From Mustelus asterias (taxonomy: Eukaryota), in assembly GCF_964213995.1 (NCBI RefSeq), contig NW_027590476.1, forward strand, positions 124,001 to 188,000: a stretch of DNA of 64,000 nt, written 5' to 3'. Below the pieces are notes generated by a model. The model saw nothing but the letters and a program-made list of their open reading frames with translations, had not been told where the DNA came from and did no database searches. The first letter of the stretch is position 1; each line of letters opens with the position of its first letter. Shown here one piece after another: positions 1 through 64,000 of the stretch. The position numbers and the translations under genes are program-made.

Positions 1-600
1 TTTATTTGGGTCTGGGGGACAATGTCCACTGTTTTATATTTGGGTCTGGGGGATAATGTTCAGTGTTTTATATTCGGGACTGGGGGATAATGTTCACTAT
101 TTTATATTCCGGTCTGGGGGGAGAATGTTCATTACTTTATATTCGGGTCTGGGAGATAATGTTCACTGTTTTATATTTGGGTCTGGGGGGGGATAATGTT
201 CACTGTTTTATATTCGGGTCTGGGGGGATAATGTTCACTGTTTTATATTCGGGTCTGGGGGGGATAATGTTCACTGTTTTATATTCGGGTCTGGGGGGGA
301 TAATGTTCACTGTTTTATATTCGGGTCTGGGGGAGATAATGTTCACTGTTTTATATTCGGGTCTGGGGGGGATAATGTTCACTGTTTTATATTCGGGTCT
401 GGGGGGGATAATGTTCACTGTTTTACATTCGGGTCTGGGGGGATAATGTTCACTGTTTTATATTCGGGTCTGGGGGATAATGTTCACTGTTTTATATTCG
501 GGTCTGGGGGGGATAATGTTCACTGTTTTATATTCGGGTCTGGGGGAGAATGTTCACTGTTTTATATTCGGGTCTGGGGGAGATAATGTTCACTGTCTGG
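1..600. repeat. Minisatellite, ~38-41 bp unit (GGGATAATGTTCACTGTTTTATATTCGGGTCTGG(G)n), ~15 copies
   Basis: Direct tandem repetition with variable G-run length; ORFs 63..446 and 200..418 are only translations of the repeat. Confidence 0.95.
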
Positions 601-2286
601 GGTTTGTTCGCTCGGGTTGATTCTGCCTACTGTGCATTCTCGGTTGTCAGAGCTCTCAATAAAAGCCCTAATTTCCAGTCAGTGACTGAGTTGTCTCTGA
701 TGGGATGGGGAACCAGAGTGGGGGTAATGTGGTTCATGGACAGCGATGGGTTGGAGTGAGTATAAAATAAACCCGTTCTGCACCAGGTAATTGTGAGAAC
801 ATTAAAACCATCACAAAAAATCATAGCACCATGTTGGAAAACAGAATACTTTGGCTCAATCTTTGATCAATTTTGTTTGATTCAATATTTTGAGTGGCTT
901 GTTGGATTGCTGGTTATTTTCTAACGGCAGCTCGGCACCATCATTTTGACCATCAACTCGGCCCTGGCGACTGCTGCATTTTTCCAGCACCTTCTGTTTT
1001 AATTTTAAGTGGAACCTTAATATCTGCTTAGTACACAGGCCAATTTATCATTCTAGGGGTGAGTGTGTCTGAGAGGTATGCAACTAGAAAACATTTTCCA
1101 TTCATCTCCTAGATTGCTGCAGTATATATACATTGTTCTCACTCTGCCAGCAGGGCTGTGAGATTAATTGGATCGATCTTAAAGACAGCCCGACTGGGCA
1201 GGATGAGCCAAATGGTTTCCATCTGTGATGTATCATTCCATAAAACAGAATATTCAGCATCAGGAAAAAGAAAGTGAAAGAAACCAATCTCTGTGGGATT
1301 TACCCAACCAGTATGAGCACCTTCAGATCTGCTCGGATGAGGAGGATCGCAACAGACACCTCCAGACGCTGAAAGATGCCCTCATAAGAACAGGATATGG
1401 CGCTCGACTCATCAATCAACAGTTCCGATGCGCCAGAGCGAAAAACCGCACCGACCTCCTCAGAAGACAAACACGGGACACAGTGGACAGAGTACCCTTC
1501 GTCGTCCAGTACTTCCCCGGAGCGGAGAAGCTACGGCATCTCCTCCGGAGCCTTCAACATGTCATTGATGAAGACGAACATCTCGCCAAGGCCATCCCCA
1601 CACCCCCACTTCTTGCCTTCAAACAACCACGCAACCTCAAACAGACCATTGTCCGCAGCAAACTACCCAGCCTTCAGGAGAACAGTGACCAGGACACCAC
1701 ACAACCCTGCCACAGCAACCTCTGCAAGACGTGCCGGATCATCGACACGGATGCCATCATCTCACGTGAGAACACCATCTACCAGGTACACGGTACCTAC
1801 TCTTGCAACTCGGCCAACGTTGTCTACCTGATACGCTGCAAGAAAGAATGTCCCGAGGCATGGTACATTGGGGAAACCATGCAGACGCTACGACAATGGA
1901 TGAATGAACACCGCTCGACAATCACCAGGCGAGACTGTTCTCTTCCTGTGGGGGAGCACTTCAGCGGTCACGGGCATTCAGCCTTGGATCTTCAGGTAAG
2001 CGTTCTCCAAGGCGGCCTTCATGACACACGACAGCGCAGAGTCGCTGAGCAGAAACTGATAGCCAAGTTCCGCACACATGAGGACGGCCTAAACCGGGAT
2101 GTTGGATTTATGTCACATTATCAGTAACCCCCCACAGCTTGCCTCCTGGACTTGCAGAATTTCACTAGCTGTTCTGTCTGGAGACAATACACATCTCTTT
2201 AACCTGTGTTTCATGCTCCCTCCACCCACATTGTCTGTACATTTAAGACCTGGCTGGCTGTAGAGATTTGCATTCTAATCAGTATA

Positions 2287-2622
2287 GGGCGGCACAGTAG
2301 CACAGTGGTTAGCACTGCTGCTTCACAGCTCCAGGGTCCCGGGTTCGATTCCTGGCTTGGGTCACTGTCTGTGTGGAGTTTGCACATTCTCCTCGTGTCT
2401 GCGTGGGTTTCCTCCGGGTGCTCCGGTTTCCTCCCACAGTCCAAAGATGTGCGGGTTAGGTTGATTGGCCAGGTTAAAAATTGTCCCTTAGAGTCCTGGG
2501 ATGCATAGGTTAGAGGGATTAGCGGGTAAATATGTGGGGGTAGGGCCTGGGTGGGATTGTGGTCGGTGCAGACTCGATGGGCCGAATGGCCTCCTTCTGC
2601 ACTGTAGGATTTCTATGATTCT
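2287..2622 (+). mobile_element. HE1-type tRNA-derived SINE
   Basis: GGGCGGCACAGTAGCACAGTGGTTAGCACTG head, GGTTCGATTCC B box, GTGGAGTTTGCACATTCTCC core, CR1-like tail ATGGGCCGAATGGCCT..TTCTATG. Confidence 0.9.
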
Positions 2623-2672
2623 GTAATTTGATTTCTGTGTCTGTTTGCACTGTTTGAGAACAGATATCCACT

Positions 2673-2709
2673 CCATCTGACGAAGGAGCTGTGCTCCGAA
2701 AGCTTATGG
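2673..2709 (+). ncRNA. Minimal type-I hammerhead ribozyme motif in PLE pLTR
   Basis: CCAT-CTGACGA-A-GGAGC-tgt-GCTCC-GAAA-GC-TT-ATGG: CUGANGA and GAAA core boxes, 5-bp stem II, 4-bp stem I, palindromic AAGCTT stem III as described for PLE hammerheads. Confidence 0.75.
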
Positions 2710-2864
2710 TATTTTCTACCAAATAAACCTGTTGGACTTTAACCTGGTGTTGCGAGACTTCTTACTGCACCTTCAGGAGAGCAGAGAGGGAAACCAGTGG
2801 GGAAAGTTTTAAAAACTCGGGGTATTCCCACAGGAGAGCACTGGTTTAAATCAATTTTAGAAAT

Positions 2865-3300
2865 AGAGAATGGCGGCGCACAAATTCCGAGGAATGCATT
2901 TAAAAAAATTAATTGATCTTAATTGCACAAGATAATTTTCTATTATTGTCTTTGACAATGACGCCGTTAATTCCCAGGTGCCCCTGCGGGTGTGAGAGTG
3001 TCCTATTCATTCCACAGGAGCCTATTACGCAAGCGCAGTGCTGTATCTGGAGCATGCGCAGTGTCACTTTGCTTGGAGCCATGCGAGTGCGGGAGACGCT
3101 TTTTTCAGCGGGTGAGTCGGTGGGGCTGCGGGAGAAATGTCGTCGGGGTCGGGGTAGGGAGCGAGCTATGGCTTCACAAACATCTGCTGTGGGCCGCACG
3201 GCCCGAATAGACCCTGCAGGTCCCGGGTTTACAGCTCCCAGGCTTTTATCCCGGGAACAGGCCCCGGTTATCGCCCGCCATCTTGTTTCAGCGGAGACGG
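2865..3300 (+). promoter_or_regulatory. CpG-rich promoter / non-coding first exon, probably of the ZNF gene at 7661-8786
   Basis: CpG-dense; NRF1-like GCATGCGCA (3052-3060); YY1-like AATGGCGG (2869) and CGCCATCTT (3276); splice donor G|GTGAGT at 3112. Confidence 0.55.
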
Positions 3301-3304
3301 AGAG

Positions 3305-3578
3305 CGCATCGAGTCTGTACCGATCACAATCCCACCCAGGCCCCATCCTCACAACCCCATGCATTTATCTCGCTAATCCCCCTGACACGGGTCAATTTAT
3401 CATGGCCAATCCACCTGACCCGCACATCTTTGAACTGGGAGGAAACCGGAGCACCCGGAGGAAACCCACGCAGACATGGGGAGAATGTGCAAACTCCATC
3501 CAGACAGTGACCCGAGGCCGGAATTGAACCTGGGACCCTGGCACTGTGAGGCAGCAGTGCTAGCCACCGTGCCGCCCT
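3305..3578 (-). mobile_element. HE1-type SINE
   Basis: Reverse complement of the 2287-2622 family (..CCACCGTGCCGCCC end on the + strand). Confidence 0.85.
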
Positions 3579-4127
3579 TAAATTCCCAGATGTTTCAATG
3601 AGATTACTTCTCAGTCTTCTAACCTCCAAAGAGTACAGGCCCAAACTGCTCAACCTGAAAGATAAAACTCCTCATTTCAGGAATCAACCCACTGAATCTT
3701 CTCTGAACTGTTCCCACTGCAATTTTGTCCCAGCTAAAGTAATTCTGTGCCAGGTAGGAGGAGTGAATGTTTTGAATTTCTGTTCTGGACAGATGCTGAT
3801 GGATCTTGGAAACTCCTTTTACAGGAGGTTAGAAGGGGAGGATTTACACACAAGAAACTCAGACCAAAAGAAATGTTTGTCTGTCCTGAATTTCTCACCT
3901 TGAATTACACCTATAACTTCTGTCATTTACAGGGAGAAGATTTGAAGATTTCAACATTTTCCCCCGGACACCAATTCTCTGAGATCTTTGCAGCTGCAGA
4001 CTCCAGCAGGAGATTTAAAAATGTGAAAACAGTGAAATTATTTTGGGGTGAGTGTTACTGGGCATTAATTAAATTTAGTGCATTTTCTGATTCTATGGAT
4101 CTCAGGCTGACTCCTTTACCATGGATG

Positions 4128-4404
4128 GGGAGGCAATGGCGCAGTGATAGTTTCATTGGATTAGTAGTACAGGGATCCAGGGCAATACACTGTGAACCCT
4201 GGGTTCGAATCCCACAACTGCAGATGTTGCAATTTGAATTCAGTAAAAATCTAGAATTAGAAGTCCATTGATGACAATTGTCATGAAAATCCATCTGATT
4301 TAATAATGTCCTTTAAAGAAGGAAATTACCACATCCCCCAGCAATGCAAGCCACTCCGTTCAAGGGCAATGAGTTATGGGCAATAGATGGTGACACAGCC
4401 AGCA
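4128..4404 (+). mobile_element. Old tRNA-derived SINE (possibly SacSINE1/Deu-domain type)
   Basis: TGGCGCAGTG A-box-like and GGTTCGAATCC B box, followed by a degenerate body (AATGTCCTTTAAAGAAGGAAAT). Confidence 0.5.
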
Positions 4405-5335
4405 CATAGAGTCATAGAACAATACGCATGGAAACAGGCCCTTCAGCCCAACTGATCCATGCCAACCATGGTGCCCTCCCAGCTAGTTCCAATTGCCCGC
4501 GTTTGACCCATTTCCCTCTAATCCTTTCCAATCCATGTACTTCTCCAAATGCTTTTTAAATGTTGCTATTAAACCTGCCTCAACCACTTTCTCTGGCAGC
4601 TCATTCCATACACACACCATCCTCTGCGTGAAGAAGTTGTCCCTTGGGTCCCTTTTAAATCTTTCCCCTCTCACCTTAAACCCATGCCCTCTAGTTTTCA
4701 ATTGCCCTACCCTGGCAAAAAGACTATGTGGGTTCATCCTATCTATGCCCCCCATGATTTAATACACCTCAATATAGTCACCCCACATTCTCCTACATTC
4801 GAAGGAATAAAGCCCTTACCTGTCCAACGTCTCGCGATCACTCAGGCCCATTAGTCCCGGCAACATCCTCATAAATCTTCTTTACACTCTTTCCAGTTTA
4901 TCAATGTCTTTCCTATAAAAGTGTTACAAAAACTGCACACAATACTCCAAGTGCGGCCTCACCAGTGACTTATACAACTATAACATAATGTCCCAACTCC
5001 TATACTCAGTGCTCTGACTGATGAAGGCCAGTGTGCTAAATGCCTTCTTCACCACTCTGTCTGCCTGTGACATCACTTTCAACGAACTATGTACTTGTAC
5101 TCCTGGGTTCCTCTGTTCCTCAACACTCCTCAGGGCCTTACCATTCACTGTATAAGTCCTACCCTGGTTTGACTTTCCAAAATGCAACACTCACACTTGG
5201 CTGTACTGAAATCCATCTGCCAATTCTCGGCCCACTTCCCTAACTGATCAAGATGTAATTTTTGATAACTTTCTTCGCTATCAGCTCCTAATTTAGTATC
5301 GTCTGCAAATTTACTAACCATGCTTTGTACATCCA
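4405..5335 (-). mobile_element. CR1 LINE 3' fragment (degenerate RT C-terminus)
   Basis: Minus-strand peptides [29 protein letters not shown]; CR1 3' UTR stem-loop. Confidence 0.9.
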
Positions 5336-5534
5336 TGAATGAATTTTTAACCAGCCATCCATTTCGCTGTTTCACCTCTACCCTACCTGATCAGTTCCCT
5401 GCCATTGTCTAATTCCCTCTGCCTCTAATTATTGGGTGTATTTTAACTGTTATTTCCACAAGTTATGTCTTGTTTCTACCGCTTCACAACTCTGTTCACT
5501 GCTGATTTACCAACTAAGTCTTAAAATGTTATAG

Positions 5535-7105
5535 TGTCATAGAGGTTTACAGCATGGAAACAGGCCCTTCGGCCCAACATGCCACCCTTTTTTTTAAACC
5601 CCAAAGCTAGTCCCAACTGTCCGCGTTTGGCCCATATCCCTCTGTACCCTCTTACCCATGTAACTGTCTAAACGCTTTTTAAAAGACAAAATTGTACCCG
5701 CCTCTACTACTGCCTCTGGCAGCTTGTTTCAGATACTTACCACCCTCTGTGTGTGAAAAAATTGCCCCTCTGGACCCTTTTGTATCTCTCCCCCCTCACC
5801 TTAAACCTATGCCCTCTAGTTTTAGACCCCCCTACCTTTGGGAAAAGCAATAGACTATCTAGCTGATCTGTGCCCCTCTATTTTATAGACGTCTGTAAGA
5901 TCACCCCTCAGCCTTCTACACTCCAGAGAAAAAAGTCCCAGTCTATCCAGCCTCTCCTTATAACTCAAACTATCAAGTCCTGGTAGCATCCTAGTAAATC
6001 TTTTCTGTACTCTTTCTAGTTTAATAATATCCTTTCTATAACAGGGTGACCAGAACTGTACATAGTATTCCAAGTGTGGCCTTACCAATGTCTTGTACAA
6101 CTTCAACAAGACTCCTGTATTCAATGTTCTGACCAATGAAACCAAGCATGCTGAATGCCTTCTTCACCACTCTGTCCACCTGTGACTCCACTTTCAAGGA
6201 GCTATGAACATGTACCCCGAGATCTCTTTCTCTGTCACTCTCCCCAACACCCTGCCATTAACTGAGTAAGTCCTGCCCTGGTTCAACCTATCAAAATGCA
6301 TCGCTTCACATTTATCTAAATTAAACTCCATCTACCATTCGTCAGCCCACTGGCCCAATCGATCAAGATCCCGTTGCAATCCGAGATAACCTTCTTCACT
6401 GTCCACTATGCCACCAAACTTGGTGTCATCTGCAAACTTACTAACCATGCCTCCTATATTTTCATCCAAATCATTAATATAAATGACAAATAACAGTGGG
6501 CCCAGCACTGATCCCTGAGGCTGGTCACAGGTCTCCAGTTTGAAAAACAACCCTCTACAACCACCTCTGTCTTCTGTCATCAAGCCAATTTTGTATCCAA
6601 TGAGCTACCTCACCCTGGATCCCGTGAGACGTAACCTTATGCAACAACCTACCATGCGGTACCTTGTCAAAGGCCTTGCTAAAGTCCATGTAGACAACAT
6701 AAACACCTTCAAACAACTCAATCAACTTTGTGAGACATGATTTTCCACTCACAAAGCCATGCTGACTGTCCCTAATCAGTCCTTGAGTCTCTGAATGCCT
6801 GTAGATCCTGTCTCTCAAAATACCTTCCAACAACTTACCTACCACAGATGTGAGGCTCACTGGCCTGCAGTTCCCAGGCTTTTCCCTGCAGCCCTTTTTA
6901 AACAAAGGCACAACATTTGTCACCCTCCAATCTTCAGGTACCTCACCTGTGACTATCGATGATTTAAATATCTCTGTTAGGGGACCCTCAATTTCCTCCC
7001 TAGCCTCCCACAAAGTCCTGGGATACACTTCATCAGGTCCCGGGGATTTATCTACCTTGATGCGCTTTAAGACTTCCAGCACCTCCTCCTCTGTAATATG
7101 TATAC
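5535..7105 (-). mobile_element. CR1 LINE ORF2 fragment
   Basis: [45 protein letters not shown] across frameshifted ORFs. Confidence 0.92.
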
Positions 7106-7660
7106 TGCTCAAAAATCTTTGATGCAAAATCTACAATTCATTGTCTCCCAAGAATATGGGTTCTCATCAAGTGGAGGTGACTTTGCCAGCTTGGGTACAT
7201 TCACAGGATAGAGGATGATCATCCCAGTGACTCAGCAAAAAGAGCCAACACCGAAAACAACAACCCACAACCAGACCTGAGAACCATTTCATATGTGGCA
7301 CTTGAAACAGAACCGCCTCTCACAGATTGGTCTCTGCAGCCAACAGTATCAGTGAACCAGAGAGTGGGTGGGCCTTGAGGGTCCCAGTGACCAGGGGTGA
7401 AAACAATCTTCTTGATTTTGCACAGAGGTGCAAGAGAACTGAAGCCAGACAGACTGGAGGGAGGGAATGGAGGACAGAAATGGTGGGGATGGTGAGATGG
7501 GTTTGGATTTCGGCCCAGGGAGGAGGGAGTGTGTGTGAGACGGGGATTTACAGATTTGGGGCAACAAGAGAGGAAAGAATGTTCTAGAGAAATTAGAATT
7601 GTCTGATATGAATTTCTATCCTGGACTGACCGTGATTAATTTTGTAAACTCTTTTTACAG

Positions 7661-8786
7661 ATCTTACAAGGGAAAGATTTGTAGATGCAAAACTCAAAAC
7701 GAACATTTTGGTTTGAGTCACTCAACTATTCATCAACCTTTCAATGTGGAAGGAGAAATGTTTATCTGTGGAAAAGATCTTAAACATCAGTGCAACTGGA
7801 GAAACACCAAGACACACACACACCCGAGTGAAGGTGTTCCAGTGAACTGATTGTGGAAAGAGCTTTAACCAGTTACATCCTGAAAAAACATCACACCATT
7901 CACAGTGGGGAGCAAACACATGTTCTGTATGTGGACGAGGCTTCAACTGATCTCTAGGCTGGAGAGACAGGAAGAGACCCAGACCATGGAGAAACCTTGG
8001 AAATGTGGGGACTGTGGGAAGGGATTCAAGTCTTCTTTCCGGCTGGATATCCATCAACGCATTCACACTGGGGAGAAGCCATTCCTCTGTTCTGTGTGTG
8101 GGAAGGGATTTACCAAGACAACCTACCTGATGTTACACCAGAGAATTCACACTGAGGAGAGGCCCTTCAGCTGCACTCACTGTGGGAAGAGGTTCAACAG
8201 CACATCCAGCCTCGCTACACACCAGCGGATTCACACTGGGGTGAAGCCGTTCACCTGCCCTGTGTGCGGTGAGAGATTCACTCGGTCATCCGGCCTTTGG
8301 ACACATCAGTGAATTCACACCGAGGAGAAACCGTTCAGCTGCATTTCCTGTGGAAAGAGTTTTGGACAGTCATCCACCCTGACTGCTCACCAACGCACTC
8401 ACACCGGGGAGAGACCGTTCAGCTGCTCCGTGTGTGGGAAGAAATTCTCCCAGTCATTCGATCTGGTGAGACACCAGCGACTTCACACCGGGGAGAGACC
8501 ATTCACCTGCTCGGTGTGTGGGAAGGGATTCACTCGGTTATTCACCCTCCAGTCCCACCACCGCACTCACACTCAGGAGAATCCATTCAGCTGCAGTACC
8601 TGTGGAAAGAGTTTCAAGCAGTCATCCAACCTTCTGACTCACCAACGCACTCACTCTGGGGAGAGGCCTTTCACCTGCTCCTTGTGTGGAAAGGCATTCA
8701 CAAGGTCCTCCAGCCTGCTGAGACACCAGCAAATTCATAATAGACTGCAAGGATTGGATTCTGCTTTTAATCACAGCCTGGATTGA
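7661..8786 (+). pseudogene. C2H2 zinc-finger gene A (9 fingers) with an in-frame stop in finger 4
   Basis: Acceptor TTTTTACAG| at 7660; ATG of MEKPWKC at 7986. ORFs 7905..8312 and 8430..8786 are in the same frame, separated only by TGA at 8310-8312 (HQ*IH, likely CGA>TGA). Confidence 0.85.
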
Positions 8787-8861
8787 TAGTCTGACAATAT
8801 CTGGTTTGTTTCTGCTGATGTTAACATCCCTACAACTTTAAAGTTTTAAAAAAAATTATTA

Positions 8862-9122
8862 GTCACAAGTAAGGCTTAGATTAACACTGCAATGAAGTTA
8901 CTGAGAAATGCCCCGATTCACCAAACTCCGGTGCCTGTTCAGGTCAGTGCACCTAACCAGCACATCTTTCAGACTGTGGGAGGAAACAGGAGCACCTGGA
9001 GGAAATCCACAAATCACGGGGAGAACATGCAAACTCCACACAATGACCCAAGCCAGGAATCGAACCTGGGTCACTGGTGCTGTGAGGCAGCAGTACTAAC
9101 CACTGTGCCACCGTGCCGTCCC
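8862..9122 (-). mobile_element. HE1-related SINE variant
   Basis: Reverse-complement HE1 head/core with an alternative 3' part (TTAACACTGCAATGAAGTTACTG on +). Confidence 0.75.
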
Positions 9123-9494
9123 TGGCTGGGGTTTAATATTCTGGAGATGTCACTGATTTTCGGAGCTGCAATGTTCCTTTTCAAAAGCACCTTCTGTGAT
9201 CTTTCTCCTTAATTCAAGAATCCTCAACAAGAACCTGTTCATAAAGTTAACAATAAAATTACGAACTTTACTTCAGTCCTAAATTAATTAATCTTTTCTG
9301 CAAATCTGTGTGTGAGAGATTCCACTGATTAACATCTCCAATGAGAAAGTGCTGATTAATCCTTGCTGATAATTCTGACTGACCTCTTCACAGTGATGTG
9401 TCCATTATGAAATTCAATTGTGAAGGAACCTAAACAAAGTAGTGAAATATTATACAGGCACGATAAAAGTTTACATAAAAACTTAAACAACACA

Positions 9495-10350
9495 GATAAC
9501 CCGGATAAATGTGTAGTGGTACAACCCGGATAAATGTGTAGTGGGACATTTTGGAACCTGGATAAATGTGTAGTGGTACATTTCGGCAGGTCAAATGGGA
9601 TGAAGGAGTATAATATCAAGGGTAAGACTCTTAGCAGTGTAGAGGATCAGAAATACCTTGGGGTCCGGGTCCATAGGACTCTTAAATCGGCCTCGCAGGT
9701 AGAGGAGGTGGTTAAGAAGGTGTATGGTGTGCTGGCCTTCATCAATCGAGGGATTGAGTTCAGGAGTCGGGAGATAATGATGCAGCTTTATAAGACCCTC
9801 GACAGACCCCACTGAGAGGTCTGTGCTGAGTTCTGGTCGCCTCATTACAGAAAGGATGTAGAAATTATTGAAAAGGTGCAGAGAAGATTAACAAGGATGT
9901 TGCCTGGATTGGGTGGCATGCCTTATGAGGATAGGTTGAGGGAGCTCGGTCTTTTCTCCTTGGAGAGACGAAGGATGAGAGGTGACGTGATAGAGCTGTA
10001 CAAGATGTTGAGAGGTACAGATCGGGTGGATTCTCAGAGGCTTTTTCCCAGGGCTGAAATGGCTGCTACGAGAGGACACAGGTTTAAGGTGCTGGGTAGT
10101 AGGTACATAGGAGATGTCAGGGGTAAGTTTTTCACTCGGAGGGTGGTGGGTGAGTGGAATCGGCTGCCATCAATGGTGGTGGAGGCAAACTCGATAGGGT
10201 CTTTTAAGAGACTCCTGGATGACTACATGGGACTTAATAGGGTTGAGGGTTATAGGTAAGCCTATATATAGGCGTAGGTAGGTAGGGACATGACCGGCGC
10301 AACTTGAGGGCCGAAGGGCTTGTTTGTGCTGCAGTTTTTCTATGTTCTAT
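9495..10350 (+). mobile_element. 5'-truncated CR1 LINE with a triplicated 5' junction motif
   Basis: DKCVVVHFGR, LGLFSLERRRMRGD, FFTRR; (TTCTATG) tail; GGATAAATGTGTAGTGG occurs three times at 9503-9577. Confidence 0.9.
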
Positions 10351-10785
10351 GTCTCATGGTCTTCTGGTATCATAGCTTCCACTTGGCAAAACACTGCGTC
10401 ACATTCAGACATCTGGAAAAGGAAAGGTCTCTGTTCCACTCTGCTGTGATGCGCGCAGTAAACGCGCGTATTTCAGGGGCAGACAGCCGAGCTGCTGCGT
10501 GCCATTCCAACAGAGAAAACGGCTCCTTATTTTCAACGGCACTGATACCTGGGCTGAGGACTGGACTGAGTGAACATATTCACACAGGTTCCATGAATAC
10601 AAACAAAAATTTGCACAAATGAATTTTAAGGTGTCAATTAGACTAACTTGAGCACACAAAGTTGAAGCTTCCTCAAATTATGGTCAGTTGAGTCAGTGAA
10701 GCAGCCGATTATATTTGCAGTGATGTCTGCATTCGAGCTCTTGCTGCTGTTTGAACTGAAGGCGGCTGAATCAAGGATTGCGTTT

Positions 10786-11083
10786 GCCGGGTGTTGTGGC
10801 GCGCACCTGTAATCCCGCTGCTGGGAGGCTGAGGCTGCTGGATTGCTTGAGGTCGGGAGTTCTGGGCTGTTGTTCTCTGTGCCGATCGGGTGTCCACACT
10901 AAGATCAGTATCCGCATGGTGTTCCAAGAGGACTCTGGGAGCACCAGGTGTGCTAAGGAGGGGTGAACCGGCCCAGGTCGGAAACGGAGCAGGTCAAATC
11001 CCCTGTGCTCTTCAGTAGTGGGATAGCACCTGTGAATAGAAGCAGCAGTGCAGCCTGACCAATACAGCGAGACGCTTCCTTTT
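10786..11083 (+). ncRNA. RN7SL: 7SL / SRP RNA gene (divergent variant), copy 1
   Basis: Colinear with vertebrate 7SL from GCCGGG to TTTT, 298 nt. Helix-8 region GGTGAACCGGCCCAGGTCGGAAACGGAGCAGGTCAAA matches the human sequence as recalled; Pol III T4 terminator present. Confidence 0.95.
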
Positions 11084-12322
11084 CTCCACACCTTCAATCG
11101 CAGCAAACAAACTGTTTTGCCGTTCCCATCAATGCAGACAAACCCGATGCCTCTCTGCCTGCCTCCACACTCACTCCCTCTGCTGCCCCTTTCATTCACT
11201 CTCACACCCAATGCTATCACCACAGCAAACTACGCAAGGACACCAAAACCAAGTACACACACTTTTGACCAACCAACTCTCCACCAGCCCTGCACGCTCA
11301 CACGCACCATTCTGCAATTCCCACTTTTACCACTCTCCCCATTCTTTGCCTCCTCAATATCCACCTCACCTTTACTGCTCCCTGCTGCTCCCGGCAGGAA
11401 CTGCACTTTTAAAATCTTCAACTTGCACAATCATGTCAGCCACGGCCACAAGAGGGCGCGAACCTCTTCACCTCCTCCACACTACTCATATCGCGCACAC
11501 ACTTCCCAGCACAACCACCAAACATTCAATCTGTCTCTCGGCTCTCATAACTCCTTCTCGTTTATTTATTCCCTTCTGGCAAATTCTCCACTGTCAACAT
11601 CGAAAGTCTCGAGGCTTTGGACTTGATCTAATGCTGTAAATAAGAGAGTGGGAGAGAAAGAAAGAGAGAGAGAGAAAGAGAGACAGGAAAATGCTCATTG
11701 TAATTTCCAGTTTAATCGCCAAGCCACATTGGCAATTCACAGACACCCCATTGTTCGATGTCCCCTCGACCGAGTCTATTCTCAAAGATAAGACTCGGGG
11801 TGGTGACTGCACCGGAGGGAACGCGCAGAAACCAAGCATTGCGCTTAATAGATTTCACTTCGCAAAAAGTGCGTCAAATTCAGAGATCTGGAAAAGGAAA
11901 GGTCTCTGTTCCACTCTGCTGTGATGCGCGCAGTAACCGTGCGTATTTCAGGGGCAGACAGCCGAGCTGCTGCGTGCCATTCCAACAGAGAAAACGGCTC
12001 CTTATTTTCAACGGCACTGATATCTGGGCTGAGGACTGGACTGAGTCAACATATTCAGACAGGTTCCATGATACAAAGAATAATTCGCACAAATGAATTT
12101 ATGTTGTCAATTCGACTAACTTGAGCATTCAAAGTTGAAGCGTCCTCAAATGATTACCAGTTGAGTCAGTGAAGCAGCCTAGGATATTTGCAGTGATGTC
12201 TGCAGTGGAGCCCTCCTGCTGTTTGAACTGAAGTGGAGATGCCGGCGTTGGACTGGGGTAAACACAGTAAGAAGTTTAACAACACCAGGTTAAAGTCCAA
12301 CAGGTTTATTTGGTAGCAAAAG

Positions 12323-12367
12323 CCACACAAGCTTTCGAGGCTCTGAGCCCCTTCTTCAGGTGAGTGG
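12323..12367 (-). ncRNA. Minimal hammerhead ribozyme motif (left arm of palindrome)
   Basis: Reverse complement of 13285-13329. Confidence 0.7.
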
Positions 12368-13284
12368 GAATTCTGTTCACAAACAGAACTTATAAGACAC
12401 AGACTCAATTTACATGAATAATGGTTGGAATGCGAATACTTACAACTAATCCAGTCTTTAAGAAACAAAACAATGGGAGTGGAGAGAGCATCAAGACAGG
12501 CTAAAAAGATGTGTATTGTCTCCAGACAAGACAGCCAGTGAAACTCTGCAGGTCCACGCAACTGTGGGAGTTACAAATAGTGTGACATAAATTCTGATTC
12601 TAGGATCGCATGATAAAGACTCAGGAGGAAAAAAGCAGAAATATTTATGTGAAATAGTGTGACATAAACCCAATATCCCGGTTGAGGCCGTCCTTGTGTG
12701 TGTGGAACCTGGCTATCAGTTTCTGCTCCGCGACTCTGCGCTGTCGTGTGTCGCGAAGGCCGCCTTGGAGAACGCTTACCCGAATATCAGAGGCCGAATG
12801 CCCGTGACCGCTGAAGTGCTCCCTGTTGGGGAGCACTTCAGCGGTCACGGGCATTCGGCCTCTGATATTCGGGTAAGCGTTCTCCAAGGCGGCCTTCGCG
12901 ACACACGACAGCGCAGAGTCGCGGAGCAGAAACTGATAGCCAGGTTCCACACACACAAGGACGGCCTCAACCGGGATATTGGGTTTATGTCACACTATTT
13001 CACATAAATATTTCTGCTTTTTTCCTCCTGAGTCTTTATCATGCGATCCTAGAATCAGAATTTATGTCACACTATTTGTAACTCCCACAGTTGCGTGGAC
13101 CTGCAGAGTTTCACTGGCTGTCTTGTCTGGAGACAATACACATCTTTTTAGCCTGTCTTGATGCTCTCTCCACTCCCATTGTTTTGTTTCTTAAAGACTG
13201 GATTAGTTGTAAGTATTCGCATTCCAACCATTATTCATGTAAATTGAGTCTGTGTCTTATAAGTTCTGTTTGTGAACAGAATTC

Positions 13285-13329
13285 CCACTCACCTGAAGAA
13301 GGGGCTCAGAGCCTCGAAAGCTTGTGTGG
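13285..13329 (+). ncRNA. Minimal hammerhead ribozyme motif (right arm of palindrome)
   Basis: CAC-CTGAAGA-A-GGGGC-tcaga-GCCTC-GAAA-GC-TT-GTG. Confidence 0.7.
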
Positions 13330-13425
13330 CTTTTGCTACCAAATAAACCTGTTGGACTTTAACCTGGTGTTGTTAAACTTCTTACTGTGTTTGAACTGAA
13401 GGCAGCGGAATCAAGGATGGTGCTG

Positions 13426-13724
13426 GTCGAGTGCTGTAGCGCACCCCTTTAATTCCGCTGCTGGGAGACTGAGGCTGCTGGATTGCTTGAGGTCGGGAGT
13501 TCTGGGCTGTTGTTCTCTGTGCCGATCGGGTGTCCACACTAAGATCAGTATCCGCGTTTGTTTTCCAAGAGGACTCTGGGAGCACTAGGTGTGCTAAGGA
13601 GGGGTGAACCGGCCCAGGTCGGGAACGGAGCAGGTCAAATCCCCGGTGCTTTTCAGTTGTGGGATAGCACCTGTGAATAGAAACAGCAGTGCAGCCTGAC
13701 CAATACAGCGAGACGCATCCTTTT
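13426..13724 (+). pseudogene. RN7SL: 7SL copy 2, degenerate 5' Alu domain, upstream region split by the PLE insertion
   Basis: Same body as copy 1, but the 5' end reads GTCGAGTGCTGTAGCGCACCCCTTT and the helix-8 loop GGAAAC is GGGAAC; PLE is inserted ~25-40 bp upstream. Confidence 0.85.
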
Positions 13725-16105
13725 CTCCACACCTTCAATCACAGCCAACAAACTTCTTTGCCATTCCCAGACAAACCCGATGCCTCTCTGGCTGCCTCCA
13801 CACTCACTCCCTCTGCTGCCCCTTTCATTCACTCTCACATCCAATGCTATCACCACATCAATCTACGCAAGTAAACCAAAACATGTACACACACTTTTGA
13901 CCAACCAACTCTCCACCAGCTCTGCACGCTCACAAGCACCATTCTGCAATTCCCACTTGCCTCACTCACTGCCCATTCTTTGCCTCCTCAATATCCACCT
14001 CACATTTACCGCTCCCTGCTGCTCACGGCAGAAACTACACTTTTAAAATGTTCAACTTGCAAAATCATGTCAGCCACGGCCACAAGAGAGCGCGAAACTC
14101 TTCACCTCTTCCTCACATCTCATATCGCGCACATACTTCCCAGCACATCCAACAAGCATTCAAGCTGCCTCTCGGCTCTCATATCTCCTTCTCCTTTTTT
14201 CATTCCCTCCTGACAATTCCTCCACTGTCAACGTCGAAAGCCTCGACGCTCATGACTTAATCTAATGCTGTAAATGAGAGAGTGGGAGAGAAAGAAAGGG
14301 AGAGAGAGAAAGACAGCAAAATGTTCATTGTAATTTCAATTTCAGCGTTGATCGCGAACCCACTTTGGCAATTCACCGACCTTCATTGTTCAATGTCCCC
14401 TCTACTGAGTCTATCCTAAGGAGGAGGAAACATGTCAAGGGGAGGCCGAGGCATCCACGGCTGACGAGGGAAGTCAAGGACAAGATAAAAGCAAAAGAAA
14501 AAGAATACAAAGTGGCGAGGATTAGTGGGAAGCTGGAGGATTGGGATTTTTAAAAATGCGAGCAGAGGACAACTATAGAAGCAATAAGGGGTGGAAAGAT
14601 GAAATATGATTGCAAGGTAGGCAGTAATATAAAAGAAGACAGGAAGAGTTTTTTTCAATATATAATTGATAAGAGAGAGGCAAAAATAGACATTGGATCA
14701 CGATACAATGAGGCTGGAGAAGTAACAATAGGAAACAAAGAAATGGCAGATGGACTGAATCGTTACTTTGCATCAGTCCTCACGGTGGAAGACACCAGGG
14801 GGATGCCAGAGCTCCAGGAGAATCAAGGGGAACAGGTGGCTGCAGTGGCCATCACTAAGGAGAAGGTTCTGGGGAAACTGAAAGGTCTGAAGGTGGATAA
14901 ATCACCTGGACTGGATGGACTACACGCCAGGATTCTAAGAGAGATAACTGAGGAAATTGTGGAGGCATTGGCAGTGATCTTTCAGGAATCACAGAGGACT
15001 GGAAAGTAGCGAATGTAACACCGCTGTTTAAGAAGGGAGGGTGGCAGGAAATGTGAAATTAGAGGCCAGTGAGCCTGACTTCAGTCATTGGCAAGATTAT
15101 AGAGTCAATTATGAAAGATGAGATTGCAGAATACTTGGAAGTGCATGATAAAATAGGACTGAGTCAGCATGGCTTGGTCAAGGGGTGGCCATGTCTGACA
15201 AATCTCTTAGCATTCTGTGAGGAGATGACAAGGAAGTTCGATGAAGGAGAACCAGTGGACGTGATTTATTTCGATTCCCAGAAGGCCTTTGGCAATGTGC
15301 CGCATAGGAGACTGTTCAATCTGTTAGGAGCACATAGTTCTAAGCTTAAGATCCTGGCATGGATAGAGGATTGGCTGATTGGCAGGAGGCAGAGTGTGGG
15401 GATAAAGGGGTCCTTTTCAGGATGGCAGCCGTTGACTAGCGGTTTGCTTCAGGGGTCGGTGCTGGGACCACAACTTTTCACAATATACATTAACGTTTTG
15501 GAAGAAGGAACTGAAGGCACTGTTGCTAAGTTTGCAGATGATACAAAGATATGCAGAGGGACAGGTAGTATTGAGGAAGCAGGGGGCTTCAGAAGGACCT
15601 GAACAGGTTAGAAGAGTGGGCAAAGAAGTGGCAGATGGTGTATAATGTGGAAAAGTGTGAGGTTATGCACTTTGGAAGGAGGAATGGAGGCACAGACTAT
15701 GTTCTAACTGGGGAAATGCTTAGGAAATCAGAAACACAAAGGGGCTTGGGAGTGCTTGTTCTCAAGGTTAACATGCAGATTTAGTCGGCAGTCAGGAAGG
15801 CAAATGCAATGCTAGCATTCATGTCGAGAGGGCTAGAATACAATAGCAGGGATGTATTTCTGAGGCTGCATAATACCCCATTTGGAGTATTGTGAGCAGT
15901 TTTGGGCCCCGTATCTAAGGAAGGATGTGCTGGCCTTGGAAAGGGTCCAGAGGAGGTTCACAAGAATGATCCCCAGAATGAAGAGCTTGTCGTATGAGGA
16001 ACGGGTGAGGACTCTGGCTCTGTACTCGTTGGAGTTTAGAAGGAAGAGGGGGAAACCTGCAGGATACTGCAAGGCCTGGATAGAGTGGACATGAAGAGGA
16101 TGTTT

Positions 16106-17452
16106 TGATTTTGATTTGATTTGATTTATTATTCTCACATCTATTAACGTACAGTGAAAAGTATTGTTTTTTGCACGCTATACAGACAAAACACACCATT
16201 CATGGAGAAGGAAAACAAGAGAGTGCAGAATGTAGTGTTACAGTCATAGCTAGGGTGCAGAGAAAGTTCAACTTAATGCAAGGTAAGTCCATTCAAAAGT
16301 CTGACAGCAGCAGGGAAGAAGCTGTTCTTGAGTCGGTTGGAACAGGACGTTCAATGTTTGACACTTTTTCCTGAAGGAAGAAGGTGGAAGAGAGAATGTC
16401 CGGGGTACATGGGGTCCTTAGTTATGCTGGCTGCTTTGCCGAGGCAGTGGGAAGTGCAGACAGAGTCAATGATGGGAGGCTGGTTTGCGTGATGGATTGG
16501 GCTACATTCACGATTTTTTGTAGTTTCTTGCGGTCTTGGGCAGAGCAGGAGCCATACCAAGCTGTGATACAACTAGAAAGAATGCTTGCTATGGTGCACC
16601 TGTAAAAGTTGGTGAGAGGCTTAGCTGACATCCAAATTTCCTTAGTCTTCTGAGAAAGTAGAGGCATTGGTGCTCTTTCTGAACAATAGTGTCGGCATGG
16701 GGGGGACCAGGACAGGTTGTTGGTGATCTGGACACCTAAAAACTTGAAGCTCACGACCTTTTCTATTTCATTCCTGTTGATGTAGGCAGTAAAAAGTCTC
16801 ACAAAGCCAGGTTAAATTCCAACAGGTTTATTTGGTAGCAAATACCATAAGCAAATACCAAATAAACCTGTTGGACTTTAACCTGGTGTTGTGAGGCTTC
16901 TTACTGTGTTCACCCCAGTCCAACGCCGGCATCTCCACATCATGATGTAGGCAGGGGCATGTTCTCCTTTACACTTCCTGAAGTTGATGACAATCTCCTT
17001 CGTTTTGTTGACATGGAGGGAGAGATTATTGTTGCCGCACCATTTCACCAGATTCTCTATCTCATTCCTGTACTCTGTCTCATCATTGTTTGAGATCCAA
17101 CCCACTATGGTGCTGTCGTCAGCAAACTTGAAAATCAAATTGGAGGGGAATTTGGCCGTACAGTCATAGGTATCATAAGGAGTATAGTAAGGGGCTGACA
17201 ACACAGCCTTGTGGGGCACCGGTGTTGAGGATGACCGTGGAGGAAGTGTTGTTGCCTATCCTTACTGATTATGGTCTGTGAGTTAGGTAGTGCAGGATCC
17301 AATCACAGAGCGAGGTGCCGAGGCCCAGGCCACGGAGTTTGGGGATGTGTTTCGTGGGAATAATAGTGTTGAAGACTGAGCTGTAGTCAATAAATAGGAG
17401 TCTGACAGAGGTGTCCTTGTTATCTACGTGTTCCAGCGCTGAGTGCAGTGTT
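16106..17452 (-). mobile_element. Rex1/Babar-like LINE 3' fragment
   Basis: [49 protein letters not shown]; (ATCAA)n tail; 7-bp TSD GATGTTT at 16099-16105 and 17453-17459. Confidence 0.8.
16790..16942. mobile_element. Miniature fold-back PLE terminus (153 bp)
   Basis: Inverted copies of the PLE 3' end plus tail CCCCAGTCCAACGCCGGCATCTCCACATCA; 12-bp TSD TGATGTAGGCAG. Confidence 0.85.
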
Positions 17453-18184
17453 GATGTTTCCACTAGTAGGAAAAACTAGGACCAGAGGGCACAACCTCAG
17501 GCTAAAGGGACAATCATTTGAAACAGATATGAGGAGGAATTTCTTCAGCCAGAGTGTGGTGAATCTGTGGAACTCTGGGCCGCAGAAAGGTGTGGAGGCC
17601 AGATCATTGAGTGTCATTAAGGCAGGGATAGATAGGTTCTTGATTAATGAGGGGATCAGGGGTTTGGGGAAAAGGCAGGAGAATGAGGATGAGAAAAATA
17701 TCAGCCATGATTAAATGGCGGAGCAGACTCGATGGGCCGAGTGGCAAAATTCTGCTCCTATGTCTCATGTTCTTCTGGTAACATAGCTTCCACTTGGCAA
17801 AACACTGCCTCACATTCAGAGATCTGGAAAAGGAAAGGTCTCTGTTCCACTCTGCTGTGATGCGCGCAGTAAACGTGTGTATTTCAGGGGCAGACAACCG
17901 AGCTGCTGCGTGCCATTCCAACAAAGAAAACGGCTCCTTATTTTCAACGGCACTGATACCTGGGCTGAGGACGGGACTGAGTGAATATATTCAGACAGGT
18001 TCCATGAATACAAACAAAAATTCGCACAAATAAATTTTAAGAGGTCAATTAGACTAACTTGAGCACACAAAGTTGAAGCTTCCTCAAATTATGGTCAGTT
18101 GATTCAGTGAAGCAGTGAAGTCAGTCTGCATTCGAGCTCTTGCTGCTGTTTGAACTGAAGGCGGCTGAATCAAGGATTGCGTTT

Positions 18185-18482
18185 GCCGGGTGCTGTGGCG
18201 CGCACCTGTAATCCCGCTGCTGGGAGGCTGAGGCTGCTGGATTGCTTGAGGTCGGGAGTTCTGGGCTGTTGTTCTCTGTGCCGATCGGGTGTCCACACTA
18301 AGATCAGTATCCACATGGTGTTCCAAAAGGACTCTGGAAGCACCAGGTGTGCTAAGGAGGGGCGAACCAGCCCAGGTCGGAAACGGAGCAGGTCAAATCC
18401 CCTGTGCTCTTCGACAGTGGGATAGCACCTGTGAATAGAAACAACAGTGCCGCCTGACCAATACAGCGAGACGCTTCCTTTT
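18185..18482 (+). ncRNA. RN7SL: 7SL / SRP RNA gene variant, copy 3
   Basis: Full length with T4 terminator; a few substitutions relative to copy 1 (GGCGAACCAGCC at the helix-8 base, helix-6 changes). Confidence 0.9.
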
Positions 18483-19177
18483 CTCCACACCTTCAATCGC
18501 AGCAAACAAAATATTTTGCCGTTCCCCTCAATACAGACAAACCCGATGCCTCTCTGCCTGCCTCCACACTCACTCCCTCTGCTGCCCCTTTCATTCACTC
18601 TCACATCCAATGCCATCACCACATCAATCTACGCAAGTAAACCAAAACATGGACACACACCTTTGACCAACCAACTCTCCACCAGCACTGCACGCTCACC
18701 CGCACCATTCTCCAATCCCCACTTTCCTCACTCTCCCCATTCTTTGCCTCCTCAATATCCACCTCACTTTTACTGCTCCCTGCTGCTCACGGCAGAAACT
18801 GCACTTTTAAAATCTTCAACTTGCACAATCATGTCAGCCACGGCCACAAGAGAGCGCGAACCTCTTCACCTCTTCCCCACATCTCATATCGCGCACATAC
18901 TTCCCAGCACATCCAACAAGCATTCAAGCTGCCTCTCGGCTCTCATATCTCCTTCTCCTTTATTCATTCCCTCCTGACAATTTCTCCACTGTCAATGTCG
19001 AAAGTCTAGACGCTTATGACTTAATCTAATGCTGTAAATGAGAGAGTGGGAGAGAAAGAAAGAGAGAGAGAGAAAGACAGCAAAATGTTCGTTGTAATTT
19101 CAAGTTCAGCGTTGATCGCTAACCCACTTTGGCAATTCACCGACCTTCATTGTTCAATGTCCCCGCGACCGAGTCTA

Positions 19178-22100
19178 TCCCAAGGAGGCGGAAACATGCC
19201 AAGGGGAGGACGAGGCATCCACGGCTGACGATGGAAGTCAAGGACAACATAAAAGCAAAAGAAAAAGAATACAAAGTGGCGAGGATTAGTGGGAAGCTGG
19301 AGGATTGGGATTTTTTTAAAATGCGAGCAGAGTACAACTCTGAAAGCAATAGGGCCGGGCGGGGGGGGGGGGGGGGGGGGGGGAGATGAAATAAGAGTGC
19401 AAGGTAGCCAGTAATATAAAAGAAGACAGGAAGAGTTTTTTTTCAATCCATAAAAGATAAGAGAGAGGCAAAAATAGACATTGGATCACGATAAAATGAG
19501 GCTGGAGAAGTAACAATAGGAAATAAAGAAATGGCAGATGAACTGAATCGTAACTTTGCATCAGTCCTCAAGGTGGAAGACACCAGGGGGATGCCAGAGC
19601 TCCAGGAGAATCAGGGGGAACAGGTGACTGCAGTGGCCATCACTAAGGAGAAGGTTCTGGGGAAACTGAAAGGTCTAAAGGTGGATAAATCACCTGGACT
19701 GGATGGACTACACGCCAGGATTCTAAAAATGATAACTGAGGAAATTTTGGAGGCATTGGCAGTGATCTTTCAGGAATGACAGAGGACTGGAAAGTAGCGA
19801 ATGTAACACCGCTGTTTAAGAAGTTCGGGAGGCAGGAAATGTGAAATTAGAGGCCAGTGAGCCTGACTTCGGTCATTGGCAAGATTATAGAGTCAATTAT
19901 GAAAGATGAGATTGCAGAATACTTGGAAGTGCATGATAAAATAGGACTGAGTCAGCATGGCTTGGTCAAGGGGTGGTCATGTCGGACAAATCTCTTACAA
20001 TTCTTTGAGGAGATAACAAGGAAGTAAGAGAAAGGAGAACCAGTGGACGTGATTTATTTCGATTCCCAGAAGGCCTTTGGCAATGTGCCGCATAGGAGAC
20101 TGTTCAATCTGTTAGGAGCACATAGTTCTAAGCTTAAGATCCTGGCATGGATAGAGGATTGGCTGATTGGCAGGAGGCAGAGTGTGGGGATAAAGGGGTC
20201 CTTTTCAGGATGGCAGCCGGTGACTAGCGGTGTGCTTCAGGGGTCGGTGCTGGGACCACAACTTTTCACAATATACATTAATGTTTTGGAAGAAGGAACT
20301 GAAGGCACTGTTGCTAAGTTTGCAGATGATACAAAGATATGCAGAGGGACAGGTAGTATTGAGGAAGCAGGGGGCTTCAGAAGGACCTGAACAGGTTAGG
20401 AGAGTGGGCAAAGAAGTGACAGATGGAGTATAATGTGGAAAAGTGTGAGGTTATGCACTTTGGAAGGAGAAATGGAGGCACAGACTATGTTCTAACTGGG
20501 GAAATGCTTAGGAAATCAGAAACACAAAGGGGCTTGGGAGTGCTTGCTCTCAAGGTTAACATGCAGATTTAGTCGGCAGTCAGGAAGGCAAATGCAATGC
20601 TAGCATTCATGTCGAGAGGGCTAGAATACAATAGCAGGGATGTATTTCTGAGGCTGCATAATACCCCATTTGGAGTATTGTGAGCAGTTTTGGGCCTCGT
20701 ATCTAAGGAAGGATGTGCTGGCCTTGGAAAGGGTCCAGAGGAGGTTCACAGGAATGATCCCCAGAATGAAGAGCTTGTCGTATGAGGAACGGGTGAGGAC
20801 TCTGGCTCTGTACTCGTTGGAGTTTAGAAGGAAGAGGGGGAAACCTGCAGGATACTGCGAGGCCTGGATAGAGTGGACGTGAAGAGGACGTTTTGATTTT
20901 GATTTGATTTGATTTATTATTCTCACATCTATTAACGTACAGTGAAAAGTATTGTTTTTTGCGCGCTATACAGACAAAACACACCATTCATGGAGAAGGA
21001 AAACAAGAGAGTGCAGAATGTAGTGTTACAGTCATAGCTAGGGTGCAGAGAAAGTTCAACTTAATGCAAGGTAAGTCCATTCAAAAGTCTGACAGCAGCA
21101 GGGAAGAAGCTGTTCTTGAGTCGGTTGGTACAGGACGTTCAACGTTTGACACTTTTTCCTGAAGGAAGAAGGTGGAAGAGAGAATGTCCGGGGTACATGG
21201 GGTCCTTAGGTATGCTGGCTGCTTTGCCGAGGCAGTGGGAAGTGCAGACAGAGTCAATGATGGGAGGCTGGTTTGCGTGATGGATTGGGCTACATTCACG
21301 ATTTTTTGTAGTTTCTTGCGGTCTTGGGCAGAGCAGGAGCCATACCAAGCTGTGATACAACTAGAAAGAATGCTTGCTATGGTGCACCTGTAAAAGTTGG
21401 TGAGAGGCATAGCTGACATCCAAATTTCCTTAGTCTTCTGAGAAAGTAGAGGCATTGGTGCTCTTTCTGAACAATAGTGTCGGCATGGGGGGGACCAGGA
21501 CAGGTTGTTGGTGATCTGGACACCTAAAAACTTGAAGCTCACGACCTTTTCTATTTCGTTCCTGTTGATGTAGGCAGCAAAAAGTCTCACAAAGCCAGGT
21601 TAAATTCCAACAGGTTTATTTGGTAGCAAATACCATAAGCAAATACCAAATAAACCTGTTGGACTTTAACCTGGTGTTGTGAGGCTTCTTACTGTGTTCA
21701 CCCCAGTCCAACGCCGGCATCTCCACATCATGATGTAGGCAGGGGCATGTTCTCCTTTACACTTCCTGAAGATGATGACAATCTCCTTCGTTTTGTTGAC
21801 ATTGAGGGAGAGATTATTGTTGCCGCACCATTTCACCAGATTCTCTATCTCATTCCTGTACTCTGTCTCATCATTGTTTGAGATCCAACCCACTACGGTG
21901 CTGTCGTCAGCAAACTTGAAAATCAAATTGGAGGGGAATTTGGCCACACAGTCATTGGTATCATAAGGAGTATAGTAAGGGGCTGACAACACAGCCTTGT
22001 GGGGCACCGGTGTTGAGGATGACCGTGGAGGAAGTGTTGTTGCCTATCCTTACTGATTATGGTCTGTGAGTTAGGAAGTGCAGGATCCAATCACAGAGCG

Positions 22101-22558
22101 AGGTGCCGAGGCCCAGGCCACGGAGTTTGGGGATGTGTTTCGTGGGAATAATAGTGTTGAAGACTGAGCTGTAGTCAATAAATAGGAGTCTGACAGAGGT
22201 GTCCTTGTTATCTAGGTGTTCCAGCGCTGAGTGCAGTGTTGATGTTTCCACTAGTAGGAAAAACTAGGACCAGAGGGTACAACCTCAGGCTAAAGGGACA
22301 ATCATTTGAAACAGAGATGAGGAGGAATTTCTTCAGCCAGAGTGTGGTGAATCTGTGGAACTCTGGGCCGCAGAAAGGTGTGGAGGCCAGATCATTGAGT
22401 GTCACTAAGGCAGGGATAGATATGTTCTTGATTAATGAGGGGATCAGGGGTTTGGGGAAAAGGCAGGAGAATGAGGATGAGAAAAATTTCAGCCATGATT
22501 AAATGGCGGAGCAGACTCGATGGGCCGAGTGGCAAAATTCTGCTCCTATGTCTCATGG
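19178..22558 (+). mobile_element. Duplicate of the CR1/Rex1/mini-PLE composite (copy 2)
   Basis: Near-identical to 14415-17770 with the same nested junctions (Rex1 ~20894-22240, mini-PLE 21578-21730). Confidence 0.92.
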
Positions 22559-22810
22559 TCTTCTGGTATCATAGCGACCACTTGGCAAACAACTGCGTCA
22601 CATTCAGAGATCTGGAAAAGGAAAGGTCTCTGTTCCACTCTGCTGTGATGCGCGCAGTAAACGTGTGTATTTCAGGGGCAGACAGCCGAGCTGTTGCGTG
22701 CCATTCCAACAGAGAAAACGGCTCCTTATTTTCAACGGCATTGATACCTGGGCTGAGGACTGGACTCAGTGAACATATTCAGACAGGTTCCATGAATACA
22801 AACAAAAATT

Positions 22811-24092
22811 CAAAGACTATTTCCTCGGGTGGATGGAGCTATTACAAGGGGGCATAACTATAGGGTTCATGGTGGGAGATATAGGAAGGATATCAGAGGT
22901 AGGTTCTTTACGCAGAGAGTGGTTGGGGTGTGGAATGGACTGCCTGCAGTGATAGTGGAGTCAGACACTTTAGGAACATTTAAGCGGTTATTGGATAGGC
23001 ACATGGAGCACACCAGGATGATAGGGAGTGGGATAGCTTGATATTGGTTTCAGATAAAGCTCGGCACAACATGTCGGAAGTTGTTGGAAAAGATTCTTAG
23101 AGATAGGATGTATGCGCATTTAGAAAGGAATAAACTCATTAACGATAGTCAGCATGGTTTTGTGAGAGGGAGGTCATGCCTCACTAACCTGGTGGAGTTT
23201 TTTGAAGAAGTGACCAAAATGGTTGACGAGGGAAGGGATGTCGTCTATATGGACTTTAGTAAAGCGTTTGACAAAGTCCCTCATGGTTGGCTGGTGAAAA
23301 AGGTTGGATCTCATGGGATAAAGGGGGAGGTGGCTAGATGGGTGGAGAACTGGCTTGGTCACAGAAGACAGAGGGTGGTAGTGGAAGGGTCTTTTTCCGG
23401 CTGGAGGCCTGTGACTAGTGGTGTTCCGCAGGGCTCTGTATTGGGACCTCTGCTGTTTGTGATTTATATAAACGATCTGGAAGAAGGTGTAACTGGGGTG
23501 ATCAGTAAGTTTGCAGACGACACAAAATTGGCAGGACTCGCAGATAGTGAGGAGCATTGTCAGAAGCTACAGAAGGATATAGATAGGCTGGAAATTTGGG
23601 CAAAGAAATAGCAGATGGAGTTCAATCCTGATCAATGCGAAGTGATGCATTTTGGTAGAAATAATGTAGGGAGGAGCTATACGATAAATGGCAGAACCAT
23701 AAAGGGTGTAGATACGCAGAGGGACCTGGGTGTGCAAGTCCACAGATCCTTGAAAGTGACGTCACAGGTGGAGAAGGCGGTGAAGAAGGCATATGGCATG
23801 CTTGCCTTTATAGGACGGGGCATAGAGTATAAAAGTTGGGGTCTGATGTTGCAGATGTATAGAACGTTGGTTCGGCCGCATCTGGAATACTGCGTCCAGT
23901 TCTTGTCGCCACACTACCAGAAGGATGTGGAGGCTTTGGAGAGAGTACAGAGGAGGTTTACCAGGATGTTACCTGGTATGGAGGGGCTTAGTTATGAGGA
24001 GAGATTGGGGAAACTGGGGTTGTTCTCCCTGGAAAGACGGAGGATGAGGGGAGACTTAATAGAGTTGTATAAAGTTATGAAAGGCATAGATA
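22811..24092 (+). mobile_element. Two abutting CR1 fragments
   Basis: A 3' fragment at 22811-23070, then RT core [22 protein letters not shown] at 23071-24092 with an internal stop at 23609-23611. Confidence 0.88.
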
Positions 24093-24546
24093 GAAAAAAT
24101 CTAGATAGAAAAAAATCGGAGGGTTTTTTTTCAAAACAGGAAATAGGCCCAGCAGCAGCTTGGGAAGGTTTTGGAGGGTTTAAAAGTGCTTAACTTGGAG
24201 GTTTCAGCCTCATTGTTCCACAGGAGCAGGCTGAGGGTAAGGGAGCTTGTTTGTGCACTAATTTATTTAATTATTGTTCAGTTAACTTTGTGAAAAAAAT
24301 CGGAGGTTTTTTTTTCAAAACAGGAAATAGGCCCAGGAACAGCCTGGGAAGGTTTTTTGGAGGGTTTAAAAGCAGGCCGCACTTTTGAGCGGGCAGCGTC
24401 TGGAGTGGGCACTGGAGTGAGCAGGGAGCAGAGTGTGAGCTGTAAGGGCTTTGGCTCACAGGGCTTCGGTGAAGGCGAGGAAGGTTGTTTGTTTTTCTTC
24501 TGTTACACCCCCTTTTTTGTTTTATCTCCCAAAAACTAAAAAGGAC

Positions 24547-25575
24547 ATGGCTGGTATGAGTGGGAGGCCAGTATACTGCATTCGGTGTGGGATGTGGGAG
24601 TTCCTGGAGACAACTTGCCTCCCGGAAGTCCATATCTGTGCCAGATGCGTGGAACTGCAACTCCTGAAGGATCGTGTAAGGGAGCTGGAGCTGAGGCTCG
24701 ATGAACTCAGTTTAGTTAGGGAAAATGAGAGATTAATAGATAAAAGTTATAGTCAGGTAGTGACACCAGGGTCTCGGAAGGAAGACACGTGGGTCACAGT
24801 TAGGAGGGGTAATAGTCAGAAGGGTGATGTGCCAGAAAGTACCCCAGTGGCAGTCTCCCATAAAAGAAAGGGATGGGCAACAGATGGGATAAGGGAGGGG
24901 AGTGAGCAGTCTGTGGAGGGATCCCCTGTGGTTGTCCCCCTCCAAAATAGGTATATTGTTTTGGATTCTGTGGAGGGGGATGACCCTCCAGGGGTAAGCC
25001 ACGAGGACCAGATAGCCTCCACGGAGACAGGCTCAGGGGTCCGGAAGGGAAAGAAGGGGTTTAGGAGAGCAATAGTTGTGGGGGACGCAATGGTTAGAGG
25101 CGCGGACAGGCGCTTCTGTGGGAGTGAACGAGAATCCAGGATGGTAGTCTGCCTCCCTGGTGCCGGGGTACTGGATGTCTCCGAGAGGGTAGGAAGCATA
25201 TTCAAAAAGGAAGGTAGTCAAACGGATGTGATTGTACACATTGGTGAAAATGATGTAGGTAGGAAGAGCAGGGGGGTCATACGAGAGAAATTCAGGGAGT
25301 TGGGTGCTAGGCTAAAAAGTAAGGCCTCCAGGGTAGCAATCCCTGGACTGCTCCCGGTGTATAGTGCAAGTGAGGCTCGGAACAGGGAGATTCTACAGGT
25401 GAACGCGTGGCTAAAGGACTGGTGCAAGAGGGAGGGTTTTAAATTCATAGATAACTGGGAAATCTTCAAGTCAGGATGGCAACTGTACAGAAAGGATGGG
25501 TTACACCTCAACTGGAAGGGAGCAAATATCCTGGCTGGGAGTTTTGCGAGAGTGTTTTGGCAGGATTTAAACTAG
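24547..25575 (+). CDS. CR1 ORF1 protein (zinc finger/leucine zipper + SGNH esterase domain)
   Basis: CIRCGMW..HICARC, heptad leucines, [23 protein letters not shown] motifs; open frame. Confidence 0.88.
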
Positions 25576-28500
25576 TGTGGCAGGGGGGTGGGGAACAAAA
25601 CAGTAGGTCAGTAAATACTGAGCCTGGGGTTGAGCTGGGGGCCAGGGCAAGGCTAGCTAAGAAGAGGAGCACTCTGGAGGAGGATGACCTGACTGGGCCT
25701 GGAGGTCTGGAGTGCATCTGCTTCAATGCAAGGAGCGTAACGGGTAAAACAGACGAACTTAGGGCCTTAATGCTTATGCGGAATTTGGATGTGGTTGCGG
25801 TGACGGAAATTTGGTTAAAAGGACAGGACTGGCAGCTGAATATTCCGGGGTATAAGTGTTTTAGGCGAGACAGAGGAGGGGCTAAAAAAGGTGGGGGAGT
25901 AGCGATATTAGTTAAGGAGCATATTACCGCGGTGCAGAGGGTAGACAACTTAGAGGGGTCATGTACTGAGTCGCTGTGGGTGGAACTCAGAAACAGGAAG
26001 GGTGCAGTCACTATGCTGGGGGTGTACTACAGACCACCCAACAGCCCACGAGAAGTGGAGGAAAGGATATGTCAGGAGATTCTGGATAGGTGCAGAAAAA
26101 ATAGGGTTGTTGTAGTGGGGGACTTTAATTTCCCTGGCACAGACTGGAAAGTGCTTAGAGCTGGGAGTCCGGACGGGGAGGAATTTGTAAAATGCGTACT
26201 GGAAGGTTCTTTGAAACAGTATGGAGATAGCCCGACTAGAGAGGGGGCTATACTGGACCTAGTTCTGGGAAATAAGCCCGGTCAGGTCGTCAAAGTTTCG
26301 ATAGGGGAACATGTGGCAAATAGTGACCACAACTCTGTTAACCTTAGGATAGTAATGGACAAGGATGAGTGCTGTCCTATGGGCAGGGTGCTAAATTGGG
26401 GGAAGGCTAACTATAGCCGGATTAGGCAGGAATTGGTGGATGTTGATTGGGAGAGGATGTTCGAGGGTAAGTCCGCGTCTGGCATGTGGGAGTCTTTTAA
26501 GGAACTCTTGAGAAGGCTGCAGGATAGGCATGTGCCTGTAAAAAGGAAAGATAGGAAAGGTAGGATTCGAGAGCCTTGGATAACCAGGGAAATTGAGGAT
26601 CTGATTAAAATGAAAAGGGAGGCGTACATTAAGTCCAGGCAAAAGAAAACAGATGGAGCTCTGGAGGAAGACAGAGAGAGTAGGAAAGAACTCAAACGGG
26701 GAGTTAGAAGGGCAAAAAGAGGTCACGAGATGTTCTTGGCAGGCAGGATCAAGGAGAATCCTAAGGCATTCTATTCATACGTTAGGAACAAAAGAGTTGT
26801 CAGGGAGAAAATCGGACCTCTCAGGGACAAAGGAGGGGAATTATGCTTAGAACCCAAGGGAATAGGGGAGATCCTAAATGAATACTTTGCATCGGTATTC
26901 ACGAAGGAGTGGGGCGTGTTAACCGGGAGTATCTCGGAGGGAGGTGTTGACCCGTTAGAGAAAATCTCCATTACAAGAGAGGAAGTGTTAGGTTTTTTAG
27001 GGAACATTAAAACTGACAAAGCCCCAGGGCCTGATGGCATCTCTCCTCGACTGCTCAGGGAGACGAGAGATGAAATTGCTGGGCCTCTGACGGAAATCTT
27101 TGTCGCTTCTTTGGACACGGGTGAGGTCCCTGAGGATTGGAGGATAGCGAATGTGGTCCCGTTGTTTAAGAAGGGTAGCAGGGATAACCCAGGAAATTAT
27201 AGGCCGGTGAGCTTGACGTCCGTGGTAGGGAAGTTGTTGGAGAGGATTCTTAGAGACAGGATGTATGTGCATTTAGAACGGAATAATCTCATTAGTGACA
27301 GACAGCATGGTTTTGTAAGAGGGAGGTCATGCCGTACAAATTTGGTGGAGTTTTTTGAGGAAGTGACAAAAACGGTTGATGAAGGAAGGGCCGTGGATGT
27401 CGTCTATATGGATTTCAGTAAGGCATTTGACAAAGTCCCACATGGCAGGTTGGTTAAGAAGGTTAAGGCTCATGGGATACAAGGAGAAGTGGCTAGATGG
27501 GTGGAGAACTGGCTTGGCCATAGGAGACAGAGGGTAGTGGTCGAAGGGTCTTTTTCCGGCTGGAGGTCTGTGACCAGTGGTGCTCCGCAGGGCTCTGTAC
27601 TGGGACCTCTGCTATTTGTAATATATATAAATGATTTGGAAGAAGGTGTAACGGTGTAATCAGCAAGTTTGCGGATGACACGAAGATGGCTGGACTTGCG
27701 GATAGCGAAGAGCATTGTCGGGCAATACAGCAGGATATAGATAGGCTGGAAAATTGGGCGGAGAGGTGGCAGATGGAATTTAATCCGGATAAATGCGAAG
27801 TGATGCATTTTGGAAGAAATAATGTAGGGAGGAGTTATACAATAAATGGCAGAGTCATCAGGAGTATAGAAACACAGAGGGACCTAAGTGTGCAAGTCCA
27901 CAAATCCTTGAAGGTGGCAACACAGGTGGAGAAGGTGGTGAAGAAGGCATATGGTATGCTTGCCTTTATAGGACAGAGTATAGAGTATAAAAGCTGGAGT
28001 CTGATGATGCAGCTGTATAGAACGCTGGTTAGGCCACATTTGGAGTACTGCGTCCAGTTCTGGTCGCCGCACTACCAGAAGGACATGGAGGCGTTAGAGA
28101 GAGTGCAGAGAAAGTTTACCAGGATGTTGCCTGGTATGGATGTATACAGCAACATCATGCTGAGCAGAGCATATAAAAACTGCATTCATCGTGGACCCAA
28201 ATGTATGGATTTCATTTTTGATGAGACTTTGTAGAAATGGAATTGTTATTTTTAATTTTGGAGGAGGAGAGATTGGGGAAACTGGGGTTGTTCTTCCTGG
28301 AAAGACGGAGAATGAGGGGAGATCTAATAGAGGTGTACAAGATTATGAAGGGGATAGATAGGATGAACGGTGGGAAGCTTTTTCCCAGATCAGAAGTGAC
28401 GTTCACGAGGGGTCACGGGCTCAAGGTGAGAGGGGCGAAGTATAACTCAGATATTAGAGGGATGTTTTTTACACAGAGGGTGCTGGGGGCCTGGAATGCG

Positions 28501-28605
28501 TTGCCAAGTAGGGTGGTGGAGGCAGGCACGCTGACATCGTTTAAGACTTACCTGGATAGACACATGAGCAGCCTGGGAATGGAGGGATACAAACGATTGG
28601 TCTAG
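25476..28605 (+). pseudogene. CR1 ORF2 (AP endonuclease + reverse transcriptase), frameshifted
   Basis: FNARS, VTEIW, YRPP, GDFN, SDH; RT motifs. The frame breaks just before KFADD and again at the insert. Confidence 0.9.
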
Positions 28606-28690
28606 TTGGACCAAGGAGTGGCACAGGCTTGGAGGGCCGAAGGGCCTGTTTCCTGTGCTGTACTGTTCTTTGTTCTTCATTCTTTGTTTG

Positions 28691-29510
28691 TGTCTCAGCA
28701 GACTAGATAATTGAGTGAATCCCTTCCCACACTCGGAGCAGATGAATGGCCTCGGCCCAGTGTGAATGCGTTGGTGTGTCAGCGGGAGGGATGAGTGAGT
28801 GAATCCCTTCCCACACTCTGAGCAGGGGAACAGTCCCTCACCCGTGTGAAATCGCTGGTGGTTCTGCAGGGTAGATGACTGAGTGAATCCCTTTCCACAC
28901 ACACAACAGGTGAATGGTCTCTCCCCATTGTGAACCCGCTGGTGTGTCAGCAGGGCAGACGAATCGCTGAATTTCTTCCCACACTCAGAGCAGGTGAATG
29001 GCCTCTCCCTGATGTGAAGTCGCTGGTGATTCCTCAGGGTGGATGAATCACGAAATCCCCTTCCAAACTCAGAGCAGGTGAACGGTGTCTCCACAGTGTG
29101 GCTGCATCGAAGGGTTTCCAGCTTCGAGGGACAATTGAATCCCTTCCCACAGTCCCTACATTTCCATGGTCTGAGTGTCTTTGTACATCTCCAGGTTCAG
29201 ATGAAGGTTTGACCTCACAGATAACACAGACATGGTCTCTCCTCACTGTGAATCCTTCAATCTTTTCCAGGCTGTGTAACTGGTTAAAGCTCTTTCCACA
29301 GTCAGTTCACTGGAATACTCTCACTCGAGTGGATGTGTCTCAGTGATTTTCCAGTCACACTGATGTTTAAACAGTTTGAAGGAACAAACATTTCCCATTC
29401 TAGTTTCAAATGCCGATGGTATTCAGATCCTGAATAATTGGGTGACTCTGTCAGATCCTAACGTCATGTTTGTTGAGATTTGTGTCTGTAAATTCTCCCC
29501 TTCTAATAGC
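28691..29510 (-). pseudogene. C2H2 zinc-finger gene B, frameshifted and 3'-truncated at the CR1 tail
   Basis: Fingers in ORF 28447..29094 run into CR1 antisense sequence; finger 1 is out of frame; paralogous acceptor at ~29511; first-exon donor at ~30749. Confidence 0.85.
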
Positions 29511-30201
29511 CTGTGAAAGAAATTCACAAAAATCATTGCTGTCAGTACAGGATAAAAACTCAGAACAGACAATTCTAGTTTCTGTGGAACATTCTTTCCT
29601 CTCATTCTTGAAAATTTGTAAATCTCCATCCCAAACACTCTCCCTCCATTCTCACTTTGCTGGACCTGAAATAGACATTGTCCTGAGGGTGCTGATTCAT
29701 CCTAATCGACAGATCCGTGCTGACTGTTTCATGTACAGGACACATATTCCTGAAATCTTCACACAGGCTTGTGTCTAAGCAGATAAAAAAATTGCATATT
29801 TAGTGGACTAAAAATGTATGCAATATTCAGCACTCTATTACATGATTAGAGATACAGATGGGTGTGGAAGAACTTGACTTAGGGAGCAAGCAATCATGTT
29901 CTGGAACTCACTGACGATGAGAGTGGTGGAAGTGGAGACGACCAGTGATTTCAAAATAAAATTGGTCGGGCACTTGAAGGAATGAAACGTACTGGGGAAC
30001 AGGGATATCGAGGAAAAATGGAACTGAGTGGATTCCCCGACAGAGACTTGGCACGGACTCAAGCTGCTGAATTGATTTATCTTGTGCTCTGCTGACTCTT
30101 TGACTGGAAAATATACAGAGTAGTTACAATACTATTCTGGAATTAAACAACATCAACTGTAATACAAATCCATAAATAACATACCCATTATGCACCATAT
30201 A

Positions 30202-30402
30202 GTAAGAAGTCTCACAACACCAGGTTAAAGTCCAATAGGTTTATTTGGAATCACAAGCTTTCAGAGCGCTGCCCCTTCATCAGGTGAGAAGGGGCAGCGC
30301 TCTGAAAGCTCATGATTCCAAATAAACCCGTTGGACTTTAACCAGGTGTAGTGAGACTTCTTACTGTGCCCACCCCAGTCCAACACCGGCATCTCCACAT
30401 CA
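30202..30402. mobile_element. Miniature fold-back PLE terminus (201 bp) with hammerhead motif
   Basis: Inverted PLE ends, tail, and 13-bp TSD TATGCACCATATA at 30189-30201 and 30403-30415. Confidence 0.88.
30251..30287 (-). ncRNA. Minimal hammerhead ribozyme motif with canonical CUGAUGA
   Basis: Minus strand: TCAC-CTGATGA-A-GGGGC-agc-GCTCT-GAAA-GC-TT-GTGA. Confidence 0.75.
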
Positions 30403-30774
30403 TATGCACCATATAACAACACCAGACATATCAATGTTGTTACGATCCTCATGGTCACCTTATAATAAACAAATTCCCACAAATCCCAATCGAATAAACA
30501 AAGACAATGTTTCATTTTTAAAAAATTTTACTTTAAAAATTAATCTAAAATTAACATCACTGAATCATGCATTAAGAAACAGTATTTGAATAGACAAGAT
30601 AAATTACACTTTAAAAAGCTCAGACAATAAAAACAGGTTCCACAAAATCACAAACATTTCCCCCTCAGTATATTTGGCTCTAATTCCAGTTCCAGAGAAT
30701 TTCTCTGTCTCTGTATTTCCCAGGGGGAGAAAGAAAGTGTTTTCCTCACGGATGTTGTCCAGAGGATGAGGTTG

Positions 30775-30865
30775 GAGTCTGTGTGTGAAGTTTGAGTCTG
30801 TGGTGAAGTTTGAGTCTGTGTGTGAAGTTTGAGTCTGTGTGTGAAGTTTGAGTCTGTGGTGAAGC
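30775..30865. repeat. Short tandem repeat (18-19 bp, GAGTCTGTGTGTGAAGTTT) x5 in the putative first exon of ZNF B
   Basis: Direct repetition. Confidence 0.85.
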
Positions 30866-30976
30866 TACAAACAGAAGCTGTTCTGTTTCAAATCAAACTG
30901 CGGGACTGGGAAGAAAATGATGGGAAGAGATTTTGCAAAGTCCCCTCCCCCACTCCCTCAGCTGGCAGCCCAGCAC

Positions 30977-31138
30977 GCAGGCGCAGAGAGCGCTGCTGAG
31001 CCCAGCTGTCCGGAGCAGGCGCAGAGAGCGCTGCTGAGCCGAGCTGTCCGGAGCAGGCGCAGAGAGCGCTGCTGAGCCGAGCTGTCCGGAGCAGGCGCAG
31101 AGAGCGCTGCTGAGCCGAGCTGTCCGGAGCAGGCGCAG
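30977..31138. repeat. 38-bp GC-rich tandem repeat x4.3 between the divergent ZNF genes B and C
   Basis: GCAGGCGCAGAGAGCGCTGCTGAGCCGAGCTGTCCGGA at 30977, 31015, 31053 and 31091, partial at 31129. Confidence 0.95.
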
Positions 31139-31139
31139 T

Positions 31140-31465
31140 GCGGCTGCCGCCAGCGGTCCGCTCTCGATCTCTTTTTGGAGCAGCAGCCGCCGCAGAGAGA
31201 GGGGGGAGGGGGAGATCACCGAGCGGCTTCTCGCTCTGGCCGGAGCCGCCAGCCGGTTGCCTGGAAACCGTGGGTGGAGGAGGTGCAGGGGGAGGGGAAC
31301 AATGGGTGGGGGCGGGGCTCCCGGGTCCGCGAGCCGGGCCTGCGCCATGGAACCCCCACACGTCACTGCGGAGCCGAGTAATTCCTATTGGCTGACTCAG
31401 GCAGCGCTCCATTGTGACGTCTCAATGCGGAAGTTGGCCACTGAGCTTCAGATTAAAGCTTCCAC
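31140..31465 (+). promoter_or_regulatory. Shared ZNF promoter module (GC box, CRE-like, CCAAT, ETS)
   Basis: GGGGCGGGG, ACGTCA/TGACGT, ATTGG, GCGGAAGT; reverse-complement homologues at 46945-47165 and 41780-41915. Confidence 0.7.
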
Positions 31466-31689
31466 TTGGATTTGAAAAGACTTCGGCCATCAGTGAGTGG
31501 AAAAGCAGCAACACCCTGCCACACCCGAGTGAGAGTGTTCCAGTGCACTGACTAAAGAGCTTTAACCAGTTACACAGCCTGAATAAATATCACACCATTC
31601 ACAGCGGGGAGACACTGTACACGTGTTCTGTGTGTGGACAAGGCTTCAACTGATTGGCCACCCAAGAGAGAGGCAAGGACACCTGCACC

Positions 31690-32676
31690 ATGGAGAAACC
31701 ATGGAAATGTGCGGACTGTGGGAAGAGATACAGAGCCCCCTCTCTGCTGGATGCTCATCGGCGCAGCCACACTGGAGAGAGGCCATTCATCTGCTCTCAG
31801 TGTGGGGAGGGATTCGCTCTGTTGCCCAGCCTGCAGTCACACAAGCGAGTTCACACTGGAGAGAGACCATTCACCTGCTCTCAGTGTGGAAAGGGATTCA
31901 CTGTGTTATCCACTTTGCAGAGACACCAGCGAATTCACACTGGGGAGAGGCTGTTTATCTGCTCTCGGTGTAGGAAGGGATTCAACCAGTTATCCAATCT
32001 ATGGACACACATGCGAATTCATACTGGGGAGAGGCCATTCATCTGCTCTCGTTGTGGGAAGAGATTCACTCGGTCATCCGACCTGCGGACACATCAGCAC
32101 GTTCACACCGGGGAGAGGCCATTCACCTGCTCTCAGTGTGGGAAGGGATTCACTCGGTCACCCGACCTACAGAGACACCAGCGAGTTCACACTGGGGAGA
32201 GACCGTTCACCTGCTCTCAGTGTGGGAAGAGATTCACTCGGTCATCCGAGCTGCGGACACACCAGCGAGTTCACACTGGGGAAAGGCTGTTCACCTGCTC
32301 TCAGTGTGGGAAGAGATTCATTCGGTCATCCGACCTGCGGAGACACCATCGAGTTCACACTGGGGAGAGACCATTTACCTGCTCTCAGTGTGGGAAGGGT
32401 TTCAGTCAGTTATCCACCCAGCAGAAACACCAGCGAGTTCACACTGGAGAGAGGCCGTTCACCTGCTCTCAGTGTGGGAAGAGATTCACTCAGTCATCCC
32501 ACCTGCAGAGACACCAGCAAGTTCACACTGGGGAGAGGCCATTTACCTGCTCTCAGTGTAGGAAGGGTTTCAGTCAGTTGTCCAACCTGCAGAGACACCA
32601 GCAAATTCACATGGGGAGAGACCATTCACCTGCTCTCAGTGTGGGAAGGAATTCACTCAGTTATCCCACCTGCTGA
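31690..32676 (+). CDS. C2H2 zinc-finger gene C, 11 fingers, C-terminal frameshift
   Basis: MEKPWKC start, 11 CxxC..HxxxH repeats with TGERP linkers. A 1-nt deletion at ~32611 puts two further degenerate fingers out of frame. Confidence 0.85.
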
Positions 32677-33562
32677 GACATCAGTGAGGTTACACTGGGG
32701 AGAAACTGTTCACCTGCTCAGTGTATAAAAAGGGTTCAGAATTTCATCACAGCTGCTGAGGCACCAACAAGTTCACAGGGGTTGGATTCTGCTGTTATTG
32801 TTTCTGCTCTCAGTTACATCCAGGACTGCATTTTGTTCATTCTCACAGTTAGTCAATGGGGAGGGTCGGAGGGTTTCTTTCTGGCCGGTCTCACAACTTT
32901 GCCTCCAGTGAGCTGATGCTCTTTGAGTCTTGTTGCGAATACCTTGTTTTAAATTTCACAAGGATCACAGAGTGACAGGGTGTGAGGAAATTCAGAGATA
33001 TTTAGTCAGCATTTCTGTTTGAATCTCCCCCAGATGCCCATCCAATTTCCTTTGTAATTGTTTATTGTCTCCACTTCCTCCACCCTCGTAGGCAGCGAGT
33101 TCCAGGTCATTACCATTCACTGCATCAAAATATTCTTCCTCACATCCCTCCCTACATCTCTGACCTGAAACTTTTAATCTGTGTCCCCCTCGTACTTGTC
33201 CCATCAGCTAATGGGATCAGCTTTTCTTTGTCCACCTTATCTAAACCTGTCAGAATCTTGTCCACCTCTATCAAATCTCACCTCAACCTCCTTTGCTCCA
33301 AGGGAAACAACCCCAGCCTGACATTGACAATAAAGAACAAACTAACAGAAATATGTTAATACCTGAAACCAAAAGGGAATGTTTCATATCTGTTTTAAAG
33401 ATATTGTGAATATATTGTCCTGGACAATAAAGGGATTGGAATAACTCACCTTGGGTGTGGTTGAATGGAATATATCAATCTGGTATCCACCTACATTCTC
33501 CCTCCCTAACAGCACTGTGGGTGTACTGACACCTGAGACATTGTAACAGTTCAAGAAGGCAG

Positions 33563-34222
33563 TGTTGGGGTTGACCACGGCCGAGGCAGCTACATACAGC
33601 CACGTATTCTGTTATAATTGAAGGACTGCAGAAGGACATGGAGGCTTTGGAGAGAGTACAGAGGAGGTTTACCAGGATGTTGCCTGGTATGGAGGGGCTT
33701 AGTTATGAGGAGAGATTGGGTAAACTGGGGTTGTTCTCCCTGGAAAGACGGAGGATGAGGGGAGACTTAATAGAGGTGTATAAAATTATGAAAGGCATAG
33801 ATAGGGTGAACGGTGGGAAGCTTTTCCCCAGGTCGGTGGTGACGTTCACGAGGGGTCATAGGTTCAAGGTGAAGGGGGTGAGGTTTAACACAGATATCAG
33901 AAGGACATATTTTACACATAGGGTGGTGGGGGCCTGGAATGCGCTGCCAGGCAAGGTGGTGGAGGCGGACACACTGGGAACGTTTAAGACTTATCTAGAC
34001 AGCCATATGAACGGAGTGGGAATGGAGGGATACAAAAGGATGGTCTAGTTTGGACCAGGGAGCGGCGCGGGCTTGGAGGGCCGAAGGGCCTGTTCCTGTG
34101 CTGTATTGTTCTTTGTTCTTGAATGTGAGGCATTATGGGACTGGACTATCTTGACCACATTCCTGTGACTGCTCAGTTTCTGCAATCACGGACCATTAAA
34201 GCTGCTCAGCAGGGCCCCGACA
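33563..34222 (+). mobile_element. Possible short LTR interrupted by a CR1 fragment
   Basis: TGTTGGGG...CCCCGACA terminal inverted repeat and ATTAAA near the end; no TSD found. Confidence 0.35.
33629..34120 (+). mobile_element. CR1 3' fragment
   Basis: ALERVQRRFTRMLPG..FTHRVV; same subfamily as the 24093-28690 element. Confidence 0.92.
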
Positions 34223-34624
34223 GAGGACCTGGTGAGAATATTTACTCAGAATGAGTTAGAATTAAACTTATTCCAGGACTGGCTGGTGTTCAGCGGCTGA
34301 GATACCTGAATCTGTGAACAGGAGGTCTGACCAATCAACAAACAGTGGCAGATAGTTGGTTAAGAAGTTAAAAAGCGTTCTCAGGCATTGTTTAAATTAT
34401 TTTATCCCAAATTTGTGATAAGAACTGTGAGGGACATGTGACCCGTTAGTCGGTGCAGTAACGGTATACTCCAAATAGCACTGGACTGAAAAGCAGATCT
34501 CTGAGAGTAGATTCTAATGGTTATAAACTGACCCAAGCATGGCCAGTGAAAAAATCAGAGCTCGAGTGGGGACCGGACAGGTCTCTTACCTGCTATTTGG
34601 AAACTAAGAACAAGGAACTTATCG

Positions 34625-34810
34625 ATAAAATTATTAGAGAATAGAGCCAACGTTTCGAGTCTGGATGACACTTCATAACAGCTCTTATAAAGGGTCATCC
34701 ATACTTGAAACATTGGTTCTATTCTCTCTCCACAGATACTGTCAGACCTGCTGAGATCTTCCAGCATTTTCTGTTTTTGTTTCAGATTCCAGAATCCGCA
34801 GTTTTTCACT
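34625..34810. mobile_element. Degenerate fold-back terminus of a second PLE-like family
   Basis: Imperfect hairpin centred at ~34683 followed by CTCTCTCCACAGAT..ACCTGCTGAG..TCCAGCATTTTCTG; the same end occurs at ~35900-36030 and ~38600-38700. Confidence 0.55.
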
Positions 34811-36038
34811 TTTATGATAAATTGATTCATTCTGATTGGAATCCCCACGACCCTCCCTCAAAACAGAGTGATTGGTGGCAAAGGGAGAAAAAGGATAAGG
34901 ATGATAAAGTCTGGGTTCTGATTCTCCGAGTTCATGGAGAATCAACAAAATGAGTGAAGCAGTTAATAAAGAACAGAAGTTACCCATCCCTAACAAAACT
35001 GATCAAATAAAAATAATTAGGTTGTGGAATATAACAAAAAAATTAAGAGCTGAAGTTTACAATCGAGTTTGTTTTGATTTTTATACTTGCGTAAAGTGGG
35101 ATTATTGTGGGCCAATTTTTTTCTGCTCACTCCCCATCCCTTCAAGTTCTGTAGAAAAGTTAACCCTTTCAGCAGACAGTTCATTTCTTTTCAAATCATC
35201 TGAAAACTCGTGTCTATTTTAGTTTATAATTGAAGATTTATGGGAATTGGCTAAGATGGGCTTTTGACATTTTTAAAGTATAAGAAAGTGGTCTTGAGAA
35301 GGCAATTTGGTAGAGAGAGGTGGAGGGAGAGATGTTTACAGAGAGGTGTGGAGAGCTATTGGTTTTACAAGTTATCCACATTTTCAGAGCCATCACTTCA
35401 TGTCCTGGTCTGAGAGGGATGGAGAGAAGTCTGTTCAATTGTTAATGTTAAGCTTTCTCTATTAACTGTTAATCGATACTTTGCCTTTTATCGTTCTGAC
35501 TTGTTACATTTTTAATGGTTAATTAACTTTCTGAATTCACCATTTAAATTGTTCTGTCTAGCCACATGGTTAAGACACTGGAACCTGGTGTGATTTACGA
35601 TGAGGGAGGTTTTTGTAAACAAGAGAACCCCCATAAATCTTAGTTCAAATAAATCAAAGTTCTTACAAATGGAATGCAATCCTTTATTATGAGAGAAATT
35701 GACCACAGCAGTAAAGATGTTCTGCTTCAGTTATACAGGGCGTTGCTGAAACTGCATCTTGAACACTGGGTGCAGCTTTGTCTCCTGTTTAAGAAATGAT
35801 ACAAATGCATTCAGAGTGGTTCAGAGGAGGTTTAATAGATTGCTTCCCAATTCTTGACCCTCACAGGATAAAGTTTGTCCAATTTTCCTTGTCTTCACCT
35901 CTGACAAAGAGTAATCCTGACTCAAAATGTTGCCTCTATTCTCTCTTTACAGATGATTTCAGACTTGCTGAGATTGTCCAGCATTTTCTGTTTTTGTTTC
36001 AGATTCCAACAACAGCAGAATTTTGCCTTCATACCAAC

Positions 36039-36726
36039 TGTTGTTGGATAAGGGCATCAAAAATATCGGATGTGGAACGAGAATGTGGAACGCAACTGTT
36101 CTGGTGAAATTAAAATGATGGACACAAAATGGTTACCTGGCACACAAAATGGACTCTGGGAAGGGACATTAAAAGGCACTGGCTTTGGGCACAGACAGTT
36201 ACACAAAGAGTTAAAACCTGCAGTATCTGAATTGCTGCAGGAAGCTGGTCAGACCTGGGGCACTTTAAGACTTGAGATAAGAGCAGACCCAGAACAATGA
36301 GTTTGATAATAAGATCCGCCACTGATGGGGACATAAATGTAACGAGATCATCCACTGATGGAGACATAAATACATAAATGTATATATCAAAACCAGTCAT
36401 TGATAGAGGACATAACTGCATAAATGTATCCATTCTATGTATAATGATGTGTTAACTGTCCATGTCTGTACCTGTCTGCTTGGAACGATGTGTTAATTGT
36501 CGATGTCCGTATCTGCCAACCCAACTTGTAACGATGTGTTAACGGCTAATGTCTGTACTGTCTATTGTCTAAAAGGTACAAAGATGCTCAACTACCATTG
36601 TGTAGTTGAGAAGGTCGCTGCCAAGTACTGTGGAGTACCAGTGCTTTCTCCCAAAGCTTTGTCCGAAATAAAACTGTTTTGTTGAACCTCCAAGTCTGAC
36701 TCCGAAGTGGTAAATTTCCCACAACA
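36039..36726 (+). mobile_element. Solo LTR (688 bp)
   Basis: TGTTGT...ACAACA terminal inverted repeat, 4-bp TSD CAAC (36035-36038, 36727-36730), AATAAA at 36667, short internal direct repeats. Confidence 0.8.
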
Positions 36727-38074
36727 CAACACAAACAGATCAGCCATGATGTAAATAAATGTTGGAGCAGACTCAAAGGGCCAAATGGCCAACTTCTGCT
36801 CCGATGTCGAATGTTGGTCACAGATTTCTGAGAATTGTGAAACAAGGCTGGAAGATTCGCCTTGCTTGTGTTAGTGGGAAAATGTCCAGGAGAACCATCA
36901 CTGTGAAGGACAGTTCTGGGATTAAAAGGTTGCCCGACTGGAAAAGGAAAACAATGGAAATAAACTCTTGGGGAGTGAAAAATCACCTTGGACTCATTCT
37001 TGGAGAATTGAGTGTCAACATTCCAAGATGGAATAAAATATAACCATTGAGTGCGACATTTGATGGTGTTAAGAGTAAAAGGACAAAGTTCAATTTTACA
37101 GTTTAAGGGTTATGTTCCCGACAAAAAAGTGTTTAGTCATTGTTGCTTCCAGTTTGTTGGAGTAGAAGTCATAAAACTTGAAGTTTTGTCATGTGATTCT
37201 TTGATTTACTCATTGAGTTTAGAATTCATTTCTTTAAATTATTGATCATTACAGAGATCCTAATAATTCATTCAAAGCCCTGTGTTTTGACTTCCCATTT
37301 GAGCCTGGGGCACCTTTCTGTCTCTCTATTGCTTGTGTCAATGACAGCCAGGCGACGGAGCTGAGGGCTGAATTTAGCTGAGAATAATGAGGCCTGCGCC
37401 CCAGTTGGAAAACTGCAATGTATGTTGCAGTAATCGAGAGACAGGAAGGTGCTGGAGGACTGAGTGAGAAATGGGCCTCCAACCAATTGTTATATCGGTC
37501 ACTCAGAGCTAAAGAGAAACTCGTCTCTTTGAATACATATACAGGGAAGAGGCTGCAATGAAATCTGCCCCTTTTAACACGCACAAAAGCTGGATGAGAT
37601 TGACAGGCTGCAGGAGGAGTCCATTCAGCCCATCGTCCTCCTGCTATCTCTTTGAAAGAACTCTCTGATTCATCCAACTGCACTGTTCTTTCCCCAAATT
37701 CTTCCCACTCAAGTCTTTACCCTTTGGAAACTATTGAATCTGCTTTCAGGCAGATCAGAACAACTCACTGTGTCAAAAAATAAAATCTCATCTCCCCCTC
37801 TGGCTCCTTTGCCAATTACCTTAGAGGGACTCACTTTCTGTTAAAGAACCTGCCCACACCTCTCACCCACTTTCCCTAAAGTGCATCAATCTCATCAGGA
37901 AAAGTCCAGAAAAATCAAATATTTTTACTGATAAAAGTCTATTAATGAAACAGAACATGGTTAAAACAAACAGAAAATGACTTGAGGATCAAAGACAACC
38001 AGAGTAAAAGGATCTTCACAATGTTCTGGACACAAATGGTTTCTCTTGAATTCATCTGTAGCCTGTTCCCTGCC

Positions 38075-38700
38075 CTCTTTGTGGAACACCTCCGCTCAGT
38101 CCACAAGCATGACCCTGACCTTCCGCTTGCTTGCCATTAGAATTCACCACCTTGCTCTCACGCTCACATTTCTGTCCTCGACCTGCTGCAATGTTCCGGA
38201 GAAGCCCAACACAAGCTGGACAAACAGCCCCTCATCTTCCGATGAGGCACTTTACAGCCTTCTGGACTCAACATTGAGTTCAACAACTTCACACCCTGAA
38301 CTCTCTCCTCCAATTTGATTTGTTGTATTTTGCCGAGTGCCAGTCTGTATCTTGTTTTCATGTTTTTTGCTTCCAGACAGAGCTGTCCTTTATTCTGCCA
38401 TTAACACTTACTCTGGACCAATGCTTTGTTTCTTTACCACAACCATTACCTCTCCCTTTGCCTTGGGTTCCGGGATATTTTTGTCATTTAATCTCACCCG
38501 CCCTCTAACCAATCCCTGACTTTCCCTTTTGTTCTACCTGACCCTCCCCCCTTTCTCAGCAGCATCAAACCCATCACATTTCTCCCTCTCTTTCGTTCGG
38601 AGATAGAGTTACATTGGACGTGAAACATTAACTCTGTTTCTCTCTCCACAGATGCTGCCAGACCGGCTGTGTTTTTCCAGTTCTTTCTGTATTTATTTTT
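38075..38700 (+). mobile_element. Degenerate Penelope-like 3' fragment
   Basis: Translates with stops as EHLRSV..LACH*NSPP..LIFR*GTLQPSGLNIEF (GIY-YIG C-terminus), followed by a PLE 3' UTR. Confidence 0.75.
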
Positions 38701-38965
38701 GATCTACCTGTAGTGGTAGGAAAAACACTATTTACTATCCAGGATAAAATAAATGTCCTTCATCAGCTTTTGTGGATCATTTCAGTGGAAATGTGCTCTC
38801 CCAGGCTCAAAGAGCATCAGCCCATTGGAAGCAAAGTCGTGAGACCGGCCAGTCCAGCAGAAAGAAACCCTCCGACCCTCCCACTTCCCCCACTGTCAGA
38901 ATGAACATGGTTCAGTCCTGGATGTGATTAACAGCAGCAATAACAGCAGAATCCAACCCCTGTCA

Positions 38966-40176
38966 TCACTTGTGAATTCGCTGGTGTCTCTGCAGGGATG
39001 TTGACTGAGTGAATCCCTTTCCACATACAGAGCAGGTGAATGGTCTCTCCCCAGTGTGAACTCGAACGTGTACCTGCAGTCTGGATAACTGAGTGAATCC
39101 CTTCCCACAGTGAGAGCAGGTAAACAGCCCCTCCCCGGTGTGAACCCGCTGGTGTGTCAGCAGGCTGGATGCCCGGGTGAATCCCTTTCCACACACACAG
39201 CAGATAAATGGCCTCTCCCCAATGTGAGTTCGCTGGTGTTCCCGCAGGTTGAATGAATCAGTGAATCCTTTCCCACACACAGAGCAGGTGAATGGTTTCT
39301 CCCCAGTGTGAACTCGCTGGTGTCTCTGCAGGTGGGATGACGTTCGAAACCTCTTTGTGCAGTGAGAGCAGCTGAACGGTCTCTCCTCGGTGTGAATGTG
39401 CTGGTGGTCCCTCAGATCCTGAGACCTTTTGAATTCACTCCCACAGTCAGAGCATTTAAAGGGTCTCTCACTGGTGTGAACTCACTGGTGTGAACTCGCT
39501 GGTGTTCCTGCAGGTTGGATGTTGATCTAAATCTCTTTGAGCAGTGAGAGCAGCTGAACGGTTTCTCCTCAGTGTGAATTCGCTTGTGTCTCAGCAGTTC
39601 CTGCGACCTTTTGAAGCTGCTCCCACAGTCGGAGCATTTAAAGGGTCTCTCATTGGTGTGAGTGACTTTGTGGTTCAACAGCTTGGAGAAATAAGTGAAT
39701 CCCATGCCACACACAGAGCAGGTGAATGGCCACTCCTCAGTGTGAATACGTCGATGAATTTCCAGCCGAGATGGGAATCTGAATCCCTTCCCACAGTCCC
39801 CACATTTCCACGGTTTCTCCACGGTGCGGGTGTCCTTGTGACTCTCCAGGTTAAACAATCAGTTAAATCTCACACAGAACACAGGTACAGTCTCTGCCCA
39901 CTGTGAAAGCTGTGATGTATTTTCAGGCTGTGTAACTGGTTAAAGCTCTTTCCACAGTCAGTGCACTGGAACACTCTCACTCGGGTGTGTGTGCGTTGCT
40001 GCTTTTCCAGTCACACTGACGTTTTACGCCTTCTGAAGCAGACAGAATAGAGAAACATTTCTCCTTCTAGATGCAAAGGCCGATGGTATTCAGGTCCAGA
40101 TGAATTGAGCGACTGTCAGATCTTGACATGGCGTATGGTTTGGGATTCTGTCAATGGATCCTAACCTTCTGATATC
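38966..40176 (-). pseudogene. C2H2 zinc-finger gene D (10 fingers), frameshifted
   Basis: A 14-bp tandem duplication ACTGGTGTGAACTC (39470-39497) shifts the frame after finger 4; the paralogous start codon is GTG. Confidence 0.88.
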
Positions 40177-40629
40177 CTATAAACGGAGTTTGCAGCAGAC
40201 ATCACAGTCACTACAGGATCAAAATTCAGAACAGATAATTCTAGTTTCTATAGAACATTCTTTCCCCACTCATTCCCCTAAACCTGTAAGTTGGTTAAGA
40301 TACAGGGGGTTGTGATTAGTCATGCTCCTGAACTTGCTGCCTCTGAGGGTAGTCAAGCAGAGATGGTCAGTAATTTCTAAATGAGATTGGATGGGTGCTG
40401 CAGGATTACAGAATGGGACCCTCTCCAGACTGACAGAATTGCTCGACAGAGAGTCAGCAGGGCCTCGAATTGTCCAATGGACTCCCCCTGTGCTATAATG
40501 GCTCTGACTGGAAATATATAACATAGCTACAGTACTATATTACAAGACAAGAAATAATAATAAATGTACTTTATTATAGAACCATCCAATATTTATCACG
40601 TAACCACACTGTCATAATTCTATCCTCAG

Positions 40630-41520
40630 AGTTTTAAAGCACAGCAAGAGGCCCTTTGACCCATCGTATTTGTGCCAGCTCTCAAGCACCGATCTGTTCT
40701 AAGCCCACCTTTCACCACTTGGTCAGTAGCAGCCTTATATGTTATGGGTCTTCAAGTACTTATCTAAATGCTTCTTAATGTTGAGTGTTCCCACCTCTCC
40801 CACCCTTTCAAGCAGTGAGTTCCCGATTCCCACCACCCTCTGGGTGAAAATCTTTTCCCTCAAATCCCCTCTAAATTTCCTGCCCCTCACCTTAAATCTA
40901 TGTCCCTGGATATTGACCCAGCTACTAAAGGTCAGTGAACTGAGGGTTCATATTTTTGTACATCTCAATCAGGCTCCCCCTCAGCCTTCTCTGCTTTAGA
41001 GAGACCAATTCGAGCCTAACCAGCCTCTCTTCATGACTGACACGTTCCAGCCCAGGCAGCATCCTGGTGAATGTCCTCTGCACCTTCTCCAGTGCAATCA
41101 CATCCTTCCTAAAGTGTGGCGACCCAAACTGCAGACAGTACTCGAGCATTTTATACACTCAGTCATAACCTGCCTGCTGTATATTTGATGCTTTGGCTAA
41201 AAAAGACAAGTATCCCATATCCCTTCTTAACCAGTTTATCAATCTGTCCTGCTGTGTTCAGGGTCCTATGGACATGCACCCCAAGGTCCCTCTGGTCTTC
41301 TGTACTCCTGGCGTCCTATTGTTCATTATCTGTTCCCTTGCCTTGTTAGTCCTTCCAAAATGCATCACCTCAGACATTTCAGGGTTAAATTACATTTGCC
41401 ACTGTTCTGCCCATCTAACCAGCCCGCCCACATCATCCTGTAATCTAAGGCTTTCCTCCTCGCTATTTACCACATCACCAATTTTTGGACCATCAGCAAA
41501 CTTACTGATCGAACCCCCAC
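40630..41520 (-). mobile_element. Degenerate CR1 fragment
   Basis: SKFADGPK, LEYCLQF, LEKVQRTFTRMLPG. Confidence 0.85.
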
Positions 41521-41529
41521 ATTCATGTC

Positions 41530-41915
41530 CACAGGAAGTTCCGCGTGGCCATTGACACAGGGCCAGGACTCTGATTGGCTGGAGGACCATCGCCCATCCG
41601 GTCCTCCAAGCGTTACCATTGGTCAATCTGCCGCATGTAGACAATAAGGGGGCGGAACCCGAGCCCACGTGAGGGTGGGCGGGGCTTTGACCGCCAGCCG
41701 TGCTGAGCTGGTGTCCAATCCGCAGTGTGCTGCTTCTGTAACCAGTGATATTGCTGCCAATGGGACAGTGTGTGCTGGGAACGCCCCTCTGAGTCATTGT
41801 GACGGCACAATGGAGCCCTGCCTGAATCACCCAATAGCAATCACTCTGCTCCGCAGTGACGTCTCCAGGTTCAGGCGCACGGACCCGGGAGCCCCGCCCC
41901 CACCCATTGTTCCCC
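41530..41915 (-). promoter_or_regulatory. ZNF promoter module (probably gene D)
   Basis: Multiple CCAAT/ATTGG, GC boxes and TGACGT; homologous to 31300-31420 and 46980-47070. Confidence 0.6.
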
Positions 41916-42013
41916 CAGTCTGTCCATTCCACACATTGTTAGTCCAGTCAGATAGACATATATCTGTCTGGCAGCCTGCGTGGAGATTTCCAGCTGTGTG
42001 TGTCGAAGGCAGG

Positions 42014-42225
42014 ATGTGGAGGCATTGGACTGGGGTAAACACAGTAAGAAGTTTCACAACACTCGGTTAAAGTCTAACAGGTTTACCTGGTAGCAAAAGC
42101 CACTAGCTTTCGAAGTGCTGCTCATTCATCAGGTTAGTGGGATTTCAGTTCACAAACAGGGCACAAAGACACAAACTCAATTTACAAAATAATGAGGCAG
42201 GACACAGTAAGAAGTCTCACAACAG
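42014..42225 (-). mobile_element. PLE terminus fragment with decayed hammerhead motif
   Basis: Matches 12234-12420; CTGATGA..GAAA present on the minus strand but stem II is poorly paired. Confidence 0.7.
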
Positions 42226-42329
42226 GGCAGGAAGCAGTGAGCATGGATCTGTCAATCAGCACCTTCAGGAGAATTGGGAGGGTGAATATTAGATACAACA
42301 GAATGAGAATGGAGGGAGTATTGGGTAAA

Positions 42330-42613
42330 GGGCAGCACCGCGGAAAGCACTGCTGCCTCACAGCGCCAGGGACCAGGGTTCAATTCCCAGCTTGGATCAC
42401 TGAGTCTGCGGACTCTGCATGTTTTCCCCGTGCTTGCATGGATTTCCACCGGTCACCTCCCACAGTCCGAAAGACGTGTTGGTTAGGCACATTGGTTACA
42501 CTGAAGGAGAATTTGGCATGGCCAAACAAGTGCCGGAGTGTGACAACTCAGGGACTTTCACAGTAACTTCATTGCAATGCTAATGTAAACCAACTTCTCC
42601 CACTAATAAATAA
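42330..42613 (+). mobile_element. HE1-related SINE variant
   Basis: Degenerate HE1 head/core with a (TAAA)n tail. Confidence 0.7.
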
Positions 42614-42739
42614 AAAGGATTCAGATTTACAGCTTTTGGGGAATAAGAGAGGAAATAATGTTCCATCGAAACTAAAATTGTTTGTTCTGAATTTCTATCT
42701 TGTACTGACTGTGATGTCTGTTGTAAACACCTTTTACAG

Positions 42740-44005
42740 GATATTAGAAGGCGAGGATTTACAGACAGAAATCTCCAACTTCACGTACAGATCTGACAGT
42801 CACTTGATTCCTTGCGACCAGAATATCATCGGCTTTGAATCTAGAAGGAGAAATGTTTCTCTGTTCTGTCGGTTTAGACCATAAGACACAGGAGCAGAAT
42901 TAGGCCACTTGGCCCATCGAGTCTGCTCCGCCATTCAATCATGGCTGATATTTTTCTCATCCCCATTCTCCTGCCTTTTTCCCATCACCCCTGATCCCCT
43001 TATTAATCAAGAATCTATTTATCTCTGTCTTAAAGACACTCAATGACCTGGCCTCCACAGCCTTCTGCGGCAAAGAGTTCCACAGATTCACCACTTTCTG
43101 GCTGATGAAATTCCTCCTCATCTCTGTTTTGAAGGATTGTCCCTTTCGTCTGAGGTTGTGCCCTCTAGTTCGAGTTCTTCCTACTAATGGAAACATCCTC
43201 TCCACGTCCACTCTATCCAGGCCTCGCAATATCCTGTAACTTTCATTAAGATCCCCGCTCATCCTTCTAAACTCCAACGAGTACAGACCCAGAGTCCTCA
43301 ACTGTTCCTCATAGGACAAGCTTTGGGGCGGCACGGTAGCACAGTGGTTAGCACTGCTGCTTCACAGCTCCAGGGAATTGGGTTCGATTCCCGGCTTGGG
43401 TCACTGTCTGTGTGGAGTTTGCACATTCTCCTCGTGTCTGTGTGGGTTTCCTCCGGGTGCTCCGGTTTCCTCCCACAGTCCAAAGATGTGCGGGTTAGGT
43501 TGATTGGCCATGCTAAAAAATTGCCCCTTAGTGTCCCGGGACGTGTAGGTTAGAGGGATTAGTGGGTAAAATATGTAGGGATATGGGGGAAGGGCCTGGG
43601 TGGGATTGTGGTCGGTGCAGACTCGATGGGCCAAATGGCCTCTTTCTGTACTTTCGGGATTCTATTCTATTCTATTCTAAGCTCGTCATTCCAGGGATCA
43701 TTCTTGTGAACCTCCTCTGGACCTTTTCCAAAGCCAGCACATCCGTCCTTAGATATGGGGACCAAAACTGCTCACAATATTCCAAATGGGGTTTCAAATG
43801 ATTTGAAACATCAGTGTGACTGGAAAGACACCAACACACACATACAAACACACCTGAGTGAGAGTGTTCCAGTGCACTGACTATGGAAAGAGCTTTAACT
43901 GGTTACCCATCCTGAAAAAACATCGCACCATTCACAGCGGGGAGAGACCATACACATGCGTGTGGATCAGGCTTCAATTGCCTTATCTGGAGAGATATAG
44001 GGAAG
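42740..44005 (+). pseudogene. Remnant of ZNF gene E: 5' part of the coding exon only, split by CR1 and SINE
   Basis: Paralogous acceptor CTTTTACAG|GATATTAGAAGG; the leader resumes at ~43792 (TTTCAAATGATTTGAAACATCAG..) and ends before any intact finger array. Confidence 0.7.
42875..43791 (-). mobile_element. CR1 3' fragment containing an HE1 SINE (43325-43678, +)
   Basis: LGLYSLEFRRMSGD..RTRGHNL; the SINE is flanked by TSD AAGCT. Confidence 0.88.
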
Positions 44006-44397
44006 GCTGTCCTTTATTCAGCCATTAAACTTACTCTGGACCAATGCTTTATTTATTTACAACAACCGTTACCTCTCCCTTTCTCTTTTGCTCCAGGATA
44101 TTCTTTTCCATGAGCTGCATTTTTTCAGTTCTTTCTGCATTTATTTTAGGCCTGCATGTAGTAGGGGGGGAAAACACATTATTTACAACCAGATAACATA
44201 AACATCCTTCATCGCCTTATGTGGATCATTTCAGTGGAAATGTGCTCTCCCAGGCTCAAAGAGTATCAGCATTGGAAGCAAAGTTGGGAGAAGGGCCAGT
44301 CCAGCAGAAAGAAACCCTCCGACCCTCCCACTTCACCAACTGTCAGAATGAACATGGTTCAGTCCTGGATGTGATTAACAGCAGCATCCAACCCGTG

Positions 44398-45018
44398 TCA
44401 GCAATTGTGAACCCGCTGGTGTCTCAGCAGGGATGTTGACCGAGTGAATCCCTTCCCACACTGAGAGCAGGTGAATGGTCTCTCCCCAGTGTGAACTCGC
44501 TGGTGTGTCTGCAGGGTGGATAACTGAGTGAATCCCTTCCCACAGTCAGAGCAGATGAACGGTTTCTCCCCGGTATGAAACTGATGGTGTCTCACCAGGG
44601 TGGAGGAATCTCGGAATCGCTTCCCACAATCAGAGCAGGTGAATGGTCTTTCCCCAGTGTGAACTCTCTGGTGTTTCTGCAGAGTGGATGAATCTCTGAA
44701 TCCCTTTCCACACTCAGTGCAGATGAATGGCCTCTCTCCAGTGTGAACTCGCTGGTGTCCGAGCAGGTTGGATGACTGAGTGAATCCCTTCCCACAGTCA
44801 ATGCAGATAAAAGGCCTCTCCCCTGTGTGAACTCGCTGGTGTGTCCGCAGGTGGGATAACTGAGTGAATCCCTTCCCACAGTCAGAGCAAGCAAACGGCC
44901 TCTCCCCGGTGTGAATGCGTCGATGACTTTCCAGGCTTGATGGAGTAATGAAGCCCTTCCCACAGTCCGCACATTTCCATGGTTTCTCCATGGTACAGGT
45001 GTCCTTGTGACTCTCCAT
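44398..45018 (-). CDS. C2H2 zinc-finger gene F, intact, 7 fingers
   Basis: Open frame [16 protein letters not shown]... with 7 canonical fingers; acceptor at ~45332; non-coding exon-1 donor at ~46926. Confidence 0.88.
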
Positions 45019-45429
45019 ATTCAAGAATCAACTGAGGTGTCCACACACACAGAACACATGTAGCGTCTTTCCCGGTTCCAAAGGGTAATGTTTTGAAAAA
45101 CTGTGTAACTAGTTAAAGCTGAAACACTCTCACTCAGATGTGCATGTGTCTCGGTGCTTTTCCAGTCACACTGATGTTTAAAATCTTCTGTAGCAGACAA
45201 AATAGACAAACATTTCTCCTTCAAGATTCAAAGCTGATGATATTCAGCTCCCAATGAATTGAGTGACTGTCAGATGTTGATGTGACGTTTGGTTCGAGAT
45301 TTCTGTCTGTAAATCCTCACCTTCTGATATCCTGTAAAAGAGTTTACAAAAGTCATCATTGTCAGAACAGGATAGAAATTCAAAACAGATAATTCGAGTT
45401 TCTACGGAGCATTCTTTCCTCTCTCATTT

Positions 45430-45712
45430 GGCACAGTGGTTAGCATTGTTCTCTCAGAGCACCAGGGACCTGACTTTGATTCCCAGCTTGGGTCACTGTC
45501 TGTCCGGAGTCTGCACGTTCTCCCCGTGTCTGCGTGGATTTACTTCGGGTGCTCAGGTTTTCTGCCACAGTCCGAAAGACGTGCTGGTTAGGTGCATTGG
45601 CCATGCTAAATTCTCCCTCAGTCTACCCGAGTGTGGCAACTAGGGGATTTTCACAGTAACTTCATTGCAGTGTTAATGTAAGCCTACTTGTGACACTAAT
45701 AAATAAATAAAA
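45430..45712 (+). mobile_element. HE1-related SINE variant
   Basis: GGCACAGTGGTTAGCA head, HE1 core, (TAAA)n tail. Confidence 0.75.
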
Positions 45713-46349
45713 TCCCAAAATCTGAAAATCTCCATCTCAGACACTCTCCCTCCATTCTCATTCTGCTGTATCCAATATTCACCCTCCCAATTCTAATGAA
45801 TGAGTCGTGCTGATCTATCGATACAAGGTTCTGGAGTCAGACACCCAAACATTTTAATTCAGTAAATGTACATATATCTCTCCAGATGCACAATTAGCTG
45901 TACAGAAAATGTTTGATAGAAAGTACTGTATCTTTTAATCAGAGATAGAGTAGGGGGTGTGTGAGGAAGAACTTAATTTAGACAGCGAATGGGCATAATC
46001 AGAAAATCACACCAGTGGTGGAAGTGGAGAAAAATAATTTCAAATAAATTGGGTTGGATATTTGAAGGAAATAAACATGGAGGGAAACAGTGTTATAGAG
46101 GAGGAGTGGGATTGACTATATTGTCCTACAGAGAGTCGGCATGGACTCGAGTTACTGAATGGACTCCGCCTGTGCGGTAATGACTCTGACTAGAAATTTA
46201 TAATGTAGCTACAGTGGTATGTTACAAGACTAGAAATAATAAATGTATTTTATCACAGAACCACTATTGTATATCTAATCTGTACCATGTAACAACATTA
46301 GATGTATCTCTGTCCTATATTTACTGTCTCCTTAAATGTCAGCCATCTC

Positions 46350-46676
46350 CTGATGTTCCCGATGGTGAGAGAGTCCAGAACTAGGGGTCATAGTTTGAAG
46401 ATAAGGGGTAAACCTTTTAGAAATGAAGTGAGAAGAAATGTCTTCACCCAGAGAGTGGTGAATGTGCGGAATTCACTACCACAGAAAGTAGTTGAGGCCA
46501 AAACGCTGTGTGATTTCTAGATTAAATTAGATAGAGCTCTTGAGGTTCAAGGGATCAAGGGATATGGGGGGTGGGAGGGGGATCAGAATATTGAATTTGA
46601 TGATCATCCATGATCATAATGAATGGTGGAGTAAACGCAAAGGGCCGAATGGCCTACTCCTGCTTCGAGTTTCTAT
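46350..46676 (+). mobile_element. CR1 3' fragment
   Basis: SRTRGHSLKIRG..FTQRVVN and CR1 3' UTR. Confidence 0.85.
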
Positions 46677-46926
46677 CTCCTGGGGAAACCAGTCCTTTAA
46701 TTGTGAACATTAGGAAAGGGACCTTTTAGCCAGACAAATCAGCGTGTCAAGCTGAGGGAGCAAAGGATGTCAATGTCTTTAAGAGAGAGAGAGAGAAACC
46801 TGGGCCAACCTTTCCAGAATCTGCAGCCTCCCTGGATTCCTTGCCCTTCAGTTGCTGCAAGTCCCCAGTTTCCCCCAGAATGAGAAAAGAAATGGAAAGG
46901 GGGAGAAAGGAAAGTGTTTTACTCAC

Positions 46927-47535
46927 AGATGGTGGCGACAGGGGGAAGTTTGAGTCTGAAGCTCATTGGCCAACTTCCGCATTGTGACGTCCGAATGGAG
47001 TGCTGCCTGGATCAGCCAATCACTCTGCTCCGCGGTGACGTCTCCGGGTTCCCCGCCCCCACCCATTCTTCCCCCTGCACCTCCCCCTCCTCGAGCCAAG
47101 GTTTCCAGGCAATTGGCTGACGGCTCCGGCCAGAGCGAGAAGCTGATCGGTGATCTCCCCCTCCGGCAGGGGACTGCGCATGTTTAAAGGAGAGGAAAAC
47201 TGCGCATGTGCGGGGCCGCCCACCCCTCCTTGACTTTCTTGCTGAGGTCCTGACCAATGGAAAAGGCTAGAAGACCGGAAGGACTCTGATCCTCCAGCCA
47301 ATCAGAGCTCCCCATGGTCTGAATGCGGAAGTTGCACAATGAGCTTGTTCAGCTGCTCATTCCTGCCCAGCAAAGCTGCTGCTGCTGCTTCTCTCTGAAT
47401 GAACATTGAGCTTCAGACGGCCTGAAACGTGCCTCCTCTGGGGCAGCGCCTGCACTTTGTTTCCGGGGTGAAGTGGTTTCACGTTCGCCCGAGTAGCGGG
47501 GGGCCCCGGGTCGGAGCCGGGCGGAAACTGTGGGT
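46927..47535. promoter_or_regulatory. Bidirectional CpG-island promoter between ZNF F (minus) and the Tx1/Ig side (plus)
   Basis: Oppositely oriented CCAAT/ETS modules (ACTTCCGC at 46973; GCGGAAGT at 47325), two TGCGCATG NRF1-like sites, CRE-like and GC boxes. Confidence 0.7.
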
Positions 47536-47685
47536 TTGTTTTCTTTTCTTTTTTTTGTGAGTACCTTTATTTATTTATTTTTTTTCTCTCTCGTTTGTGC
47601 TCACGGAGACGCCCGGTTTTTGTTTTTGTTTTGTTGGGTTTGTTTGTTTTTCGCTCCCTGCGGGGAGGAAGGAGGGAGGTGAGCT

Positions 47686-48105
47686 GCTGCCTGCCTTGCC
47701 CGGCCTGCCTGTTGCCTGCCTGCCTGCCGTCTGGCCTGCTTACCTGCCTGCCTGCCGTCTGGCCTGCTTACCTGCCTGCCTGCCGTCTGGCCTGCTTACC
47801 TGCCTGCCTGCCGTCTGGCCTGCTCACCTGCCTGCCTGCCGTCTGGCCTGCTTACCTGCCGTCTGGCCTGCTTACCTGCCTGCCTGCCGTCTGGCCTGCT
47901 TACCTGCCTGCCGTCTGGCCTGCTTGCCTGCCTGCCGTCTGGCCTGCTTACCTGCCTGTCTGCCGTCTGGCCTGCTTACCTGCCTGCCGTCTGGACTGCC
48001 TGCCTGCCTGCCGTCTGGGCTGCCTGCCGTCTGGACTGCCTGCCTGCCTGCTTGCCGTTTGGCCTACCTGCCGTCTGGACTGCCTGACTGCCTGCTTGCC
48101 TGCCA
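47686..48105. repeat. (GCCT)n-based minisatellite (20-28 bp units) in the Tx1 5' UTR
   Basis: Repeats of GCCTGCCGTCTGGCCTGCTTACCT with a variable GCCT number. Confidence 0.92.
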
Positions 48106-48498
48106 TCCGGCCTCTGGAGGGTGCGCTCTCCCCGGGGGGAGGGAGGAAGAGAGGACAGGGAGTGACTGGAGGAGAGGGGGGGGGGCGAAGGCGTTTGGAC
48201 TGTCTCTTTTCCATCTGCAGTGGGGGGGGGTGAAGGCCTTTTCCTAATTCCCCTACCCACTACTGCTGCCTCCGGGACCGGCATCCCCTCCCCTTTTTCC
48301 CTCCTGACTGGGGCACCGGCCTTGTGCCTCATCTCCCTCCTGCTCCTCCAACCTCCTCTCTCCCTCTCTCGCTCCGGGGAGAGAGCACCTACACCCTTCC
48401 CCGCCTACCCCACCCTGCCTTATCTTCCCCATCCCACATACGCCCTGCCGTGCATCTGGGCAGTCTCGGGGTGGGTGTAGCACTTCCCCTGATCACTA

Positions 48499-50600
48499 TG
48501 GCGACATCACCAGCGTCGCCGGTGGCAGGGCCTTCTCGGCCCACCTATGCGGGCGTGGCGGCTGCCAGAGCCCCCGCCGCTCCCAAGGCCCTGCCGCCAT
48601 TCTCTTTAATCACGCGGCAGCTCGGGGTGAAGTGCTACGCCCACCCCGACATGTCTATCGAGGCCTGCGTCAAGGCAATGGCTGGGGTTGTCGGCCCCTC
48701 AGCCATTGTCGCGGCCTCTAAGATGTACGGCCGGGCTGTATTCTTCCTGAAGGCCGAGCGGGCGGTTCGCCTCGCCCTGGAAAAGGGGCTCACGGTGGGC
48801 GGGACGTTCCTGGCGGTGGACCCATTGGAGGCCACCGCCCACAAGATAGTAATATCGAACGTCCCGCCCTTCCTACCGAGTGAGCTCCTCCTCCCCCACC
48901 TCCATCTACTGGGGGAGGTCAGGTCCGGGGTGCAGCCGATCCCGCTCGGCCTTCGGGACCCCTCCCTCCGCCACATATACTCCTTCCGGCGCCAGGTTTT
49001 TGTCCGCCTGGCCCGGGAGGAGGAACTGGAGGGAGGGTTCAATGTCCCCCACGAGGGGACCACGTACCGGGTCTTTTGGTCCGCGGACGGTGTGCGGTGC
49101 CATGCCTGTAAGGAGGCGGGGCACGTGAGGAAAAACTGCCCCGTCTCCAAGGCCGCCGACCACCAACCCAAGGCGGCCGCAGCTGGCACCGCAGCCCCCT
49201 CTCCCCCCAAGCGAGTACCATCTGCCCCCCCGCGAGGGGAGGCCACGCCGGCAGCAGCTGCCACCTCAGCTGCCGGCGGGGGGGGAGCGGAGCCCCCGCG
49301 CGGCCAAAAGGCCCAGAAGGGACCTACAAAAAAGAAGGGGGGTACCGGAACCCCGGCCCCCAGGGAAAACACCCCAACCACCCCGGCAGCCGGCTCGGGG
49401 ACCGCCTCAGTCTCCACCTGCGCCCCCCCCCCACCACCACCACCACCACCATCTGCCGGGCCCGTGGGCTCTCCGGGGCCTAGTGCTGGGTCCGGCGCCC
49501 GGGATCATGGGCCCGAGCATGGGGGGGTAAGCGACCCCGAGCCGGCAAAACTGGCGACGCCGCCACCTCGGGGGGAAGTGACGGGAGAGCAGGGGGGGCG
49601 CGGCAAGGCGAAGAGGGGCGGAGGGCGAGGGGCCTCGCCTGCCCGAGGGCAGGTTAACAAAAAGAGGCGGGGCCCCTCGGGCACCGTAGAGTTCGAGGTC
49701 TGCGTGCCCCTCCCCCCTTGTGAGTCATCTCCTGCCGTGCCCCCACCTGTCTTTGTGCCTTGTCCCGCGAAAAAAGGGGGCAAGGCACCCTGCAAATCCA
49801 AGCATGTGTTGCCTCAGTCCCCCGGCGAGGAGTCTCCGGGGCCGGGTGGCAGCGGGGCCCCCACGGCTCCGTTCCACCCGGCCGGTTACAACCCGGAGTT
49901 CTTCTTCAGTCTGTCGGGGGACTGGGGCGACACTCCAATGTTCATGTCCTCGTGCGGCGGCGGCGAAGAGACGATCCACTCGTCCTCTCCGTCCCGACCT
50001 TGGACGCTGGACATCCCCAACCTCAGTCCGAAGGATACACCGGACCTGGGGGGTGTCCAAGCGTCTGGGGCGGGGGGGGCGGCTGGGCCGCCGTCGCACG
50101 GGGGCCCGCAATCCGGGAAAGGTGAGCCCGGGGGGAACCCCTCCTCCACCGATCCTGGGGGTGGGATCGGGGAGGGGCTAGGGCTAGTTGGTGGCTCCGT
50201 GCCGCCCGCCGTACGTCCTGCGGCGGGGGACTCGGAGTCGAGGGGCGACCGCCCTGAGGAGGTCAGCGGCTCGGTGGAGGGCACGGGGACACTTTCAGAG
50301 TCTGCCCAGAGCGAGGCGGGGGACTCCCTCGTGCCCCCCACCGAGTCGTCCCTCATCCCCTCCAAGGACCTCAGGGTCTTTATCCGTAGCCATTCCGGTC
50401 GCTCCGACATAATCCGGCTAGCCCTCGGCCGCTGGCCGGACCTGGCACGGCTCGTCCGGTCCGTGAAGGCATGCTCGCATGCCTCCGCGGGCCTGGAGAA
50501 AATAGAGCGGCGCTGGGTACTGCGGTTCCTCCACAGGCTCGAAAAGGTGGGGGGTGGACTGGTGAGAATTGCGCCAGCGCCCCCCCACACACCTAGTTAA
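48499..50600 (+). CDS. Tx1 ORF1 protein (nucleic-acid-binding region, CCHC knuckle, long P/G/A-rich tail)
   Basis: MATSP.. start; IVAASKM..VFFL, ISNVPPF, SFRRQV; CHACKEAGHVRKNC. Confidence 0.88.
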
Positions 50601-50628
50601 GTGGTGACGGTGGCACAAAGCTGCTGAC

Positions 50629-53600
50629 ATGAAGGTGACCATAGCCAGCCTCAACATCAACGGCAGCAGTGAGCCACACCGCAGGTTCCAGAACTTCTCG
50701 GTCCTCTGTGACGGGAAGTATGCGGTGTGTTTCCTGCAGGAAACCCACACCGTTCCGGGAGACGAAGCCCAATGGCTCCTGGAGTGGCAAGGGGGGGTCT
50801 ACATGAGCCACCTCACGCTCGCTTCTTGCGGGGTGGCTATCTTGTTGGCCCCGCGTTATAAGCCGGAGATCTTGGGGGTCAAGGAGCCGGTGCCAGGCCG
50901 GTTGCTGCACTTGACGGTCCGTGAGGGGGGCGTGGTCATTCACTTGCTGAATGTCTACGCCCCGACCGCCGGACCGCAGCAAACGACTTTCTACGAGAAA
51001 GTGTCCGCTCACATCGACACCATCGCGGGGGGCGAATGCATTATCCTCGGGGGAGATTTCAACTGCATCCTCGAGGCACGGGACCGCACCAGCCCCTGGC
51101 TGCGCACCCCGGCGGTGGTGAAGTTGCGGGACCTGATCGGGTCCCACGACTTGGTGGACGTCTGGAGACATCTCCATCCTGGCTCCAGCGCCTTCACTTT
51201 CGTGAGGCCTGGAGTCGGAGCGTCCAGGCTCGACCGCCTTTACATTTCGAAGGCGCACGTGTCCGGCGTGTCCTCGGTCTCCATGCGGCCGGTGTCGAGC
51301 ACGGACCACAGCCTGGTGTGGGCGGACTTTGCGCCGTCTCGCATCCGGCGGGGGTCCGCGTACTGGCACTTTAACAACACGCTGCTGGAGGACGAGCGCT
51401 TCCTGGACTCGTTCCGTCGATTCTGGGCCGGCTGGAGAAGGAAGCGGGGAGGCTTCCCCTCCTTGAGGCTCTGGTGGGATGTGGGCAAGACTCACGTCCG
51501 TACCTTCTGTCAGGGGTACGCGAGGGGGTCGACAAAGAGGCGGAAATCCAGGCTCGAGGAGTTGGAGAAGGAGGTGCTCGACCTGGAGGCACGTCTCAGT
51601 CGGCCTGACGCGGACCCGGCCCTGCGTTCGGAGTACAGGGAGAAGAAGGACGCGCTGCGGGACCTGCAGCTTGCCAGGTCTCGCGGCGCGTACGTGAGGT
51701 CGCGGCTCCAGTTCCGGGTGGACCTGGACCGCGGCTCCCCCTTCTTCTACTCGCTGGAAAGAGGGCGGGCTAACCGTCAGCAGCTCCTTACGCTGCTGGC
51801 CGACGACGGTTCCCCCGTCTCGGATCCGGAGGGCATCCGGGCCATTGCCCGGGAGTATTACACCTCGCTCTTCTCTCCGGATCCGTCCAGCGAGGATGCC
51901 CGCAGACTTCTGTGGGAGGACCTGCCGCAGGTCAGCCCGGAGGGCGTCGGCAGGCTCGAGGCCCCTACCACCATGGCCGAGCTGACCGGCGCCCTAAATG
52001 GCCTCAGCCGGGGCAAGGCCCCTGGGCTGGACGGGCTGACAGTAGAGTTCTTCAGGGCGTTCTGGGACGTCCTGGGGAGCAACTACGCGGGGGTCCTGGG
52101 GGAGAGCGTCGCTACCGGGGAGATGCCCCTTTCGTGGCGCAGGGCCGTCATTGCCCTGCTGCCCAAGAAGGGGGATCTCCACCTGCTCAAGAACTGGCGC
52201 CCGGTCTCCCTCCTCAGCACGGATTATAAAATCTTTGCCAGGGCTGTGGCTTCACGCCTTGGATCTGTGCTGGACCACTTGATCCACCCTGACCAGTCCT
52301 ACACGGTCCCGGGCCGTTGCATACATGACAATCTCCACCTGGTCCGGGACCTAATCCATCACACCCAGAGGGCTGGTCTGTCGGGCGCCTTCTTGTCATT
52401 AGATCAGGAGAAGGCGTTCGACAGGGTGGAGCACGAGTATTTACTCGGGACTCTGCGGGCATTCGGGTTCGGGACGCATTTTGTCGCCCGGATCCGATTA
52501 CTGTACTCTGCCGCAGAGTGTCTGATTAAGGTTAACGGGTCCCTGACGGCGCCCCTTCGCTTCGGGAGAGGAGTACGGCAGGGCTGCCCCTTGTCCGGCC
52601 AACTGTATTCCGTATGCGTGGAGCCATTCCTGCGCCTCTTGCGGAGGAGGTTGTCAGGTTTGGTCCTGCGCGGACCGGACGTAGGGGTGGTCCTGTCAGC
52701 TTACGCCGACGACGTGCTCCTCATGTTCACGGACCCGGCTGACCTGCGGAGGATGCGAGAATGCCAGGCGGTGTACTCCGCCGCGTCCTCCGCCAGGATC
52801 AACTGGGCCAAGTGCTCCGGACTCCTTGTCGGTCCTTGGGAGACGGACCCCCTCCCGGAGGAGCTCAGGCCTTTCACCTGGAGCAGGACCGACCTCCTCT
52901 ACTTGGGGGCCCATCTCTGCCCAGCCGAGGAATCCTGGCCGGCGAACTGGCGGGAGCTGGAGGCCAAAGTCTCCGCCCGCCTGAGTCGCTGGACAGGACT
53001 GCTCCGAGTGCTGTCCTACGGGGCGCGAGCTCGCGTCATAAACCAGCTGGTCGCCTCCATGCTGTGGTACCGGCTGGTCCCTTTGACCCCTCCCCCTGGC
53101 TTTGTCACCGATATCCAGAGAACCCTCGTGCGGTTCTTCTGGGGCAATCGACTGCACTGGGTCCCTGCTGCGGTCCTGTATCTCCCGCTTGAGGAGGGCG
53201 GACAAGGTCTGGTGTGCCTCCGCACTCAGATAGCGACCTTCCGCCTCCAGGCCCTGCAGAGGTACCTTTACGTTGAGCCCCCTCCACAGTGGTGTGCCAT
53301 GGCGACGTATTTCTTCCGCCAGTGGCACGGCCTCAATTATGACGTGCAGCTCCTGCATATCGAACTGGGGCGTGCTTCGACCGCCCTGCAGGAGTTGCCC
53401 GTCTTTTACCAGGACCTCCTCACTGTCTGGAACAAGGTCGCCTCGCGACGCAGCTCTCCCCCGTCAGGAGTAGCGGCTCTCGTGCGAGAGCCGCTGCTCA
53501 GGAATCCGCTCCTCCAGCCGTATAACTTCAGGTGGCTGGCGGAGAGGGGGGCTGTGGACGCCGGGGTGACCAGAATCGGGGACGTGCTCGATGGCGGAGG

Positions 53601-53664
53601 AGCGGGCTGGATGAGTCCCCGCGCGCTCCGTCCGGCGCGCGGCCAAAGCCATCCTAGACCTTAG
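50629..53664 (+). CDS. Tx1 ORF2 (AP endonuclease + RT), open for 1011 aa then frameshifted
   Basis: SLNING, LQETH, GGDFN, SRLDR, TDH; KNWRPVSLL, DQEKAFD, QGCPLSG, YADD. ORF2-like sequence continues in other frames to ~53962. Confidence 0.92.
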   Translation: MKVTIASLNINGSSEPHRRFQNFSVLCDGKYAVCFLQETHTVPGDEAQWLLEWQGGVYMSHLTLASCGVAILLAPRYKPEILGVKEPVPGRLLHLTVREGGVVIHLLNVYAPTAGPQQTTFYEKVSAHIDTIAGGECIILGGDFNCILEARDRTSPWLRTPAVVKLRDLIGSHDLVDVWRHLHPGSSAFTFVRPGVGASRLDRLYISKAHVSGVSSVSMRPVSSTDHSLVWADFAPSRIRRGSAYWHFNNTLLEDERFLDSFRRFWAGWRRKRGGFPSLRLWWDVGKTHVRTFCQGYARGSTKRRKSRLEELEKEVLDLEARLSRPDADPALRSEYREKKDALRDLQLARSRGAYVRSRLQFRVDLDRGSPFFYSLERGRANRQQLLTLLADDGSPVSDPEGIRAIAREYYTSLFSPDPSSEDARRLLWEDLPQVSPEGVGRLEAPTTMAELTGALNGLSRGKAPGLDGLTVEFFRAFWDVLGSNYAGVLGESVATGEMPLSWRRAVIALLPKKGDLHLLKNWRPVSLLSTDYKIFARAVASRLGSVLDHLIHPDQSYTVPGRCIHDNLHLVRDLIHHTQRAGLSGAFLSLDQEKAFDRVEHEYLLGTLRAFGFGTHFVARIRLLYSAAECLIKVNGSLTAPLRFGRGVRQGCPLSGQLYSVCVEPFLRLLRRRLSGLVLRGPDVGVVLSAYADDVLLMFTDPADLRRMRECQAVYSAASSARINWAKCSGLLVGPWETDPLPEELRPFTWSRTDLLYLGAHLCPAEESWPANWRELEAKVSARLSRWTGLLRVLSYGARARVINQLVASMLWYRLVPLTPPPGFVTDIQRTLVRFFWGNRLHWVPAAVLYLPLEEGGQGLVCLRTQIATFRLQALQRYLYVEPPPQWCAMATYFFRQWHGLNYDVQLLHIELGRASTALQELPVFYQDLLTVWNKVASRRSSPPSGVAALVREPLLRNPLLQPYNFRWLAERGAVDAGVTRIGDVLDGGGAGWMSPRALRPARGQSHPRP

Positions 53665-53962
53665 GACGGTCGTGCTCGGCCCTGAAACTGCACGCAAACT
53701 TGAGACGGCGCAGGCGTGCGGTGGGATCCCGCCCGAGCGTTCCCCTGTTCGGGCGGAATTCCACATTGGCCCAAAGCCTCAGCCCCCTCCCCGGGTGAGG
53801 TCCCCCACAGCCTGAGCCGCCTCGCGGAAATGCCCTCCGTGCCTTTTTCTACCGCGCGGAGGCGTTTCCTGTGCGGGCTGCTGCTGCACACCTTCCACTA
53901 CCGCCTCCTCGCCTGTCGCCCGGATACACCTTGGCGGGCCTTGTTGCCGCCGGGCGGCGGAG

Positions 53963-53978
53963 GTGACTGCAGGTAAGA
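53963..53978 (+). pseudogene. Putative 3' remnant of an Ig heavy-chain J segment with splice donor
   Basis: GTG ACT GCA G|GTAAGA = ..VTA plus a phase-1 donor, compatible with the C-mu1 acceptor. It sits exactly at the GC-rich to AT-rich switch, but only ~10 coding nt are available to judge. Confidence 0.6.
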
Positions 53979-56900
53979 ACCATGCAATTATTTAGTAACT
54001 GTTTTACTTGAACTTTTGTTTTATATTTCTTATCGATTTTATTAATTAATTCGTTCACTGAAATGTGGTTTGGTGGATTCTGTACTAAAAATCTTAACAA
54101 TGTTTCATGTGATTCTGCTTAAAATGGGGGTTATAAAATTCTACTGTTAATTGACAAGGCGATGCTGGGGGATTCAATCCTTGGTTGTTGTATTTTGGTG
54201 TTTATCTGCTGAGGACATTGTGTGGCTGGGTTACTTTAAAAGTTACTGTCTAACTTCTGTTAAACAGTTTGACGTTTCTGCAGTGTATAAACTCGGTGAC
54301 ATCTAGTGGCTGCGGGTTGTACCATCTGCTGCACACGCATTTGAAATCTAAGCCAATATTTTAAAAAAGTGTTAAAGATTCTGTATTAATTGAGTGACCA
54401 TATTCCGCTTACTCACAATGCTGGCGTGGTTCTGACATATTTCTGTTAATTTAATCATTGATTAGTTTGGTGATGAGCGGATTGGCTGGATTTAAATTTG
54501 AGATTTGCTGTCAATGTTACATTTGATTCTGTTGAAAGTGTTTGTAGAATTGAGCTGCTTCTGCATTATGCGGGGTTCAGTGATGTATATTTTTTTCTGT
54601 TGAGGAAATTGTGGGTCTGGGTGACTTTGAATAAGTAAAATTTTTGAAATGGTTTGGCGATTCTGCATTATTTAAACTCGGTGACACTGAGCTGTTACAC
54701 ACCTTGTGATTGAATACAAACAGTGTTCGCGTCTGAAACTGCTTGACGCATGATTATATGCTGAAATCAGGCAGGTTTTATTCCAATGGTATTTTTGAAA
54801 ACCATAATTGATAATTGCAGGTAAAACTAAATCACAGTTTACGCAGTTTGTTCAGAATATAGTTTGTCAGTGCATTCACTATTTGGTTAACCTGCAATGT
54901 TAAATCTCAGTGATGGCTGCAGCTTTTACCATCCAATATGAATAAAATGTGGTAAAGTTTCCATATTAATGTGTTGGATATATTCTATCTCTTCACAATG
55001 CTATTGCTATTATTCCAGATTTCTGTTTTGTTTCATAATTCATACATTTGGTGACGAGCTGTTTTGCTGGATTCGATATTGAGATTTTCTTGCAATGTTA
55101 CATTTTATTATGTTGAATGAATAATTGAGCTGCTTCTTCATGAAGCGGAATAATTCTCTCAGTGATGTGCTTTGTAGTGTTTATGTTCAGGAGATTCTGT
55201 GCTTCGGTCACTATGATAGTTTAAAATTTGCGAAGTGATTTGGTGTTTCCGCATTGTTTCTGCATTGTTTAAACTCGGCGGCACTGAGCGGTTACACGTT
55301 TTCTGGTTGAATGCAAAGAATCTCTGAGTTTGAAAGTCCTTGTAGTAGAAAACAGGCAGGTTTTGGATAAAAATGAAATCAAGATATCACAACATTTTTA
55401 TAAATTTTAACTAATGTTTAAATATTAAAATAAATCATGACTTACAAAGTTCACTTGGACACTAAGTCATTGCTGCAATCACAAACTTCTCATTAACCAA
55501 TTTGATCATGAAATTAAGATAAATCAAACAATTATTGATCGGTAATATAACTCCATATTCACCAAAGATTTTTTTATGTTAATATCATTATTCATTAATC
55601 ACCTCTAATAGTTCTGTTCAATTAAAATGACCAGAAAAGTTTCTGGGCTGGAAATATTTTGTGATAATTCCAGAAACTATTTCAATGATAACGTGCTGTT
55701 TCCATAGCAGCGCTCAATTCAACAAGATACTTTGCATTAGTCGTTATATCCCAGATTAAGTTCGCATTCACTGGAATACGAGTTTTGCAGAAAAAGACGT
55801 TGCTTTTTGGCAATTTATGTATCCGATTATTACATTTTCTTTCTGTGCAGTCGCAATCAGATTATTCCTTCCAAGTAATTTGTAATTGGATACCGAGATA
55901 ATTAATTACTAATCTCATCTCAAAATTTGTGAAATGGTTTGGTGTTTCTCAATTGTTTCTGTATTGTTTCAACTCTGTGATACTGAGCGGTTACACGTTT
56001 TCTGGCTAAATGAAAATAAAACTGCGTTTGAAAATTCTTGCAGGGATAAAGGAAAAAGGTTTCGGAAAAATAAAATAATTAGATGTTTGGGCTTTTATTC
56101 ATGTTAACTGGTGCTTACATATTAAAATAAATCATGAATTACAATTCTTACAGAGACACTGTATCTCTGTTAGGGACATTACACTACCCTGAATCTGTTA
56201 TATCTTAGGTGCTCATTTTCAGAAAAAATACATTTTTGCCCAGTTTTCATTATTTGAGACAGACAGGGAGAGATAGTTAAAAGGCGAAGGGAGTTTTGAA
56301 ATGAACATCAGGTTAATTTAAATTTTTTATTGACTTTTTTGCAGTTGTAATTTGACCTTAGATCAATTAGAATCAAACAGTTTGAATAAATTTGACAGAG
56401 CGAACAGAGTTTTCTGATAGGTGGAATTCGCTGACACTCAAGCAATTGTTCACATAATTGTGTTTGAATTGTAGTAAAGTGTCAACAGAAACTGGCTAGA
56501 GATGGATAAGTTAATGCTTGAAATTCAAAAAGATTAATTTAAATAAAAATATTATACTATTATAAATACTATAAAAATAATCTTATCTCTGCACTTGATA
56601 ATAACATAATGTCTCCCATTACTGCTGAACACAGGATAGAATTATGGGAAGAATAAATGACAGAATAGAAGAATTGATTCTATCTGAACCTTATGTTTAA
56701 TTCATATTAAATATTATAATGAAGAAAAAGTCTGGACTTACATTCTGCATCATGTTTTAGTGTTACCGAGGATTTGAATCAATTGTCCTCTTTGTGTTTG
56801 CACTGTTTAATTCAGATCTTCTTTAATTAAACAATGTGTTCAGTAATTAAGTTATATGGATGTTCTAAATTACTAAATCTTGGAAGCAGTATTATTGATT

Positions 56901-57804
56901 TCAAACTGCCAGGCCGTTACAGTCTATACATATTCAGCAGTATGCAATTTTAACACGTTTGCAGGTTATAATAAGACACTTGTAGTTAAAGTGAAAAAGT
57001 AAAATATTACAATGTGATTAGATTTAAGTAAATGAATGACAGATGTCTGAATGTTTCTGTTCAGTAATTTGAAATTATATTTAACATTGTCTAAGATTTA
57101 ATTGTAACCTAATTATTTAACAATGTTGGAGGCAGAAGCACATTTTGAATGATTGAAAACCCATTTTATTACAGAGTACAAATGAGCTGACAGGAGAACT
57201 AACTAGTAATTAACAATAACTTAAAATATAATATTGCTGCTGATTAATTCAAAACAAACTACCTTGAATATTGTACAGGCGTGCAAAATACAATCCGTTT
57301 TAGAGAATATTCAATTGTATCGGAAATGAATTCAGAAACAAAACATTACTTTACTCAGCTGTGCTCACTCGATAAAGTGTTTTGCTTTGATTAATTTGTT
57401 GAGTACATTTAATTAAGAAATTAGATCTAATCAGGTAATGATTTTCAATCTAAATGTTTCTTGATTTGGTTACTTCTTGCTGTGTCACTGCATCTCTGTT
57501 AGGGACATTGAACTGTCCTGAATCTGTTATTTTTGATTGCTCATTTTCGGCGAAATTACATTTTTACATAGTTTTCGAGAAGTGAGAATAATTAACAGTC
57601 GAAAGGAGTTTTGAAATGAATATCAGTTTAATTTAAAATAGGTTATTAATTTTCTGTTGTTGTAAGTTGGCCATTGATCAATTAGAATCCAACAGTTTGA
57701 ATGAAATTGACAGATTGAACAGATCTATCTGCTGGGCACTCGATTGTTGCACCGTTTATGTCTGTTCTGTTTCTGTGCGCGTGGTCACTGTGTTGGGGCC
57801 AGGA

Positions 57805-60540
57805 AACACACACGCACACACACACATGCACTATCCCTCCCACATTCCCGTACTCTCACTTCGTCTCACACTCATTCACATGCTCCCTCTCTCATACGAA
57901 CACTTCCACGCGCATTCTCTCACGCAGGCACATATTTCTCTCTCTTTCACACGCTTACTCCCTTACACATTATCTCACATACGCACAATCTTGCTCTCAA
58001 ACACTGTCTCTCACAAAGACTCTCTCTCTCACACGCCCACAGTCTCTCCGTCTCTCACACACGAACACACATGTATACACAATGTATCTCTCTGAAACAC
58101 TCCACCTATCACAGACACGTTTTCTCTCAATCGTTATTTCACTCACACACACTCACACATCCACTCTGTCTAATTTTCACACTTTTTCTCGCTCACACTC
58201 TCCCCGCCCCTCCACACACGCACGCACACACACACACACTTTGAAGAACAGAGACACTCTCACACACATAAAGAATATCTCTTCAAACACACACTCTCTC
58301 TCACACACACACATTCGCGATATCACATATCCATTCTCTCACGCACACTCTCTCCTCTTGCACACACAGACCACTGTCTCACACACGTGCAAAAGCACTC
58401 ATGTGTCTGACACACTCTCACCCACATAAACCACACACAACGCCTCTCTCTCACACACAAAAACTCTTTCTCTCTGTCACAGACACACACGCTCACACAC
58501 ACACTCAAAAATATTGCTTCTATCACCCACACACATTGTACACATCTTTCTCACTCACACGCAATCCCATGCACACTTTCACACACTCATGAACCTACTA
58601 TTTTGCTTTCAAATAGGCACTCCCTCTCGCACACACTGTCTTTCACATGAACACAACACTCTCTCCCACACACAGACCCTCCCTCTCAAGCACACGCACT
58701 CTCTTTCACAGACACCCTGTATCTCATATAGACACACTTCTTTTCACATAAACACACACTCAATCACACACAGAAGTACTCTCTCATACATTCTCCCCGC
58801 CCCTCCACACACACACTTTCAAGGTGAGACACACTATCACACACAAAGAATAACTCTTCAAACACATGCTCTCTCACACACACACATTATCTCACACACC
58901 CTTTCTCGCACACACACTCTCCCCTCTTGCACGCACAGCCCACTGTCTTACACACGTGCAAACGTAGTCTATCACACACAGGCACCCTCCCACACATTCA
59001 CTCTCTCTCTCTCACACACACACACACACCCAAACACCCTCTCACACACTTTCCATCTCACATACGTCAGAGTGTCTGTCCTTGACATTATAGAATAGAA
59101 TCATAGGATCCGACAGTGCAGAAGGAGGCCATTCAGCCCATCGAGTCTGCACCAACAGCAATCCCGATCCCCATAACCACATGTATTTACCCTAACTAGT
59201 CACCCTGACACTAAGGGGCAATTTAGCACGGCTAATCCACCGAACCCGCACATCTTTGGACTGTGGAAGGAAACAGGAGCACCCGAATGAAACCCAAATA
59301 GACATGGGGGGAACTTGCAAACTCCACACAGACAGTGACACAAGTCGGGAATCCAACTCTGAGGCAGCAGCGCTAATCACTGTGCCACCGTGCCACCATC
59401 CCCCCGCCCCCCCACTTACTCACTCGCATTCACTCACTCACCCTCATTCACTCACACTCACACCCTCATTCACTCACCAGCACTCACTCACACTCTCTCA
59501 CCCTCACACATCCTCACTCACTCATCCCCATTCACTCACTGTCACTCAGCCACCCACAATCACGCGCTATCACTCACTCAACCTCACTCACTAACCCTCA
59601 GTCACTCACTCAGAGCCTCAGTCACTCACCAACACTCATAGTCACCTTCATTCACTCATCCCACTAACCCACCCTCACTCACCCAGTCTCACTCACTCTC
59701 ACTCACTCACCCTACTTACCCACCCTCACTTATCCAGTCTCACTCACTCTCACTCACCCTCACTCACCCCACTTACGCACCTTCACTCATCCAGTCTCAA
59801 TCACTCTCACTCACTCACCGCATTTACCCTCCCTCACTTATCCAGTCTCAATCTCTCTCACTCACACTCACTCACTCTCCCCACTTACCGACCCTCACTC
59901 ACCCAGACGCACCCCCACACACTCAAGCTCAATCACCCTCTCTCTCTCACATACGCCACCTGACCCATTCAAACTCACTGAGACTCGCGCACCTACATTC
60001 ACTCACACACCCTCACATATTCACCATCACTCAAGGTCACCCACCCTAACTCACAGATCCTCAATCACTCATCCTCACTCAAACACCTTCACTCACTCAC
60101 CCTCACTCATCCACCCATCCGCATTTATTCTCCCTCACACACTCTCACACCACCCTCAATAACACACCCTGACTCACTCACTCTCTCACCCTCACTTACA
60201 AAGTCACATTCACTCCTCACCCTCATTCACTCGCTCTCACTCACCCACCTTCACTAACCTTCATGCATCCTCACTCGCTCACCCTCATTCATTCATTCTC
60301 ACTTACCGACACTCACTCACCCACCTTCACTCACACATTCAGCCACCTTCACTCACCCACCCTCTTTCACACACCCTCATTTACTCACGTTCTCTCACCC
60401 TCACCCACACTTACTCACTCACACTCAATCACTCACCCTCACTTACCCACCTTCCATCACTCACACACCATCACTCATCCACTTTCACTCCTTCAATCAC
60501 TCACCCTCACGCACTCACATTCTCTCACTCACACTCGCTA
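57805..60540. repeat. CA/CT-rich low-complexity tract and (CTCA)n-type satellite, split by an HE1 SINE
   Basis: Almost G-free + strand; HE1 on the minus strand at 59092-59395. Confidence 0.9.
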
Positions 60541-60609
60541 AACCTGTGTGTGGAGGTCTGCAACGAGAGAGAAGAAAGATCTCAAGCGGCAGTTTGGTGT
60601 TCAAATGTG

Positions 60610-61325
60610 GGAGCTGCCCTGGGAATGTGGAGAGCTGGGGGGAATCCCTGGGGGCTCAGGGCCAAGGACAATGGCAAAGAGCCGGGGAGAACAGGAGGCG
60701 TGCTAAAGGGCAGAGAGCTGGGGGGGGGGGGGGGGGGCACAGAGTCTGGGGAAAGGGCCGAGAGCCGGGGGAAAGGGCAGAGAGCCAGGAGAAAGGGCAG
60801 AGAGCCAGGAGAAATGGGAAAGAGCGCCAATGGAAAGGGCAGGGAGCCAGGTGAAAGGGCAGAGAAACAGGAGAAAAGGCAGCGAGATGGAGGAAATGGC
60901 AGAGAGATCAGGGAAAGAGGAGAGAGCCAGGATAAAGGGCAGGGAGGCCGGGGAAAGGACAGAGAGCCGACGAAAAGTGCAAAAGAGCCCTGGGGAAAGG
61001 GCAGAGAGTCAGGGGGAAAGACAGAGAGTCAGGGGGGAAGGGCAGAGAGCCGGGGGAACGGGGAAAGAGAATAGTGAGCAGGGACAGAGGGCAGAGAGCT
61101 GGGGGAAACGGTAGGGAGCTGAGGGAAAGGGCAGAGAGCCGGGGGAGAGGGCACAGAGCTGGAGGAAAGTGTCGAGAGCCAGGTGGAAGCGCAGAGAGCA
61201 GGGTGTAAGGGGAAAGGAGCCACAGGGAATGGCAGAGAGCCAGGGGAAAGGGCAGCGAGGCGGGGAAAATGTGCAGAGAGTGGGTGATCGGCGGGCGGAG
61301 TGAGGAGGTGCAAAATAGAGCTAGC
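60610..61325 (+). repeat. G/A-rich ~20-bp degenerate tandem repeat (GGGAAAGGGCAGAGAGCC)
   Basis: Roughly 30 degenerate units with a strong purine/G skew on the + strand. Confidence 0.88.
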
Positions 61326-61607
61326 ACCACAATCAGATCATCTGTAATCTCAGTGAACAACGGAGGTGACGTCAGGGTCCGAATGGCCAACTCTTGCTAT
61401 TAATGTACGGCCCTTCAATTAGTCAATGTTGCAATTATTTGAATTTGTAATCACATTCAGAGTTTCCTGGTCATTCAGTAAGTATTCATTCCGAAGGTAT
61501 TTCTGAAGGAAAGTCACTGATCTTCGTTTTATGGAGTGAGAGGCAGTGAGTTGGAGCGAGGAAGGGGATTCAGTCAGTTTGAACACAGGCAATATCCCAA
61601 AATTACA

Positions 61608-61726
61608 ATGTGGAGATGCAGGCGTTAGGCTGGGGTGGGCTCAGTAAGGAGTCTGACAACACCAGGTTAACGTCCAACACGCTTATTTGGACTTGCGAAC
61701 TTTTGGAGCTCTTTCATCAGGTGAGG
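61608..61726 (-). mobile_element. Degenerate PLE terminus
   Basis: ATGTGGAGATGC..ACAACACCAGGTTAA..TTCATCAGGTGAG. Confidence 0.65.
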
Positions 61727-62705
61727 GGCCACTGCTGTTTGTAATATTTATTAATGATCTGGATGAGGGTATAGTTGGGTGGATTAGCAAATTTGCTGAT
61801 GACACCAAAGTCGGTGGTGTGGTAGACAGTGAGGAAGGGTGTCGTAGTTTGCAGGAAGACTTAGACAGGTTGCAAAGTTGGGCCGAGAGGTGGCGGATGG
61901 AGTTTAATGCGGAGAAGTGTGAGGTAATTCACTTTGGTAGGAATAACAGATGTGTTGAGTATAGGGCTAACGGGAGGACTTTGAATAGTGTGGAGGAGCA
62001 GAGGGATCTAGGTGTATGTGTGCATAGATCCCTGAAAGTTGGGAATCAAGTAGAAAAGGTTGTTAAGAAGGCATATGGTGTCTTGGCGTTTATTGGTAGG
62101 GGGATTGAATTTAGGAGTCGTAGCGTTATGTTGCAACTGTACACAACTCTGGTGCGGCCGCACTTGGAGTACTGTGTGCAGTTCTGGTCCCCACATTACA
62201 GGAAGGATGTGGAGGCTTTGGAGAGGGTGCAGAGGAGGTTTACCAGGATGTTGCCTGGTATGGAGGGGAGATCCTATGAGGAGAGGCTGAGGGATTTGGG
62301 ATTGTTTTCGCTGGAAAGGCGGCGGCTAAGAGGGGATCTTATTGAAACATATAAGATGATTAGAGGTTTAGATAGGGTGGATAGTGATAGCCTTTTTCCT
62401 CTGATGGAGAAATCCAGCACGAGGGGGCATGGCTTTAAATTGAGGGGGGGTAGTTATAGAACCGATGTCAGGGGTAGGTTCTTTACCCAGAGGGTGGTGA
62501 GGGATTGGAATGCCCTGCCAGCATCAGTTGTAAATGCGCCTAGTTTGGGGGCGTTTAAGAGATCCGTAGATAGGTTCATGGACGAAAAGAAATTGGTTTA
62601 GGTTGGAGGGTCACAGTTTTTTTTTTAACTGGTCGGTGCAACATCGTGGGCCGAAGGGCCTGTTCTGCGCTGTAATGTTCTATGTTCTATGTTCTATGTT
62701 CTATG
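61726..62705 (+). mobile_element. 5'-truncated CR1 LINE with open RT C-terminus
   Basis: GPLLFVIFINDL, KFADDTK, RPHLEYCVQFW; (ATGTTCT)4 tail. Confidence 0.93.
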
Positions 62706-63229
62706 AATGAAGAGACAACTTCTTCATCACAAAGTGCTGTCGTTTGAGAAATAGGTAGTGCTTGAAATAATGGAGAAAATCTTTACTCTTCTCTGTTATT
62801 CCAATGAATGGTATGTCATTACGATGACATCAAAATGTTTTTTGTCTTTCCAATCTGATAGAGGTGGAGACAGTGATGTGAGTTTCTACAAAGATGGCGA
62901 TTCCCAAATGATAGGAGTAACAGAAGCTCAAAGGTGTGCGTAGGTCTTAATCGGGAAATATTAACTTAAGTTTATTATTCTAGTCAAATTGTGACGTTGA
63001 AACATAAAAAATAGAAGCAGGAGGAGGCCATTCGGCCTTTTGACCCTGCTCTACCATTCACTTTGATCACGGCTCATCAATATCCTGACCCCGCCTACTA
63101 CCCATATCCACTGATCCCTTTAGCCCCAAGAGCTATACCTAATATAGAAACATACTTGTATAAATATGTTTGATTAATTAATAAATGCAGGTAAGAGTCT
63201 AACTTATTTAATCGACTATTCTTTCCCAG

Positions 63230-63529
63230 TGACACCGTCTCCGCCCACTCTCTACATCCTCGGTTCTTCCTGTCAGCAACACAACTCCGATGGCTCCAAC
63301 ATCTACGGCTGCGTGGCGATGGACTACTCTCCAGATGTCTCCAAACTGACCTGGAAGAAAAATGGGCAGCTGATCACCTCTGGATTTAAGACTTACCCGT
63401 CAGTGAGAAACGCGAAGGGAACCTATACCCTGAGCAGCCAGTTAACCATCACCCAGTCAGAGGGAGAGTGCAGCAAAATCAACTGTGAGGTTCGACACAG
63501 CGGCTCAGTCAAGAGCATTGTAATGCGAT
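63230..63529 (+). CDS. IGHM: Immunoglobulin mu heavy-chain constant exon CH1 (shark type)
   Basis: 300-nt phase 1-1 exon (CCCAG| ... |GTAAGT). [41 protein letters not shown] is a C1-set domain closely resembling elasmobranch C-mu1 as recalled. Confidence 0.9.
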
Positions 63530-63679
63530 GTAAGTGTTGTGGAACTTGGGCAAGACAGGAACTCGCCGATTGAACTATATAAGGCCTTAATTATAACTGA
63601 TCTGTAGCATTCTGAAAAAAATGAATTATGCAAAATCCAGGTAAGTGCCTACTGACTGAAAAGTTGCTCAGAATCAAAG

Positions 63680-64000
63680 AACAACAGAAATGTTACTGTG
63701 CAGAATGAGGCCATTTAACCCATCATGTCTGTGCTGGCCAAAAGGGAGAACAAATAAACTAGCCAGACAAGTTAAGCCTATTTTCCAGCCCTTGCTCTGT
63801 AGCATTGCAGGTTAAAGCACTTGAGATGCAGACCCAGATACCTTTTAAATGACCATGCTCCCTGGTAATTGAGCCCTCCACTTGGGGAATGAATTATTTC
63901 AGCCTATGTCCCTTATAATTCTGTGAACCACAATTATGTCACGCCTCAGCCTCCTCTTTTCCTAAAGAGAACAAACCCTGCCTATCCAATCTCGCCTCAT
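63680..64000 (-). mobile_element. Degenerate CR1 3' fragment
   Basis: GAGGCCATTTAACCCATC 3' UTR motif and CCTCAGCCTCCTC..AAAGAGAACAAACCC (LGLFSL on the minus strand). Confidence 0.65.

Follow-up and report, generated by a model that had tools for sequence, protein, structure and literature searches.

Three 7SL genes among zinc-finger arrays

The window, i.e. the whole 64,000-nucleotide stretch of Mustelus asterias DNA that was analysed, contains three full-length genes of the Metazoa_SRP family (RF00017), at 10786-11083, 13426-13724 and 18185-18482. In an Rfam search of the window they score 249.9, 198 and 222.4 bits, respectively (E <= 1e-52), far above the gathering cut-off of 70 bits, and each ends in a T4 terminator; both the 7SL identity and the terminators had been read beforehand from the letters of the DNA, and both hold. 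All three genes belong to what is called here class A. The features of the locus are the following:

8055..8728, + strand: C2H2 zinc-finger repeat array with an 84-bp period, within the duplicated block that bears the cluster
10347..10785, + strand: upstream flank of unit 1, common to class A; TGAAG at -29, degenerate CRE-like word at -65
10786..11083, + strand: class A 7SL copy 1; all 11 hallmark tests passed; T4 at 11080-11083
11084..11779, + strand: downstream spacer of unit 1, C/A-rich, common to the 1.47-kb units
11848..12233, + strand: upstream flank of unit 2, 91% identical to 10372-10761, parted from its own gene
12260..13392, no strand: palindrome of repeat DNA (1.13 kb, 99.6%), within the flank of unit 2
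13380..18023, + strand: 4.7-kb unit made of gene, spacer, LINE debris and the upstream flank that follows; second copy at 18138-22811 with 95.6% identity
13426..13724, + strand: class A 7SL copy 2, degenerate; Alu domain without its UGU motif and tertiary bases, 7 of 97 class pairs broken
17758..18184, + strand: upstream flank of unit 3, which has lost the CRE-like word at -65
18185..18482, + strand: class A 7SL copy 3, 96% identical to copy 1, with 5 of the 97 class pairs disrupted and T4 at 18479-18482
18483..19178, + strand: downstream spacer of unit 3, from self-comparison
22546..22811, + strand: upstream flank of a fourth unit, interrupted by LINE-like DNA before any gene

The remaining window sequence consists of C2H2 zinc-finger arrays and LINEs; incidentally, the named homologs of the window LINE protein (4 of 21 matches) are all from rays or sharks.

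Comparison of the window with itself defines a basic unit of 1.47 kb, made of about 0.44 kb of upstream flank, the gene and about 0.69 kb of spacer. The original prediction was of a tandem array whose copies share about 1.2 kb of flanking spacer. The shared flanks are there, upstream and downstream, except that next to copy 2 no more than 46 bp of upstream flank are left, the remainder being separated from it by the palindrome; the regular order was overstated, since LINE debris lies between the genes and their spacings are 2.64 and 4.76 kb. The palindrome, not seen whole in the other fetched loci, is either a young fold-back or an assembly error. Copies 2 and 3 each fail some of the hallmark tests, and the former is, to judge by its sequence, likely a pseudogene.

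Three classes of 7SL genes in one genome

Genome searches and fetched loci bring class A to at least 91 full-length copies, in 42 clusters of one to six on 29 contigs; this is a lower bound (one genome search gave 141 candidates), and some of the scaffolds may be redundant. The assembly measures 3.68 Gb. Two genes of a class B are found on contig C9 and two of a class C on contig C5. Identity is 79.5% between A and B, 78.9% between A and C, and 82.9% between B and C, while the top Rfam scores reach 252, 262 and 256 bits for A, B and C, respectively. In a tree of 20 sequences the classes form three well-separated clades, with A apart from B and C (bootstrap 100). No fourth, more canonical 7SL was found among the candidates scored (in one search, the best 25 of 58308). 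The presence of B and C does away with the possibility that the arrayed sequence is simply the only 7SL type of the species. A second, tandemly amplified class had been proposed, together with a tree in which a few canonical genes would face many arrayed variants: an amplified and distinct class there is, and the other classes are indeed represented by few genes, yet the clades are three rather than two and the copies lie in small scattered clusters, with no single array.

At least 363 of the 440 bases of upstream flank are common to 88 of the 91 copies, and no flank homology was found between class A and the loci of B or C. Since the cluster copies have both flanks in common and keep the S domain and the terminator, they are DNA-level duplicates and not retrocopies, as had been claimed. 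In all four dispersed regions examined the class A clusters lie among zinc-finger arrays, and contigs C444 and C71 have more than 20 kb in common at 95-99%, with a 13-kb stretch at 98.6%. Six copies cut after about nucleotide 110 were propagated too. The region on contig C9, where six full class A genes lie within 40 kb of the class B locus and its neighbour rps13 (see below), on the opposite strand, has no zinc-finger array and carries the same units at 90-94%. An origin of class A at this place is plausible; the tree is unrooted, and no placement of the C9 copies at the root of the class was obtained. Near the clusters, a search for other RNA families gave only two tRNAs in 150 kb. Pattern matches on contigs C8 and C16 were dropped as chance.

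The count might mostly reflect assembly redundancy, i.e. uncollapsed haplotypes among the unplaced scaffolds, the true family being small. The near-identical clusters (C71 twice, C761 and C2246) and the 13-kb stretch point that way; the copies, however, match the class majority at 94-99% and branch throughout a deep tree, and six of them sit on the chromosome-scale contig C9 and seven on the 20-Mb contig C71, so that this explanation is very improbable.

A fold preserved through divergence

Between B and A, seven pairs carry double changes where 1.6 would be expected (P 0.0006), and 10 pairs are lost against 22.3 expected, the expectation being the same substitutions scattered over the Rfam pairing. 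The 33 changes peculiar to A behave likewise, with 6 pairs lost against 12.6 (P 0.002) and 3 double changes against 0.48 (P 0.01). Across 11 sequences, 16 of 121 pairs have changed on both sides, and covariation amounts to 0.181 compared with at most 0.076 for slid structures, related sequences inflating the shuffle control of this test. The compensatory substitutions first noticed against human 7SL are thus recovered with the genome's own classes B and C as reference, and class A, on this pattern of substitutions, has diverged under selection for the SRP RNA fold.

The helix-6 loop is GGAC in 84 of the 91 copies, as predicted, and GNAR in none of them (0/91), while B and C have GGAA; its third-position adenine is kept in 88 copies. 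The helix-8 loop is GNRA throughout (91/91), its three alleles varying at N alone, and the SRP54 motif of this helix is identical to that of class B in 81 copies, including copy 1 of the window, whose helix 8 had been described as unchanged. In the Alu domain, the UGU motif is found in 85 of the 91 copies and the loop-loop tertiary bases likewise in 85 (copies 1 and 3 of the window, not copy 2), at positions which I take from human SRP structures. T4 terminates 89 copies. Altogether, 39 copies pass all 11 hallmark tests and 52 fail at least one. A helix-4 loop 2 nt shorter, once listed among the marks of the variant, is no such mark, for the loop has the same length in A, B and C and shows no gap against the Rfam model.

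According to the accessible part of PMC4615810, SRP19 binds the GNAR loop of helix 6 and exposes its third adenine for pairing with the GNRA loop of helix 8. Natural deviations from GNAR are known in archaea (PMC2905702, accessible part); therefore, a non-GNAR loop marks a variant and does not exclude membership among SRP RNAs. By its anatomy class A would work like an SRP RNA. Its predicted fold is less firm than that of B or C, the folding z of copy 1 being -0.8 versus -2.3 (B) and -2.2 (C), and the mean pairing probability of the model pairs 0.53 in A versus 0.76 in B and 0.89 in C.

Class B as the likely housekeeping gene

Within a CpG island (CpG o/e 0.85), 202 bp separate the +1 of the first class B gene from the ATG of a divergent (head-to-head) gene. 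This neighbour has open exons and intronic U14 snoRNAs, and I take it to be rps13 on account of the snoRNAs and of peptide motifs; Pfam recognises one of its two exons, with a weak match (E 9e-5) that stays below the cut-off. The second class B gene adjoins a damaged rps13 duplicate. In mammals, the 7SL promoter carries a TATA-like box at -31/-24 and, further upstream, a CRE at -51/-44 (PMC7279448, accessible part). In this genome, CRE-like words are found at -67 and -51 in B, and near -50 or -42 in B and C, whereas class A has none near -50 and only a degenerate one at -65; TGAAG occurs at -29 in A, -30 in B and -31 in C. In view of the rps13 linkage, the CpG island and the CRE-like words, class B is likely the housekeeping 7SL gene.

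A search for EMC10, aimed at a zebrafish-like synteny, gave no match, and its control was silent as well; for rps29 synteny, three S14-family matches were obtained, with no 7SL within 1.5 kb. No report of a promoter in common between RN7SL1 and RPS29 was found in the accessible part of the literature. A search for SRP19 returned two intronless, decayed-looking copies and no second intact SRP19, the parent gene being missed by the same search.

Traces of transcription and present constraint

A class A copy devoid of flanks (C7:135779104), with its first base at +1 and 97.6% identity over 249 bases, is bordered by a 12-bp target-site duplication; this indicates, as far as such a relic can tell, past germline transcription of class A. 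Two older A-like fragments are found on contigs C1 (92%) and C9 (88%). With one common 16-mer probe, the retrocopies are three for A, four for B and one for C; germline transcription is thus likely for each of the three classes, and A, although it has 45 times more genes, is not dominant by that measure. A B-directed search, which had no class A equivalent, added four B and two C retrocopies.

Across the 91 copies, 296 non-CpG events are counted in the gene against 276 expected from the flanks (ratio 1.07), once 4.8% of non-homologous sequence is masked and changes are counted on a tree. A better conservation of the gene than of distant flanks, apparent in raw diversity, was gone after these two steps. 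Among non-CpG alleles, 39 of 100 keep the pair versus 30% expected (P 0.03), a weak excess. Class A evolves, on these counts, by birth and death, a pattern that fits a redundant working family as well as a dying one.

On gene number, class A could be regarded as the main, ubiquitous 7SL, B and C being minor, for it has at least 91 genes against two plus two and the Rfam scores are close. Yet it is class B that has the CpG island, the rps13 linkage, the CRE-like sites, the GNAR loop and the better fold; its retrocopies are at least as many as those of A, and there is little constraint on the A copies. A ubiquitous role of class A is, on balance, improbable.

A dying family is the more serious alternative: a once-functional class A would have been multiplied along with the zinc-finger duplications and would today be mostly or entirely silent and in decay, no regulated second class existing. 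The equal rates of gene and flanks, the 52 copies failing a hallmark, the weaker folding, the location of the clusters within large duplications carrying zinc-finger arrays and the propagation of truncated copies are all consistent with it. The young retrocopy from +1, in contrast, points to recent germline transcription, and the GNRA loop is kept in every copy despite three alleles at N, with a weak excess of pair-keeping alleles besides. A silent family is possible, if doubtful.

A candidate germline-type SRP RNA

The preferred reading, with a probability of about one half, is that class A represents a third class of SRP RNA in which the fold is preserved, likely a germline- or oocyte-type supply beside class B. 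The class structure, the selection on the fold, the hallmarks, the +1 retrocopy, the zebrafish precedent and the dual RNase P RNA (see below) argue for a germline type; the gene rate equal to that of the flanks, the weaker fold, the few A retrocopies, the single 5S and U4 classes, the 5S types of fishes and the lack of a second intact SRP19 argue against it.

Under the germline-type reading, a duplicate of the ancestral 7SL gene would have diverged under selection and then been tandemly amplified, probably at contig C9; the array would have been carried into zinc-finger duplications, which in turn would have multiplied class A. Pol III would transcribe it from a weaker promoter, devoid of the -50 CRE-like site, and it is proposed that such a promoter is active chiefly in cells rich in Pol III factors, as is the case for oocyte-type 5S genes. 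A working SRP is proposed because class A retains the tertiary bases of the Alu domain, the adenine of helix 6 and the GNRA loop of helix 8, with the GGAC loop predicted at most to weaken SRP19 binding, while high copy number may relax selection on each copy, about half of them decaying as a result.

More tentatively, class A might build a germline-specific, non-GNAR SRP, forming with the second RNase P RNA a dual translation system that spreads with zinc-finger clusters and that either goes back to the ancestor of jawed vertebrates or arose in parallel with that of zebrafish; elasmobranchs would then have three SRP RNA classes differing by about 20%.

Dual SRP RNA has been reported for zebrafish, in one preprint (Breit et al., bioRxiv 10.1101/869651). 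No report on SRP RNA classes in cartilaginous fishes was found in a literature search of mainly open-access papers, and sharks are unmentioned in the accessible part of bioRxiv 10.1101/2024.08.29.610041. A second, far more divergent lineage would test the generality of germline-type translation RNAs in vertebrates, and a divergence of 20% makes ordinary RNA-seq reads assignable to class. Class A also lets the GNAR rule for SRP19 binding at helix 6 be examined on natural material, and it illustrates how zinc-finger duplications can disperse a family of Pol III genes; if its copies are silent, it is merely one example of birth-and-death evolution.

Comparison with known systems

7SL has given rise to retropseudogenes and to SINEs such as Alu and B1. 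This genome, too, has retrocopies of A, B and C; the class A cluster copies differ from such elements, and lack their marks, in having both flanks in common and in keeping the S domain and the terminator. With metazoan 7SL as modelled in RF00017, class A has in common a full-length match, the Alu domain, helices 5, 6 and 8 and T4, and differs by GGAC in place of GNAR, by the coexistence, within one genome, of three classes that differ by about 20% and by at least 91 genes of one class.

The analogy with oocyte-type 5S and tRNA arrays, drawn in the original prediction, holds insofar as class A is an amplified Pol III class under birth and death, like dual 5S rDNA (PMC3123226, accessible part, with Xenopus cited there). 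According to the same source, the divergent 5S classes of fishes do not correspond to oocyte and somatic types. The 5S genes of this genome form one class (25 loci, 0-1 differences, among the best 47 of 141698 candidates), as do those of U4 (top 5 loci, 0-8 differences, among the best 42 of 232592 candidates), and class A forms no homogenised tandem array.

Maternal SRP RNA of zebrafish is the closer precedent. There, 67 clustered maternal-type genes lie on chromosome 11, the somatic gene is single and lies 448 bp from emc10, a third gene is unexpressed, the types are 7% apart, and RNase P RNA is dual as well (bioRxiv 10.1101/869651). In this genome divergence is about 20%, i.e. three times as large, 42 small clusters on 29 contigs replace three clusters on one chromosome, and expression, demonstrated in zebrafish, is for class A a prediction. 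In both species, clustered copies, whose mutual identity begins at about 91-94%, coexist with solitary genes of different sequence, which is one trait of a maternal-type class; a solitary gene neighbours the start of a housekeeping gene, emc10 in zebrafish and rps13 in this genome; there is a third class; and RNase P RNA is dual, its two classes being 82% identical here. By organisation, class A is likely the elasmobranch counterpart of the zebrafish maternal class.

Class A copies and repeats of the window

The same LINE-like sequence cuts six class A 7SL copies after about nt 110 (loci L081, L086, L091, L097, L101 and L108); this is a single event, multiplied by duplication. Other repeats recorded in the window:

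Window 3-596, and locus L134: 36-bp minisatellite, about 4 kb
Window 12260-13392: palindrome, 1.13 kb, 99.6% self-complementary
Window 48234-53664: two-ORF LINE, apparently open

The minisatellite is common to the window and contig C71, lying inside the zinc-finger segmental duplication that carries class A clusters, and no other fetched locus showed the palindrome in its entirety. The LINE comprises an ORF1-like frame of 788 aa and an endonuclease/reverse transcriptase frame of 1018 aa.

Class B and class C genes

Two other 7SL classes are encoded elsewhere in the genome (G000), class B being the likely housekeeping gene:

L031:1299-1501 (G000:C9:108.61 Mb): head-to-head pair of rps13 and a 7SL gene of class B
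L033:1501-1799 and L116 (G000:C5): two class C 7SL genes, 1.3 Mb between them

The class B gene is 202 bp from the rps13 ATG, and a second copy of this block, 17.8 kb off on C9, holds a damaged rps13 together with its U14 snoRNAs. Class C genes have CRE-like words upstream, and the apical loop of their helix 8 carries one inserted base; three retrocopies of this class were found. Among three S14-family hits from the rps29-synteny search, the strong ribosomal protein S14 match on the small contig C2133 (L167), scoring far above the other two, is possibly a bacterial contaminant.

Retrocopies and chimeras

By eye, two retrocopies, an old one of class A and one of class C (L071, L162), apparently share one insertion site in the same repeat, the target being duplicated at each. 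Two intronless, decayed-looking SRP19 copies lie on C3 and C2 (L118, L119).

In chimeric retrocopies of classes B and C (L075, L067, L077, L150), the full 7SL is directly followed by a tRNA-like SINE, the same one each time, and this direct junction suggests template switching. RNase P RNA occurs in two classes of 82% identity (L136, L137-L142; C4, C1), and the same tRNA-like SINE is fused to several retrocopies of the C1 class.
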